Positions 1 through 64,000 are shown, counted from the first letter of the stretch. The stretch: 64,000 nucleotides of DNA from a bacterium (GCA_965205865.1 CBDBHR010000028.1:192001-256000); one strand, 5' to 3'. Numbers and translations: made by a program. Notes: generated by a model from the letters alone, not told the origin.

Positions 1-900
1 ATAGCGCTGTATGGTATGGTGAATACCGTTTTCCGCTTCGTCAATCACAAGAAATCCATCCTGGCTGTTGGCAAGAGCCAAAGCGACACTGAATACTCGT
101 ACCGCTCCGTCGCCAAGACTTTTCAGAGGAACTGGAAGGTCCTGTCCTCTGAGCTTCACAATCGCTCGCCGACCGTAGCGTTCGCGACCTCTCCCCTCTT
201 CACCGACCACTGCAACACGCTCCACTTCATCGTAAATCAATTTCAGCATCTGCACTGCGTAGTTTTCATCCTCTGTAAGAGCTACCTTGTCCCAAAACCG
301 CGTCATGTCTGCGTTGCTTAGTAAGCCTGGTCCCAAAGACTCGCATCGGATGGCAGGCAGGAATTCGGATTCATCATACCGTAACATGCGGTGGTCCCAA
401 CGATTGAGGTTACGAAATAATGGAATGGTTTGCTCTTTGCCTTTGAATTTAATCCTGAGCACAGATAAATCTTCTTCAGAGAAGTACTTATCAGGCAAAA
501 ATCTTCCCAATCTCTCAGCTTCTTTTTCATTGAGCAGAGCGATAGTGACACTGAGATGCTGAGCGTTGTTTCCCGTGCCTATCGAGATCAGTGGATTTTT
601 TGAGATGTGTCTGCCATAGAATAGAGCTTCCCAATTGGGTAAAGACACTTCGTCACCGTCTTCGTCTCTAGTATCAATAAGCTCTTCGCGGCTGCGCAAA
701 ATATCCGTGAAAATATAACCGCGCCCGCACGCGGCATAGAGCCGGACGGCATCAAGCAAGGTGGTCTTGCCAACTCCGTTTTTCCCGGCGAATAGTGTCA
801 CGCGGCCCAGACGCGGAATCGTAAGGTCTTCAATACCACGGAACCCTCGGATCACCAAATCCGGAAGACGGAGGGCGTTATTAGATGGAATTGCAGGCAT
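1..900 (-). CDS. ABC/AAA_21-type ATPase, 3' end runs off the left edge
   Basis: Not in the ORF track (no stop in window). Manual translation from ATG at 900: Walker A GKNGVGKTT, signature PLKSLGDG, Walker B LVIDEAENGIHH; open to base 1. Confidence 0.9.
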   Translation of the reverse strand, partial: MPAIPSNNALRLPDLVIRGFRGIEDLTIPRLGRVTLFAGKNGVGKTTLLDAVRLYAACGRGYIFTDILRSREELIDTRDEDGDEVSLPNWEALFYGRHISKNPLISIGTGNNAQHLSVTIALLNEKEAERLGRFLPDKYFSEEDLSVLRIKFKGKEQTIPLFRNLNRWDHRMLRYDESEFLPAIRCESLGPGLLSNADMTRFWDKVALTEDENYAVQMLKLIYDEVERVAVVGEEGRGRERYGRRAIVKLRGQDLPVPLKSLGDGAVRVFSVALALANSQDGFLVIDEAENGIHHTIQRY

Positions 901-966
901 AAAGTTGTTTCCTTCGTTTAGCGTTGTTGTCAGGTTGTCCCCTTGGGTGTCATGTCGACCATAGGG
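435..966. repeat. 532-bp dispersed direct repeat, copy A (5' half and upstream region of the ATPase gene)
   Basis: Near-identical to 8444-8975 at constant offset 8009, with scattered substitutions. Confidence 0.95.
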
Positions 967-1093
967 AAAGATCTTCAAGATTCCTTAAATTCGTTTGGAA
1001 TGCCACTCCTTTGAATGGGATACAAGCTATCGTACCATACAGGCTATGATGAAACTCGCGTTAAAACATTTTACGTAATTCTTAAACAGGTTT

Positions 1094-1603
1094 TTAAACT
1101 ACTATTTTAAATCGTGCCAATAGTTCCACAAAGTCGATACATTCAACATTCTCTTGCTGACAAATCAAGGGGATTTTATAATTTGATCTTTTGTTTGGTT
1201 TTTGATTCTGCTGCGCTTCGAGTGTTACTACTGTTTGATCTTTCAATAGCGCAAAAGCTATCAAGGAGATATCCGCCTCATTTGCCCCTTTACCATTTTC
1301 GTCTGTTTCATATTTGACCATCAAATCCAATGCCTTCTGCTTTACCGTATCATCAAGTGGTGTTTCTTCAATTCTTAAAACTTCTTCCAGCCAGATACGA
1401 AGAGGATGTGTTTCCCTTAGTTTTTCTTTATCTTTTTTCTTTCTGTTATCAATGGGTTCTATTTCATCGAAAACAGGTTGGATCAGGATGATATTGCCAC
1501 CCAATTTCTCTTGCATCCTTTGATAAAGCGTCGGAAATATCTTTGGTGAATAGGTTTTATACCAAGCTGTCATAAACACATTGGCATCCACACAATAACT
1601 CAT
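1094..1603 (-). CDS. DUF4411-family PIN-domain protein
   Basis: N-terminal YCVDANVF, ADISLIAFA, VVTLE and C-terminal KIPLIC motifs typical of DUF4411; overlaps the stop of an upstream ImmA-like fragment. Confidence 0.85.
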   Translation of the reverse strand: MSYCVDANVFMTAWYKTYSPKIFPTLYQRMQEKLGGNIILIQPVFDEIEPIDNRKKKDKEKLRETHPLRIWLEEVLRIEETPLDDTVKQKALDLMVKYETDENGKGANEADISLIAFALLKDQTVVTLEAQQNQKPNKRSNYKIPLICQQENVECIDFVELLARFKIVV

Positions 1604-2040
1604 ACCAGGCTTTCCAATTTCAAGGCATCGGATGCCTTTTTGATGCCCAAAAGTTTACACAACTTACGTAATCCGATTTCCTGCTCCCGGTATGCCTGCA
1701 CCACAACCCTGGAATAAATGCTGCCGTACTGATTTAACATTTCTTTGGCCATATTTCTTTTTAACGGTCGACTTTCTCTTGATTCCATCATTTGCTGGTA
1801 ATCCTCTTTCAACCATAACTCTACTTGGTTGTATCGTTGCTGGTTGATAATATTCAGATTCCGCATCCTTATCGTACAGGCGTATTTGCTGACGAAAAAC
1901 TGCTTCGCAATTGTAGCGAGTTGTTGCAAATCTTCATGTTTGTTTCCTGTCAATGAAAATGTTTTTGTTGCTTGAAGAAAGGAGGAGCAAGGCATCAATA
2001 ACTCGCCGGCAAATTCATTGCGCCATTTCTCCTCTGAGCT
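1600..2040 (-). pseudogene. C-terminal fragment of an ImmA/IrrE (peptidase M78) family protein
   Basis: EEKWRNEFAGELLMP and FFVSKYACTIR motifs; no HExxH or HTH because the N-terminal part is missing. Confidence 0.7.
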
Positions 2041-2128
2041 AGATTTGGCGTGAAAGCGATGTCGAAAGTACAATTCTAAAAAGTGCAAAAAAACGAAGGC
2101 CACCAGAAATAAGCGAGGCGTGAAAGCG

Positions 2129-3172
2129 ATGTTCGAATGTTTACAGATACGAAATTTTCGAGGCTTCAACGAACTCAAAATCGACCAATTGAGCGACATT
2201 AACCTCATTGCCGGCAGAAACAACGTCGGCAAGACCAGTTTACTCGAGGCAATTTTTCTGCTGGCTGGAGCCGGAAACGCGCAAATGGCAGTGAACATCA
2301 ATATTATTCGTGGCCTGGATACGATCAGTGTTCCGCCAGGCGAACCCTTGTGGAAACAACTCTTCTCTGATCTGGACATGGGACAGTCCATCGAGATCGA
2401 AGGAAATCACACGTCTCATGGTCAATTGTCCTTGAAAATCGCGTCGGAGCGAGAATCCAACACTGGGATTTTTCTTGGTCGTACTGATGGAATATCGGTG
2501 ACGAACCTATTTGATGAACGTTCACTAATATTTCTTTATAGCCGTCGTTCAAGCAAACCCGTTAAAAGTCGTATTTATATGAAAGGACAGGAGGTCAAGG
2601 TCGATCAGCCCAGTATAAATGTCCCGTTTCATGCGATCGTTCTCTCGTCTCGCATCAGATATGCTCCTGAGGATGCCATAAGGCTGGGACAATTGAGACG
2701 ACAGAAACGGGGAGATATGGTCTTAAAAGCACTACAGGTTCTTGAGCCGAGACTGCGAAGCATCGAGGAAAACTCCTCCAGCGGGATCCCCCTGATCTGG
2801 GGAGACGTCGGGTTGCCCGAACTGGTACCTCTGTCAGTAATGGGGGAAGGCATAACCCAAATTGCCCGGCTTGTTCTGGCCATTGCTTCCTTCCCCAATG
2901 GAGTCGTGCTGGTGGATGAGATTGAAAATGGCATTCACCACTCCGTACTGCCCGATGTCTGGCGGGTCGTCGCCGAAGCGACCAAGCAATTCCGCACTCA
3001 AATATTCGCAACCACGCACAGTCTCGATTGCGTGACAGCAGCTCAGGCATCCTTGGATCCTGACAGGTTTCGCCTGCACAGGCTCGAAATCGCTGACAAA
3101 ACGAGTCGCTGTGTCACCTATGAACCGGATGCAATCGATGCCGCGGTCCGACATGGTCTCGAGGTTCGATAG
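2129..3172 (+). CDS. ABC/AAA_21-type ATPase
   Basis: IRNFRGF start, Walker A GRNNVGKTS, signature LSVMGEG, Walker B VLVDEIENGIH, H-loop ATTHS. Confidence 0.92.
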   Translation: MFECLQIRNFRGFNELKIDQLSDINLIAGRNNVGKTSLLEAIFLLAGAGNAQMAVNINIIRGLDTISVPPGEPLWKQLFSDLDMGQSIEIEGNHTSHGQLSLKIASERESNTGIFLGRTDGISVTNLFDERSLIFLYSRRSSKPVKSRIYMKGQEVKVDQPSINVPFHAIVLSSRIRYAPEDAIRLGQLRRQKRGDMVLKALQVLEPRLRSIEENSSSGIPLIWGDVGLPELVPLSVMGEGITQIARLVLAIASFPNGVVLVDEIENGIHHSVLPDVWRVVAEATKQFRTQIFATTHSLDCVTAAQASLDPDRFRLHRLEIADKTSRCVTYEPDAIDAAVRHGLEVR

Positions 3173-3174
3173 GT

Positions 3175-3840
3175 ATGGCACAAGCAAGACGAATCCAGTC
3201 GAAAATCCAGTTGCTCGTGGAGGGCAAGGATCAGCTCAACTTCTTTGAAGCGCTCATCGCGCAACTTTCGATCGAGAACATCCAGATCCAGGACTTCGGC
3301 GGCGTGGACGAATTACGTGGTTTCCTGCTTGGGTTTGTGAACATGCCATATTTTCATGAGATCGTCCGGAGTATCGGCATCGTACGCGATACGGAATCAT
3401 CCGCTGAAGGGGCGTTTCAAAGTGTTCAGTCTTCGTTGAAGAACGCCAAACTGTCTGTGCCGCACAACCCCCAAGAATCCACTGCTACCCGCCCGAGGGT
3501 GACGGTACTGATTCTACCCGGCGATAATCGCCAGGGTATGCTCGAAACGCTGCTTTGCGAAAGCTTTGTGAATACCCCGGAGGATCGTTGTATCGATGAC
3601 TTTTTCAAGTGCGTGGAAGCTTTGCGCGATATGTCTATCAAGAGACCGGAGAAGGCTCGCGCGCATGCTTATCTGACAACAAAGCCTGAGCCCCATGTTT
3701 CCGTGGGTGTGGCAGCAAAGAAAAAATACTGGGATTTGAATCACAACGTTTTCAGTAATATTCGCGATTTTTTTAATATAGTCGCTGCCACCGGTTCATC
3801 GAATTGGGGGTCAGGCTTGCATACTTGCATTTCTTTCTGA
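3175..3840 (+). CDS. DUF3226-like TOPRIM-fold protein, partner of the ATPase
   Basis: LLVEGKD, IGIVRDTE, PG..GMLETL and KARAHAYL motifs; starts 2 bp after the ATPase stop. Confidence 0.8.
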   Translation: MAQARRIQSKIQLLVEGKDQLNFFEALIAQLSIENIQIQDFGGVDELRGFLLGFVNMPYFHEIVRSIGIVRDTESSAEGAFQSVQSSLKNAKLSVPHNPQESTATRPRVTVLILPGDNRQGMLETLLCESFVNTPEDRCIDDFFKCVEALRDMSIKRPEKARAHAYLTTKPEPHVSVGVAAKKKYWDLNHNVFSNIRDFFNIVAATGSSNWGSGLHTCISF

Positions 3841-3870
3841 ATACAAGTATGCAAAAGCGCGCAAGCAGGC

Positions 3871-4236
3871 TTGATATCGGTTGTCAAATTTTTGCGCAAA
3901 GAAGGGATTGTTTCAAAGACAGAGCGGACCGTAGATCATCAGCGTGGCGCCACGGGTCTTTATGACGCGCTGGACATGCTCATTTTGTCGGTGGTCGGCA
4001 TTGTTGGCGGCGCCCGTTCGATTCGTTCGATTGTGACAGTTTGGAACGACCGTGTTTTGAGTCGTGCGGCCGGTTGGCCGAGGATTCCGGATGAAACCAC
4101 ATTCGGCCGGATACTGCGTACTTTCACAGAGAAAAACATCAAATCCTTTTTTTTAAAAAAACCTGTCAAAGAGTGGGGGGAAACTCAATCAAAATATTCA
4201 ATTGCAGGATTTAGGTATCATTGGATTATGGCGTGA
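3871..4236 (+). pseudogene. Transposase N-terminal fragment (IS1380-like)
   Basis: GGARSI...DRVLSRAAGWPRIPDETTFGRILRTF resembles the IS1380/DDE_Tnp_1_4 N-terminus; no catalytic domain follows. Confidence 0.6.
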
Positions 4237-4443
4237 GCCTGGAGAGATTAGTGAAAATAGGTGGTAGCAAAAGAGATGGTTTAATTCTTGTTTCCTATGA
4301 AGATGATAATCATGCGCTTATGACATCAGGAAGCGTATGAATCTTTTCCAACTTATTCCCAAGTTTCCGTTTTACCATTCTAAGATCATAGCCTACTTGC
4401 AAATTATTCCAAAATCGCTCCGAATTTTATCCAGTATTCCTAT

Positions 4444-4773
4444 TCAACGCAATACGATATCAATTTGGGTTCCTAAAGCGTCCGCAATTCTTTGAAGCAT
4501 TTGCAATCCCACTGAGACATTACCGTTTTCAATACGGGAAATCACCGCTTGAGTGGTGTTTGCACGTCTGGCAAGCTCTCTTTGTGAAAGCCTTTGAGCT
4601 TCACGTCTGTTGACAATTGCCTTGGCGACTCGTCTTTGTAATTGCAGTTTTTCATACTCTTTGCGAAACTCGGGGTCTTTCATTTGCTCTTGATGATATT
4701 CCTCAAAATTCGTACCACAATGTTGTGGATTCACTCCAAGTTCGATACATTCTTTTTCAGTCAGTGCCCTCAT
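4444..4773 (-). CDS. XRE-family HTH antitoxin (HigA-like)
   Basis: LSQRELARRANTTQAVISRIENG HTH; directly downstream of a RelE-like gene. Confidence 0.88.
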   Translation of the reverse strand: MRALTEKECIELGVNPQHCGTNFEEYHQEQMKDPEFRKEYEKLQLQRRVAKAIVNRREAQRLSQRELARRANTTQAVISRIENGNVSVGLQMLQRIADALGTQIDIVLR

Positions 4774-4775
4774 TC

Positions 4776-5123
4776 TTACTGCTCCAATGTTAAAAGTGCT
4801 TTGAGCCGTTCATGCGCAATTTCCAGCTCTTTTATTGGAGTTGCTTGTCCTTCTTTTTTGGTAAAACCATGAAGGATGAAAACAACGGTTTTAATCCGCA
4901 CATGAATAATGATTCTGCACAGATTATTGGATTGCTTTACCCGAATTTCTTCCATGGGATAGCCATGTAATTTTTTGAAAGCCACCCCACTCATTCTGCC
5001 TTCATGTTCCACCAGATGCTTCAAATAATCATGAAACCTGGTACGAACATTCGGAGGAAGATTGTTTAAAAACTCCTTTGCCGGTTCATTGCCGACATTA
5101 TCTTGAAAGAAGACGGTTTTCAT
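4776..5123 (-). CDS. RelE/HigB-family toxin (Gp49/DUF891-like)
   Basis: GNEPAKEFL, EEIRVK, ILHGFTKK..ATP.KELEIA motifs; toxin-first order. Confidence 0.88.
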   Translation of the reverse strand: MKTVFFQDNVGNEPAKEFLNNLPPNVRTRFHDYLKHLVEHEGRMSGVAFKKLHGYPMEEIRVKQSNNLCRIIIHVRIKTVVFILHGFTKKEGQATPIKELEIAHERLKALLTLEQ

Positions 5124-5357
5124 AGAAATAGTATATCTTATAAGATATTAGAAGATCAACAGAAGTTTCAATTTCTAAGGCTGACCTTCCTGGCGAACTC
5201 ATCTCCTCACCATAGCGATCTGTGCCAAAATCAAGATAGGGGCATAAAATCACCTTCCTGGTCCTTTATCCCCAAACCGAACCTTGGCCCACCAACTTAA
5301 TAATAATCAATAATATCAGTAACCTGTGTTTCAACTTAAAAATATTAAAAGAAAGAA

Positions 5358-5710
5358 GTAACTATTCAGGTATCTTTAGAGACCTCTTCGATTTAAGCAC
5401 GGATTTTGCGTTGCATAAAATACGGAAAGGATTTTATGCTCTCGAAAGTTCAAAAATATATTGATTCCATTTCATCGACTCCCCACCTCGAGGCTCTTCA
5501 AGTTCAAGAAGCCTGTCTACTCTTTGAAAAAGAACGGAACCAATGGAAGCAAGAGCGATTAGGATTCCTTAAACGTATTGAAGCTCTCGAAGCAGAAAAT
5601 AAGCAACTCCGGGATCGGCTGGCTCTCAACAGCCAAAACTCGAGTAAGCCTCCATCCACCGATGTAAGTCGCAAGAGCAAAAGTTCAGGTAAAAACAGGG
5701 GAAATCCATC
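5358..5710 (+). mobile_element. IS66-family left-end remnant with transposase N-terminus
   Basis: GTAACTATTCAG terminus at 5358-5369, then coiled coil and LNSQNSSKPPSTD (DUF6444-type motif); truncated. Confidence 0.75.
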
Positions 5711-5820
5711 CTCGAGATGCTCACTCAGGCTTTGCATCCCCCGGATCAAGTCCGGGACAGGCTTCACATGCTCCTCTTTGTTACTGAAACTCTCCTTTTT
5801 TTAAACGTTCCGCCCCCTGC

Positions 5821-6036
5821 GTGGCCAAAAGTATTCATAGCAAACGTAGCATCGTCAATGCGATTTTGTATGTCCTGAAAACGGCTTGTCAGTGGAGAAT
5901 GCTTGGCCATGATTTACCTCCCTGGCAAAGCGTTTACGATCATTATCGCCGTTGGAAAAAACGCTGGACTGTGGAGCGAACATTCGCTTTTTGGCTCATG
6001 CCGAAGATGGACCGCAATATATTTTTTTATAGCTGA
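5821..6036 (+). pseudogene. IS5-family transposase remnant with internal deletion
   Basis: N-terminal IVNAILYVLKTACQWRML..DLPPWQSVYDHYRRW fused directly to the C-terminal RWTVERTFA motif. Confidence 0.85.
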
Positions 6037-6342
6037 CCTCCATTGTTGCGCAATTCTCCTGATCCAAACTTGCTATAGGCTTTGCGCCGCGTAGTAGTGC
6101 TGAAATCGTGCCTTGTTGTTTCAGGGAAGGAGAGGACTTCCGCTCGTTTGATTCAAAATTAGCTGTGGGAGGGTTCCCGCTCGATCGAATGAACAATACC
6201 GTGAGAGGACTTGAAAACGATGGATTCTTCCCGGGAATCTTTTTTCAATGTTATTGAACTGAACGGCTTCTGACTGTCCCCGGATTTGAGTAGATTTATT
6301 GATTTTTTTTTGCGAATCCCGAATTTATTTTACATCAGGGGA

Positions 6343-6370
6343 TTGACATTGCATTTTTTTGTGCTATAAT
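6343..6370 (+). promoter_or_regulatory. Consensus sigma70 promoter
   Basis: TTGACA (6343-6348), 16-bp spacer, extended -10 TGcTATAAT (TATAAT 6365-6370), 84 bp upstream of the SBP start. Confidence 0.75.
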
Positions 6371-6454
6371 CGTGCCTTCGTTAAGTTGTGTTAATAAAAA
6401 ACAGGTTTTAAATCAATCCTTAATATTTTTAAACATCCAAACGGAGAATCTCGT

Positions 6455-8239
6455 ATGTTTAATCTAAAAAGAAGCTCAAAATTGAGCGCAACCCTGCTGG
6501 CTCTCATCATGGGAGCAAGCGTCTTCTTGGCTGGCCAGGGCTGGGCAGCCGAGATGGTCAAAGATCCCGCCACTGGCGAGATGGTGGAAGCACCTCGCTA
6601 TGGAGGGACCATCACCTATCCCAATGCCAGGGGTATTGGGGAGCATGCTGACTACTGGCATGGTCCCCATATGGCTTTCTCCATTGTCCCTGGTGTGCTC
6701 GAGAAGCTCAGCATGCCGAATTGGGCGATAGATAGGGACGTATGGGACATGAGGAATCTCTATGTCCAGCCCGAACATTTAGTAGGAGCCTTGGCCGAAA
6801 GCTGGGAGGTGCCCGACGACTTAACCTATATCTTCTACATCCGCCAGGGGGTTCGCTGGCACGATAAGGCGCCCCTGAATGGTCGAGCCTTGACGGCCCA
6901 GGATGTCGTCTATAACGTTCACCGTTGGCTGGGGATAGGCAGCGGCTTCACGGAACCCAGCCCTAATGCTCACGATTTCGCTGCGATTCCCTTCGAATCG
7001 ATCACGGCCGAATCCCCGAGAAAGGTGGTGATGAAGCTGAAGCGGCCCTACTTTACGGCGCTGAAGCTAATCATTGAGTGGTGTTGCATTTTTATCTATC
7101 CCCCGGAGGTTATCCAGCAACACGGTGACGCTAAGGATTGGAGGAACCTGGTCGGCACCGGGCCGTTTATGCTGACCGACCATGTCGAAGGCAGCTCGCT
7201 CACCTATACTAGGAATCCTAACTACTGGGGCTACGATGCAAAGTTCCCGGAGAACCGCCTGCCCTATATTGACACATTGAGGGTGCTGGAATTGACAGAA
7301 GAAGCAACCCGTCTGGCGGCACTGCGCTCGGGTAAGCTTGATTTAGTCGGTATTCCCGGCATTTCTCAAATAAAGTCGATCGACCAGGCGGAGAGCCTCA
7401 GGAAGACCAGCCCCGATCTCAAGCAATGGCCGTTTTTCTTGCGATCGGAGACCATTTATTATATGAACGTGAATAACCCGCACTTTTCCGATAAGCGGGT
7501 GCGCATCGCCTTGCAGAAGGCGTTACCCCTTGAGGAAATTAACAATGGCTACTTTAAGGGGCAAGGCAACTGGATCCCCCACGGGATGGTAGGCGATACT
7601 CTCAAGGGGTATTTGATCCCTTATGCGGAGTGGTCCAAAGAGCTGCAGGAAGAGTTTGCCTATGACCCGCAAGAGGCCGAGAGGCTCCTGGATGAGGCGG
7701 GCTATCCGCGGGGCGCGGACGGCGTTCGATTCAAGACCCATGTGCTGCACTCTATTTCTCGAGATATCGCCTATCCGGAATTAGTGACGGAATACTGGCG
7801 TCGGATTGGCGTTGAGGTGGAGATTCGGACCCCGCCTCGGACGGAGTTGACCGCTATCGCCAGTCAAATGAAACATAAAGCGATGCGTGGTGGAGAGGGG
7901 GGCCATCACTATTTGGCTGAGCATGTCGTGGCCCGCTTCTGGGGACCCGCGAAAGTATGGAACCCCGCTGTCGTCAAAGACCCTGAGTTTGACAAGATCA
8001 TTGATGCCCTTCGCGCGGCGAATGACCTCGAGAGTTACCAGAAATATTTCCGAGAGGCAGATATGTACATCACCAAGCAGCATTGGTTCATCTGGGGTCC
8101 CGATGCCCCACACTTTCACGTGAGCCAGCCGTGGCTCAAAGGGTATAACGGGGAAGGCTCATTTGGAGATTCGAATTGGAAGACCCTCTTCGCCCGCCTC
8201 TGGGTTGACCAGGAGCTGAAGAAAGAGATGGGCTTCTAG
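6455..8239 (+). CDS. ABC transporter substrate-binding protein, family 5 (peptide/nickel type)
   Basis: Signal peptide; LAESWEVPD, RQGVRWH, VGTGPF, DKRVRIAL, YDPQEAERLLDEAGYP motifs; GGAG RBS. Confidence 0.92.
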   Translation: MFNLKRSSKLSATLLALIMGASVFLAGQGWAAEMVKDPATGEMVEAPRYGGTITYPNARGIGEHADYWHGPHMAFSIVPGVLEKLSMPNWAIDRDVWDMRNLYVQPEHLVGALAESWEVPDDLTYIFYIRQGVRWHDKAPLNGRALTAQDVVYNVHRWLGIGSGFTEPSPNAHDFAAIPFESITAESPRKVVMKLKRPYFTALKLIIEWCCIFIYPPEVIQQHGDAKDWRNLVGTGPFMLTDHVEGSSLTYTRNPNYWGYDAKFPENRLPYIDTLRVLELTEEATRLAALRSGKLDLVGIPGISQIKSIDQAESLRKTSPDLKQWPFFLRSETIYYMNVNNPHFSDKRVRIALQKALPLEEINNGYFKGQGNWIPHGMVGDTLKGYLIPYAEWSKELQEEFAYDPQEAERLLDEAGYPRGADGVRFKTHVLHSISRDIAYPELVTEYWRRIGVEVEIRTPPRTELTAIASQMKHKAMRGGEGGHHYLAEHVVARFWGPAKVWNPAVVKDPEFDKIIDALRAANDLESYQKYFREADMYITKQHWFIWGPDAPHFHVSQPWLKGYNGEGSFGDSNWKTLFARLWVDQELKKEMGF

Positions 8240-8312
8240 CCGAGTCCAGGCGCCCATTCGCAGGAACTACCTCCCCTCCGCAGTGCGGGTGGGAGGGATC
8301 CCAGCCGATCGA

Positions 8313-8909
8313 TTATACGATATTGCGGAGGGTTCTTTTATTGGAAAGAGCGATTTCAGCGGGATGACTGTGAAGCGCTTTCTCGCTTTCGATGCCGAGC
8401 AACTGATGGAGCAACCCACTGTCGCGTACATAAATTTTTGGAGCTTTGCCTTGGAATTTAATCCTGAGCACAGGTAAATCTTCTTCTGAGAAGTACTTAT
8501 CAGGCAAAGATTTTCCCAATCTCTCAGCTTCTTTTTCATTGAGCAGAGCGATAGTGACACTGAGATGCTGAGCGTTGTTCCCCGTGCCTATCGAGATCAG
8601 GGGATTTTTTGAGATGTGTCTGCCATAGAATAGAGCTTCCCAATTGGGTAAAGACACTTCGTCACCGTCTTCGTCTCTAGTATCAATAAGCTCTTCGCGG
8701 CTGCGCAAAATATCCGTGAAAATATAACCGCGCCCGCACGCGGCATAGAGCCGGACGGCATCAAGCAAGGTAGTCTTGCCAACTCCGTTTTTCCCGGCGA
8801 ATAGTGTCACGCGGCCCAGACGCGGAATCGTAAGGTCTTCAATACCACGGAACCCCCGGATCACTAAATTCGGAAGACGGAGAGCGTTATTTGATGGAAT
8901 TGCAGGCAT
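8313..8909 (-). pseudogene. Truncated ATPase copy fused to a DUF4143-family fragment
   Basis: First ~155 codons nearly identical to the ATPase at 1-900, then KAPKIYVRDSGLLHQLLGIE...LHSHP, a DUF4143-type motif; no Walker B. Confidence 0.8.
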
Positions 8910-8975
8910 AAAGTTGTTTCCTTCGTTTAGCGTTGTTGTCAGGTTGTCCCCTTGGGTGTCATGTCGACCATAGGG
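8444..8975. repeat. 532-bp dispersed direct repeat, copy B
   Basis: Near-identical to 435-966. Confidence 0.95.
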
Positions 8976-9040
8976 GAGGAAAAAACTGATGCGCCAAGTC
9001 AATACGGGGGAAGAGTCTGTCGGAATCATTTTTACTTAAA

Positions 9041-10792
9041 CCCAAATTGAGCGATTCTAAAAAAGGATCAGATTTTCAAGATGATTTTTTTGCCTGAGAA
9101 AGGCAATCATTCTGAAATCAGATTTTGATCATCAAATCCATGGATGTTTGAGTGAGAATGAGCATCAAAATGCTGTTTTCAGATGTGGAAGGTCTTCATT
9201 TCTCATGTTTTGGACGCACTTATCCCCTTAAACTTTAATGTTTTTGTTTTTTAATTGAAGCGAAACCCGTTGATCAGATTGGCGCCAATGCGTGCTGGCA
9301 GGTGGCAAATAGTTGGTCCAATTGCAAGCGCTCAAAGGTCTTTTTTGGTATTTTCAAGATCAGTTTTCCGGCATGACGAAGCAGTTTGCCTGCCGTATCA
9401 AGAAACTGGCGCCGGAGGGTATCAGCATACATCGTTACCGTAATCACTGGCTTGCTGACATCTTCTTTGAAGGCTTCGAAGAGGTTATTGCCAAGCAGCA
9501 TCAGATAGTACCATGCGGTATTGGAAATGAAGTCCTTGAAGGGAAGTTGTTGATGACCAAAGTTTTTCAGCGCCCGGTTGGCCAGTTCATCCTTTCCCCG
9601 TCCGTGGTACGAGCCAAGGATGCTATGAGCATCGATGCGCTTTTCTTCAGCGGCTTGGCTGAGTTGGCCATCAATGGCCTTTCCCATACCAAGGTTCGTA
9701 ATGATCACGCCATCATGATCCAAACCCGGCAAAGAGAGTTGGCTATCGTGTTCAATCAAGCGGCTGTAGATCGTGCGACGAGCCTTCTTCCATGTCCCCT
9801 GCTGGCTCTTAAACTCGGTGTACTGCCAGATCTCCTTCTTGCCCGATGAAGTGAAGGTCTGCCAGTCAGTGGCTTCTTCCGCAGCATTCCTCACATTGGC
9901 ATAGGACTTTCCTCCGCTTCAGCTAACCGATGTTCAGTCGTTCACAGGTTTCAAAGATTTTTTCGTCAAAAAAACCGGTGTCCATGCGCACCATGATTGG
10001 TACATCATCTCGGTATTGGCGGCGAATCCTTTTCACGATATGAACCAGCATATTCTGAACAGTTTTCCCGTGATTCGAATGTTTGCTACCTCCGCGAAAA
10101 ACTGCGTCAACCATATAACGACCCCAATTCATCTGCAGGGGATGAAATCCTTTGACCATCTTGTAAGTCGGCTGGACACCATGGCGTTTCAGGGCATCAT
10201 CATTATCAAGTACCATCGAATCCAGACCCAACACAATCACCGTTGGACAAGTCTTCTTCAGTCTCCAGATAAACAGTATCTGCAGCAGATGACGAAACAG
10301 GTAGACTCGTACAAAAGAGAACTTTCCAAAAAATCTTTTCACGGCATGCGAGGAGGCAAGGTCTTGCTCACTGCATGACAGCAAGGCGGCATAACCCTCG
10401 CCCCTTTTGAGGTGATCGAACCAACTGAGATGACGGCTGCTGCCGTCCATGAAAAAACAGAGGATCTGCGCAAAAAAATCAGAGACAGCAATTCCTTTTT
10501 TATTTTTACGCATCGAAGCAAACATCCTTTCGATGATCGGCATCAGCCGAATGCTTTGCAGATACTGGGCAAACAAGGCCAATCCGGCACGACTTGTCAA
10601 GTGTTCATCGGTTGGCTGAATGGCATCAATTATCTGTTTCTTTTTATCCTGAACTGTTATATTTTTTCCCATAAAGCTCTCTACCTGTTGGGTTGTGTTA
10701 GATTTTGTGAATTTTTTTATTTTAACCACTGAAATATAACACATTTTTCCCAAGGTTGGGAGCTTTTTTTATTACGAATCGCTCAACTTAGG
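9041..10792 (-). mobile_element. IS1380-family insertion sequence, full length (1752 bp)
   Basis: 17-bp terminal inverted repeats CCCAAATTGAGCGATTC / GAATCGCTCAACTTAGG (15/17 match), flanked by 5-bp direct repeat TTAAA (9036-9040, 10793-10797). Confidence 0.9.
9274..10753 (-). pseudogene. IS1380 transposase, disrupted
   Basis: LTSRAGL, LGLDSMV, GFHPL, VRMDTGF, YHGRGKDE motifs; TAG at 9923-9925 plus a frame change before GGKSYANVRN. Confidence 0.85.
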
Positions 10793-10887
10793 TTAAAATG
10801 ATAGACTGCAAGGCCAAACGCATGATACCTTAAACTCGTCGACATAAGATTCTCCTATCAGTTTGGCTGTTATTTATACAGACGATT

Positions 10888-12936
10888 ATGTCGCAATTTC
10901 AATTCAAAGATACGCATTTTTCAGATGAACCAAAAGAAAGGAATCATCGCATGGAATGCGCTCAACAACTGCTCGCCGAGACATTCGGCTTCGACCAATT
11001 TCTGCCGGGACAAGCCGAGGTCATCGATCATCTGCTCAGCGGGCGTTCAACCCTGGCGATCTTTCCGACAGGCGGCGGAAAATCGCTCTGCTACCAGTTG
11101 CCCGCACTCACTTTCGACGGCGTGACAATCGTTATTTCGCCGCTGATTGCATTGATGAAAGATCAGATCGACTTCCTCAAAAGCCTTGGTGTTCCAGCCG
11201 AGCGACTCGATTCAACCCTGTCGGCCGATGAGGCAAGGTCTGTCACGTCAGCCCTGCGCTTAGGGGAATTGCGTCTGCTGTATGTGGCACCGGAGCGATT
11301 CAACAACGAACGCTTTTTGCAAGAAATTTTGCGCGCGCGGGTATCTTTGTTTGCTGTTGATGAGGCACACTGCATTTCGGAGTGGGGCAACAACTTTCGA
11401 CCGGATTACCTGAAACTCGCTCGTTTCGCGAAGGCATGCCGTGCTGAGCGGTTGTTTGCATTGACAGCGACAGCGACCCCCAGAGTGGCTGAAGATATCT
11501 GTAAGGGATTCGGCATCCCCGGTGAATGCGTGGTTCGCACCGGTTTTTACCGAAAGAACCTCACAGTATTGACGACCCCTATTACCGCTGCCAACCGGGA
11601 CAGGGCTTTGCTGGAAGGGCTGAAGGGGCATTCCGCGGGTCCCACGATCGTCTACGTCACGCTGCAAAAGACATCGGAGCAAGTGGCAGCGTATCTCGCC
11701 ACGGCGGGACTGCCGGCGCGAGCCTATCACGCGGGGATGAAGGATGAGCAACGGGCCGAAACGCAAGATTGGTTCATGGACTCAGACGACGGGGTTGTAG
11801 TGGCGACCATTGCTTTCGGCATGGGAATTGACAAGTCAAACATCCGCTACATCTACCACTACAATCTACCAAAGAGCCTTGAGAATTTCTCGCAGGAGAT
11901 TGGGCGCGCCGGACGGGATGGCGAGACTTCGATTTGTGAGATGTTTGTCTGCCTTGATGACGTTTGCGTACTTGAAAATTTTGCCTGCGGGGACACCCCG
12001 AGTCGAAACGTAATCCGGGGTTTAGTCGAGGAGGTTTTTTCCAATGCTGGCCAGTTCGATCTCAGTCTTTATGAATCGTCAGCGCGTTACGATATTCGTC
12101 AATCAGTGGTACGGACTTTGTTAGCGCAAATGGAAATCAATGGTTATCTTCAGGAGCTGACCCCATTTTACAGCCGCTACCAATTTCAGCCACTTGCCTC
12201 GTCTTCTGAAATTTTATCGAAGTTTGAAGGTGAACGTCGCCAATTCCTGACGGCAGTGTTCAAACAGGTCCGGAAAGCCAAAAATTGGTTTCACATCGAT
12301 ATGGACAAAGCGGCGAAAACGATTGATTGTTCCAGAGGGCGAATCGTGCGGGCGTTGGACTACCTCGCCGAGCAGGGTCTGTTGGAAGTGAGAGCCGAAG
12401 GGGTTCGCAACCGCTTTTCAATCCTACGACGTCCCGGTGACCCTTGCTCGACTCCGCAAGGGCAGACTTTGGACCGGCTGACCGATTCGCTGTACCAAAA
12501 AGCGCTCGAACTCGAGGCGCGCGAAATCGGACGGATTGGACAAGTTATCGAGTTAGGGTCGCACGACGGGTGTCAGGTGGCGCGTCTGGCAGCCCACTTC
12601 GGAGAAAGACTTCCTCGTCCCTGTGGACATTGCTCCTGGTGTTTGAATGGTCAGCAACCTGCAACACTGCCGGCGGTGGAATCGACAACAATCAACGAAA
12701 GAATTTGGAGGCAGATCCTCGATCTGTGGCATGGGCAGGTTGAACCGGTAAAAGACGCCCGCGCGTTGGCTCGGTTTGCCTGTGGCATTATCTCCCCGCG
12801 ATTGACGCGAACGCGGTTGTCGAGAGATCGGCTTTTTGGCGCTCTCGCCCACATCCGGTTTGGGAAGGTCCATAAACGCGCTCAAACGGTAGAACACGAT
12901 CAGAGTTTGTTTCCTCCGAAAAAAAGATCATCTTGA
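10888..12936 (+). CDS. recQ: RecQ-family ATP-dependent DNA helicase
   Basis: PTGGGKSLCYQLP, VDEAHCISEWG, VATIAFGMGIDK, QEIGRAGRDG, Zn-site CGHCSWC; no evident HRDC domain. Confidence 0.92.
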   Translation: MSQFQFKDTHFSDEPKERNHRMECAQQLLAETFGFDQFLPGQAEVIDHLLSGRSTLAIFPTGGGKSLCYQLPALTFDGVTIVISPLIALMKDQIDFLKSLGVPAERLDSTLSADEARSVTSALRLGELRLLYVAPERFNNERFLQEILRARVSLFAVDEAHCISEWGNNFRPDYLKLARFAKACRAERLFALTATATPRVAEDICKGFGIPGECVVRTGFYRKNLTVLTTPITAANRDRALLEGLKGHSAGPTIVYVTLQKTSEQVAAYLATAGLPARAYHAGMKDEQRAETQDWFMDSDDGVVVATIAFGMGIDKSNIRYIYHYNLPKSLENFSQEIGRAGRDGETSICEMFVCLDDVCVLENFACGDTPSRNVIRGLVEEVFSNAGQFDLSLYESSARYDIRQSVVRTLLAQMEINGYLQELTPFYSRYQFQPLASSSEILSKFEGERRQFLTAVFKQVRKAKNWFHIDMDKAAKTIDCSRGRIVRALDYLAEQGLLEVRAEGVRNRFSILRRPGDPCSTPQGQTLDRLTDSLYQKALELEAREIGRIGQVIELGSHDGCQVARLAAHFGERLPRPCGHCSWCLNGQQPATLPAVESTTINERIWRQILDLWHGQVEPVKDARALARFACGIISPRLTRTRLSRDRLFGALAHIRFGKVHKRAQTVEHDQSLFPPKKRSS

Positions 12937-13195
12937 AAATCCGCTTCTTTTCCTGAATCGTTCAATTCAGGCTATATTGAGGCTTGATTTGAACTATCCG
13001 CGATTTGGGGACAGTTGAAAAACTCGTGATTTCATGCGAGTTTTGTCAGGATTTATTTTTACTGTTTTTCCAAAGACTCGAGCGGAAACCTGCGGCACTT
13101 ATTGTCGCATCGCTTTTAATTCTAGATCATTCAATCCCGATAATATATTATTGCGACATATCTCAAACAGGTTCTTATACAAAAAAGGGGGTTAT

Positions 13196-13726
13196 ATGGG
13201 AAATTTAAACAAAGTCATGCTCATTGGACGTTTAGGCAAAGATCCGGAAATCCGCTACACACAGAGTGGCAGTGCGGTGGCTAATTTTTCTCTCGCAACC
13301 GATGAATACTGGAACGATTCACAGGGACAACGCCAGCAAAAGACCGAGTGGCACTATATAGTGGCTTGGAACAAGCAGGCGGATTTGGCGCAAAACTACC
13401 TGAAACAAGGAAGTCAGGTTTACCTGGAAGGGAAGTTACAAACGAGCAGTTGGGATGACGCGCAAACCGGCCAAAAACGCTACCGCACCGAAGTGGTGGT
13501 GAGAACCCTGCAATTTTTAGACAGCCGCCCCGCCGATGGGGGGGGAGGGGATTATGCAAGACAACCGCAAACGCAGCCCGCTTCGCAGCAAAACTCATCG
13601 AATGCCGCTCCCAGGTCAGCTGATGCCAGCGCTGTTTCGGAATCGCCCAATCCTCAGAATCCCGGTCCATCCTCCCAAGAAACTCCGCCTGTCGATTCTT
13701 ACATCGAGGATGATATCCCGTTTTGA
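13196..13726 (+). CDS. ssb: Single-stranded DNA-binding protein
   Basis: NKVMLIGRLGKDPEIRYT...TEWH and acidic tail DDIPF; start moved to ATG 13196. Confidence 0.97.
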   Translation: MGNLNKVMLIGRLGKDPEIRYTQSGSAVANFSLATDEYWNDSQGQRQQKTEWHYIVAWNKQADLAQNYLKQGSQVYLEGKLQTSSWDDAQTGQKRYRTEVVVRTLQFLDSRPADGGGGDYARQPQTQPASQQNSSNAAPRSADASAVSESPNPQNPGPSSQETPPVDSYIEDDIPF

Positions 13727-13932
13727 CCAATAATCTTTCCGTCGTTTGCCGGCGCAATGCAAATTTGGACGATTGGCGTCCTTGGGGACCGCGAACCGGT
13801 CGAACCGGCATTCCTACGAAAAGCGTGGGCATGATCCTGAAATCCTGAAGCTTACGTGGGAATGTTTTATATTTTGTGATTGAATGAAGACTGCGAAAGT
13901 GGACTCATTCCCTAGAAGTTTTTAAATCCCAT

Positions 13933-14910
13933 TTGACTATTACCATGCATCAATCCGGTATCTTTCAGGAAAACACAAGCCACCACGTCTTTTTGGAGTT
14001 CGGCTTTCGAGACGAGTCGTCTCGCGTACCGGGCTGCGCTTTGGCGGCTGAACCTGTCGAAGGAGGCGTGCAGGTCATCGCCTTCGGGCAGAAACTGATC
14101 CCCGCTTTGACGGGTCTGAGCAAACCGCCGGGTCTGTGCGAATTCACAGCTATCGATGGTCCCGACGGGGTTTCGGCGCCGGCGACTCAGCAGGATTTAT
14201 TCGTCTGGTTGCATGGCCGGAAACGTGATGAGTTGTTTGCGCGCGCCCTGCAATGGCGCGATACCCTGACCCCGGTTGCTGATCTCACCTTCGAAAATCA
14301 CGGATTTCGATTCCGCGACAGCCGCGACCTGACGGGCTTCGTGGACGGGACTGAGAACCCCAAGGATGACGCTCGCATGGCCGTAGCGCTGGTCAGTAAC
14401 GGAGTGCGCACCGGCGGCAGCTTTGTTCTGGCACAACGATGGGTGCATAACCTCTCCCATTTCAACACCTTGTCGGTTGGCGAGCAGGAACGGGTGATCG
14501 GACGCACCAAACCCGACAGTGTGGAGTTGACGGGTGACGCCATGCCAGAGGACAGTCACGTCAGTCGAACGGATTTGGAACGCGATGGAAAAGCAATCAA
14601 AATCTACAGAAGGAGTTCCCCGGTAGGAGGAGTACGAGACGCCGGATTGTATTTCCTCGCCTTCAGTGCCGACGTCACGACCGCTTGCTGAGCTATTCCC
14701 AACCCATCACCGGCAGCTTCTTCTATGCTCCCCCAAAAAAAGCGCTGCTCGCATCCTTCCACGATTGATGATGGAACAAACCACGATATTTGTTGACTTC
14801 GGTCTCTGGTTACTCGAGTCGATGTTCGGATTTTCGGATGATGGCCGTCACGACCGCTTGCTAAGCTATTCCCAACCCATCACCGGCAGCTTCTTCTACG
14901 CGCCACCGAG
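13933..14910 (+). pseudogene. Dyp-type peroxidase interrupted near its 3' end
   Basis: GFVDGTEN, IGRTK, SHV, IYRRS motifs; native C-terminus (LLESMFG..DGRHDRLL.YSQPITGSFFYAP) is in another frame after a 120-bp duplication. Confidence 0.82.
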
Positions 14911-14969
14911 AAAAAAACGCGCTGCTCGCATCCTTCCACGATTGATGATGGAACAAACCACGATATTTG
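14673..14969. repeat. ~120-bp near-tandem direct repeat (14673-14792 and 14846-14969)
   Basis: Both copies read CGTCACGACCGCTTGCT...ACCACGATATTTG with a few differences. Confidence 0.92.
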
Positions 14970-15094
14970 ACCTGCTGGAGAAAGAGTTCTTCCGGCGTGA
15001 ATATGGCACCGAGCACTGAACTCGGAGCGCGGCGGCTATGGTCCATCGCGCCAAAGAAGTTGATCTCAACTGGCCGACCAACTCAACGGCGTTT

Positions 15095-15559
15095 CAATCC
15101 ATGGTGGGAAGCTTAGCTTGTCGCTATGCGGGACAGACTCCCGCAACGGCCACCCTGGCGGAAGAGGTCCGTTTGACGCTGATGCGAATATCGGTTCCCA
15201 ACGTGTTTCGAGCTACCTGAAATTCCTCGCGATACGCTTTTGTTACGCCTGATGGAAATTCGTCTGAAGCGCAAGCGAGGCAGCCCAAAACTTTGTCTGG
15301 TGGATCATGGTCTCCCCAAAGAGGCACCGACCAGGAAGTAGACTTTGTATTGACAATCGGGAGTGCGCGTATACCGGTGGAGATCAAATACCAGAAACGC
15401 ATTGATCGATTCAGAGACACCTTGGGCATACGTTCGTTCCTGGAAAAATCCATCAACAACGCGCCATTTGGAATTCTCGTTACTCAAGATGATTCGGGAA
15501 TAGTAGACGATCCGCGTATCGTCAGTTTACCGTTATCGACCTTTATGATGCTCCGATGA
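15095..15559 (+). pseudogene. Fragments of an AAA_14/DUF4143-type ATP-binding protein
   Basis: LACRYAGQTP fragment and C-terminal EVDFVL....IPVEIKY PD-(D/E)xK-like motif, with no N-terminal ATPase domain. Confidence 0.65.
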
Positions 15560-15575
15560 AAGGGTCCACCGCCTT

Positions 15576-17309
15576 TCACGAACGTGGCATGGAATCGAGT
15601 GCGCAATTCAATTTTTTCAGTTCTTCTTTCTTTACCTTTCCTGTGGTGGTTAAGGGAAATTCGTCGATGAAGCGAATTTGCGGGACTTTGTAGGTGGCCA
15701 TATTCTCCCTACACCACTGTTGTAACGTTTCTGCCGGCAGTGATCGAGACCCGGGCTTCAATTTGATAAAAGCGACTGGGACTTCCCCTTTCGCAGGGTC
15801 TGGTTTGCCCACGACCGTACACTGGTGAATCGCCGGATGGTGGCCGAGTATGATTTCAATTTCTGAAGGAAAGACGCTCATGCCTCGCACTTTGAGCATT
15901 TCCTTGCGACGTCCCAGAAAATGTAAAAATCCGTCTTCATCCAACATCCCGATATCTCCGGTGGCGAGCCAACCATCACGGAGCAGGGTCTTCGTGGCTT
16001 CCGGTTTCTTCCAGTATGATTTGAGCAGGGAAGGGGTTTTGATAAAAATTTCGCCTTCGGAACCCATGGGGACCAATTTTCGGGTTTCAAAATCGAGAAT
16101 TTTCAGCAGGGTCCCGGGCACAGGCAAGCCACAAAAAGTTGGTATTGTTTTGAGATCCCGGTCATCTTGATGAAGCGCTGTAGTAAAAGTATCGCATGTG
16201 TGGGTTTCCGTCATTCCATAAGCGGACTCTCGCAGGATGAGCCCCGTCAACGCTTGCCATTTTTGACGATAGTCGACATTCAACTTTTTGATAAAGGAAC
16301 TGGTGGTGGTGGTGCGAAGAGACGAGAGATCGAATTGAGGCAAGTCCGGATGTTCCATCAGTTCCACTAAATTGTCCAGCACGCCTCCGAAACTCGTCAC
16401 TTTATACTTTTCAATTGCCGTTAAAACAGCCAGAGGATCCCATCTTGAAAGAAGCACATAGGTCTCTCCCGTAAAAACGGGAAGGAGGAGTCCAAGCTGT
16501 CCCGCAATCCAAAAGGAGGGAAGGTAGATCAATCCGACAAAATGGAAGTCACTGTCCATTGAGCGGTTATAGGTTGTCATGGTCGCCATGGTGTAAATCA
16601 TATCACGCTGGGTATGCTCGCACCCTTTTGGCATGCCTGTGGTACCCCCGGTATAGTTGAGGGAGGCAAGATCATCAGCACTCACTGCCGGATTTGGATA
16701 GTGCGGGTATTGTTTTTGGAAGACCGCCAATAGATCTGTCGTCCCGGGACACTCCACGGGAGAGAGAGCGAGGAGGCTGGGATGCGGAGGAATGGTGGGA
16801 TGCTCCGGCAAAAAATCCGCATAGCGGGTGACCACGATTTCTCGCACCTTCGTCTCATTTCGTACTTCTTCCACCAGAGGGACGAGCTGATCCAGCGTCA
16901 CTATCAGTTCAGCCTCCGAGTCCTGAAGTTCATAAAGGAGTTCGTGTTTCTTGAACATCGGATTGACGGGCACATGCGCGCAACCCCGTTTCAAAATTCC
17001 ATAAAATACGATATGGAACTGGGGACAAGTGGGCAGAAACACAGCCACACGATCCCCTTTCCGTAAACCTTTCGACGATAAAAAAGCTGCAAATCGGTTG
17101 CTGCAATCATCCAATTCCTTGAAGGTGATTTCCCGTCCATAGTAGATAAGACAAGGTTTATCAGGACGCAGTGCCGCCCACCTTTGCAGGTATTCAGTGA
17201 TGAGAATTTCTCCGAATGGATATTCAGGGTCCTTGCGTAAATGATCAGGCCAGTTTTTTTGCCATAATTCCTGCAAGTGATCCAAGTATGTCTGTTCGTC
17301 CATAAACAT
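15576..17309 (-). CDS. Long-chain acyl-CoA synthetase (AMP-binding)
   Basis: YTGGTTGMPKG, YGMTET, GWLATGDIG, PLTTTGKV motifs. Confidence 0.93.
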   Translation of the reverse strand: MFMDEQTYLDHLQELWQKNWPDHLRKDPEYPFGEILITEYLQRWAALRPDKPCLIYYGREITFKELDDCSNRFAAFLSSKGLRKGDRVAVFLPTCPQFHIVFYGILKRGCAHVPVNPMFKKHELLYELQDSEAELIVTLDQLVPLVEEVRNETKVREIVVTRYADFLPEHPTIPPHPSLLALSPVECPGTTDLLAVFQKQYPHYPNPAVSADDLASLNYTGGTTGMPKGCEHTQRDMIYTMATMTTYNRSMDSDFHFVGLIYLPSFWIAGQLGLLLPVFTGETYVLLSRWDPLAVLTAIEKYKVTSFGGVLDNLVELMEHPDLPQFDLSSLRTTTTSSFIKKLNVDYRQKWQALTGLILRESAYGMTETHTCDTFTTALHQDDRDLKTIPTFCGLPVPGTLLKILDFETRKLVPMGSEGEIFIKTPSLLKSYWKKPEATKTLLRDGWLATGDIGMLDEDGFLHFLGRRKEMLKVRGMSVFPSEIEIILGHHPAIHQCTVVGKPDPAKGEVPVAFIKLKPGSRSLPAETLQQWCRENMATYKVPQIRFIDEFPLTTTGKVKKEELKKLNCALDSMPRS

Positions 17310-17314
17310 GTCCT

Positions 17315-18574
17315 TTACAATAATTCTGATTCTTTCATGGTATCGTCGCTGCGCCGGACTGTATCCGCATCGTTTTCGGCAACAGTGCCATCTCTCAGAA
17401 GTTCCTCGATTTCAGACGAACCATAGCCGGCTTGTGCGAGCACTTCACGGGTCTGTTCGCCAAGCAACGGCGGAACATGGCGGATACCAACGGATTTTGA
17501 ACGGCTGAACTTGATAGGCGAAGCCATACCTTCATACCAACCTTCGCTCACCCGCATTTGGCGATGAGCGGTATGGGGGTGATCCAAGGCTTCCTTCATA
17601 TCGCGCACCGGACCGGCAGGCAACCCGGCGGCAAGCAGTTTTTCAGCAAATACGGCCCCATCGACGTCGGCCAATACTTCTGCGAGCTTATTGTTCAAGG
17701 CATCCCGGTTCTTTACGCGGTCTGCGTTCGTCAGAAAACGCGGGTCCGACGCCAGCTCGGACAAACCCAATGCCCGGCAGAGCCGGGCAAAACCCGCATC
17801 ATTGCCGATTCCCAGGAAAATCTCATTGGTTCGGGTTTTGAACTTGTCATAGGGCGAGATATTAGGATGTGAATTGCCCACTGCTTTGCCGGGTTTTCCT
17901 GATAAGAAATAGTTGGCATTGTACGGGTGGGTGAGGGCCAATGCGCTGTCGTAAAGCGTCATGTCGATGAACTGCCCTTTACCGGACCGTTGCCGTTCCA
18001 GCAACGCCATCAGAATGCCGACCACGCTGTAGAGCCCGGTCCCCATATCAACCATCGGAGCGCCCATACGCACCGTCCCGCTTTCGGCCATGCCGTTGAT
18101 CGACATCATACCTGTCATGGCCTGCAAGATCGCATCATAACCCGGGGCTCCTCCGAGTGGACCATCCGCGCCGAAGCCGGAGATGCGACAATGGATCAAT
18201 TCCGGAAATTTTTCCTGCAGAGTCCGCTGATAGCCCAGACCCCATTTTTCCATCGTACCCGTCTTGAAATTTTCTATAAGAACATCCGTATCCTGCAAGA
18301 GCCGCAGGACGATTGAGCGACCCGCATTGTGACGTAAATCAATCACAATCGATTTCTTGTTGCGGTTCACGTTTAAAAAATAGGAAGCCATACCACGCCT
18401 GAAAGGCGGGCCCCATCCCCGCGTTTCATCACCCGTTTCAGCTTCGATCTTGATGACCTCCGCCCCGTGGTCGGCCAGGATCTGCGTGGCATACGGTCCG
18501 CCCAACACCCGGGTCATGTCCAAAATTTTCAAGTTCTCCAACGCGTGCGTTGCTTTGTCATAGTCTTCATTCAT
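17315..18574 (-). CDS. CaiB/BaiF family III CoA transferase
   Basis: LGGPYATQILADHGAEVIKIE, NRNKKSI, SGFGADGP...PGYD motifs. Confidence 0.95.
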   Translation of the reverse strand: MNEDYDKATHALENLKILDMTRVLGGPYATQILADHGAEVIKIEAETGDETRGWGPPFRRGMASYFLNVNRNKKSIVIDLRHNAGRSIVLRLLQDTDVLIENFKTGTMEKWGLGYQRTLQEKFPELIHCRISGFGADGPLGGAPGYDAILQAMTGMMSINGMAESGTVRMGAPMVDMGTGLYSVVGILMALLERQRSGKGQFIDMTLYDSALALTHPYNANYFLSGKPGKAVGNSHPNISPYDKFKTRTNEIFLGIGNDAGFARLCRALGLSELASDPRFLTNADRVKNRDALNNKLAEVLADVDGAVFAEKLLAAGLPAGPVRDMKEALDHPHTAHRQMRVSEGWYEGMASPIKFSRSKSVGIRHVPPLLGEQTREVLAQAGYGSSEIEELLRDGTVAENDADTVRRSDDTMKESELL

Positions 18575-18813
18575 GGTTATCCATCTCCATTTTCGATATA
18601 GACAGGGAGTTCAATGCTCTGATACTCTGGCGTTCCGGGGGAGATGAACTCACCCCCGACCCTGACAGGAGGGGACTCTTGGTTTCCTACTCCGATAATC
18701 CGGCGTTCCGCTGTAAAATTACAATGGAATTGACAATATTTCCCTCCGCAATGAAACACATTGGCTCAAAGTTGCCAATCTGTTTTTCCACAAAACTCGA
18801 AAAGCAGCAAGTT

Positions 18814-21003
18814 ATGACAAAATCTATCACAGAACACCTTCCGATAGCCTTGATTTTCAGCAGCTTCTGTTTGACCTGGAGTGGGCTCTTTGTGGCTGCC
18901 TCCGATTTCGAAGCCATGCAGTGGTATTTTTACGGCTCCGCATTGCCGGCGCTGATTGGATTCATCCTCTCTTTTCGCCAGCAGAAAACACCAGCGATGT
19001 TGCAATTGCAGGCCGAAAGTCTTGAACTGCGGGAAAAAGAAACACGGGTGAAGCAACTGGAGAAACGCCTGAAAGAAGATGCTTTGGAATTGGATAAAAG
19101 GATTCTGCAATTCAACCAGAAATTGAAAATCCATCACGAATGGATGGAATTTCCCCTGGGAGTGGACTCGCTCGAGATTTTTGAAGAAGCAAAGGAATCG
19201 AGTGCCCGAGATCAGCAGGTGGCGCAATTGTTGAAGCATCAAACCGCGTCCTTTTTTGACAACATCAAACAAAAAAAATATTACAAAGCCGGTGAGATCC
19301 ACGGCAAACCCCTCTGGGAGGATATTGTCACTCTCATCGAATCCGTGGCGAGAATCTACAATCCTGACGTCAAACAACCCTTGCTTCATACCAGCATCGA
19401 GCAATTATTGCGTGCCATCAACCAGATCTCGATCAACCTGATCGTTTTGCTGGATCGTTTGCCGGTCAATATCAAGAAAAGGACCCTCAACGAAACCTAT
19501 GGCTTCATTCAAAAAGGCGTGAGAGGGTTTGAGTTTTATGAAAAGGCAGCTCCCTATTTGGAATACGTACAACCACTCTACTACTTTGGAAGATTGGTAC
19601 TGGGCGCCAATCCGGTTGCCCTCGGAGCCACTGCGCTTGCAGTGGAAATTGGAAAGACCGGAACGAAGCAGTTGACCGTCCATATCAGCGAAAAGTACGC
19701 ACTGCGTCTGTTGCATGAAACGATCGCCATTCTTGCCAATGAAATGGTTTCTCTCTTTGGAGGTGATTACCGGCACCGGGATGCCAACTGGATCTACGGG
19801 GCGGAACTGACTGAATTGGTCCATCAATTTCCGATTTCCCAGGAAATTCTGCAGGCGGCTTTGAATGAAACGGGAAACCTGCACCTGCGCAGCGAATACG
19901 ACCGGTTGTTCCTTTACCGCTGCCTCGCCTCCCGTCAATCCATTCATCCTGAAAAATTTCCAAACGCTTTCCGCAGCCTCGATGAAAAAGAATGCCACAA
20001 CATCGCCCGGGGTTTGGAAAAATTTTATGCCCGTTTTATTTACGGTCGCACCCCCAAACGGATTCAAACCTGGAAAACGGGGGTGGAAAGCCGTCTGAAC
20101 TGCAAGCTGCATTTGGAAGTGTCTTCCCACGCTCCCGATGAGCAGATCTCCATTCTGCGTAGCGCGATTTTTTCGCTGGCCAGTTTTTTATTGGAAATCA
20201 AAGATCGTGAGATTGCGGAAATTGCGGATTTGCTGGCCCAACGCAAGCTGTTGGCATTGCTTGAAGCGCCTTTGCGGTCTGAAATCCTGCGAGCAATTGC
20301 AGCCAACCCACCGATGATCTTCAGTTATCCCGATTGCGAACCTGCCAGTGATCTCTTGTCCTGGTATCTGGAGGATCTATTAACCCTCAATGTGGAAATT
20401 GCCCCGCATGACAAACGGGGAGACGGGATTTTCCGGGGGGTACTCCAGTACTTCCGCTTGGATCCGAAACCATTTCAAAAGATGATGACGAGTCAATATA
20501 CGAAGTGTTTGGAAAAACAACTGCGCCCTGATTCGGCGGAACGAAAAGTCAAGTATCCTGTGGCCCGTGCCCTGCTGGCGGCACTGCAATTGGACGAAGC
20601 GCCTTATTTTCTTTACAAAGGAATTGCTCCGGAGCCCAAATGGGAAGACGCGACCATGAATGCGCTTCTGAAAAAAAGAGAACTTTGGCTGTTGGGCACC
20701 CCTTCACGTCTTTTACTACTGGCAATTTCCCCCAATTCTCGTGCCGACGAAGAGCAAGCGGTACGGCTATGGCAAGGAGACCTGCAGCCTGAATCTTCCG
20801 TATGGCTCCGCAAAGCGAAAAATAGGGTGATCCATCTTTGCAGGCTTCAAGGAGGGCGATGGAATCGGGAAATCGTTCCTTGCAGCCAAACACCGGAGTC
20901 GATTCTCATCTCCGGCAATCTCTTGGAACGCTACGAAAAATATTTCGCGCCCCTATTGGAGTTTGTTAACGGAATCGAAGCTGACGCCCGGACATTCCCA
21001 TGA
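18814..21003 (+). CDS. Hypothetical membrane-anchored protein (two N-terminal TM helices, coiled coil)
   Basis: Long ORF; hydrophobic N-terminal segments followed by a coiled coil. Start uncertain (ORF track begins at 18550). Confidence 0.7.
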   Translation: MTKSITEHLPIALIFSSFCLTWSGLFVAASDFEAMQWYFYGSALPALIGFILSFRQQKTPAMLQLQAESLELREKETRVKQLEKRLKEDALELDKRILQFNQKLKIHHEWMEFPLGVDSLEIFEEAKESSARDQQVAQLLKHQTASFFDNIKQKKYYKAGEIHGKPLWEDIVTLIESVARIYNPDVKQPLLHTSIEQLLRAINQISINLIVLLDRLPVNIKKRTLNETYGFIQKGVRGFEFYEKAAPYLEYVQPLYYFGRLVLGANPVALGATALAVEIGKTGTKQLTVHISEKYALRLLHETIAILANEMVSLFGGDYRHRDANWIYGAELTELVHQFPISQEILQAALNETGNLHLRSEYDRLFLYRCLASRQSIHPEKFPNAFRSLDEKECHNIARGLEKFYARFIYGRTPKRIQTWKTGVESRLNCKLHLEVSSHAPDEQISILRSAIFSLASFLLEIKDREIAEIADLLAQRKLLALLEAPLRSEILRAIAANPPMIFSYPDCEPASDLLSWYLEDLLTLNVEIAPHDKRGDGIFRGVLQYFRLDPKPFQKMMTSQYTKCLEKQLRPDSAERKVKYPVARALLAALQLDEAPYFLYKGIAPEPKWEDATMNALLKKRELWLLGTPSRLLLLAISPNSRADEEQAVRLWQGDLQPESSVWLRKAKNRVIHLCRLQGGRWNREIVPCSQTPESILISGNLLERYEKYFAPLLEFVNGIEADARTFP

Positions 21004-21158
21004 AAAAACCTCCAATTTTTTGGTTGCTTCTTTCCTACGGTTCCGCTAAAAATCTAAATCCAAGTGAATCTGAATCATCCTGCCCTTTCTCTTGTTGCAT
21101 GTTAATAAGAGAAAAAGCGGAATATTCAATCAAGACCTTATCTCAATGAGGAGGATTC

Positions 21159-21728
21159 GTGTTTTCTCCGGAAGTACAAAAGAAAGCGGAAAACATCCTG
21201 AGCCGCTATCCTATCAAAGTCAACGCCTTGCTGCCGATGTTGCACCTTGCCCAAAGAGAGAACAACGGATATTTGAACTCGGATTGTCTGCGGCATGTGG
21301 CCAAACTCTGCGAAGCGCCACCGACGCATGTGGAAGGCGTTGCCACTTTTTACACCATGTTTAAATTCGAACCCCTGGGGAAATATCATCTGCAGGTCTG
21401 TACTAACCTGACCTGCGGACTTTGCGGAGGTGAAGAAATTCTGGAACATATTGAAAACCGCATACGCGCTCATGCCGGACAGACAAGCGAGGATGGACGG
21501 TTCAGCGTCGAAGAAGTCGAATGTCTGGGCGCCTGCGGGTATGCGCCGGTGATGATCGTCAATGAGGACTATCATGAAAAATTGACAATTTCAGAAGTCG
21601 ATCATCTCCTGGATCAATTGGAAAAAGATCCAAGTGAATTGTCGCAAAAAACACTTCCCATTGACAGGCCTTTTGCCACAAAGTTGGCGCCGAACCGCGC
21701 CCTCCCTCGAGGGGAGGGGGGAAACTGA
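21159..21728 (+). CDS. nuoE: NADH-quinone oxidoreductase subunit E
   Basis: VATFYTMF, VCTNLTC, ECLGAC 2Fe-2S motifs. Confidence 0.95.
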   Translation: MFSPEVQKKAENILSRYPIKVNALLPMLHLAQRENNGYLNSDCLRHVAKLCEAPPTHVEGVATFYTMFKFEPLGKYHLQVCTNLTCGLCGGEEILEHIENRIRAHAGQTSEDGRFSVEEVECLGACGYAPVMIVNEDYHEKLTISEVDHLLDQLEKDPSELSQKTLPIDRPFATKLAPNRALPRGEGGN

Positions 21729-21749
21729 ACCTTTCATCATGAATTTGCC

Positions 21750-23006
21750 ATGTTAGAAGAAACACTTGTCCTTTTTAAGAATGTCAGACAACCAGGATAC
21801 CAAGGTGATTTGGACAGTTACAAGACGGCCGGGGGCTACGTTGCACTGGAACAAGCCTTGAAAATGAAGCCTGAGGAGCTTGTTGATCTTGTGAAGGAAT
21901 CAGGTTTGCGGGGTCGAGGTGGGGCCGGATTTCCCACGGGACTCAAATGGAGTTTCATGGCAAAAGGTACGGACAAACCGAGTTACTTGATTATTAATGC
22001 CGACGAAGGAGAACCCGGCACATTCAAAGACCGCGAAATCATGCTCAAAGAACCGCACATGTTCCTGGAAGGCTTCATGATCGGATGTTATGCTCTGGGA
22101 TGTCATCATGGTTACATTTATGTGCGTGGAGAGTTTGTCCCTGCCATGCGGCGCTTGCAGGAGGCGGTGGATGAGTGCTATGCTGCCAAAATTCTGGGTC
22201 CGAAGCTGATGGGAAGCGATTTCGAGTTGGAAATGACCCTGCATCCAGGAGCGGGCGCCTATATTTGCGGAGAAGAAACAGCCCTGCTGGACTCGTTGGA
22301 AGGCAAGCGCGGTCAACCTCGCACCAAACCCCCTTTTCCCGCAGTGGCTGGATTCAATGGTTGCCCAACGAGTGTGAACAATGTTGAAACCCTGATGTGC
22401 GTCCCGGTGATTGTCAAAGAAGGCGCAGAGTATTTTAAATCATTGGGCACGCCCAACAATTCGGGCACGCACTTGGTAAGTCTGAGCGGGCACGTCAACA
22501 AGCCGGGGGTGTATGAGTTGAAAATGGGCGTCAACCTGAAAGATATCATCTATGAAATCGGTGGCGGCATACCCGGCGCTAAGAAGCTTAAAGGCGTGAT
22601 CCCCGGGGGATCTTCGGTGCCGGTGCTAAACCCGGATGAAATCGATATTCCCTATGACTTCGATTCATTGGCCAAGGCCAAGAGTTTGATGGGATCTTCG
22701 GCAGTCATCGTCTTTGACGAGGATACCGACGTGGTCAAGTTCTTGTACCGTATCGTCCAATTTTACAACCATGAATCCTGTGGTCAATGCACTCCCTGCC
22801 GGGAAGGCACCAATTGGAGTCGTCAGATTTTAAGAGAGTTCGTAAACCGACAGGGATCGCCAGAATCGTTGAGGCGGCTTTACCGCGTGGGTGGAAACAT
22901 GCTGGGGACGACGCTTTGCGCGCTGGGAGATGCCTGTGCCATGCCTATTCAGGCCTTTGTGGATAAATATCCGGAAGATTTTCGTTCCCATTTTTCGGGT
23001 GCTTGA
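21750..23006 (+). CDS. nuoF: NADH-quinone oxidoreductase subunit F
   Basis: GLRGRGGAGFPTG, NADEGEPG, GAGAYICGEETAL, ESCGQCTPCREG. Confidence 0.97.
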   Translation: MLEETLVLFKNVRQPGYQGDLDSYKTAGGYVALEQALKMKPEELVDLVKESGLRGRGGAGFPTGLKWSFMAKGTDKPSYLIINADEGEPGTFKDREIMLKEPHMFLEGFMIGCYALGCHHGYIYVRGEFVPAMRRLQEAVDECYAAKILGPKLMGSDFELEMTLHPGAGAYICGEETALLDSLEGKRGQPRTKPPFPAVAGFNGCPTSVNNVETLMCVPVIVKEGAEYFKSLGTPNNSGTHLVSLSGHVNKPGVYELKMGVNLKDIIYEIGGGIPGAKKLKGVIPGGSSVPVLNPDEIDIPYDFDSLAKAKSLMGSSAVIVFDEDTDVVKFLYRIVQFYNHESCGQCTPCREGTNWSRQILREFVNRQGSPESLRRLYRVGGNMLGTTLCALGDACAMPIQAFVDKYPEDFRSHFSGA

Positions 23007-23031
23007 TAACTGAACTATTGAAGAACTGGTC

Positions 23032-24627
23032 ATGCCGAAATTTTATCTTGATGAACAACCCATCGAATTCGAACCAGGTGAAAAAATCCTATCGGCCGCA
23101 TTGAAAGCCGGAATCGAAATCCCTTATTATTGCTACCATCCCGCTTTGTCGATCGTGGCGACTTGTCGCATGTGCTTGGTCGATGTGACCGACATGGGAA
23201 ACGGCCGTCCCGCTCCCAAACTGATGACTTCCTGTTCCACGGACGCGGTGGAAGGGATGAAAGTGGTCGCGCACAACGAGAGTGTCCGGGAAGGGCGCGA
23301 GTTGGTGATGGAATTCCTGCTGGTCAATCACCCGCTGGATTGCCCGATCTGCGACCAGGCGGGGGAGTGTACCCTGCAGGACTATTCTTACGACTACGGT
23401 ACGGGAAATTCTGAAATGGAGTATTCCAAACGGGTGTATGGCTGGCGCGACATTGGCACTTTTGTGATGCTGGAACGCAACCGCTGTATTCATTGTACCC
23501 GTTGTGATCGTTTTACCAGAGAAATCACCGGCACGCATGAATTCGGCATGTTCAACCGGGGTCATCAATTGACTGTCGATACATTCACAGATCGTCCCAT
23601 GACCAATAAATTTCAAGGAAACATGGCCGATATTTGCCCGGTCGGGTGCATCACAGAACGAGAATTTCGCTTCAAAAGACGTGTTTGGAAACTGAAAAAA
23701 ACCAACTCGATCTGCACCCATTGCTCCACCGGTTGCAATATCTCCGTAGAAGAGGACAAAAATACCGTGATCCGTCTCAAACCCCGGGAAAATCAGGACG
23801 TCAATCAGTGGTGGATGTGTGACGATGGCAGGATCAGCATGAGACGGTTCAATAAAAATAAAAATCGCTTACTGCAGCCCATGGGACGAGTCGAAGGGCA
23901 ACTGGTCAAAGCAAGTTGGGGGCGGATTTACGAGGCAATGAAGAGCAAAATAGATGCGTTGGCGCCGGCAGCCAATGAAGTGGTTGCCATCACAGATACC
24001 CATGCCAGCAATGAAGAACTCTATTTGCTGAAGAAAATGATGGGAGATGTTTTTGATTCCAACAGGGTCTTTTTCCCACTGCGTCCCTGGTCTCAGCCAA
24101 ACACCAATTATTTTATTGATTCGTTGATCACCAGCGACAAAAGCCCCAATCGCGCTGGGGCAATCGCACTGGATTTGATTGGCGATGAAGAGGATACGCG
24201 GGTGCTGGAAGCCTTGAGTGATCCTGTCAAACTGGTAGTGGTGCTGGGCGATCCTTATTCTGAAAAGCCCGAAATTCAGGAGCTTGTCAATAAAGCGGAA
24301 TTGATCGTCTATATTGGTACGGAAATGAATTCATGGGCGAAAAAAAACGCCGATGTGTTGTTGCCGGGTCGAACCCATGCTGAAAAAGAAGGAACCTTCA
24401 CCAATAAAAATAATCGTGTTCAGCGGATCATGATTGCCGTTCACGCCCCGGAACTCACCAAACCGGAATGGATGATCCTCACGGAATTGATCCAATCCTT
24501 GGGGAAGGACGCCGATTTTGAATCCGCACCAGCCGTTTTTGATACTTTGGGTTCCACGATAGAAAAATTCAAAGGACTCACCTACAGCAATGTTGGCAGT
24601 CATGGTTGTCCGCTGCCTGCCAGTTAA
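23032..24627 (+). CDS. nuoG: NADH-quinone oxidoreductase subunit G (short form)
   Basis: CYHP...CRMC, NHPLDCPICDQAGEC, RCIHCTRC, CTHCSTGC Fe-S motifs. Confidence 0.93.
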   Translation: MPKFYLDEQPIEFEPGEKILSAALKAGIEIPYYCYHPALSIVATCRMCLVDVTDMGNGRPAPKLMTSCSTDAVEGMKVVAHNESVREGRELVMEFLLVNHPLDCPICDQAGECTLQDYSYDYGTGNSEMEYSKRVYGWRDIGTFVMLERNRCIHCTRCDRFTREITGTHEFGMFNRGHQLTVDTFTDRPMTNKFQGNMADICPVGCITEREFRFKRRVWKLKKTNSICTHCSTGCNISVEEDKNTVIRLKPRENQDVNQWWMCDDGRISMRRFNKNKNRLLQPMGRVEGQLVKASWGRIYEAMKSKIDALAPAANEVVAITDTHASNEELYLLKKMMGDVFDSNRVFFPLRPWSQPNTNYFIDSLITSDKSPNRAGAIALDLIGDEEDTRVLEALSDPVKLVVVLGDPYSEKPEIQELVNKAELIVYIGTEMNSWAKKNADVLLPGRTHAEKEGTFTNKNNRVQRIMIAVHAPELTKPEWMILTELIQSLGKDADFESAPAVFDTLGSTIEKFKGLTYSNVGSHGCPLPAS

Positions 24628-24639
24628 TCCAAAACAGAG

Positions 24640-25158
24640 ATGATCATGTTACTGACGTTTTACCTACTTGCCACCATCGCCGTGATCAGTTCACTGGGTG
24701 TGCTGGTATGTCGTAATCCTATTTACAGCGCAATGTCTTTGGTCTGCACGTTCTTTTGCTTGGGCGGTATTTACGTTTTGCTGAATGTGGAGTTTGTGGC
24801 AGTAATCCAGATTTTGATCTACGCGGGTGCCATTCTGGTACTTTTCCTTTTTGTGATTATGTTGCTCAATATTGCGCCCAGCGGGGAATCGATCCAGTTG
24901 AACATTCCCAAGGTCCTGGCCATAGGCATCACTCTCGGGTTACTTATTCAAATTTCCGCACTGTTTCTGGGTCGTATCGAATATGGACCCAAAGATATTT
25001 ATACCCTGGAGACCATCACTGAAGAAGGATCGATAGGATTGATCGGCCGGTTGTTGTATGGGGAATACGTGCTACCCTTTGAAGCCGTTTCTATCCTTCT
25101 GCTGGTTGCAGTCATCGGCGCAGTGGTTATCGGTAAACGTCGTATCAAGGAAAACTAA
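24640..25158 (+). CDS. nuoJ: NADH-quinone oxidoreductase subunit J
   Basis: QILIYAGAILVLFLFVIMLL and YVLPFE motifs. Confidence 0.95.
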   Translation: MIMLLTFYLLATIAVISSLGVLVCRNPIYSAMSLVCTFFCLGGIYVLLNVEFVAVIQILIYAGAILVLFLFVIMLLNIAPSGESIQLNIPKVLAIGITLGLLIQISALFLGRIEYGPKDIYTLETITEEGSIGLIGRLLYGEYVLPFEAVSILLLVAVIGAVVIGKRRIKEN

Positions 25159-25460
25159 TGATTCCCACAACCCATGTGCTAATCCTCAGTGCTGTCCTGT
25201 TTGCCACCGGGGTTTTGGGTGTGATGCTACGCCGCAATGTGATCGTCATTTTCATGAGCATTGAAGTGATGTTCAATGCAGTCAACCTTTCTTTTGTGGC
25301 ATTTGCCCGGGAAATGGATTCGATGGCGGGGGTCATTTTTATTTTCTTTATCGTCGTCGTTGCTGCCGCGGAAGCGGTCGTGGGATTATCCATCATCCTT
25401 TCTATTTACCGCAATCGACAAACACTCAACGTGGATGAATACAACTGGATCAAATGGTAA
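25158..25460 (+). CDS. nuoK: NADH-quinone oxidoreductase subunit K
   Basis: RRN..MSIEVMFNA and VAAAEAVVGL motifs. Confidence 0.96.
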   Translation: MIPTTHVLILSAVLFATGVLGVMLRRNVIVIFMSIEVMFNAVNLSFVAFAREMDSMAGVIFIFFIVVVAAAEAVVGLSIILSIYRNRQTLNVDEYNWIKW

Positions 25461-25517
25461 CTTCGAATCCGTTTGAGACCTGCAGACGTCCTCAGTGACG
25501 CTCCTTGGAGAACCTTT

Positions 25518-27425
25518 ATGCATCAAATTTGGCTCGTTCCGGCATTCCCGCTCATCGGATTCATTCTCAACGGACTGTTTGGTAAATTTTTTGGAAAACG
25601 GTTTGTCAGCTTTGTCGGGCCTTTGACGATTGGATTTGCCTTCCTACAGTCCTTGGTGCTCTTCTTCCAGATGCTTGCCACCGAAAACCAAGTCCTGCAT
25701 GAAAACCTGTATACCTGGATGCAAGCTGGTATTTTGAATCTCAATGTGGGCTTTTCAGTCGACCCGTTGTCCGCACTCTTTTTACTGGTCATTACGGGTG
25801 TTGGTTTTTTAATCCACGTGTATTCAATCGGATACATGTACGAGGAGGATTCTTATTATCGCTTCTTCAGCTATCTCAATCTCTTCGTGTTTTTCATGCT
25901 CTTGCTGGTTCTTGCGGACAATTTTGTGCTTATGTTTGTGGGTTGGGAAGGTGTCGGACTGTGTTCTTACCTGCTGATCGGCTATTATTTTGAAAAGCAA
26001 ACGGCCATCGATGCCTGCAAGAAAGCATTCATCACCAACCGGATTGGCGATTTCGGTTTTCTTAGCGGAGTGATGCTGATTTTTATTTTTTTCGACACTC
26101 TGGCCTTTGAGGAAGTCAACGCCCAAGCAGCCTCCGTGCTGGAGCCCGGAGGGTTGATTGTTACGCTCATCACACTATTTCTTTTTTTGGGAGCAACGGG
26201 CAAGTCTGCGCAAATCCCCCTTTATGTCTGGTTGCCGGATGCCATGGAAGGGCCGACACCGGTTTCCGCACTGATTCATGCAGCCACCATGGTCACTTCC
26301 GGCCTTTACATGTTGGCCCGGCTCAGTCATTTATTCGTCCTGGCTCCCATCACCATGAATCTGGTTGCCATCATTGGTGTTGTGACCGCGATTCTGGCAG
26401 CCACCATTGCCATCACGCAAACGGATATCAAACGGGTTCTGGCATATTCCACAGTCAGTCAATTGGGATACATGTTCCTGGCCATGGGTGTGGGAGCGTT
26501 TGGTGTCGGCGTTTTTCATGTGATGACCCATGCTTTTTTCAAAGCCCTTTTGTTCCTTTGCTCAGGTGCGGTAATCCATGCATTGCATCATGAACAGGAC
26601 ATGATGAAAATGGGAGGTTTGAAGAACAAGCTTCCCGTGACATACATTACGATGCTCATCGGCGCCATCGCCATTGCCGGGATCCCTCCTTTTGCCGGTT
26701 TTTTCAGCAAAGACGAAATTCTCTGGAAAACCTGGAGTAGTGGAAATATGTCCCTCTGGTTGATCGGCTTTACAACGGCAATTTTGACGTCATTTTACAT
26801 GTTTCGACTCATTTTCCTCACTTTCCATGGGGAGTCCCGGGTGGACTCGCGCACAGCGGCCCAAATCCATGAAGCCCCGATTTCAATGCTCGCCCCTCTG
26901 GTGATCCTGGCGATTCTTTCAATTTTTGGAGGATTGTTTGGCGTGCCCCACGTCCTGTATTTTTTACCCAATGGCATGGAAATGTACTTTGAAGGGTTTT
27001 ATGCGAAAGTGCCGGCCGGTCATGGTTCTTCCGTCACTGAAGCGGTCCTCATGGTGGCATCCGTCATTGCGGTCCTGATTCCTCTTTGGTTTGCCTGGAA
27101 ATTGTATGCGGGGAAATTGGATCAGGTCCGCAGCTGGAAAGAACAGTATGCGCTTCTTTACAAACTATCCCTGAATAAATATTATGTAGACGAAGCCTAT
27201 GATTTGTTATTCATCCAATCCATAAAGAAACTGTCGACCGTTGTTTTCTGGCGATGGTTCGACTTAGGCGTGATCGACCGCTTTGTCCTTCTGACCGGAG
27301 ACATTGCGCGTGCATCCGGAGGCATGATTCGTACTCTCCAAAACGGGGTCCTCCAACAGTATGCCGTTATATTCGCATTGGGCGCAGTGATCATCCTTTG
27401 GTACCTGATATTTCTACCTCTATAA
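25518..27425 (+). CDS. nuoL: NADH-quinone oxidoreductase subunit L
   Basis: GWEGVGLCSYLLIG, GKSAQIPL..WLPDAMEGPTPVSALIHAATMV, THAFFKALLFL. Confidence 0.97.
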   Translation: MHQIWLVPAFPLIGFILNGLFGKFFGKRFVSFVGPLTIGFAFLQSLVLFFQMLATENQVLHENLYTWMQAGILNLNVGFSVDPLSALFLLVITGVGFLIHVYSIGYMYEEDSYYRFFSYLNLFVFFMLLLVLADNFVLMFVGWEGVGLCSYLLIGYYFEKQTAIDACKKAFITNRIGDFGFLSGVMLIFIFFDTLAFEEVNAQAASVLEPGGLIVTLITLFLFLGATGKSAQIPLYVWLPDAMEGPTPVSALIHAATMVTSGLYMLARLSHLFVLAPITMNLVAIIGVVTAILAATIAITQTDIKRVLAYSTVSQLGYMFLAMGVGAFGVGVFHVMTHAFFKALLFLCSGAVIHALHHEQDMMKMGGLKNKLPVTYITMLIGAIAIAGIPPFAGFFSKDEILWKTWSSGNMSLWLIGFTTAILTSFYMFRLIFLTFHGESRVDSRTAAQIHEAPISMLAPLVILAILSIFGGLFGVPHVLYFLPNGMEMYFEGFYAKVPAGHGSSVTEAVLMVASVIAVLIPLWFAWKLYAGKLDQVRSWKEQYALLYKLSLNKYYVDEAYDLLFIQSIKKLSTVVFWRWFDLGVIDRFVLLTGDIARASGGMIRTLQNGVLQQYAVIFALGAVIILWYLIFLPL

Positions 27426-27515
27426 AAAAACATGGCTTCCACCCGTCTCCTTGCCTCCCACCCTTCACGTTTTATAAGGAGATTGTACACGCTCTCTTCA
27501 ATATCGGAGGACTTT

Positions 27516-28055
27516 ATGAAATTTTTAAGGCCAACCATTCTTGTCATTTTTGTTTGCCTCTGCATCTCCACCCAGGTATTTGGCCTGGAATCTTTTAAAA
27601 TCGGGGTCATTGATCTGAATCGCGCAATCAATGAATCGGAAGAGGGAATTCGTTCCAGAAATCTGTTGGAAGAGGAAGGACGCCGGATGCAGCAAGAATT
27701 GAATCTGGAGGAGGAAGAATTGAGAAAACAAGCCGCCGACGCGCGCAATAACTTGCTTCTGACTGAAACCGCCAGGAAGGAGAAAGAAGCAGAATTGAAA
27801 AATCAGGAGCAGTTTCTGATCCGGAAAGGCAAACAGTACGAACAGTCAATCCGCGCCAAAGAACGACAAATGACCAATCAGATGTTCAATGAATTGAAAG
27901 CAGTGATACGCACGGTGGCCAAAAACGGGAATTTTGACGTTGTGTTGGAAAAAACGGCATCAGAGATCATCCTTTACATAAACAACGAAACCACGGATTT
28001 GACCGAACAAGTAATCGATCATTACAATTCTCTCAAAGCCCCGGTCAAAGAATGA
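27516..28055 (+). CDS. skp: OmpH/Skp periplasmic chaperone
   Basis: Signal peptide, KIGVIDL, long coiled coil, DLTEQVI; adjacent to fabZ. Confidence 0.85.
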   Translation: MKFLRPTILVIFVCLCISTQVFGLESFKIGVIDLNRAINESEEGIRSRNLLEEEGRRMQQELNLEEEELRKQAADARNNLLLTETARKEKEAELKNQEQFLIRKGKQYEQSIRAKERQMTNQMFNELKAVIRTVAKNGNFDVVLEKTASEIILYINNETTDLTEQVIDHYNSLKAPVKE

Positions 28056-28504
28056 CAGCAACAATTGTCTACGATCTCGAGCAGATAAAGGAGATTTTAC
28101 CGCAACGCTACCCTTTTCTTCTCATCGATCGTATCCTGGAACTGGACCCGGGAGTTTCATGCAAAGGGTTGAAAAACATTTCAGGAAGTGAACCATTCTT
28201 CCAGGGACATTTCCCGGACTATCCCGTCATGCCAGGCGTTCTGGTGGTGGAAGCCCTGGCGCAGGTAGGAGGCGTGGCGGCGCATTCGGAAGTGAAAGGG
28301 ATTCCTAAAATACGGTTTGGCGGAATCGAAAAAGCACGTTTCAAACGCCCTGTGGTCCCAGGAGATCAATTGATTCTGGACGTGGTAGTGGAAGCTCATC
28401 GCCAGTATCTCTGGCACTTTGGAGGCACAGCGTCCGTTGCGGGAGATGTGGTTGCCACCACCCTGGTCAAAATGATGATTTTCCCTCCCCAGGCTTCAAA
28501 ATAA
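28052..28504 (+). CDS. fabZ: 3-hydroxyacyl-ACP dehydratase
   Basis: LPQRYPFLLIDR, FFQGHFPDYPVMPGVL..EALAQ. Confidence 0.96.
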   Translation: MTATIVYDLEQIKEILPQRYPFLLIDRILELDPGVSCKGLKNISGSEPFFQGHFPDYPVMPGVLVVEALAQVGGVAAHSEVKGIPKIRFGGIEKARFKRPVVPGDQLILDVVVEAHRQYLWHFGGTASVAGDVVATTLVKMMIFPPQASK

Positions 28505-28549
28505 GAGAGCGCCTCCGGCAAAGTATCTGAACCGCAACCAGAGAGTATC

Positions 28550-28831
28550 ATGTTTTCGATTGATGATGTCCGTAAAATCGCCAGTCTCTGCCATTTGGAG
28601 CTGACAGATGCAGAAAAAAAAACTTTTGCCCGGCAATTTTCCACAATCCTCGACTATTTTGAGATTCTGGAGACCCTTGAAGTTCCCCCGGAGTCTGCAG
28701 ATCGAGACGAGAGCATGTTGGTTATTTTTCAAGACGATCACAGCAAACCATCTCCAGTTGCTCCCGAACAATTCAGTCCGTACACTGAAAACGGATGTTT
28801 CAAAGTCCCTAGAGTGATCGACGCGTCTTGA
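28550..28831 (+). CDS. gatC: Asp/Glu-tRNA amidotransferase subunit C
   Basis: DVRKIASLCHL...ILDYF...GCFKVPRVI. Confidence 0.88.
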   Translation: MFSIDDVRKIASLCHLELTDAEKKTFARQFSTILDYFEILETLEVPPESADRDESMLVIFQDDHSKPSPVAPEQFSPYTENGCFKVPRVIDAS

Positions 28832-28832
28832 T

Positions 28833-31046
28833 ATGAATCTCAAAAAAAAAGTTTTACTCCGTATCTTGGAACAGAGCGGAGCGCCTTTGAGTTTGAAACA
28901 AATTCGCCACCGGCTGGGAGTCAAAAAACAGCAACTGGCAAAGCTCAAAGCCTTGCTGGATGCTCTCGTTCTGAAAGGTAAATTAGAGCAGGTCGGCGGC
29001 GAATTTCTCTTGGCCAGCAAACGTTCTTGCGCTTCACAGTCTCCACCATCCCTTCATAAAAAGGCGCATGCCAATAAATCAATTCTTCCCGGTTTGAGGG
29101 GAATTTTTTCCAAGACTCCCCGGGGGTTTGGGTTTGTGAGCATGGCAAAAGGGCAAGATGTTTACATTTCCCGCCGAGATCGGCATGGAGCGCTGGATGG
29201 CGACCGGGTGGAGGTCGTCCTGACCGGAAGCCGGCGTCCTGGTCAGCGAAAAGGAAAAATCGTAGGGATTGTAGAAAAAAAGCCCCGCTCTTTTCTAGCC
29301 CGTCTGGTTCGGGGAAAACGGATGACTCTGGCCCTGCCGATCAACAAAAATTCCGAATTACCACCCGTCGTGATTTCGCCGCAAGACGATTTGGCGGAAG
29401 CACGGTCGGGAGATTTGATTTCAGGGATTTTGGTGCCGGCACTTGCTCATTCGAAAGATATATTTGGCAAAATCCTCAAAGTCTTGCCAGCGCAAACCAT
29501 GGATGAGTTAGCCTTTGATTTGATTTTGACCGAAAATCAAATTGCAACGGAATTTTCAGAAGAAGCCTGCTGCGCAGCAGAAAATCTTCCGCAACGCGTC
29601 CTCTTCCATGCTGAATCCGGTCGGGTCGATTTACGAGCCTTGGGATTTGTCACGATTGACGGCAAAAATGCCAGGGATTTCGATGATGCGGTTTATGTGG
29701 AAAAACAGGACTCGGGCACATTCCGTTTATTCGTTGCTATTGCAGATGTTGCCCATTACGTCCGTCCCAATTGTCCAATTGATCAGGAAGCATATCAACG
29801 AGGAACCAGCGTCTATTTTCCCACTCATGCCATTCCCATGCTTCCTGATATCTTGTCGAATCACCTGTGCAGTTTGCGTCCGGGAGTCAACCGGCTGACT
29901 CTGACCTGTGAAATGGAAATCAATGCCGAAGGCCAGGTACGAGATTTTTCGATCTATGAGAGTCTGATTCGCAGCCAGGCCCGTCTGACTTACGAGGAGG
30001 TGGCAGCTTTTCTGGAGGGAAACCCGACTAACATCCGCAGTAAAAAAATCCGGGATTCGTTACGGATCATGTATGAGTTGTCTGAATTGCTCGCTCGCAA
30101 GCGCTACCAGCGAGGCGCCATCGATTTTATCTTCCCCGAGTATAGAGTGGAATTGAATGAGACGGGAGAAATCGTGGGATTTCGCAAAGAATTTCAGTCG
30201 GTTTCGATGCGAATCATCGAACAATTCATGTTGGAAGCCAATGAAACTGTCGCCCAACATTGTCTCCGTTATGATTTGCCAGGATTGTACCGTGTCCATG
30301 ACAAGCCGGACATATTCAAAATGGAAAAACTGCAAAACACCTTCTGGCGCCTGGGACTCTCCGACAAAGCCGTTTCATTCCGTAATTCCCAAAAAATCAA
30401 CCAGTTTCTCAGGAAATTGAAAGGGCATCCCCATCGCCATCAAATTCAGTTAATGCTCTTGAAGAGTATGGCCCTGGCTAGTTATCGCACTGGCAACAAA
30501 GGGCACTATGGATTGGCAGCCAAACACTATACCCATTTCACTTCCCCAATCAGGCGTTACCCGGATCTCATCGTGCAGCGAGCCCTGAAGACAAAGCTAC
30601 GGGCGGATCGCATGGGGAAACCCTACCACGGAAAAACAGTTCCCCCGGAAGTAGCAGAACATTTGTCCCAACAGGAAAGGAAAGCAGAGCTTGCAGAACG
30701 ACAAAGTTACGAGTTGATCAAGACCATTTTCCTGGAACGCTACCTCGGACAGTTCCTCGAGGCACAAGTGGTCGCGGTGCATTCTGCAGGACTGACCACG
30801 GAATTGACGGACCATCGTATTGAATGTTTTGTTCCCATGGAGGCGCTCCATGACGATTATTATCACTATGATGAAAGAAGGCTTTTGTTGTATGGCCAAA
30901 ACAGCAATCGTCTGGTTCAGGCCGGGACCTTGCTACAACTCCAAATGACACGCGCCGACCAGGTCCAGCGCACCATCGAGTTTCGACTGGAGCGCTGGCT
31001 GGATGAGCCAGCTTTGAAACCTGTTGTCGAAACTCATCAACGCTGA
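28833..31046 (+). CDS. rnr: Ribonuclease R
   Basis: GFGFV cold-shock domain, TIDGKNARDFDDA, YTHFTSPIRRYPDL, C-terminal S1 domain. Confidence 0.94.
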   Translation: MNLKKKVLLRILEQSGAPLSLKQIRHRLGVKKQQLAKLKALLDALVLKGKLEQVGGEFLLASKRSCASQSPPSLHKKAHANKSILPGLRGIFSKTPRGFGFVSMAKGQDVYISRRDRHGALDGDRVEVVLTGSRRPGQRKGKIVGIVEKKPRSFLARLVRGKRMTLALPINKNSELPPVVISPQDDLAEARSGDLISGILVPALAHSKDIFGKILKVLPAQTMDELAFDLILTENQIATEFSEEACCAAENLPQRVLFHAESGRVDLRALGFVTIDGKNARDFDDAVYVEKQDSGTFRLFVAIADVAHYVRPNCPIDQEAYQRGTSVYFPTHAIPMLPDILSNHLCSLRPGVNRLTLTCEMEINAEGQVRDFSIYESLIRSQARLTYEEVAAFLEGNPTNIRSKKIRDSLRIMYELSELLARKRYQRGAIDFIFPEYRVELNETGEIVGFRKEFQSVSMRIIEQFMLEANETVAQHCLRYDLPGLYRVHDKPDIFKMEKLQNTFWRLGLSDKAVSFRNSQKINQFLRKLKGHPHRHQIQLMLLKSMALASYRTGNKGHYGLAAKHYTHFTSPIRRYPDLIVQRALKTKLRADRMGKPYHGKTVPPEVAEHLSQQERKAELAERQSYELIKTIFLERYLGQFLEAQVVAVHSAGLTTELTDHRIECFVPMEALHDDYYHYDERRLLLYGQNSNRLVQAGTLLQLQMTRADQVQRTIEFRLERWLDEPALKPVVETHQR

Positions 31047-31058
31047 CACTGAATAACC

Positions 31059-32675
31059 ATGGCCAAAACCATCTATTCCCTGGCAATCCATCCCGAATGT
31101 ATTGAAGGGATACAATTGGTCAAACGCAATGAACGCTTTTCGAGCAAAGCAGAGCATTCCTCCGCGTTCCTTCCCATATCAAAGGGCGTGACACTGGAGG
31201 AAAGGATAGAAAATTTCTTGGAAACACATAAATGGAGCAATCATCAAATCTCCTTGATCATCCCTTGCGAAGAAGTCTCTTTCCGTGTCCTCAATTTTCC
31301 ATTTCAGGACAAAAAGAAGGTCAAGATGGCCCTCCCGTTCGAGATTGAAAGCGAAGTTCTCACGGAGAGAGAAGACAGCAAGTATCAATACGCCACGCAA
31401 ATGCTGCCTGATGGGACAACTCGGGTATTTTTACTTGTCATCCCCACCGCCTATCTGCAAATGCTGATCCTGCTTTGCGCCCGGTATGACCTTTTGATCA
31501 AGAATATTGATTGTGCCGCGTATAAACTGTTCAATAGCATTCCCTCCCCCGAGGAGAATAATCCCCGCTTCCAGGTTTACCTTGGAGTCGAAGAAACGTT
31601 CATAAATGTGATTGAAAACCAACATCTCCAGGCCATTAAAGTTTTTCCCAACCGGCTCGCCTCCTATCTGAAAGAATCCCCGGGCATACAGCAGTTGGAT
31701 CGTCATGATCTTTGTCAAAGCATCCTCGATGCTCCCAAAATACCGGCACCCGGAAGACAGAACCAATCCAACCCCTCGCCAGCATCTCTTATCCAAGATG
31801 AAATACTGATTCTGTGTACGCAGTTTAACTTGTTTGCAAGAACTTGGAATTTTCGGGAATCCCCTCATGTCTCCTATCATGGCTTGTTCGGTATTCTCCT
31901 TGAATGGGATGGCGCATCCTTTAAACTGCGCAATGGCGTGTCGGCGCATAGTGCGAATCTGGCTTATGAAAATTCCCCACCGAATACTCCGGTTCAAAAT
32001 CCGGGGGAAGGAACCCCATTGCATTCTCAGGAAATCAAGTCTTTTTTATCCGGTTTTAAGCCTCATTGGGGAATCCTGGGAGAATTGAAAAAATACGGAT
32101 TACAGCATTTGGAAGGACATGATCTTTCTTTCTATTCTGAAGGGACTCCCATGATCCGTTTTCTCCGGAAACACCGTCTGAAGCTGGTCATCTGCGTAGT
32201 ATTTTTTATGCTTATGGTGGGAAGCTCGGGAGCCAACTATTTTCTGGAACTAAACTATTGGGAAAATGAGATAGCCCGAACCGAATCCCAATTGAATAAC
32301 ATATTGCATCATCTGCTTCCAGACGATTCCAGCCTTGATATCCAAGCAGCCATTACTTTGTTGCAAACCCGAGTTTCACAAAAAAAGAAGCTCCAAAAGG
32401 AAACACGTTTCAATCATCGCAAATACCACATCCTATCATTTATAAAAAAAATTTCTGCAGCATTGCCGGATGATGAATCTTTCAATATCAAAAGTATGGA
32501 ACTGAACAACTCCCGTTTCAAAGTCACCGGGAACGCCGGTAGTTACGAAGATCTGGAAATCTTCACAAACAGACTGTCCGTATTCGAGGAATTCAAAGAC
32601 AAAACCCTGCTTCCGGATTACCGGAAAAGCCAAGATAAAATTTTCTATACCATTACATTCAATCACCAACCATGA
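31059..32675 (+). CDS. gspL: Type II secretion GspL/PilM-PilN-like protein
   Basis: Actin-like N-terminal region (RVLNFPF.DKKKV..ALPFEIE), one TM, PilN-like periplasmic domain; cluster context. Confidence 0.7.
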   Translation: MAKTIYSLAIHPECIEGIQLVKRNERFSSKAEHSSAFLPISKGVTLEERIENFLETHKWSNHQISLIIPCEEVSFRVLNFPFQDKKKVKMALPFEIESEVLTEREDSKYQYATQMLPDGTTRVFLLVIPTAYLQMLILLCARYDLLIKNIDCAAYKLFNSIPSPEENNPRFQVYLGVEETFINVIENQHLQAIKVFPNRLASYLKESPGIQQLDRHDLCQSILDAPKIPAPGRQNQSNPSPASLIQDEILILCTQFNLFARTWNFRESPHVSYHGLFGILLEWDGASFKLRNGVSAHSANLAYENSPPNTPVQNPGEGTPLHSQEIKSFLSGFKPHWGILGELKKYGLQHLEGHDLSFYSEGTPMIRFLRKHRLKLVICVVFFMLMVGSSGANYFLELNYWENEIARTESQLNNILHHLLPDDSSLDIQAAITLLQTRVSQKKKLQKETRFNHRKYHILSFIKKISAALPDDESFNIKSMELNNSRFKVTGNAGSYEDLEIFTNRLSVFEEFKDKTLLPDYRKSQDKIFYTITFNHQP

Positions 32676-33154
32676 GTTTATCACCACGGAAATGGATTTT
32701 GATTGCCATCATGCTGATTTTGCTTGCTTTCACTGGCGGCACGTTCGGATTTCAGAAATTGCGGAACCATCGTGCCCAAATTCAGGCAAATCTTAGCTTG
32801 AAGCAAAAACAACTGGAAATTTTGCAACTTCTGGAAAAAGAGTGGTTGGCATTGAATCGCAATCCCACGCTTCCGGTGATCCCTCAATCTTTGAATGCGT
32901 CTCTTGAAAATATGGCCCGGCAATTGAATATTGGAGAGAAACTGCAATTGAACCCTATTCCCAAGCCGCCTTTGGGAATGGAAGGGATTCGGGTGCGGAT
33001 GAATCGGTTGAACCTCGATGAAATGTTTGATATTCTTTATTTTCTGGAAAATCATAAACCGGTTTTATTGATCGAGCAATGGGAAATTATAACCCTTCCC
33101 AGCTCCGCGTTGCTGCGTCTTTCTTTTCGTATTTTCAAACAGAAACCAGCATGA
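32672..33154 (+). CDS. gspM: GspM-like protein
   Basis: N-terminal TM, coiled coil, ferredoxin-like C-terminus; follows gspL. Confidence 0.6.
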   Translation: MSLSPRKWILIAIMLILLAFTGGTFGFQKLRNHRAQIQANLSLKQKQLEILQLLEKEWLALNRNPTLPVIPQSLNASLENMARQLNIGEKLQLNPIPKPPLGMEGIRVRMNRLNLDEMFDILYFLENHKPVLLIEQWEIITLPSSALLRLSFRIFKQKPA

Positions 33155-33226
33155 TGATGGCTCCAACGCTCTTCATGCCCATCCATGACCTCCTGCAGGA
33201 GGACAAACTTTGATGTTTTGGAGAAG

Positions 33227-34150
33227 ATGCTGGCTATGTGGTTCCGTAACGGATTGTTTTTGATTGTTTTTCTGCTTCTCGGCAGCCTCTTTTTGTTGTT
33301 GGGATTACAATACAATTTTCCAGGTCACGCCGTTGCCACTTATGCAGAACAGCAATTTGCGGCACACACGCCGTTTCAACTCCGGATTGCGCCCTTACAG
33401 TGGAAAAATCCGAAGAATCTGGTGAGCGATCGCGTCGTCGCGCTCGCTCCTCCCACGATTCCTCTCTCCCATCTTTTCGTTCTGGAAAACCTCCAGTTGG
33501 ATTTTCTTCCTTCATTGCCTTGGATTGATCCACGAAAAATACTGATGCCGGATTTGCAAGCACAGGCTTATGGGGGGCAAATCCTGGCAACCGTCAATCT
33601 CCTAAAACGGGAGAATGTGGAGTTAGCAATCAAAAAAATGACCTTGGATCATATCCCCGCTCTCCTTTTGATCCCTTACATCGAGTTGAAGGGTTTGCTT
33701 TGGTTGGATGCAAGCATCGACAATTTGCAAGAACTACAAAGTGGAGAGAGCATACTACCCAAGGGCAAAATAATCGCGAAACTGGAAAATACTCGGATCA
33801 TTGCGAAGAATCTGCAGGAATTGATTCCAGGAGGACTGACTCTCCCGGAATTAACGTTTCCGGAAATCCTTCTCGAATTGGATTACAATAATTCGCTCAC
33901 CATCCATCATATTCGCTTGACAGGAGCATTGGAGGGAACCATTGACGGAAAAATATTCTTGAACCAGCGCGATTTACCGGCATCACGCGTACAGTTGCAC
34001 TTGAAACTCAAATTGTCCGAAAAGACTGAACGGGAATTTGGTCCCTTGGCTCTCTTTTTTCGCGGATTCAAATGCGGCGATTTGATGGATTTTGATCTCT
34101 CCGGAACCCTGGGACGCTTGAACCCTCCCACAAAACGGGCATGTTCATGA
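33227..34150 (+). CDS. gspN: GspN-like protein
   Basis: N-terminal TM followed by NFP and beta-rich domain ending LSGTLGRL; follows gspM. Start uncertain. Confidence 0.6.
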   Translation: MLAMWFRNGLFLIVFLLLGSLFLLLGLQYNFPGHAVATYAEQQFAAHTPFQLRIAPLQWKNPKNLVSDRVVALAPPTIPLSHLFVLENLQLDFLPSLPWIDPRKILMPDLQAQAYGGQILATVNLLKRENVELAIKKMTLDHIPALLLIPYIELKGLLWLDASIDNLQELQSGESILPKGKIIAKLENTRIIAKNLQELIPGGLTLPELTFPEILLELDYNNSLTIHHIRLTGALEGTIDGKIFLNQRDLPASRVQLHLKLKLSEKTEREFGPLALFFRGFKCGDLMDFDLSGTLGRLNPPTKRACS

Positions 34151-35202
34151 AAATAATCTCCCTTAAATTCGGGGTGTTTTTTTTCCTTTCCTCTCTTTTT
34201 ATTGGCAGCACGCTGGTCTATGAGACTTATACTTTTCTGCGCAATCCGGTGACGGACCAGCAAAAACCCCTGTCGAAAGTCATTGAAATCCCTCAGGGCG
34301 CAGGATTTGGACAAGTGGTGCGGATCTTGTCGGAAAACAATTTGATAGATCAGCCTTTGTATTTTCATCTATTGGCTTATTTTCGTAGCGCCTTCTCCCA
34401 AATCCAGGCCGGAGAATTTGAAATACAAGGTCACTGGACTCCCGGTCAGTTGCTGGATTACTTAGTACGGGGACGACCTCAATTGCACCGGGTGACCGTC
34501 CCGGAAGGATTGGTTTTCGAGGACATTGCGGCACGTCTGGAGCAAGCAGGAATGGGTGAAAGGGAAACATATCAGACCTTGAAAACTAGTCTGACCCTGC
34601 GAAAACTGGTGAAGATCACTTCTTCCGTGGAACACCCGGTCGTTCCCTCACTGGAGGGATTTTTATTTCCTGAAACCTACTTTTTCAGCAAAAATGCCTC
34701 TGAAACCACTATTTTGACGACCATGATCGAGCAGTTCAATCAGAACTACGCGGAGCTCAACCGTCAAAGAGCCATCAAGTTGGGGCTCAGCGACTATGAA
34801 GTGATCACCTTGGCTTCCATGGTCGAAAAAGAGACCGCCTCGGAGCATGATCGCTATTTGGTTTCTGCCGTGTTTCACAATCGTCTGAAAAAGAAGATGC
34901 GGCTCGAGAGTGACCCCACCGTGATTTATGGAATTGATAATTTTGATGGCAATCTGACCCACCACCACTTAAAAACACCAACGCCATATAATACTTATAC
35001 CAATTTTGGTTTGCCACCCGGTCCCATTTGCAATCCGGGAAAAGCGGCCATTCGAAGTACGCTGAATCCGGCAGATGTGGATTATCTCTATTTTGTGGCA
35101 CGAGGCGATGGCAGCAGTCAATTTTCTTCAAATTTGAAAAACCATAACGAAGCCGTGCAACAATATCAGAGAAACCGAAGAATAGCCTCAGGTCGTCTGT
35201 GA
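34141..35202 (+). CDS. mltG: Endolytic transglycosylase
   Basis: LEGFLFPETY, LASMVEKE, LESDPTVIY, PYNTY..GLPPGPICNPG, YLYFV. Confidence 0.95.
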   Translation: MFMKIISLKFGVFFFLSSLFIGSTLVYETYTFLRNPVTDQQKPLSKVIEIPQGAGFGQVVRILSENNLIDQPLYFHLLAYFRSAFSQIQAGEFEIQGHWTPGQLLDYLVRGRPQLHRVTVPEGLVFEDIAARLEQAGMGERETYQTLKTSLTLRKLVKITSSVEHPVVPSLEGFLFPETYFFSKNASETTILTTMIEQFNQNYAELNRQRAIKLGLSDYEVITLASMVEKETASEHDRYLVSAVFHNRLKKKMRLESDPTVIYGIDNFDGNLTHHHLKTPTPYNTYTNFGLPPGPICNPGKAAIRSTLNPADVDYLYFVARGDGSSQFSSNLKNHNEAVQQYQRNRRIASGRL

Positions 35203-35236
35203 GGCATCCTGTTTTGCATTGCATCAATTAAATTCC

Positions 35237-36481
35237 ATGCCTCTTTATCAATACCGCGCATTTGATCACAACGAAAAACTCCACAAAGGGACCCATCATG
35301 CTTCCTCGGAAAGTGAAGTTCAGCAGTTTTTGCGATCCAACAATCTTTATCCAATTGAAATCAAACTCACCCGTTTTTCACGAAATAAAGAAAAAGGACA
35401 GTCTCGGGGCTCAATAGTAAACTGGCAAGCATGGGGTTTTTATAAAAGAAACCGGCACAAACAAGTCAGCATCTTCACTCGGCAGTTGCAGACTCTTCTG
35501 GAAGTGACGATTCCCTACGACAAGGCCTTGGAAATGATCATCGTGCAAACCGAAGATCCTGCATTTCAAAGCGTCCTTTCAGACATGCGGAGCAGAGTGA
35601 TGGAAGGGGCTCATCTGGCTGAAGCCATGGAACACTATCCGTCTGTCTTTTCTCGCATGTATGTCAGTATGGTTCGTTCCGGAGAGAACAGTGGAACACT
35701 GGGAGTGATCATGCATCGGCTGGCGAACTTTTATGAAAATCAGGAAAAACTGCGGAGCAAACTCAAATCAGCCATGATTTATCCCGCGTTTATGGTTTGC
35801 TTCAGCCTGTCCGTCATCACCTTCATGATGCTCTATATCGTGCCAAAAATCACGGCGGTTTTTCAAATACGAGGGGTGATCCTGCCCTTACCTACTCGAA
35901 TATTGATCGGAGTCAGTGAATTTCTCGCGGAGCATTGGTTCATTTCATTATGGGGATGCGGCTTCCTGTTCGCCGGCAGCGCTTACTTTCTGAAAACCCC
36001 CGCTGGCATGCGCTTCAAAGACAGGCTGAGCCTTGTCATTCCTCTCTTGAATCGACTGGTCATCAAAATATTGGTCTTTCGTTTTTGTCAAACCTTGGGG
36101 ACTTTGCTCAAGAGCGGAGTTGACCTCAAATCCGCCTTGGAAATTTCCAAACACGTGGTTGTCAATCACCTGTTTCTGGAAAGATTAAATCAACTGATTA
36201 GGGATGTTAATAACAAGGGAATCCCCCTTTCCGCAGCCATGCGGCGTGTTTCTTTTTTCCCGGACTACGTCTGTCACGTGGTCGCTATCGGTGAGCAGTC
36301 CGCCAAGGTGGACGAACTTCTCGAAAAAGTAGCGGACCAAATGGAAGTCGAAGTTTCTAATACAATGGAAGGGCTCACCTCCTTGTTGCAGCCTGTCATG
36401 ATTTTGATAATGGGAGGAATCATCGGATTCATTGCCGTGGCCATTTTATTACCGATGCTCACCATGAATCAATTGTTGTAA
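35237..36481 (+). CDS. gspF: Type II secretion inner-membrane platform protein F
   Basis: FTRQLQTLL, SGENSG.L, SAMIYP, GEQS..DELL motifs. Confidence 0.92.
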   Translation: MPLYQYRAFDHNEKLHKGTHHASSESEVQQFLRSNNLYPIEIKLTRFSRNKEKGQSRGSIVNWQAWGFYKRNRHKQVSIFTRQLQTLLEVTIPYDKALEMIIVQTEDPAFQSVLSDMRSRVMEGAHLAEAMEHYPSVFSRMYVSMVRSGENSGTLGVIMHRLANFYENQEKLRSKLKSAMIYPAFMVCFSLSVITFMMLYIVPKITAVFQIRGVILPLPTRILIGVSEFLAEHWFISLWGCGFLFAGSAYFLKTPAGMRFKDRLSLVIPLLNRLVIKILVFRFCQTLGTLLKSGVDLKSALEISKHVVVNHLFLERLNQLIRDVNNKGIPLSAAMRRVSFFPDYVCHVVAIGEQSAKVDELLEKVADQMEVEVSNTMEGLTSLLQPVMILIMGGIIGFIAVAILLPMLTMNQLL

Positions 36482-36494
36482 ATGACTCTACTTA

Positions 36495-36726
36495 ACCTGA
36501 GTTCGAGATAATAATTTAATAATTTCAATATGTCATGGAATCTTCATATCTTAGAGAAAGCTTGTCATTCCTGCGAGATCCCTGCGTACGCAGGGAAGGA
36601 ATCCGGAGGTATACAGCCAGACTGAAATCCGGATCCCCGCTCCCCGCTTTCGCGGGGACAAGTTTCGCGAGGATGACGTCTACACCAGGATACTCATCTT
36701 ATTGAAGATTTATGTCGAACTCGGGT
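36495..36726. mobile_element. MITE-like element (232 bp) enclosing a REP-like palindrome
   Basis: Terminal inverted repeats ACCTGAGTTCGAGATAA / TTATGTCGAACTCGGGT (15/17 match), flanked by 6-bp direct repeat TACTTA; no ORF; internal GTCATTCCTGCG...CGCGAGGATGAC hairpin. Confidence 0.75.
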
Positions 36727-36826
36727 TACTTAAGGTGAAGGGAGAGAAAAGAATTTTTTCGACTATTTCCCAGAGAAGCGGTACTATGAATTCAGCAAAC
36801 CTCTTTCTGCAGATTCAAGGTTTCAT

Positions 36827-37279
36827 ATGAAAGTTCTCAAGCAAAAAAAATCCCTTGCAAAACGAAGAAAACGTAATGGATTCAGCTTCATCGAAATCAT
36901 GGTGGTCATTATCATCATCGGATTGTTAGCAACCATCGTGGGGGTCAATCTGCTCCCTTCGGTTGATGAAGCAAAAATCAAAATCAGTATTGCCAATATC
37001 CGCAGTTTGGAAGCAGCCTTGGATTTGTATCGTCTTCACAACGCCACCTATCCCAGTACGGAACAAGGACTGAAAGCATTGAAGGAAAAACCGGAAGTTG
37101 GCAGAATCCCTGAGCAATGGAATGGACCCTATCTTAAAAATAAGCTGCCTCAGGATGGCTGGAGCCGGGATTATACATATTCCAGCGACGGGCAAACCTA
37201 CGAAATCAACTCCATGGGTAATGATGGCGTCGAAGGCGGAACGGATGCAAACGCAGATCTCTCTTCCCGTGACATCTGA
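36827..37279 (+). CDS. gspG: Type II secretion major pseudopilin G
   Basis: GFSFIEIMVV prepilin site, ALDLYRL, YPSTEQGL.AL, WNGPYL. Confidence 0.96.
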   Translation: MKVLKQKKSLAKRRKRNGFSFIEIMVVIIIIGLLATIVGVNLLPSVDEAKIKISIANIRSLEAALDLYRLHNATYPSTEQGLKALKEKPEVGRIPEQWNGPYLKNKLPQDGWSRDYTYSSDGQTYEINSMGNDGVEGGTDANADLSSRDI

Positions 37280-37832
37280 TCCACAATCATTTCGTTTAAC
37301 GCCAGGAAAACGCTTTGCCGGATTCTCATTCCTGGAAATGATGATCGTGCTGTTTCTGTTAGGCCTTTTGGCGACTTTTGCCGCACCCCAGTTTATTACC
37401 GCCATCGAAAAAACCAGGGATACGGAGTTTCGCCATTTGACCCGGGTACTCAACCTGCTGCGCAATGAATCCATCTTGGGGAATAAGCGTTTTTTTATTA
37501 TTTTTGATCCCAAAGAACAGAAATTCCATATTGAACTACAGCGCAAAGAGGGAGGACGGATTGAGGTGGAAAATCCCCGTATCTTGAGACCTCACAGCTT
37601 TGCGGAGAACTTCCATTTAGAGAATATTTCTTTGACGGTTCAAGCTCCTTCCAGCCGGGCCCAATGGATTTTAATGGAAACTTCCATCAAAAAACCGGTG
37701 GCCATCCGGATCGACAGCTCCGGATTTGTCACTCCATTCATGCTATTCTTTTCCGTTGGTAAAAAGATTTGGGTCATTCAAAGCAAAGATATCTTGGGTC
37801 ATCTGGAAATGAAGGAGCTCCAAGATGCATGA
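37245..37832 (+). CDS. gspH: Minor pseudopilin H-like
   Basis: GFSFLEMMIVL prepilin site. Start is ATG 37245 or GTG 37269. Confidence 0.75.
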   Translation: MQTQISLPVTSDPQSFRLTPGKRFAGFSFLEMMIVLFLLGLLATFAAPQFITAIEKTRDTEFRHLTRVLNLLRNESILGNKRFFIIFDPKEQKFHIELQRKEGGRIEVENPRILRPHSFAENFHLENISLTVQAPSSRAQWILMETSIKKPVAIRIDSSGFVTPFMLFFSVGKKIWVIQSKDILGHLEMKELQDA

Positions 37833-38223
37833 CCCGCAAAAAGAGATGGAACCAGTAAAAGGATTTACCTTGCTTGAAGTGCTGATCGCCTTGAGTATTT
37901 TAACGATGGTCCTTATCACAATCTATCAATCCTTCTCCTCCTCTGTCTTCTTGCTTTCTTCCACGAAAAACCTTTGGAACGCCATGACCCATACCCAAAA
38001 TGAATTGACGAGGTGGGAACGCAGTGTCAACGCGCCGATTTCCATCGCGCAAGGTACTTTCGAGGAAGATCATGAGTTGGCGGGTTTCAATTGGATACGG
38101 GAAATTTCCGATGTTTCTCCTTTTCCAGGAGTATTTGTCAGAAAAGTGGAATATGAGATTCAATGGCAGGAAGGGGGGCAGGATTATTCATACGATGCCG
38201 AAATTTACATCCACCCCGACTGA
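37825..38223 (+). CDS. gspI: Minor pseudopilin I-like
   Basis: GFTLLEVLIAL prepilin site; size and order. Confidence 0.8.
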   Translation: MHDPQKEMEPVKGFTLLEVLIALSILTMVLITIYQSFSSSVFLLSSTKNLWNAMTHTQNELTRWERSVNAPISIAQGTFEEDHELAGFNWIREISDVSPFPGVFVRKVEYEIQWQEGGQDYSYDAEIYIHPD

Positions 38224-38968
38224 TTCTCTGATCATTCAAAATGGATTTTCTTTGCTGGAGGCGTTGGTCGCGATTGTTTTGCTTTCAACCATCTTAGCAT
38301 TGCTTTACAACGCATTTTTTCAAATTTCCGATGCCACCAAAGATATTGCTGACTCCCTGAAAGCTGAACAGGAACTGCGCCTGTTGATGAAAATCGTCTT
38401 AGATGACCTGCAAGCGGTCCAATTCTTGGAACGCTTGATCGTGCATAACCATGCGGATGAAGCGGAATATTATCACACGGGAATATTTTCACGAAGAATT
38501 TCCGGCCCGGATGAAAAGAGGGTCAATTTCATTCATTTCCATACGGCCATTCCCACTCGTTTTTTTCCCCAAGCGATTGAACTGGAGAAAGATCCGGAAC
38601 TGCATGAAGTGGAATATTATCTGGATTTTGATGCCTTTTCCCAAAAATGGCTTTTCAAACGTCGGGAAGATTTTTATGTCGATGCTGATATCTCTGAAGG
38701 AGGAATTGAACAAATCTTGTCAGAATCGGTGGTAGGCTTTGATTTGCAGTTCATGGAGCAAAATATCTTACAAGCTAATGGGGAACTTCGGGAAGTTTGG
38801 GTGGAAGAATGGGATTCTCGAGAAGGTGACTGCACTGCCACGCCCCAGCCCGGAAAAATCCCCTGCTTGCCCTTAGCAGTTCGATTAACGATGGCTCTGA
38901 AAAGGCAAAACAACTTGATCGTCTCCGACGTCTTGGAGGTCAACTTGCCCTTATCGTTACAACAATAA
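38195..38968 (+). CDS. gspJ: Minor pseudopilin J-like
   Basis: GFSLLEALVAI prepilin site, WVEEWDS and LPLAVRL motifs. Confidence 0.8.
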   Translation: MPKFTSTPTDSLIIQNGFSLLEALVAIVLLSTILALLYNAFFQISDATKDIADSLKAEQELRLLMKIVLDDLQAVQFLERLIVHNHADEAEYYHTGIFSRRISGPDEKRVNFIHFHTAIPTRFFPQAIELEKDPELHEVEYYLDFDAFSQKWLFKRREDFYVDADISEGGIEQILSESVVGFDLQFMEQNILQANGELREVWVEEWDSREGDCTATPQPGKIPCLPLAVRLTMALKRQNNLIVSDVLEVNLPLSLQQ

Positions 38969-39125
38969 GACTCTTCAGAATTTTAAATTGGTAAGCGCAT
39001 CCCAAACTGTTTGGGAGTCTGTCCGCAGTTCAATCCTCTTCTCTATTTGTATGGAACTCTCCTGACGTCATAGAAAAATCAGATTTTTAGTACAGATCAT
39101 ATCATCCGCACTTCAAGGCACTTTT

Positions 39126-39434
39126 TTACGCAGTTTCATAGATTTCCAGAACAGAACTTTCGACAAAATCCTTAACACGTTCGCGGTATGCTGTCAAGTG
39201 GTCAGTTACAAGATGAGCTTTCAAGGCGTCGAGGTTCTCCCAACGTTCAATGATAATGATTACATCCTCTCCGGCCAGACGCTGGGCATCGAGGCCCGTT
39301 TTGGCATCGAAGGTCGGTCCATATTCTATGCATCCCTGTTCGCTCAACACTTGCGGAACGACCTTTTTGAACTCGGTCAAAAAGTCATCACGCCTACCAG
39401 CCGTGGTTTTTACCTTTGCGATTACGTGGATCAT
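39126..39434 (-). CDS. ABM-family (YgiN-like) monooxygenase
   Basis: EQGCIEY, IIERWENLDALKAHL motifs. Confidence 0.9.
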   Translation of the reverse strand: MIHVIAKVKTTAGRRDDFLTEFKKVVPQVLSEQGCIEYGPTFDAKTGLDAQRLAGEDVIIIIERWENLDALKAHLVTDHLTAYRERVKDFVESSVLEIYETA

Positions 39435-39983
39435 GGTTCACTTTCAGAATGGACGGTGAGTGAGTCCGTGTTATACTTTGTCGAAGACTTTCCCCGATAG
39501 GAAAATCAAATTTTACCACCGGCCATATTATCTGAAAATTGGAGTAAAGAGAAATTAAATGGGAAGATTTTTCAATGGGAAAATGTATGTTGGAAGTTGA
39601 TGAGAAAAAGCAAACAATTTTATACTGACATTCCTCAAAAAACCTACAACTATTCCTCACCTCGAAAAATGAAAATACTTGGAAATGGAGAGGTAGACTT
39701 CCCGACAAACCGTGATTCGACGTCTGGCGGTAAAATGGCCGACTGTCGTGGTTTTGATGAAGACGGATTCCTACGATTGCCCTGGAGACCCGATTTTTCG
39801 CGCATTTGTCCACCAGTAGTAAAAAAGAGAGAGGGTTTCAACCCGTAATAACACTGAATTGCGAGAATTTTAAAATTCACGCCGGATCTTGCACCGCACA
39901 CTTGCGTCTCTCCCGAGATCATGGTAAAAGTATAGTGGTTGCTTAGACCTTTTCATCAATTAAATTTCAGATTCAGGAGGAAT

Positions 39984-40271
39984 ATGACGAAAGCAGAATT
40001 AATTGCAGCCATTGCTATTGAAGTAAATGGTACAAAAGCTAGCGCGGAACGGCATTTGAACGCCACGCTGGGTGTAATCCAAAAAACGTTGAAGAAAGGA
40101 GACACTATTCCTTTAGTAGGATTTGGTACATTTTCGGTTGTCAAGCGCAAAGCAAGAAGAGGACGCCATCCCCAAACTGGCGCCGTTTTGAAAATTCCTT
40201 CAAACAAAGTCGTGAAATTTTCAGCCGGGAAAACTTTGAGAGAAACCGTCCATAAAAAACGGAAAAAATAG
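39984..40271 (+). CDS. hup: HU-family DNA-binding protein
   Basis: MTKAELI, LVGFGTF, RKARRGRHPQTG, KFSAGK; AGGAGG RBS. Confidence 0.95.
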   Translation: MTKAELIAAIAIEVNGTKASAERHLNATLGVIQKTLKKGDTIPLVGFGTFSVVKRKARRGRHPQTGAVLKIPSNKVVKFSAGKTLRETVHKKRKK

Positions 40272-40283
40272 CTCTTCTTTTAA

Positions 40284-43106
40284 CTATCCCCTGGGAGACG
40301 CGTATCGGGTCCCATGATCAATCTGTGGGACCAATGAAGAATGCTCCCGCCACAATTGAATTTCCTGCGAGGACGTCAAATGGTTCTGGTCCCGGGCAAA
40401 AATCAAAATCCGGTTATGTCCTTCCTGTAGTTCGACCCTTGTGGAAAACGGAAGGCTGGTGAGGGGTCCTTTCTCCAGGTTGGTTTGATAAAAGATTTTT
40501 TCTTGATTCAGAAAAATGTAGACATCTTTCAGTTGCTGATCATCTTGGGCCATTCCCGTCAACTCCACCGTTTTCAAAAAAGTCACCCTCTCAATTGTTT
40601 TGTTGGCCGGACCGTTTATTTCGAAATCGATAGTGGGGGCCTGAAAAAACGCATGCGCACTTTGATGCGGTGAGAATTGATAGATGAGATTGCTCCGATT
40701 CAAGACTACGTCACGCACTTCAACGAACAACTCCGATGTTTCAAAGGCTGCGGGATCGTTAATCTGAAACAATAAAATAGCCTGTTTTTCCTCGCCGGAA
40801 GGCAAGGCTCCCAAATCAAATCGACTGCGGGAAAGTACGACTGCCGACTGCCCACCTCTTTTTCTGAGCAAAACCACCGAGTTTTCGGAATCCCCTGCCC
40901 CGGAATTGCGCACTCTGAGCTGGAGTGCGATTTTTTCTCCAGCCTGAATTTTCCGGTCTCCGTTACCCTCCGATCCAAAACGGCCATCATCGATCAGTTT
41001 CAAGTGGAATGAGAATTGCGGTGAAGGGGCGGCACTGGAGGCCAGAAAAATTCGATGTGTTGCCAATTTTTGCAGTTGATGATCCACAAATTCAAAATCA
41101 ATAGCATGGATACTGTTGTTCATGTCTTTGGGAATATCCATCTGGAAAGTACGTACTTGTACTTCTCCGGAAGCCAGGTAACCAAAGGGTAACTGGTGGC
41201 CGTTGAAAATTGAATGATCGCTTTTAATCATGCTGATCAAACGACTTGCAGGACCACTTCCCATATTTTTTACGCTTACCCGAAACCGAATCCGGGAGTT
41301 TGCCGGAATCAAGGGTGGTGCCGGTATCCAGCTTTCCTGGGAATTTTTTTGCATTTCAGTATGAATCTCAACCTGCAGCCGGGGGGTAGTTTTCGAGGCG
41401 ACTCGTTTCCAATTGATATCTCGTTTTTTCAGCGTTTCCACAATGCGAGAATCCTGAATCGGTATCATGCGGCGCTGCGCATCCAAAGCTGTTTGTAAGA
41501 GAGTTTGTTGACCGTTTTTGAGATACCGGGTCAATATTTGCCGGGCGATCTCAACAAAAAAATCCTCACTCAGCGTCTCTTCAGTATTTTCCTCACCCAA
41601 TAAAAAAGCATTTGAATCCACTGTCTCTGAAACAACATAAGGCAAAAAAGCCGAAGGGTTGTCAGCATGATCCGCAACCTGGAAATGCCTTGCCAAGTCT
41701 TGTTCCCGGTTTTCTCTCTCCCAAATCAAGCGTACCTGATCTTCAGTAATGATGACCGGGTACAACGCAATATCGGGGGTCACTCCCATAGATTGGATCG
41801 ATTTGTTGCCGGGAGTGAGATATTTGGCGACTGTCAATTTCAGGGCGGAATTGTCCTGAAGCGACCATAGGGTTTGGATTGATCCCTTGCCGAAGGTCTG
41901 CTCTCCCAGCAAGATTGCGCGTCTGTTGTTTTTTAAGGCTGCCGCCAGGATTTCCGAGGCGGAGGCACTGCCATTGTTGATCAACACAATAATGGGGAGT
42001 GTCATCAGTTTCCTATTATTCAAACCCCAATGGGATCGATAAATGGTGGAGTTTTGCCGATTTCCTACGGTTGCCACAATGGTTTTTTTATCAGTAAGGA
42101 AGTGATCGGAAACTCTGACCACCTGACTCAGTAATCCTCCCGGATTGTTTCTGATATCGATGATCAATCCTTTGAGTTGATCAATGTCGCGCAACTTGGA
42201 AACAAGGTCTTCATCCGTGTTTTGTTGAAAATTTTTAATTTTTATGTAGCGGATAAGACCGTCCGATTGGGGGGCCAGGTCAACGGATTCGACGCTATCA
42301 ATGTGAATGATCGTCCGAATCAATTCAAATTTTTTAGGGGCGCTGAAGCCTGCCCTCATGATATATAAAATGAGTGGAGTCCCCGCTTTTCCCCTTAATT
42401 TATTAGCCGTGTCGGTCAAGTTCATATTTTTTGTTTCTTCATCGCCAATGCGCACAATCCGGTCCATCGCCCGGATACCTGCTTTGGCGGCAGGAGTGCC
42501 ATCGATGGGAGTGATCACTGTCATCTGATTGTTCCGGATCCCCACCACGATTCCGACCCCTCCAAAATTTCCACGCGTATTGACTTGAAATTCATTATAA
42601 ATTTCTTTAGGCAGCAAGGTCGAATGCGGGTCCAATTCGGAAAGCATGCCTTCTATCAAAGAATATTCCACTTTGTAGATCTGGGCCGATGCGCTCCAAG
42701 ACTGTTTGATGGAAGAAACAAGTCGCTGTAGCAACTGATTCAACTCATCGAGATCGCGAAGCGGATGGAAAGGGATCGCTTCATGCCGGGTTTCGACCGT
42801 CAGATTGAGCAAGTGAGGACTTTGCTCCATTTGCAGGGTCACCAGTATTTCTGGAATATTGAAGGAAAGTTCATCCAGGGCACCCTGGAGCATTCGTTGC
42901 GGGACCAAACGATTCGGATCAACATAATCCAATTGCACTCTCATTAAAACTTCGGCAATCAATCCGGAAGAAGAAGACGTTTCATTGTGTCTCAACGGTG
43001 GCGCTGCCGATTTTTTGAAGCAGGACAACACAAAAAACAGTAGGAAAGAAACCCATATAGTCTGTACGGTGAGTTTTTTAAATTGAAATCTGTCTGACAA
43101 CTGCAT
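40284..43106 (-). CDS. S41 carboxyl-terminal processing protease with long C-terminal extension
   Basis: LDPHS, PDZ GGVGI, DIRNNPGGLL, SASASEI, TFGKGSIQ; start at ATG 43106 with GAGGAGG RBS. Confidence 0.9.
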   Translation of the reverse strand: MQLSDRFQFKKLTVQTIWVSFLLFFVLSCFKKSAAPPLRHNETSSSSGLIAEVLMRVQLDYVDPNRLVPQRMLQGALDELSFNIPEILVTLQMEQSPHLLNLTVETRHEAIPFHPLRDLDELNQLLQRLVSSIKQSWSASAQIYKVEYSLIEGMLSELDPHSTLLPKEIYNEFQVNTRGNFGGVGIVVGIRNNQMTVITPIDGTPAAKAGIRAMDRIVRIGDEETKNMNLTDTANKLRGKAGTPLILYIMRAGFSAPKKFELIRTIIHIDSVESVDLAPQSDGLIRYIKIKNFQQNTDEDLVSKLRDIDQLKGLIIDIRNNPGGLLSQVVRVSDHFLTDKKTIVATVGNRQNSTIYRSHWGLNNRKLMTLPIIVLINNGSASASEILAAALKNNRRAILLGEQTFGKGSIQTLWSLQDNSALKLTVAKYLTPGNKSIQSMGVTPDIALYPVIITEDQVRLIWERENREQDLARHFQVADHADNPSAFLPYVVSETVDSNAFLLGEENTEETLSEDFFVEIARQILTRYLKNGQQTLLQTALDAQRRMIPIQDSRIVETLKKRDINWKRVASKTTPRLQVEIHTEMQKNSQESWIPAPPLIPANSRIRFRVSVKNMGSGPASRLISMIKSDHSIFNGHQLPFGYLASGEVQVRTFQMDIPKDMNNSIHAIDFEFVDHQLQKLATHRIFLASSAAPSPQFSFHLKLIDDGRFGSEGNGDRKIQAGEKIALQLRVRNSGAGDSENSVVLLRKRGGQSAVVLSRSRFDLGALPSGEEKQAILLFQINDPAAFETSELFVEVRDVVLNRSNLIYQFSPHQSAHAFFQAPTIDFEINGPANKTIERVTFLKTVELTGMAQDDQQLKDVYIFLNQEKIFYQTNLEKGPLTSLPFSTRVELQEGHNRILIFARDQNHLTSSQEIQLWREHSSLVPQIDHGTRYASPRG

Positions 43107-43123
43107 TTCCTCCTCATTTATTT

Positions 43124-44137
43124 TTAAAATCCAAGCCGGAACCTTTTGGCGCCGGCACAAATGACCTGGTTGCGACCTTGTCGTTTTGCCTGGTACAACG
43201 CCGCATCCACTTGTTGCAAAATGGCATTGAAATTGGGTGAATCCCCACACACTTCCGGATACGATGCAATCCCGGCGCTGCAAGTGATTTTCAATTCCAG
43301 ACCTTCAATCCTGAAGGGAAATTTCTCCACTTTTGTGCGGATTCGTTCACCGGTTTTATAAGACTCATGCGTCCTCTGCCCACTCAAACCAATGATAAAT
43401 TCTTCTCCTCCATATCGTGCGACGATGTCATGCTTGCGGATACTTTGCCTCAGAATTTCTGAAAACTGGAACAAAACCTGATCTCCACACTGGTGCCCAT
43501 AGGTATCATTCACCTCTTTGAAATGATCGATATCCAGCATCACTAACCCAATAGGTTGTTGATGACGCAGGGTTCGCAGAAACTCTTTTTCAAGACGATC
43601 GACAAAATAACGACGATTGTAAAGCAGGGTCAAGGAATCAGTAATGGCAATTTCCCGCAAGGTTTTCTGCATGGCCTCCAGTTCATGGTTTTTGCATTCT
43701 AAAACGTCATTCAAGCGGGCTAATTCAAAATTTTTTTTTGCCAGTTGATCTCTTTGGTTTTTGAGGCGGAACATCCCTTGGATGCGTACCAGTAACTCAG
43801 GAGCGCTCAAGGGTTTGCAAATATAATCATCTGCCCCTGATACCAACCAATTGGTGAAAGTATCTCCATCTTTCAGTCTTTCCGCCATTAGGATAACCGG
43901 TATCCCTGCCGTTCTTTTTTCCCCTTTCAATTGTCTGCATACTTCAAAACCATCGAGTTCCGGTATTTCAATATCCAGTAAAATCACATCGGGTTGCTCA
44001 GACAGAACTTTCTGCAGGGTTTTTTTGCCATAGTCTGCAAAGATTAGTTCATAATCGCCCTTGCAGGGGAGCAGGGAAGCCACATTTCGGCAGGCTCGAC
44101 AGCCACCCGTAATCAGTACTTTAGCCATTGGATTCAA
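43124..44137 (-). CDS. Diguanylate cyclase with N-terminal receiver-like domain
   Basis: DSLTLLYNRR, DIDHFKEVNDTYGH, RKHD I-site, RYGGEEF. Confidence 0.93.
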   Translation of the reverse strand: MNPMAKVLITGGCRACRNVASLLPCKGDYELIFADYGKKTLQKVLSEQPDVILLDIEIPELDGFEVCRQLKGEKRTAGIPVILMAERLKDGDTFTNWLVSGADDYICKPLSAPELLVRIQGMFRLKNQRDQLAKKNFELARLNDVLECKNHELEAMQKTLREIAITDSLTLLYNRRYFVDRLEKEFLRTLRHQQPIGLVMLDIDHFKEVNDTYGHQCGDQVLFQFSEILRQSIRKHDIVARYGGEEFIIGLSGQRTHESYKTGERIRTKVEKFPFRIEGLELKITCSAGIASYPEVCGDSPNFNAILQQVDAALYQAKRQGRNQVICAGAKRFRLGF

Positions 44138-44454
44138 TCAAGGTTTCAGAAGACCAATTCCCTAACGAGTGCGGCGTCGCTATTACAGACTTTTAGCTGT
44201 TTTTCTTGTCACCGGAGTGAACGTCCGGTTCATGGTACGGGGGTCGGAATGGCCCCTCCGGCAATTCTATTTCCCGGAGCATATTGTTTTGTTCACTTCC
44301 GGACCTGTTTTACCGTGATAGGGGGTAACTGATTCCAGCTTGCCATTTATTATTTGACCCAATACTCTACCACGTGAAACAAGAAAACTTCATACTATCT
44401 TACCTTTCCAGGACGCGCAACCTTGAAGCATCGCTTATGCCGCGGTCGAATCAA

Positions 44455-45066
44455 ATGTTTCTCACCTGCCTCGATTTAGAAGGAGTACTAGTTCCTGAAA
44501 TCTGGATAAATTTGGCCGAAAAAACGGGAATCGAAGCATTCAAACTCACCACTCGTGATGTTGCTGATTACGATGAATTAATGAGAAAACGATTGGCTTT
44601 GCTTGCAGTACACAATCTAACGATAAACGATTTCCGGGACGTAGTCGCCGGTATGGAACCCTTGGAAGGGGCCATTGAATTTCTGGACTGGCTGCAAGGG
44701 CGCTGTACGGTGATCATCCTTTCAGATACCTTTGTCGATTATGCCCGGCCTCTTTTTGTAAAACTTCACAATCCGACCGTTTTCTGTCATTCCTTGATCA
44801 TTGATGAACATAACCGGGTACGTGACTATCGATTGCGACAGCGGGATCAAAAAAAGAAAGCGGTCGCTGCCTTCAAGTCATTGAATTTTCACGTAATTGC
44901 TATAGGTGATTCCTACAATGACTTGAGCATGCTCGAAGAAGCTCATACCGGCATTTTCTTTCGTCCGACCTCCCGAATCGTAAAGGATTATCCCAATTAT
45001 CTCGTTAGTCATACTTACACGGAATTAAAACAAAAATTGTCTCAAATTGGATTGTCGGGTGTCTGA
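44455..45066 (+). CDS. thrH: Phosphoserine phosphatase/homoserine phosphotransferase
   Basis: CLDLEGVLVPEIW, TTRD..DYDELM, GDSYND motifs. Confidence 0.93.
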   Translation: MFLTCLDLEGVLVPEIWINLAEKTGIEAFKLTTRDVADYDELMRKRLALLAVHNLTINDFRDVVAGMEPLEGAIEFLDWLQGRCTVIILSDTFVDYARPLFVKLHNPTVFCHSLIIDEHNRVRDYRLRQRDQKKKAVAAFKSLNFHVIAIGDSYNDLSMLEEAHTGIFFRPTSRIVKDYPNYLVSHTYTELKQKLSQIGLSGV

Positions 45067-45105
45067 GTCCCTTTTTGACCTGATCATGCGAACACACACT
45101 GCCAT

Positions 45106-45504
45106 ATGAACGATTCTAATAAAAAATCAATTTATTACCTGGGTGAGGGAACCGAAATCGAAGGGAAATTGACTGTCGACAAGACAGTTGTCATCGATGC
45201 AACTATCAAGGGTTCTGTCGAGGGACAACAGGAAGTGATTTTTGAGAGAAAAGGCCGAATGGAAGGTCCTATCCATGCGCAAACCGTAACGGTGAAAGGT
45301 AAAATCAAGGGGGATATTTTTTCCAAAAAAGTCGTCAAAATTCTTCCGGGAGGAGAATTGGAAGGCAACGTGACCACTCCTCCGGGAGGGGTGGTTGTTC
45401 AAAAGGGAGGCATTCTCAACAGTCGTTTGTCACCACCGCAATCAAGTCCCAATCCTCCGGATCAGCTCTCCCGGCAAGCAAAAGACGGCATTCTCACCAA
45501 ATAG
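45106..45504 (+). CDS. Bactofilin (polymer-forming cytoskeletal protein)
   Basis: LGEGTEIEGKL and repeated V.G.I.G beta-helix pattern. Confidence 0.88.
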   Translation: MNDSNKKSIYYLGEGTEIEGKLTVDKTVVIDATIKGSVEGQQEVIFERKGRMEGPIHAQTVTVKGKIKGDIFSKKVVKILPGGELEGNVTTPPGGVVVQKGGILNSRLSPPQSSPNPPDQLSRQAKDGILTK

Positions 45505-45613
45505 TCTCTTTTTGAAATGCTATTAAAACAGGCGCGAGTTCATGCTGCCGTATTAGAAAGCGGTCCGTATACGCGACTCTCCTTGTTCAGCAGAGCTTAA
45601 CAGAGCAACGGCA

Positions 45614-47032
45614 ATGAATCATTGCTACACAGTCGAGGAATTGTCTCAAATCCTGCAAAGTCAGTCCGTTCAACTGCCGGAACAAACATTGTTCCGCAAC
45701 CTCTCCACCGACTCCAGAAAAATCCAGCCCGGCGATTTGTTTTTTGCCCTTTCCGGTGAAAACACCGACGGGCATCTTTATATCAAACAGGCATTGGAAA
45801 AAGGGGCGACAGGAATCGTTGCCTGTCGCAACAAAGTGGCACCTGCGTTACTTTCTTCCCAAATACCACTGATTGCGGTGAACGATCCTAATAAAGCTTT
45901 GCTGGACCTGGCGCAGGAGTATCGCACACGCCTCGAGACGGGCACAGTGATTGGCATTACAGGCAGCAATGGAAAGACCTCCACGAAAGAAATCGCGGCC
46001 ACCCTTTGCCAGTTTCTGGATCCTAAAACTCATGCTACCGAGGGAAATTTCAATAATTTTGTGGGCGTGCCCCTAACGATTTTATCTGCGAATTTGGAAG
46101 AAGCATGGTGGTTGATAGAATTGGGTACTAACCATTTCGGGGAAATCGCCACGCTCTCCAAAGTGGTCAAGCCCGACTTGGGATTGATTACCAATGTAGG
46201 GGAAAGCCACCTGGAGTTTTTAGAAAACACCCAAGGCGTAGCACGTGAAAAATCAGGATTGTTTGCGGGAATGGTTCCCGATTCTTTTGCAGCAATCCCC
46301 GCCAACCTGCTGCATCAGGATTTTGTCAGGGACTATGCGTCGGAACATAGAGTTTGCTTACTCACTTACGGTTTCGAACACTGGAAAGTTCCCAAGAAAC
46401 CCGATTTTTCAGCAAGACTCCTTTCCTCTTCTCCCACTCGGACCCGATTCGAATGGCTTGGCCAACCTTTTGAAACATCTCTGGGCAATCCTTTGCTACT
46501 TGGCAATTTATTGGGAGCGCTCACTTTGTTTCACCTCTGCGATATCCCTTTGGAATCACTGCAGAAAGCGACGCGGGCCTTGTCCTACTGCGTCGAAGGG
46601 CGGATGCAATTACATGAAATGGGAAGGTTTTTATTGGTCGATGATACTTACAATGCCAATCCTACCTCATTCTGCAGTGTGATTGACAGTTTGAGACAGA
46701 TGTACCCCCAACGCCGTTTGATTGTTGTTGCAGGCGCAATGGCCGAACTGGGTAAAGAGAGCAAACGCCTGCATTTCCAGTTGGGGAGGCAGATGAGAAA
46801 GGCCAACGTTGCTTTCCTTTTTGCCTTTGGTGACAATGAAGCGCACGAATATGTGGCTGGATGGCAGAAAGGCAATAACCTTTCCAACAACGTGTATTGG
46901 ACTGACGATATGATTGCATTCATGGACGCCTTTGAATCAGTGGTTCGGCAAGAAGACCTGATATTGGTCAAAGGGTCCCGCTCTGCTCGCATGGAACGAT
47001 TTGTTCACCTGATTCGAGCACGATCCTTATAA
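45614..47032 (+). CDS. murF: UDP-MurNAc-tripeptide:D-Ala-D-Ala ligase
   Basis: TDSR, GITGSNGKTSTKE, NNFVGVPLT, DDTYNANP, VKGSR. Confidence 0.96.
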   Translation: MNHCYTVEELSQILQSQSVQLPEQTLFRNLSTDSRKIQPGDLFFALSGENTDGHLYIKQALEKGATGIVACRNKVAPALLSSQIPLIAVNDPNKALLDLAQEYRTRLETGTVIGITGSNGKTSTKEIAATLCQFLDPKTHATEGNFNNFVGVPLTILSANLEEAWWLIELGTNHFGEIATLSKVVKPDLGLITNVGESHLEFLENTQGVAREKSGLFAGMVPDSFAAIPANLLHQDFVRDYASEHRVCLLTYGFEHWKVPKKPDFSARLLSSSPTRTRFEWLGQPFETSLGNPLLLGNLLGALTLFHLCDIPLESLQKATRALSYCVEGRMQLHEMGRFLLVDDTYNANPTSFCSVIDSLRQMYPQRRLIVVAGAMAELGKESKRLHFQLGRQMRKANVAFLFAFGDNEAHEYVAGWQKGNNLSNNVYWTDDMIAFMDAFESVVRQEDLILVKGSRSARMERFVHLIRARSL

Positions 47033-47052
47033 TCAACCACGAAGTACGAATA

Positions 47053-48951
47053 TCAGACTGAAAAGATCACGTGCTTCTCCAGAAAAGCGCTGATGGCTTT
47101 GTAAAACTGATTGATCGTTTCCTGCTTTCTCCATCCATGCCCTTCTCCCGTAAATAAGTGATACTCATGGGGGATCTTGTTTTGACGCAGGACTTCCACG
47201 ATTGCTTCTGTTTGATTTTTTGGCACCACCTCGTCATCTTCTCCCTGAAAGAGGAGCAACGGACGTTGAATGAGGTTGGCAAAAAAGAGAGGCGAACGTT
47301 CATGAAAGACAGAGGCTGCCTCCGGAAGGACGCCAATCAGGGAATCGGTGTAATGTTTCTCGAATTTATGGGTATCTTGTACCAGGTTGAACAGGTTGGA
47401 TATCCCGTATGAGCATATGCCAGCGCAGAAAACCGTAGGATGGCGTACCATCACCTGCAGGACCGTGTAGCCACCAGCACTGCCACCTTTGATGATCAGA
47501 CGCTTGGAATCCACCCGTTGTTGCTCGACCAGACAGGATGCCATGAAAATCGCGTCTTCCACGTCGGTAACACCCCATTGTCCCCGTAGTAAGTCCCGGT
47601 AGGCTTTTCCATAGCCACTGCTTCCTCGATAATTGAGGTTGAGGACGGCATAACCCCGCGATGTAAAATACTGCACGTTCCCACTCCAAATCGGCAGCGC
47701 TTGACTGGTGGGTCCGCCATGAATCCGAACCACCAAAGGAGGTAGACCCTGACTTTCAAAATGAGGATGTTGCGGGGGATAGAACAAACTGTGAATGGTT
47801 TGCCCTCGTTCATTTTTCGCCTGCAAGGCTTCGGGATGGGAATAATGATCCGCGGCAATCTGTTCATTGAAGGATCGTTTGAGAATCCGGAGAGTACTGA
47901 TTTTATGCTTTTTCTCAATTTTGATCAGCCGTTTTGGAACGTCGGAGCGAGATGCCAGCAAAACCGCCTCCCCTTTTGCGGAGATGCAAAGAGATTCCAA
48001 GTGGCTATACTGGTCTTGCATCCCTGGCCAGGGGATCATTTTACCTGAATTGCACTCGAATAATTGCAAAGAAGAGAAGCCGCGCTCGCTTTTAATGACG
48101 GCCAGCCTTTTTCCATCCGGCATCCAATCGTACCAGCGCATTCCCAGAATCCAGGCCGGTCCTCCAAATTCGATTGCCTCGTTGGTGAGCGCGCGTGTCG
48201 ATTTAGATTTTAAATGAAAGCAGTGCAGGTTGTACCAACCACTTTCATCACTGAGATAGACGAGTTGGTCACTGGCAGGAGAAAACTCGGGTTGGATGAT
48301 TGAATTTTTTTCTCCCCCGGCAATGGAAAGCACTTTTCCCGTACGGGATTGAGAAAGCAGGGTTTCGGAGATTGGCGCAAGCTCCAGGAAACTTCCGTCC
48401 CAGGGCATATTGGGATGATTCCAACAAACCCAACTCAACCATTTGCCATCAGGGGACCAACGAGGGTCCATATAAAAATCTGCACCGGATATCAATTTCT
48501 GCGGCCAGTGATTGCCGGATATTGGCACCAAGGCCAAGCCACCTTCCCCTTCATTTTCATAGACATAGACCACCCATTCTCCGCCAGGCGAAATCTGTGG
48601 AGACGCGCAGTGCCCAAATCCCGGTGTGATGGCGAGCGCATCGCCTCCCTGCAAGGATTGGCGATACAATTTTCCTCCGTTGCCCACAAAAACGACCATT
48701 CCACCATGCGCGCAAAAATTTCCTCCACCATAACCAACTCGCGCCCGGACGTTTTGTCCCAAGGTGAGCTCCCGAGGGCAATTTCCGGAAGAATCCATTG
48801 CCACCAGCGTGCCCACGCCATCGCGCTGTTCCAGCCAAACCAATTGATCGCTGACTTTGTCCCACCGGGGTTCACTCAAACCCAAAGCATTGGATATCAA
48901 TTCAGGCGTAAACAAACTCGGCCACAATCCATAAGCTTTTTCTGTTTTCAT
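47053..48951 (-). CDS. S9 (prolyl oligopeptidase family) peptidase
   Basis: HGGPT, NYRGSSGYG, GGSAGG nucleophile elbow, GEGHGW. Confidence 0.94.
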   Translation of the reverse strand: MKTEKAYGLWPSLFTPELISNALGLSEPRWDKVSDQLVWLEQRDGVGTLVAMDSSGNCPRELTLGQNVRARVGYGGGNFCAHGGMVVFVGNGGKLYRQSLQGGDALAITPGFGHCASPQISPGGEWVVYVYENEGEGGLALVPISGNHWPQKLISGADFYMDPRWSPDGKWLSWVCWNHPNMPWDGSFLELAPISETLLSQSRTGKVLSIAGGEKNSIIQPEFSPASDQLVYLSDESGWYNLHCFHLKSKSTRALTNEAIEFGGPAWILGMRWYDWMPDGKRLAVIKSERGFSSLQLFECNSGKMIPWPGMQDQYSHLESLCISAKGEAVLLASRSDVPKRLIKIEKKHKISTLRILKRSFNEQIAADHYSHPEALQAKNERGQTIHSLFYPPQHPHFESQGLPPLVVRIHGGPTSQALPIWSGNVQYFTSRGYAVLNLNYRGSSGYGKAYRDLLRGQWGVTDVEDAIFMASCLVEQQRVDSKRLIIKGGSAGGYTVLQVMVRHPTVFCAGICSYGISNLFNLVQDTHKFEKHYTDSLIGVLPEAASVFHERSPLFFANLIQRPLLLFQGEDDEVVPKNQTEAIVEVLRQNKIPHEYHLFTGEGHGWRKQETINQFYKAISAFLEKHVIFSV

Positions 48952-49384
48952 CTTGCAACCATTATCTTTACTCTTGCTATCGCGTCCACCTCTTCATACG
49001 ATTCAAATTCATTTATACCTTCGTGTTTTTTATCACAATGTCGCATGCCTGCATAGAAGGGAAATTGGAGGAAGGAAATGCTCAAATTCCTCAAACCCGG
49101 TCTGAATCCGCATCGTCACACGTCGATAAGTGTTGGGCCAAGGTTTAGGAATGAAATTTAAATAAGTTAGAAATATGGATACGCAAAATTAGGGTACAGG
49201 TAACAGCAGGAAAACAGTAGAGTTGGGATGCGCAGCAGTGTACATGTCCCCCAATTTTGCTCACACCATTGGAAGAATTACAGGTTATTTAAGGTTTGTT
49301 CCTTAATATACAATTATTACGCACAATATTTCTAACAGTTTTGAAATACCTATGAAGTATTCTTTGTTCTGTACACAGAATCAA

Positions 49385-49461
49385 TGTCATTCCTGGCTTG
49401 CCCAGGAATCCAGGGGGCCTGCCAAAGAACTCCTGGATGCCTGATCAAGTCATGCATGACA
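49385..49461. repeat. REP/RPE-like palindromic element
   Basis: TGTCATTCCTGGCTTG.CCAGGAATCCAG ... CTGGATGCCTGATCAAGTCATGCATGACA with self-complementary ends; related to the hairpins near 5735-5762 and 36563-36678. Confidence 0.65.
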
Positions 49462-49934
49462 CAGGCACCGGGATTGCTTGAATTATTTCAAACTGAGAAA
49501 CTGACTCAGAGTTGTAAATAATTCAGATACTTTTTCTAAGTATTTGAAATGATTTTTTTCAATTTATTAAGAATTAAAAAAAATGTCAGAACCATTGACG
49601 CACAATTTATGTTTAAAATTTCCTTCTCCCTGGTGAGAGATGTTCCTTACTTGGAGTGAAGAAACGATCCCCCTCCCCTGGAGGGAGGGGTTAGGGGAGG
49701 GGGAAAGGGGAGAGCGGCACCACGAGCGTTTCATTTATCGTCAGCCGTGATTCCAGTCTTGCTTTGTAGATATGATTGGGCTATTTTTTATTTCCAGCCG
49801 AATAGGGGAAATCCATTTGTTCCGTTTGATCATTCCCCCGACCGTTGCGCATGCGACGGGTGGGAACCCTCCCACAGTACCGTTTGATCGATGGGGTGGA
49901 AACCCTCATTTTGATCGGAGTGGCAACAGAAAAA

Positions 49935-50011
49935 GGGCCCATAGCTCAGTTGGTTAGAGCTGCCGACTCATAATCGGCCGGTCCCTGGTTCGAGTCCAGG
50001 TGGGCCCACCA
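49935..50011 (+). tRNA. tRNA with CAT anticodon, most likely tRNA-Ile2 (lysidine-modified)
   Basis: GGGCCCA/TGGGCCC acceptor stem, anticodon arm GCCGA-CTCATAA-TCGGC, GGTTCGAGTCC T-arm, encoded CCA; lacks initiator features. Confidence 0.93.
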
Positions 50012-50044
50012 AACCGTTCAAAATCACAAGCAGGAAGAAGAGGC

Positions 50045-52780
50045 ATGGCAACACTTGAAACACTGACCTTCGGATCCCTTGTTCGCGGAGTGGCTCCGGA
50101 CGGGCCCACTGAGGTCGTCAACGTCAAGTGGTTCGGCGACTCGGCGGTCGAACTTACATTCAAGATACCAACCACTGGGCTCGTGGGAACTCGGCTCCTC
50201 TACCGGGATGACGAAGCCAGTTTGGAGGTGCTCGAGCGCGGGCTTCCATGGTCCTTCGATGGGGACGGCCACCTCTTCCGTCTCGTCTCCGAGGCCCAGA
50301 GAATCCGGTTAGCCCACCTCTTCGACCCGGTACTCGCCGTTCACACGTCCATTGTGGATCCTTTACCTCACCAGATCACAGCAGTGTACGACTCGATGCT
50401 GACCCGCCAACCGCTGCGTTTTCTTCTTGCCGATGACCCGGGAGCCGGTAAGACGATTATGGCCGGGTTGCTGGTAAAAGAACTCGTAGCCCGTGGTGAC
50501 CTGGAGCGTTGCCTGGTAGTGTGTCCGGGCAACCTGGCCGAGCAGTGGCAAGACGAACTCTACCGTCGATTCCAGTTGCCGTTTGAGATTATGACCAACG
50601 ACAAGCTGGAGGCCGCGCGTACGGGAAACTGGTTCTCCGAGACGCCTTTGGCCATTGCGCGTCTCGACAAGCTGGCGCGTGACGTGGATGTTCAAGCCCT
50701 GCTCCGCGCCTGCGAAGGCGGATGGGACTTGGTGATCTGCGACGAGGCCCACAAGATGTCGGCCTCTTTCTTTGGCGGCGAGATCAGGTACACCAAACGC
50801 TACCGCTTGGGTCAGATGCTCTCGACTCGCACTCGCCACTTCCTGTTGCTGACAGCAACTCCGCATAATGGCAAGGAAGAAGACTTCCAACTGTTTATGG
50901 CCCTATTGGATGGCGACCGCTTCGAAGGCCGCTTCCGGGATGGGGTACACACTGCCGACGTTACGGACCTGATGCGTCGCATGGTCAAGGAGAGGCTGTT
51001 CAAGTTCGATACCACGCCGTTGTTCCCGGAACGTCGCGCCTACGCGGTTCCTTACAAGCTGTCCGATAATGAGGCCCGTTTGTACCGGGAGGTGACCGAC
51101 TACGTGCGGGAAGAATTCAACCGCGCCGAAGCTCTTCAGAACGACAAACGTGCGGGAACCATAGGATTTGCCCTCACCATCCTGCAACGACGACTGGCGT
51201 CCTCGCCCGAGGCTATCTACCAGTCCCTTCGTAGACGGAAGGAGAGGCTGGAGAGTCGTCTCCGTGAGCTTCAACTGTTGCAACGAGGCTCGCAGGTCTC
51301 GGTGTCCCTCTCTGCAAGCGTCCCAGACTGGGACGAGGAAGACCTTGTGGACCTGGAGGACGCTCCCGGTGAAGAGGTCGCAGCGGCCGAGGAAGAGATA
51401 CTGGACCGCGCTACGGCTGCGCGGACGGTTGGTGAGCTTGAGGCCGAGATCCAAAGTCTGCGCCGGCTGGAATCGCTGGCGCAGACGGTACGGTCCAGTG
51501 GCGAAGACAAGAAATGGCAAGAACTTGCCGATCTTCTCAACAAGCTGTTTACCAATGCAGCGAAAGCAACCGGAGAGTTGTTCGTACCCTCTCAGCATCA
51601 GAAACTCGTCATCTTTACCGAATATCGGGATACCCTCAACTACCTGCGCCAACGGATTGTAACTCTCTTGGGTCGCCAGGAGTCAGTTGTCATGATTCAC
51701 GGCGGTATCGGGAGAGAGGAAAGGCATCGGGGAGTACTCCGGCAAAGCTCAGCGCTTGTCGACGACAATGACGCAGGTGACAGGCCTCGGGTCCTCTTGT
51801 ACTTGGAGCACAGCATCCAAGACGGAAGCCATACGCGCTCCGGGGAACAGAGGACCATCTCCAAGAGGACTCTCTACGTGGGACTGGATGCGGATTCCAC
51901 GGTTTTAGGCCAGGACTATGCGCCTTATCTCGACTACCGGCCTTTGGGTAATGAGGAACCAAGCCTGGAGAAGATAGTCAATCGCCCCGAGTGTAGCTGG
52001 ATCAACTGCGACCTGGAAGCGAAGGCCGTCGAATATGCCGTCTCTCATCTGGTGCCCACCCACCTTGAAGAGCTACGGTCGCGTAAGATGGAACTCCTTT
52101 CAAAAACAGAGGCAGCGGTCAAGGAACGCCTGACCAAGGAGATCGCCTACTGGGACCACCGGGCCGCCGACCTCCAGTTGCAGGAGCAAGCCGGAAAGCC
52201 CAATGCGCGCCTGAATTCCTCCGAAGCTCGCCGCAGGGCCGATGACCTGCAAGCACGCTTGCAAAAACGCATGGATGAAATTCAACGCGAGCGTCAGCTG
52301 TCGCCACTGCCCCCTGTTGTGCTGGGCGGCGTGCTGGTGGTGCCATCCGGACTCCTTCGCAAGATGACCGGTGTGGTCAGCGCGCCTCCGGCGAGTCGAG
52401 ACACGCAAGCGGCTGCGGCCAGGGCCAGGGTTGCGGTCATGGAAGTCGAGCGCGGACTTGGATTCGAGCCAGTGGATCGAGAGTCGGACAAGCTTGGCTA
52501 TGATGTCGAAAGCCGCGTGCCTGGCACCGGCAAGCTACGGTTCATCGAGGTCAAGGGCAGGGTTCAGGGCGCGTCAACCGTGACGGTCACCAAGAACGAG
52601 GTGCTCACCTCCCTGAACAAACCGGAGGACTACATCCTGGCAATCGTGGAGTTCCAAAGTGACGGGGCGGGTCATGTCCACTACGTCCGCAGACCCTTTC
52701 GCCGGGAGCCGGACTTTGGCGTGACCAGCGTCAACTACGACCTGCCGAAGTTGCTGGCTCGTGCCGAGGTACCGTCATGA
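50045..52780 (+). pseudogene. SNF2-family helicase with C-terminal DUF3883 nuclease-like domain, internally deleted
   Basis: LLADDPGAGKT, DEAH, LTATPH, IFTEYRDT present; after IHGGIGREER (~51720) helicase motifs V and VI are absent; ends GYDVES...FIEVKG. Confidence 0.82.
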
Positions 52781-55550
52781 TCGTTCGTAAGAAGCTGATA
52801 GAGGTGGACCTTCCACTGGACGAGATCAATGCGGAGTCCAAGCGGGAAAAGTCGATCAGGCATGGGCACCCTTCCACGCTTCACTTGTGGTGGGCGCGCA
52901 GGCCACTGGCCGCCTGCCGCGCCGTCATCTTTGCCAGCATGGTGGATGACCCATCCTCTTGCCCTGACGAATTCCCCACAGATGAAGAGCAACTCGCCGA
53001 ACGCACCCGGCTTCACAACATCATCCGCCAGATCGTCAAGTGGGAGAGCACCGACGAGAGGAAACCCGCATCAAGGGAGGTTAAGAATGAAGCCAGATAT
53101 GAGATTGCTCGTTCCGTTGCTCGCTCCCGCGGAGAGACCCCGTCCGACAAGGACAGGCCAACCGATGTGCTACGTTACTTGAATGACAACGCGCCGCCTA
53201 TCTACGACCCCTTCGCCGGGGGCGGTTCCATTCCCTTGGAGGCGCAGCGCCTTGGTCTGCGGGCCATTGCGTCCGATCTCAACCCTATCGCGGTGCTCAT
53301 CAACAAGGCGCTCATTGAGTTGCCTCCCAAGTTTGCCGGCAGACCGCCCGTGAACCCGGACGCCTCTGGTATCATGGGTGACACGGCTTGGCATGGGTCC
53401 GCCGGGCTTGCCGACGACATCCGATACTATGGCAAATGGATGAGAGACGAGGCGGAGAGGCGAATCGGACATCTGTACCCAAAGGTCCGGCTTCCCGATG
53501 GAGGCGTGGCCACGGTGATTGCCTGGTTGTGGGCGCGTACTGTCCCTTGTCCTAACCCGGCATGTGGGATAACGATGCCGTTGATGGTGACCTTTTAACT
53601 GTCCAAAAAGGCGAACAATCAGCATTGGACGAGGCCGGTTGTCGATCATGGGGCAAACGTTATTTCCTTCATAGTGCAGGACCACGAGGGCGGTGTGCCG
53701 AAGGAAGGCACGGTGAACCGCAATGGGGCGACTTGCTTTGCCTGCAACACTACCTCGCCACTGTCATACGTCCGTGAGCAGTCCAGATCCGGAAACATGG
53801 GCGAGCAGATGACGGCGATAGTTGCCGAAGGCGACCGCAAACGGTTGTTTCTATCGCCGACGGAGGAGCACGTCCATGTAGCGCTATCAGCACAACCGAA
53901 TGAATGTTCTATTCCCCAACAAAAAATGCCCACGAGCGCTTACAAGGTAAGCGGTCGTGCGTACGGGATTACACACTGGCACCAACTGTTTACAAATCGG
54001 CAGTTGACAGCGCTCTCCACCTTCAGCGAATTGCTGCCAACCGTGCGGGCTACGATGTTCAGGCATGGAGCAGATGAAGAGTACGCTGATGCCATCTGTA
54101 CATACATCGCTCTTGTTGTGGGAAGGAGTGCAAATAGTTGTTCTAGTTTTGCAAGATGGCAAAACACCGGCGACAAAGTCGCCGGTGTTTTCGCGCGTCA
54201 GGCAGTTCCTATGATGTGGGACTTCGCAGAGACCAACTTGTTCTGTACTTCGACACAGAATTGGATGGCTCAGGTGGAATGGATTGCAAAGGTTATCGAG
54301 CAACTACCTCCCAACGTAAACGTTGGAGAAGCGTACCAAGCAGATGCTTCCACTTCAATACTCGCTAGCGATGGTTCTGTAATAGTTACAGATCCGCCCT
54401 ACTATGACAACATCAGTTATGCAGAGCTCTCCGACTTCTTCTATGTGTGGCTGAGACCTCTGCTCCGCGATGCATACCCTGAACTGTTCGCTGGCATCCT
54501 GGTTCCCATAGACGAAGAGATGATAGCTGCACCCCGATTCGAGAATGCGAGAGAGCGATTTGAAGAACTGATGAGCAAGACCCAGAGTTTCCCTCGTCCA
54601 TCTTCTACGCCTACAAGCAGCAAGAGGAAGATCGGGATGGCAGTACTTCTACCGGCTGGGACACCATGCTTTCTGCGCTGGTCTTAGCTGGATTTCAAAT
54701 AGTCGGCACTTGGCCTATGCGCACGGAGCGCTCTGGAAGGTCTAACGCTTTGAGTGCGAATTCGTTAGCCTCTTCAGTCATTCTCGTCTGCCGAAAGCGA
54801 CACCATGACGCTCCCGTTGCGACGCGCCGGGAGTTTGTCACCGCCTTAAGGTACGAGTTGCCTAATGCGCTGCGCCAGATGCAGACGGGCAACATTGCAC
54901 CTGTGGATTTAGCCCAGGCCGCTATCGGTCCGGGGATGGCGGTATTTACCCGCTACGCTAAAGTATTAGATACCGATGGCGAGGCGGAGTCTGTGCGTGA
55001 AGCCCCCGCTCTCATCAATCAGACGTTGGATGAGGTGATGGCGGAGCAAGAGGGCGACTTCGACGCGGACACCCGCTGGGCGTTGGCCTGGTTCGAGCAA
55101 TCGGGCTTTACGGAAGGTGAATTCGGCATGGCCGAGACGCTCTGCAAAGCCAAGAACACAAGTGTGTCAGGATTGGTGGAGGCGGGTATACTGGAATCAG
55201 GCGCGGGCAAGGTGCGCCTGCTCCGGCCCAACGAATTGAAGGAAGACTGGGACCCGGAGAATGAACGAGGATTCACGATTTGGGAGGCAACTCATCACCT
55301 GGTCCGCGTCCTGGACAAGGGTGAGCTTGTCGCAGCCGAGATGATTGCCAAGCTTGGAGTCAATGCGGAAACCTCCCGTGAATTGGCCTACCGCCTCTAC
55401 CGTATCTGCGACCGGAAAAAGCGTTCCCGGGAAGCCCTGGGCTACAATTCTTTGGTTCAAAGTTGGCCGGAGATCGCTCGCTTGGCTCGAGAAGTTGGCA
55501 GAGCGCCCCGGCAAACGTCCTTTATCAGCGATGAGGGTACTACGCAATGA
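52777..55550 (+). pseudogene. DUF1156-containing N6-adenine DNA methylase, disrupted
   Basis: LHLWWARRPL, DPFAGGGSIPLEA, TDPPYY motifs; in-frame TAA at 53596-53598 and frameshift near 54580 before PEFPSSIFYAYKQ. Confidence 0.88.
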
Positions 55551-55900
55551 CCATTGAGACGATCATTTCTACCATGGTGGACCGAATCGTCGGGCGATTC
55601 CAACCGGCTCGCGTGGTGCTGTTCGGTTCCTATGCCCGTGGAACCGCCATCGAGTCGAGCGACGTGGATCTGCTTGTAGTGATGGGGGACGTTCAAGACA
55701 AACGACGTGCAGCGGTAGAGATAAGACGGTCTCTGGGCGACCTCACTATCAGTAAGGACATCGTGGTGACCACGCCGGACGAAATCGCGAGTCGAGGTGA
55801 CGTGGTGGGAAGCATACTCCACACCGCTCTTCGAGAAGGAGTGACCGTCTACCGGAAAGTTGGTCAGTACGGACTACGCACGCCGACTTGGCCGAATTGA
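55547..55900 (+). CDS. Minimal nucleotidyltransferase (MNT antitoxin)
   Basis: LFGSYARG...SDVDLLVV; natural end near EGVTVY apparently lost by a deletion. Confidence 0.88.
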   Translation: MTIETIISTMVDRIVGRFQPARVVLFGSYARGTAIESSDVDLLVVMGDVQDKRRAAVEIRRSLGDLTISKDIVVTTPDEIASRGDVVGSILHTALREGVTVYRKVGQYGLRTPTWPN

Positions 55901-56043
55901 CTGAGTGGGCGGTGGAAACAAGATACCCCGGCAACTGGCCGGAACCTGCGGATGCGGATGCAACCCGCGCCGAATCGGAGGCCCGCGCAATTTACAATTC
56001 CATAGCGGCAGAATTCAAGCGTCGTGGGGCGCTTGCAGAGTAA
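55852..56043 (+). pseudogene. C-terminal fragment of a HEPN-domain protein
   Basis: Not in the ORF track. Manual translation: PESWSVRTTHADLAELTEWAVETRYPGNWPEP...AEFKRRGALAE*; LT.WAV.TRYPG is typical of MNT-partner HEPNs. Confidence 0.75.
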
Positions 56044-56061
56044 CTTTTTAGAAAGGATCAC

Positions 56062-59000
56062 ATGGCAGCAACCAACAGAGATCGCGTAGGAAACGCGATG
56101 GACACGCTTAAAGACGGGCTCATGCCGTTCGTTTCACGTGAATTCATCAATCACTACGGGGGGAGTTCCGCGCAAGCGTTACAGAAAATCCTGGGAGAGT
56201 CGGTCTTGGATGGGAAAGAGCACTTTTCCAACATGGACGCTGCGGCGCTCCTGAGAGTTATGTGGGAGTCCTGGAACGAGGTCTATCGCGACACCCTTGG
56301 TTACGCTGAGCGGAGTCTCGTGAGCGAGTTGCGGGACATCCGTATTCGTTGGGCGCACCAAAAAGCATTCTCCGGCGATGATGCCTACCGGGCTCTCGAT
56401 TCGACTCACCGCCTCCTTTTGGCAGTCTCGGCTCCGGAGGCCGGGAAAATCGAAGGCATGAAGATGGAACTCCTGCGCGTGCGCTTCGACGAGCAGGCAA
56501 GGACGCAACGGCGCAAGACCGCCAGCGCAGTTGTAGAAAGCCAGGGAATATACGGTCTCGCCCCCTGGCGTGAAGTGGTCAGTCCGCATCAGGACGTCGC
56601 TAGCGGCAGATACCAGCAGGCCGAATTTGCGGCAGACCTCTGGCAGGTGCAGCTCGGAGAGGGGTCACCCGAATACCTCGACCCCTCTGAGTTCTTCCGC
56701 CGCACCTACTTGACGGAGAGTCTGAAACAGCTATTGAGCGGCGCAACGCAACGGCTTTCCGGCTTGGGTGGGGACCCGGTATTGCAGCTTCAGACGACCT
56801 TCGGCGGTGGCAAGACACACTCTATGCTGGCCCTTTACCATCTCTTCTCCGGAGCGACGGTCAATAAACTGTCCGGTATGGATACGGTTATGCAGGATAC
56901 CGGAGTCGAGTCACTTCCTCTGGTTAACCGTGTGGTCCTGGTCGGTAACCGGATTTCACCGGGCAATCCCGTCACCAAGGCTGATGGCACGGAAGTACGA
57001 ACGTTGTGGGGAGAGCTTGCCTGGCAGCTTGGACAGGCGGCGGGTGGCGAGTCTGAAGCCCGCCGCGCCTACGAACGGGTGCGTGTAGACGACGAACGAG
57101 CCACCAACCCCGGAGACGTGCTGCGCGAACTGCTGAACCAATACGCTCCCTCCCTCATCTTGATCGACGAATGGGTGGCCTATGCCCGCCAACTTCATGA
57201 CGAGGGCGACCTTCCCGCCGGGAGTTTCGAGACCCAGTTCACCTTCGCCCAAGCCCTCTCCGAATCGGCGAAGCTGGCGAGGGACTGCCTCCTGGTCATC
57301 AGCCTTCCGGCCTCGGACGCCACCGAATCACCCCATGCTCAAGCTGACGACGTTGAGGTGGGTGGACGGAGGGGCAGGGCCGCGCTCAGCCGTCTGGATA
57401 ACGTTATCGGGCGTCTCGAGTCCTCGTGGCGTCCGGCCAGTGCGGAGGAGAGCTTCGAGATTGTGCGCCGTCGTCTGTTTCGACCCATTGTCGATCCGTC
57501 AAACTTCGCAACCCGCGACAACGTGGCCCGGGCCTTCTGTGACCTCTACCGCGCAAGCAACCAGGAGTTTCCTCCGGAGTGCGCAGAGGCAGATTATGAG
57601 AAACGAATCAAGGCGGCGTATCCCATTCACCCGGAGGTCTTCGAGCGCCTCTATAGCGATTGGTCGACGTTACGGAGCTTTCAACGTACGCGTGGCGTCT
57701 TGAGGTTCATGGCGACGGTGATTCACAACCTCTGGGAAAAGGGTGACCGCAATCCTTTGATACTGCCGGCTCACCTTCCCATGGACGATCCCCGGGTGCA
57801 AACCGAACTCGCGCGTTATCTCCCGGAAAACTGGCTCCCCGTCATCGAGCGTGACATAGACGGCGTCAACTCTCTTCCCTTGAGGATTGACAGCGAGGTC
57901 CCAAACCTGGGTAAGTACAGTGCCTGCCGTAGGGTGGCCCGCTCGATCTATCTGGGTTCCGCGCCCATCCCGGGGGCGGCCAACCAGGGAATCGAAGACC
58001 GGAGGATCAAGCTGGGGTGCGTCATTCCGGGAGAGTCTCCCGCAGTATTCGGGGACGCGATGAGGCGACTGGGAAGCAAGGCAACTTACCTGTACCAGGA
58101 TGGCGCGCGCTACTGGTACTCGACTCAGCCGACTGTAGCCAATCTCGCCGAGAACCGGGCCGAGGAGTACCGAAGAAACCGTGACAAGGTAGACGAGGAG
58201 ATTGCTCGGAGGCTCCGGGAAGAACTGAAAAATCGGGGCGATTTCAATAAGGTCCACATCCTTCCTTCATCGGGTCACGACGTGCAAGATGACCAGGATG
58301 TGAGCCTGGTGATACTCGGCCCGAACTACCCTCATACTCGTGAAGAAGGATCAGATAGCCGTGGCATCACAGCTGCCAAATCCATACTGGAGTCGCGGGG
58401 AAACGCGCCGCGCCTGTTCAGGAACACCCTGTCCTTTTTGGCGGCGGATGAAACGCGCCTTCAAGAACTGGAGGACGGAATAAGGCGATTCCTGGCCTGG
58501 CAGTGGATTCTCGCCGACAGAGAACCTCTCGACCTTCCACCACACCAAGTACGGCAGGCCGAATCCCAACTAACCGCCGCCGAGAGCGCCGTCATTGCGC
58601 GTATCGGGGAGACTTACCAGTGGCTGCTGGCGCCTGTGCGGACAACTCCCCAATCAGACTTGGAATGGCAAGCCATCAGACTGAGCGGACAAGGATCTCT
58701 TGCAGACCGAGCCAGTAAAAGAATGCGCAACGATGAGTTGCTGGTAACCAACTTCGCCGGGACTCGCCTCCGTATGGAACTGGATCGCATACCCCTGTGG
58801 CGAGGAGACCACGTTTCGGTTCGACAACTCGTGGAAGACTTCGCGCGTTATCCCTATTTGCCCAGGCTCAAGGATCCGGCTGTGCTGCTCGAAGCAATAC
58901 GCAATGGACTGTCACTCCTCACCTGGGAGCAGGACTCTTTCGCATATGCCGACTACTATGATGAAGTAGAAGAAAGATATCGTGCTCTGCGATTCAGAGA

Positions 59001-59433
59001 ACAGATTGCTATTTCCGATAATGACCCTGGCTTGGTTGTCCGTCCGGAGGTAGCTCGTAAGCAAATAGATACGGAGGTACTGCGCGCTGCCAATGCCGCC
59101 GAGGGAAAGGGATCCACCTACGTCAAAGAATCGGAAGAACAGGGGAAGGTGCATGAGAATTCGGCAGAAGAACTTACTACGTCCACTCCACACCCTGCGG
59201 CTAGGCGCTACCACGGGTCAGTGAAACTGGACCCCACGCGTGTCGGGCGAGACGCGAGCCAGGTAGCAGACGAGGTGATCGCTCACCTGGCGGGTCTGAT
59301 GGGATCGGAAGTGAGGTTGACCCTGGAAATCGAAGCCGACATCCCGGACGGCGCACCGGAGCACGTCAAACGAATAGTTATCGAGAACAGCCGGAACCTG
59401 AATTTCGACGACAGCAGCTTTGAGAATGAGTAG
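56062..59433 (+). CDS. DUF499 AAA+ ATPase with N-terminal Swt1-like HEPN domain
   Basis: ELRDIRIRWAH (R-x4-H), PWREVVSPH.DV, EFAADL, Walker A FGGGKTH, Walker B LILIDE, YPIHPE, FQRTRGVLR; intact 1123 aa. Confidence 0.9.
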   Translation: MAATNRDRVGNAMDTLKDGLMPFVSREFINHYGGSSAQALQKILGESVLDGKEHFSNMDAAALLRVMWESWNEVYRDTLGYAERSLVSELRDIRIRWAHQKAFSGDDAYRALDSTHRLLLAVSAPEAGKIEGMKMELLRVRFDEQARTQRRKTASAVVESQGIYGLAPWREVVSPHQDVASGRYQQAEFAADLWQVQLGEGSPEYLDPSEFFRRTYLTESLKQLLSGATQRLSGLGGDPVLQLQTTFGGGKTHSMLALYHLFSGATVNKLSGMDTVMQDTGVESLPLVNRVVLVGNRISPGNPVTKADGTEVRTLWGELAWQLGQAAGGESEARRAYERVRVDDERATNPGDVLRELLNQYAPSLILIDEWVAYARQLHDEGDLPAGSFETQFTFAQALSESAKLARDCLLVISLPASDATESPHAQADDVEVGGRRGRAALSRLDNVIGRLESSWRPASAEESFEIVRRRLFRPIVDPSNFATRDNVARAFCDLYRASNQEFPPECAEADYEKRIKAAYPIHPEVFERLYSDWSTLRSFQRTRGVLRFMATVIHNLWEKGDRNPLILPAHLPMDDPRVQTELARYLPENWLPVIERDIDGVNSLPLRIDSEVPNLGKYSACRRVARSIYLGSAPIPGAANQGIEDRRIKLGCVIPGESPAVFGDAMRRLGSKATYLYQDGARYWYSTQPTVANLAENRAEEYRRNRDKVDEEIARRLREELKNRGDFNKVHILPSSGHDVQDDQDVSLVILGPNYPHTREEGSDSRGITAAKSILESRGNAPRLFRNTLSFLAADETRLQELEDGIRRFLAWQWILADREPLDLPPHQVRQAESQLTAAESAVIARIGETYQWLLAPVRTTPQSDLEWQAIRLSGQGSLADRASKRMRNDELLVTNFAGTRLRMELDRIPLWRGDHVSVRQLVEDFARYPYLPRLKDPAVLLEAIRNGLSLLTWEQDSFAYADYYDEVEERYRALRFREQIAISDNDPGLVVRPEVARKQIDTEVLRAANAAEGKGSTYVKESEEQGKVHENSAEELTTSTPHPAARRYHGSVKLDPTRVGRDASQVADEVIAHLAGLMGSEVRLTLEIEADIPDGAPEHVKRIVIENSRNLNFDDSSFENE

Positions 59434-59630
59434 GGCAGGATTCCCAACTAGGTGAATCCGTTGTTGAATTCTTAAAGGCCGACAAGCAAGGATAGCGCAA
59501 ACTATTTTGCGAGAATTTATAAGACATTGATTTGCTTGAAGAAAGGTAAATTATTTGTACTTTCCCGATGGGAGTTGATCGCCTGCGCGGTTTCAATTCG
59601 AGGCTTGTAAAAGGCAACAGTCGATTTTGA

Positions 59631-61059
59631 TCATATCCAGAAGGTCTCAGATTCGACCTCAAGCTCTCGGTAAGTTTCACGTCTCGCTGTCCGGCGAACC
59701 CGCACCAACCTGGCAATTTCCACAACAGGGGAAGCGCGAAGCTTGTCCAAGCTGGAATTCAAGACCGTTGTCATTGAACCAACGGCCGATCCGAGTTCAG
59801 GAAATATCGCAGGTTCCCAATCCGCATACCAGTGAATCCAACGAGAAAGCACGTCGTCTCCTGCTTCGAGGCGGATCTCAGAAGGACCGCATTGGACATA
59901 GGCAGACGTTCCGAACACGTTTGGTGACGCGAGTCTCACGTTTGGTGACGCGAGTCTGATGTTAAAAGCCATTTCAGTGTGGACGCGTCCAATGTACTCC
60001 GGTAAAACGCCTTGGGTCATGTCAAGAGGGTGGTCGATGGAAAGGGGATCGATACCTCCCTTCCGGCCCACCAACCCTGCCATTTTGCCGAGACGATTTT
60101 TCAGAATTGGCAAGTCGAGTGTTTCCGCCTCGGCAGGATCGGCGGTGAAGCCGGACGGGCCGATGGTCAAGCTCATGTCGAATTCAACGAAACCCGTTGT
60201 GTCAAAATCGACCACTCGGAGGGCAAGTGGTACTTCGCCGGGATTCACAGCGGCTTCTGAGCGCGCCCAGAGTTTCTGCGCAAGTTCCTTTGTACCCCCG
60301 GCGTCGCAAGAGAGAAGGTTCCTCGCCCAATCTGGTCTGTCGATGGGCTCCAGGTCGGCCAATCCTCTGTTCATCGTAAGAGCAAGCATAGCGCAGTCTT
60401 CCGCGACTTCATGCGACACTGCTCCTATTATGGCGGCAAAAGCATGTGTCCGAAGATACGCGGAGACGTAAAGTTCCCGTTGCCCATGGTCGAACTGACC
60501 CGCGACGACGCCGGTCCCCTCTGGAGCAGAAGTAGGGGTACTCGGCAGCTGGACGGGGATGGGTCACCTGAAGCCAGCGCCAGTCATGCTCCCAGCGTTT
60601 CCTGAATGGGAAATTGAACAACTCTTGAAGTCGTGTGAGCTTACTTGAAAAGATCGATGCTACTGCCCACTTGCGGTAAAGATCGAACCAAGCCTCCTGA
60701 TGCTGTGGCAACGGGGCCGGTTCGGATGGTGAAATTGCGTAACGAAATGGATAAAGGCCGCTCGCATCGGTGAAGTTTCTCTTCAGAAGCAAATCCGAAA
60801 GATGTGAAGGGGCTTGGACGGCCTTCGCTACGTCGGCGAACTCGAAGTAGGCACCGAGATCAAACGCGTCAATAATGCCAAGACCTAGTATCGCTTCGCT
60901 CTCCAATTGACGGGCACTGATCCAGTTGAGAAGACCATTCGCAGCCTCCCTCTCTTCCTCACGAATAAGGCGCGCCAAACTACGAGCCGCTTCCCATCGT
61001 ACCCGCGGGACCGGCCACAGCAGTCGTTCGAGCAGCATTAAGAGTGCGGGATCAGTCAT
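59631..61059 (-). pseudogene. Hypothetical protein (~475 codons) split by a frameshift
   Basis: ATG 61059 overlaps the upstream TGA (ATGA) with a GGAG RBS; reading switches frame near 60500 into GQFDHGQRELYVSAYLRT and continues into ORF 59631-60419. Confidence 0.65.
59916..59957. repeat. Perfect 21-bp tandem duplication
   Basis: CACGTTTGGTGACGCGAGTCT twice; encodes RLASPNV twice on the minus strand. Confidence 0.95.
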
Positions 61060-64000
61060 CTCGACCACTCCGGCGCTTCAATTGGCTGTTCTGTCAACTC
61101 TTCTTTGAAGACTCGTGCCATCTCCAAAGCGTATGCCCGCGCTACATCCAGTTCGCCAACTTCGACCAAGAAATAGACAAGGAGAGACAATCCTATGACA
61201 ATGCCGTTTCGCTCGCTCTTGGTTGCGTATACGGGTTTTGCTGTGTTTCTGATGAACTCTCGCCACTGCTCGCGATAATGCTGAGCCACCTTCCGTATTC
61301 TGGCCTGCGCTTCGTCTCTGCTCGTAAACCATCGCTGCCATCCGGAACGCGAGACATGGGCGCGGATGAGCCAGGGAAGAGCCTTGGACCGGCCCTGCGC
61401 CTTGAGTGCGATGTCGAACGCCACATCCAGCGCATCATCAAAATCGAGATAATGCCTCGTCTCTGAGGTCGCAGATTCGAGATTGGTCAGCGCCTCTTCG
61501 ACATGCCCTGCTCTTTCCCAAAATCTCAGCCACTCGGTGACGAGTTTTCGCCGATAATAATAAGCGCGCGCTTCGCGTGTTGCGCTCAAGTAACCTCGCA
61601 AGCACCCGGGAGGAAACTCACTTGGATTGGGAACTGACACTTCTGCTTCCCCGGACTCAGAGTCATCGACAAAAGAGGTCGGGTTTCCAACTACCGTTAA
61701 TTCCTTCTGCTCGGGCGTCTCGTCGATAACCTTACCGGTTTTCCTCCTGATAGCTATCAGGGCCGCATTGGTCTGGGGCCGGGCCTTCGAACAAATATTC
61801 TCCACCGCGCGAGCTTCAGAAGGAACGATGTAAGTCTCCAGCAACGCTCGCCCTGTCCGCGACTCGACTTGGTCGGTTTCAACGAATGCAATTGCCAACG
61901 CTTCGGCATATCGCCATTGTTCGTCGCGGATAAGGTGCGCGTAGCAGGCCGGAACCCTTTTGGGAAAGTGTGCGGCGATCGCCTTGTAATATTCTTCACG
62001 GACATAGTTGGTTTCGTCTCCGTCTGTGTAATCGGTTATGGCTTCGAACTCGCCGGCAAGATCAAGCATGGCTTTTCGAGCGCCCGCATCGCCGTTTTTC
62101 ACCAAGAGATCCAGTGACTCGAGGACCTCGTCTGCAAACATGTCCTTGTGCCAATCGTAACCGAGCAGACACCCTACAGCTCGTCTCAGTTCCTTCTGAG
62201 CCAGAGGTGCGAGGCCGTTGTCGGAGGCGAATATTGCCAGTTTAGCAGCGGTCGTAGCTCGCTCGTTGAATCCAGTGATCTTGGTGTCGAGGTAGCATCC
62301 AATGCGCTCAACCAGTACCTGTGCCGCATCCTCTGAATGTAATGGCAAGCGCCGCTCAGTAAAGCCTTCAAGCCAGATTTCGTCCAGCCAAAACGGCGAT
62401 ACTGAAGCGGATTCAATGTCGCTCATGTCAATGCAAGCATTCGCGTCGAGACCTTTAGCGATAGTACAAAGGTCGACTGCGATATCTCGAAGCGCGAGAC
62501 GGACGGCTATGAGGTGGCGTTTCACTTCATGAGAACTCGATGTGGACTGTTGCAATTCGAAAACCCTGTAGATGTCCTGAAGGGTTGGCCATTTCCGCGA
62601 TTCTTTCCATCCTTCTGCGATGTTTTCTGCTAACCGTTCCAGCGCTCTCACGGCATCGCTCAGCCAAGTTTTCCGGGCGTGCTCTGGGATCTTCGACCAT
62701 CCTTGGGCTTTGCCTCCAGATAGTGCTGCAGCAAGCGCAACGAAGAATGCCTCGTACAAGACACCACGCATCTCTACTGCAAACATCGTGTCAGAGCCTT
62801 CACTTCCGACGAACAAGCGAGAGAGATCCTTTTTCGTCCGAGATCGTCTGGTGGCGCCACCTTCCTTGAGAAATGCGAGGCAACGGATTGCCGGATGTGA
62901 GAGTGCTTTGAGTTCGGGTTTCGCCGCTGGGTTAAGACCTTCGAAACACAGTGCCACGAACACATCGCGATCTAAATCGTGCCTGGACCATTGCTTGCCT
63001 ATCCCGAAAACGTTTTCGAAATTGCGAGCAAGAATAGATTCCTGAGTGTAGGCAGCGATCAGCGCTTCGGCATTCGCATCGCGCTTCGTACATGCCAAGA
63101 CACGCTGGGCGCTTTGCGATCCGTCGCTAGCGAGCACGGCGACAATGGCGTGAGCCAACTCGTGATACTCTGCGCTGCTCTCCGTCTCATTGTCATGGCG
63201 ACGCGCAATCCGCCGCTTCAACTCTGTGATGGCGTCCCGTGCTACGACCTCGCGGATTGATTCATCTGTGTTGCGTACGATGAAGGGCAGCAGGCCTTCA
63301 GGCGCGCGGTGGAGTTCTGTACGTAGGAGGACCCCTATGTAGGGATCAACAGACAGCGAAGCCGCGATCTCTTGAAAGAGTGGCCATTCATTCGTCTGGA
63401 AATCCGGCCCATTTACTGCACGCGTCTTGAGCAAACGAAGGGCGAGTAGTCGGGGAAGATCGAACGCGTCGAATGCAGCCTTCTCCGCATAGTCGAGTAT
63501 GGTGATTAGTTGCTCGATCGGATATCCGACGACAAGCGAATTGATCGCCCATTCACGGTTGGGTTCAACGAGAAGGTCTGATGGATCGTCGAGTTGCGCT
63601 TTGGTGATCCACAACCAAGCCCAATGCCAATACGCCGGAGCTCGTGTCTTTAACCAAGCGAGAACATCGGACGCATGCAGTTTGAAAATGGCTTCATGCT
63701 CTTGAAGGTCTCGCACGAAGGCAAACAAACTTCCGTGGAACGGCCGCACCTCCATTTCTCGATAGTCAAGCAGGTGATTGATCTCGTCGCGCGCGGTGAG
63801 ACTTTCGTTGCTGCGACCAAAGCATTCGCGCATTGCGAAGGGAGGAGGTCCAAACTCCAGACCTGCCAGGACATGCAAGATTATCTGAGCCTTCGCACTC
63901 ATCCTCTCCCAGATTGACCTGTAGTAGTCGCGAATATCGCCGGTGGGACAGGCAGGAAGTGCTACCACATCCTCCGCTGTCACTGCATTGCCAGCTATGA
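61056..64000 (-). CDS. Very large helical protein, C-terminal part; probable STAND/NACHT-type NTPase
   Basis: Frame open to the window edge (~980 codons visible). LP..P.GDIRDYY..IW and PFHGSLFAFV resemble the helical/winged-helix region after STAND NTPase domains; Walker motifs are not in the window. Confidence 0.5.
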   Translation of the reverse strand, partial: IAGNAVTAEDVVALPACPTGDIRDYYRSIWERMSAKAQIILHVLAGLEFGPPPFAMRECFGRSNESLTARDEINHLLDYREMEVRPFHGSLFAFVRDLQEHEAIFKLHASDVLAWLKTRAPAYWHWAWLWITKAQLDDPSDLLVEPNREWAINSLVVGYPIEQLITILDYAEKAAFDAFDLPRLLALRLLKTRAVNGPDFQTNEWPLFQEIAASLSVDPYIGVLLRTELHRAPEGLLPFIVRNTDESIREVVARDAITELKRRIARRHDNETESSAEYHELAHAIVAVLASDGSQSAQRVLACTKRDANAEALIAAYTQESILARNFENVFGIGKQWSRHDLDRDVFVALCFEGLNPAAKPELKALSHPAIRCLAFLKEGGATRRSRTKKDLSRLFVGSEGSDTMFAVEMRGVLYEAFFVALAAALSGGKAQGWSKIPEHARKTWLSDAVRALERLAENIAEGWKESRKWPTLQDIYRVFELQQSTSSSHEVKRHLIAVRLALRDIAVDLCTIAKGLDANACIDMSDIESASVSPFWLDEIWLEGFTERRLPLHSEDAAQVLVERIGCYLDTKITGFNERATTAAKLAIFASDNGLAPLAQKELRRAVGCLLGYDWHKDMFADEVLESLDLLVKNGDAGARKAMLDLAGEFEAITDYTDGDETNYVREEYYKAIAAHFPKRVPACYAHLIRDEQWRYAEALAIAFVETDQVESRTGRALLETYIVPSEARAVENICSKARPQTNAALIAIRRKTGKVIDETPEQKELTVVGNPTSFVDDSESGEAEVSVPNPSEFPPGCLRGYLSATREARAYYYRRKLVTEWLRFWERAGHVEEALTNLESATSETRHYLDFDDALDVAFDIALKAQGRSKALPWLIRAHVSRSGWQRWFTSRDEAQARIRKVAQHYREQWREFIRNTAKPVYATKSERNGIVIGLSLLVYFLVEVGELDVARAYALEMARVFKEELTEQPIEAPEWSR

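Follow-up and report, generated by a model that had tools for sequence, protein, structure and literature searches.

Two adjacent minus-strand genes at the end of a 64,000-nucleotide stretch of bacterial DNA (GCA_965205865.1 CBDBHR010000028.1:192001-256000; hereafter, the window) probably encode, with a probability of about 0.8, a single antiviral STAND receptor of the Avs1/Avs3 kind in the form of two polypeptides, the product of the second gene (the partner) being the detached tail of the sensor. Judging from its sequence, the large protein is composed of a putative N-terminal Cap4-type PD-(D/E)xK nuclease, a NACHT-like STAND NTPase and a helical sensor of ~1000 aa. The partner, ~470 aa when intact, is represented in its predicted model by a HEAT-like helical half and a beta-rich domain, equivalent to residues ~1546-2070 of SeAvs3. 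The system is a two-gene variant of a known receptor kind, and a split variant of Avs1 is already in print (available excerpts of PMC13601566).

Organization of the locus

The frame of ~980 codons running off the edge, reported in the initial annotation, was found on the minus strand at 61056..63998 (980 codons visible, open to the window's edge in the ORF table). Past the edge, the frame reaches 1472 codons in total (C28 contig, L001 2056..6474, equivalent to window positions 61056..65474); the visible part, residues 493-1472, comprises the last portion of the STAND module together with the all-helical sensor of ~1000 aa. The numbering is counted from TTG as codon 1; the start of the gene is likely the ATG at codon 8, and the database entry for the protein, P0273, has 1465 aa. 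The coordinates of the features are given in Table 1.

Table 1. Features of the two-gene locus, in coordinates of the window.
Feature	Position	Strand	Basis and remarks
Large gene, visible 3' part	61056..64000, continuing to the equivalent of 65474	-	ORF tables, translation, Pfam, AF2 model
Predicted docking surface for the partner	61728..61964	-	Co-fold interface; residues 1171-1249 in full-length numbering (679-757 when counted within the visible part)
Ribosome-binding site GGAG	61068..61071	-	Sequence; 8 nt before the partner ATG, within the 3' end of the large gene
ATGA overlap	61056..61059	-	Sequence; the partner ATG (61059-61057) shares two bases with the TGA of the large gene
Partner 5' part, in frame	60502..61059	-	HEAT-like helical N-terminal half; 98% identical to P0013 residues 1-187
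Frameshift site	60499..60501	-	DNA alignment; GGG in the window, GG in five intact relatives
Partner 3' part, +1 frame	59631..60498	-	Rest of the helical half and beta-rich C-terminal domain; 95% identical to P0013 residues 214-475
In-frame 21-bp tandem duplication (2 x RLASPNV)	59916..59957	-	Alignment; absent from five relatives, present in P0013

The motifs GDIRDYY, PFHGSL and LLWPVPRVRWEAARSLARL were all found in the translations of the window. [quoted passage not shown] Pfam family Cap4_nuclease was matched at residues 21-199 (E 8.9e-6, 26.5 bits with a cut-off of 26.2), and the PADLOC nuclease-effector and LmuA models also match the large protein. Residues 268-441 are covered by the Pfam families NACHT (a bare pass, 26.8 bits with a cut-off of 26.7), NPHP3_N (35.1 bits with a cut-off of 24.8) and AAA_16. 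Walker A (GPPGRGKST) is located at residues 281-289 and Walker B (VVVDGLDH) at 369-376. In an alignment of 27 rows (A2), there is almost no variation in GxxGKST or in the D, Q and K residues of the nuclease motif. A tblastn search of the same genome revealed no second copy of the pair, and a scan of the operon for promoters and terminators gave 3 and 4 sites, not above shuffled sequences (means 4.1 and 7.2).

The large gene ends with GAG TGG TCG AGA TGA, its TGA occupying positions 61058-61056. The overlap of this stop with the partner start and the GGAG site, both described initially, were confirmed in the sequence, and the ATGA overlap is predicted to give translational coupling. The stop/start junction is kept in 18 of 18 related loci; reading by eye assigned 12 of them to a 4-nt ATGA/GTGA overlap and four to TGATG/TAATG, two being unclear. 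Since the junction is conserved in all these loci, the coupling of the two genes goes beyond chance.

As was noted initially, the pair is convergent with a restriction-like operon. This operon occupies 50000-59433 on the plus strand and is identified by PADLOC models as an Hma system; its HmaB gene is broken twice. Assignment of the pair to the Hma operon itself was discarded: the pair lies on the opposite strand, and no Hma genes stand beside it in any of the 18 related loci. Recognised defence genes were found within 6 kb in 12 of the 16 loci with enough flank (10 directly and two by ORF likeness), in agreement with the location in a defence island proposed earlier, while the other four (L017, L018, L020 and L021) have no recognised defence neighbour.

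State of the partner gene

The single partner frame of ~475 codons expected from the initial annotation is not present in the window. From its ATG the frame runs for 216 codons to a stop at 60409-60411, and the partner is represented by two ORFs, of 219 codons (60409..61068) and, in the +1 frame, of 262 codons (59631..60419). Compared with P0013, an intact close relative of 475 aa, the extra G would cut the partner off after residue 187. Consequently, the receptor in this genome is probably blind or inactive, and nothing at the locus need be functional here.

The extra G is absent from near-identical DNA in contigs of three other runs (X4, X5 and X6), which suggests that near-identical populations keep the partner intact. 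It is present in a contig of run X2, a separate (Logan) assembly, possibly of the source sample, that is identical to the window over all 1438 bases; the sequencing depth of X2, the sole run with the extra base, is 6.5. Among the related loci, 17 are long enough for the partner frame to be judged, and it is open in each of them.

No family was matched by the partner in Pfam, NCBIfam or PADLOC (the latter at E up to 1). The partner family is represented by unannotated proteins of ~470 aa, 212 in one search and 341 representatives in another, and according to the family listing free-standing partners extend to 23% identity.

Linkage, fusion and phylogeny

All five loci found via the large protein contain an intact ORF of 470-471 codons overlapping its stop. 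In the reverse direction, each of the 18 loci found via the partner (query alignment A1) contains a homologue of the large gene directly upstream on the same strand, although two, on short contigs, show only its 3' part.

The 150 partner-family representatives listed (of 341) comprise six fused proteins of 1913-1999 aa with the partner at the C-terminus, 94 free-standing proteins of 430-560 aa and 50 shorter pieces. The fused proteins, P0193, P0223, P0246, P0256, P0259 and P0272, are homologous end to end to the large protein plus the partner; for instance, the alignment of P0272 with the large protein spans 19-1470 (E 2e-65), and the partner aligns with residues 1467-1922 of P0193 (E 4e-28). 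They contain the same Pfam NTPase families as the large protein, with Cap4_nuclease listed in one of the six (P0272), but are single polypeptides, whereas the system of the window is encoded by two genes.

In a quick tree built from the first ~640 residues with Avs3a as the root, all 21 split-type proteins form one clade (SH-aLRT 99), and the fused forms form a grade below it. This topology fits a single gene fission within the sampled set.

Comparison with Avs3 and Avs1

Foldseek analysis of the predicted models showed that both lobes have the fold of the SeAvs3 sensor. The AF2 model of the large protein (pLDDT 86.8) matched 8DGC (SeAvs3) with E 3.7e-7, probability 1.00 and TMq 0.49-0.52, the runner-up having E 8.6e-3 and TMq 0.12; the partner model (pLDDT 83.5) matched the same structure with E 1.1e-6 and probability 1.00, the next match having E 0.18. 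SeAvs3 residues 481-1539 correspond to the model of the large protein, and residues 1546-2070 to that of the partner. These stretches are collinear and abutting, seven residues apart, and together tile SeAvs3 481-2070, with an identity in the fold alignments of just 11-12%. The HEAT-like start of the partner, initially compared with Avs C-terminal regions, falls where the C-terminal ~525 residues of SeAvs3 begin.

Profile comparison by hhalign of the large family (A2) with 25 Avs3a proteins (A5) gave Prob 98.8 and E 5.3e-17 over 1380 columns (6-1522 to 8-1604), a significant match that rests on an alignment including the six fused forms. The partner profile alone against the Avs3a alignment was not significant (Prob 6.3, E 0.0058), the matched stretch lying in the expected register, and against a single Avs3a sequence both profiles failed (large family, Prob 2.0; partner, Prob 0.15). 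In a genome with a homologous pair, the PADLOC Avs3a model gave two weak collinear matches, one to the large frame (E 0.012) and one in which model positions 1550-1601 match codons 1-52 of the partner (E 0.020); in the genome of the window, the same model (PDLC02167) found no match at E up to 10. No Avs3a match to the large protein or its fused relatives was found with NCBIfam or PADLOC models, while P0392, a canonical Avs3a of 2112 aa, scores 1990 bits on the PADLOC model. Among PDB chains, phmmer with the large protein returned 0 matches at E up to 1, and hmmsearch with the partner profile returned three matches, none relevant (E 0.18 to 1.5).

Avs3a and the pair of the window have in common the order of Cap4-type nuclease, STAND NTPase, long helical sensor and C-terminal lobe, and the summed length of the pair, ~1940 aa, is near the about 2000-2100 aa of Avs3a. 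The difference is that Avs3a is one polypeptide, whereas the system of the window is encoded by two genes (1465-1472 and ~470 codons), cut at Avs3 residue ~1540. The accessory gene Avs3b is absent from the window, where the partner is followed by a convergent HmaC gene, in contrast to the canonical locus L036, in which Avs3b lies directly downstream. Identification of the partner with Avs3b was rejected: its length differs, and no model match was found.

NCBIfam models listed for the large protein at E up to 1 were only Avs1b and an orc1 family. Avs1b (NF041810) scored 29.2 bits against a cut-off of 1500, at model positions 307-490 only, and the PADLOC Avs1b model scored 37.6 bits (E 1e-10), matching the NTPase only (positions 208-528 of 1924); fused relatives reach E 2e-18 on the PADLOC model. 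The NTPase region is the only part recognised by any curated Avs-type defence model, covering ~200-530 of the 1924-1931 model positions. Avs1b is a protease in NCBI's description, whereas the large protein of the window carries the Cap4 nuclease. In the available excerpts of PMC13601566, Avs1 is described as sensing the terminase and as strongly resembling Avs3 in predicted structure, and a "split-TPR variant" of Avs1, associated with Upx in some cases, is mentioned. The literature found on Avs3 (AVAST type 3) contains no description of a split Avs3, and the one mention of a split variant, in those same excerpts, concerns Avs1. An Avs1b search in 401 genomes gave one partial NTPase match, in fragmentary ORFs, and only unnamed clusters ('hypothetical protein', 'ATP-binding protein') were found in the ESM Atlas. 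Among 56 flanking ORFs (7 + 49), PADLOC, which we take to include an Upx model, gave no match of that name.

The initial statement that the system could not be matched to a named type makes it look newer than it is: the family falls below the curated Avs3a and Avs1b models, yet fold and profile-profile comparison place it among Avs1/Avs3-like receptors. The split-sensor reading offered with it gained support from the co-occurrence of the genes in 18 of 18 loci, from fusion in distant relatives (six of the 150 listed) and from the fold match.

Predicted binding and proposed mechanism

Co-folding, envisaged initially for the pair, of large-protein residues 960-1472 with intact P0013 gave a score of 0.90 (0.90, 0.90 and 0.89 in three runs), compared with 0.00 for the best of three controls, a pass that may partly reflect likeness to 8DGC, since the chains are halves of a split protein with a solved one-chain relative. 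Among 157 solved complexes, 116 attain the mark applied, as do two of 215 mismatched pairs. The runs share at least 92% of contacts, with a partner pLDDT of at least 87. The prediction supports binding of the large protein and the partner.

According to the available excerpts of PMC13601566 and 10.64898/2026.08.25.746987, SeAvs3 is activated by the phage large terminase, which leads to tetramerisation and cleavage of dsDNA. By analogy, the N-terminal helices of the partner would dock on the sensor of the large protein and complete a ligand pocket. A conserved protein of the phage would be clamped there, the large terminase being the likeliest candidate. The NTPase would then drive tetramerisation, and the Cap4 domains would cut double-stranded DNA, the infected cell dying before phage spread. 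The proposed ligand, oligomerisation and abortive outcome are all transferred from SeAvs3.

Alternative interpretations

The ligand may differ from the one proposed. A split Avs receptor with a sensor diverged from Avs3 past sequence recognition could sense one or more phage proteins other than the large terminase, which we consider possible but rather doubtful. The 11-12% identity to SeAvs3 is in line with such divergence, and in the accessible parts of the respective papers recognition of other core phage proteins is reported for many Avs families that have TPR-like sensors (PMC13581612), and recognition of several different phage proteins for one Avs2 (PMC11564622). Terminase sensing is favoured by the collinearity of both sensor lobes with the terminase sensor Avs3 and by an NTPase nearest to that of Avs1b, Avs1 likewise being called a terminase sensor (PMC13601566, available excerpts). 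Very unlikely is a separate regulator, in which case the partner would, for instance, inhibit the nuclease-NTPase or restrain it in the manner of an antitoxin, or serve as an adaptor displaced by a phage protein, and would resemble the Avs3 tail through shared helical repeats only. Against it, the partner forms the C-terminus of one-chain relatives that align end to end with the large protein, its fold map begins at Avs3 1546, seven residues past the end of the large protein at 1539, and its sole significant Foldseek match is Avs3 (E 1e-6, the next being 0.18). With no PADLOC match at E up to 1, the partner does not match the Avs3b model either.

It is unlikely that the partner only seems broken, through an assembly or sequencing error in the G run or a programmed +1 frameshift, and that the system is functional in this genome. 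The change is one base in a short homopolymer (GG to GGG), and the only run showing it has the low depth of 6.5, but the independent X2 assembly, possibly of the source sample, contains the extra base in its 1438 identical bases, and the doubly broken HmaB gene next door fits decay of the island. Recoding is further opposed by the 17 judgeable related loci: as the partner is open in all of them, the family uses no frameshift here. Quite unlikely, too, is the view that the split is itself functional, the free C-terminal lobe being a separately made, exchangeable or titratable subunit. The ratio of this lobe to the nuclease-NTPase would determine the threshold for triggering, or the receptor would be re-aimed or silenced when the lobe is lost or replaced. 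A functional split is compatible with the data because the split clade is large and old (partners to 23% identity), the junction is conserved and near-identical populations differ exactly by the frameshifting base. If true, one-base on/off changes in the partner, such as the one seen in this genome, would let populations switch a costly abortive-infection sensor off and on.

Significance

Reading the two genes as one receptor of the Avs1/Avs3 kind leaves the picture of Avs action unchanged; a split Avs1 variant is already in print (PMC13601566, available excerpts). Defence finders built on Avs3a or Avs1b models overlook the entire family. Since its lobes can be produced, exchanged and titrated independently of each other, a natural two-piece sensor would be useful for asking how Avs lobes clamp a ligand. 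The apparent unknown partner is removed, and several hundred unannotated proteins of ~470 aa can be interpreted as C-terminal sensor lobes detached from Avs1/Avs3-like receptors.

Structure of the large gene and its junction with the partner gene

The large protein is encoded on the minus strand by a STAND nuclease gene crossing the edge of the window (C28:192001-256000 of a 30-contig genome). The initial annotation reported its visible frame as running off this edge; the 980 codons seen there extend to 1472 codons in all from a TTG, as found by translation into the adjoining 20 kb (L001). The ATG at codon 8, preceded by GAGG, is the likely start, and the protein database contains exactly the 1465-aa form beginning at this codon (P0273). 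Walker A and B motifs and an N-terminal effector, which the initial annotation asked to be looked for past position 64000, were both found, the effector being a Cap4-type nuclease. No Pfam family was detected over the remaining ~1000 residues. PADLOC models recognized only the nuclease head and Avs1b, the latter over the NTPase alone (E 1.1e-10), and on the NCBIfam Avs1b model, which has a cut-off of 1500, the score was 29 bits. Relatives of the large protein are named ‘ATP-binding protein’ or ‘AAA family ATPase’ by NCBI and UniRef.

The large gene ends with AGA TGA, two bases of the TGA being common to the ATG of the partner gene, and GGAG is located 8 nt upstream of this ATG; the coupling and ribosome-binding site initially described are thus read directly in the sequence. 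An intact ORF of 470-471 codons overlaps the stop codon of the large gene in all five loci found via the large protein, and a large-gene homologue is located directly upstream of the partner in 18/18 loci found via the partner, belonging, per database records, to Latescibacterota, Gemmatimonadota, Bryobacterales, Caldilineaceae and several Proteobacteria. The junction in the 18 related loci, read by eye, is represented by an ATGA or GTGA overlap (12 loci) or by TGATG or TAATG (4 loci), and is unclear in two. Wherever the locus is of sufficient length, in 17 of the 18, the partner frame is open. Two of these loci, L009 and L024, combine a broken large gene (946 + 531 and 322 + 1124 codons, respectively) with an intact partner.

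Positions of the features described (numbers without prefix, window; C, contigs of the same genome; L, loci)
Feature	Position	Strand	Basis
Large gene, open frame reaching the window edge	61056..63998	-	ORF tables
Cap4-type dsDNA nuclease domain	residues 21-199 of large protein		Pfam, barely over cut-off
NACHT, NPHP3_N, AAA_16	residues 268-441 of large protein		Pfam
Walker A GPPGRGKST	residue 281 of large protein		motif read
Walker B VVVDGLDH	residue 369 of large protein		motif read
Partner 5' ORF	60409..61068	-	ORF table
Partner 3' ORF, +1 frame	59631..60419	-	ORF table
In-frame 21-bp tandem duplication in partner gene	59916-59957	-	
HmaB, three ORFs	52777-55550	+	
HmaB, in-frame stop	53596-53598		
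HmaB, frame change	near 54666-54687		
117-aa nucleotidyltransferase gene and HmaC	within 55547-59433	+	
IS4/5-family transposase, 902-aa SNF2 helicase, Fic/DOC gene, DDE_3 transposase	L001 6698-15546		
Broken large gene, intact partner	L009 1569-6013		
Broken large gene, intact partner	L024 1622-6007		
Avs2-model match, 1564-aa frame	C29:175795-176151		PADLOC
Avs2-model match, 2115-aa frame	C24:165828-165980		PADLOC
Avs2-model match, 1256-aa frame	C29:192366-192434		PADLOC
Avs2-model match, 1971-aa frame	C23:44521-44658		PADLOC
Avs2-model match, 2129-aa frame	C3:91888-92025		PADLOC
Avs1b-model match, L042	G325:C163:1624-5640		PADLOC

The partner as the detached end of the sensor

No family was found for the partner in Pfam, NCBIfam or PADLOC. 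It belongs to a sizeable family without annotation: of 7999 candidates scored, 212 had an E of 0.001 or lower, and a set of 1.84 billion proteins yielded 341 cluster representatives. Four lines of evidence, namely linkage, fusion, fold and sequence, identify the partner as the end of the large protein’s sensor, detached into a gene of its own. Besides the co-occurrence of the two genes, their fusion is seen in distant one-chain relatives: among 150 representatives listed, six proteins of 1913-1999 aa carry the partner at the C-terminus. One fused form aligns to residues 19 to 1470 of the large protein (E 2e-65), and the partner aligns to residues 1467-1922 of another (E 4e-28).

The only significant PDB match of the partner model (pLDDT 83.5) was 8DGC, the Avs3a receptor SeAvs3 bound to terminase (Foldseek E 1.1e-6, prob 1.00; next 0.18). 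Modelling of the large protein over its visible 980 residues (pLDDT 86.8) likewise led to 8DGC only (E 3.7e-7, TMq about 0.5; next 8.6e-3, TMq 0.12), corresponding to Avs3 481-1539 with 737 residues aligned. The two proteins have collinear fold maps on Avs3, lying no more than seven residues apart.

For profile comparison, an Avs3a alignment was built from 25 relatives of a canonical Avs3a protein (2112 aa, 1990 bits on the PADLOC Avs3a model, with the accessory gene Avs3b directly downstream), several of which are named ‘AVAST type 3 anti-phage nuclease/ATPase Avs3a’ by NCBI. The large-family alignment, with the six fused forms included, matched the Avs3a profile over 1380 columns (Prob 98.8, E 5.3e-17). 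The partner profile alone was below significance against the Avs3a alignment (Prob 6.3), and comparisons with a single Avs3a sequence gave no match. The PADLOC Avs3a model gave two weak matches in a genome carrying a homologous pair; in one of them, model positions 1550-1601 fall on the first 52 partner codons (E 0.020), in the same register as in the fold map. Linkage, fusion, fold and profile match thus support the split-sensor, Avs-like STAND reading of the initial annotation.

Residues 960-1472 of the large protein were co-folded with P0013, an intact close relative of the partner, in three runs and with three controls. The score was 0.90 (0.90, 0.90, 0.89), versus 0.00 for the best control; the mark applied is reached by 116/157 solved complexes and 2/215 mismatched pairs. 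At least 92% of contacts were common to the runs, with a partner pLDDT of at least 87. In the predicted interface, the conserved N-terminal helices 3-39 of the partner, together with 169-192, 237-246 and 410-416, are placed on residues 1171-1249 of the large protein. The prediction supports binding of the two proteins, although the pass may partly reflect likeness to the solved one-chain relative.

Disruption of the partner gene

The observation of the initial annotation was only partly confirmed, since the frameshift in the partner of about 475 aa had been missed: the ATG, ribosome-binding site and coupling are present, but the gene is not one frame here. It reads 216 codons from ATG to stop, and the homologous frame resumes at +1. 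Alignment with five intact relatives placed the change at 60499-60501, where the window has GGG versus GG. The metagenomic P0013 (475 aa) is intact and has 98% and 95% identity to the 5' and 3' pieces, respectively. The tandem duplication, giving RLASPNV twice, is common to P0013 (cluster of 14 sequences) and missing from 20 other aligned family members.

For the extra G, which falls in a short run of G, a sequencing or assembly error is the less favoured reading. In public contigs aligned to the gene, the base is left out in runs X4, X5 and X6, from three other studies, the X5 and X6 contigs, which span most of the stretch, having 20 or 21 other letter differences from the window DNA. Run X2, possibly the source sample, is identical over all 1438 bases, extra base included, at a depth of 6.5. 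The absence of the base from the three runs and its presence in X2 make the break look like a real, strain-level mutation. The partner of this genome keeps 187 native residues, and with them the predicted docking helices, but lacks the beta-rich domain, which probably leaves the receptor inactive.

Origin of the split and genomic neighbourhood

A quick maximum-likelihood tree was built from the first ~640 residues of 42 rows (21 split-type, 6 fused and 15 Avs3a) and rooted on Avs3a. The split-type proteins all fell into a single clade (SH-aLRT 99), which arises within a grade of fused forms. This topology fits one gene fission, in a tree with a very long branch leading to Avs3a and with a sample in which every split row has at least 43% identity to the window’s protein and no row stands for the large proteins that pair with the most distant free-standing partners.

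The pair lies in an island with a G+C content of 52-61%, from 50000 to about 65500 (past the window edge, L001 1-6500), versus 43-49% in the flanks. The pair adjoins an Hma system, represented by HmaA, HmaB and HmaC, and transposase genes are present in L001 together with a SNF2 helicase, the best PADLOC models of which are ZorD and DpdE. Defence genes were found at most 6 kb away in 12 of the 16 loci that have flanking sequence, in 10 by direct test and in 2 by likeness of their ORFs to tested ones; none was found within 6 kb in the other four. In some related loci the pair lies inside type I R-M operons, with an AbiU/AIPR gene adjoining, and in others near a type IIG enzyme, type III methylase, HamB, AriAB, PD-T4-2 or type II R-M pair.

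The neighbouring Hma system also looks decayed, because its methyltransferase, HmaB, is spread over three ORFs, which match model positions 7-294 (273 aa), 330-631 (337 aa) and 681-965 (294 aa). A nucleotidyltransferase gene (NTP_transf_2 / Polbeta) is located between HmaB and HmaC, and HmaC has an N-terminal Swt1-like HEPN domain ahead of a DUF499 ATPase; the operon thus holds a HEPN and minimal-nucleotidyltransferase pairing. Five more very long frames of the same genome gave weak PADLOC Avs2 matches in the P-loop region (E 8.5e-5 to 0.46), and the genome may contain several more giant STAND-like genes. At L042, in another genome, an NTPase stretch matching PADLOC Avs1b (E 1.1e-32, model positions 198-531) sits among short same-strand ORFs (462, 424, 162 and 166 aa), which may represent another broken or split Avs1-like gene.

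Proposed mechanism and place among known systems

According to PMC13601566, SeAvs3 tetramerises when it binds the large terminase of a phage, after which it degrades dsDNA. The same paper describes Avs1, Avs2 and Avs3 as sensors of terminase, and the structure of Avs1 as predicted to resemble Avs3. The stretch of SeAvs3 equivalent to the partner contains residues that contact ATP (Y1714 and the H1770 loop), according to 10.64898/2026.08.25.746987. By analogy with Avs3, the partner would complete the ligand pocket, ligand binding would release the NTPase, and the Cap4 heads would assemble and then cut DNA, with ligand and outcome inferred. Given the split-receptor model, the chance that terminase is the trigger is roughly even. 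For other Avs families, triggers have been sought by screening phage genes for toxicity on co-expression (PMC13581612, PMC13601566).

The initial annotation could not match the pair to a named type. This holds for curated membership, as the pair fails the curated models of both Avs3 and Avs1; in contrast to Avs3, the receptor is split in two genes and Avs3b is absent. A split-TPR variant of Avs1 is mentioned in PMC13601566, and this family may correspond to it. The family may well be included in the tables of Lee et al., who counted 589 clades and 684 sensor clusters of STAND proteins (PMC12803255). The pair nevertheless reads as a variant of a known receptor kind: comparison with Avs relatives supports a two-gene variant of the Avs receptor, which would work like Avs3 or Avs1.
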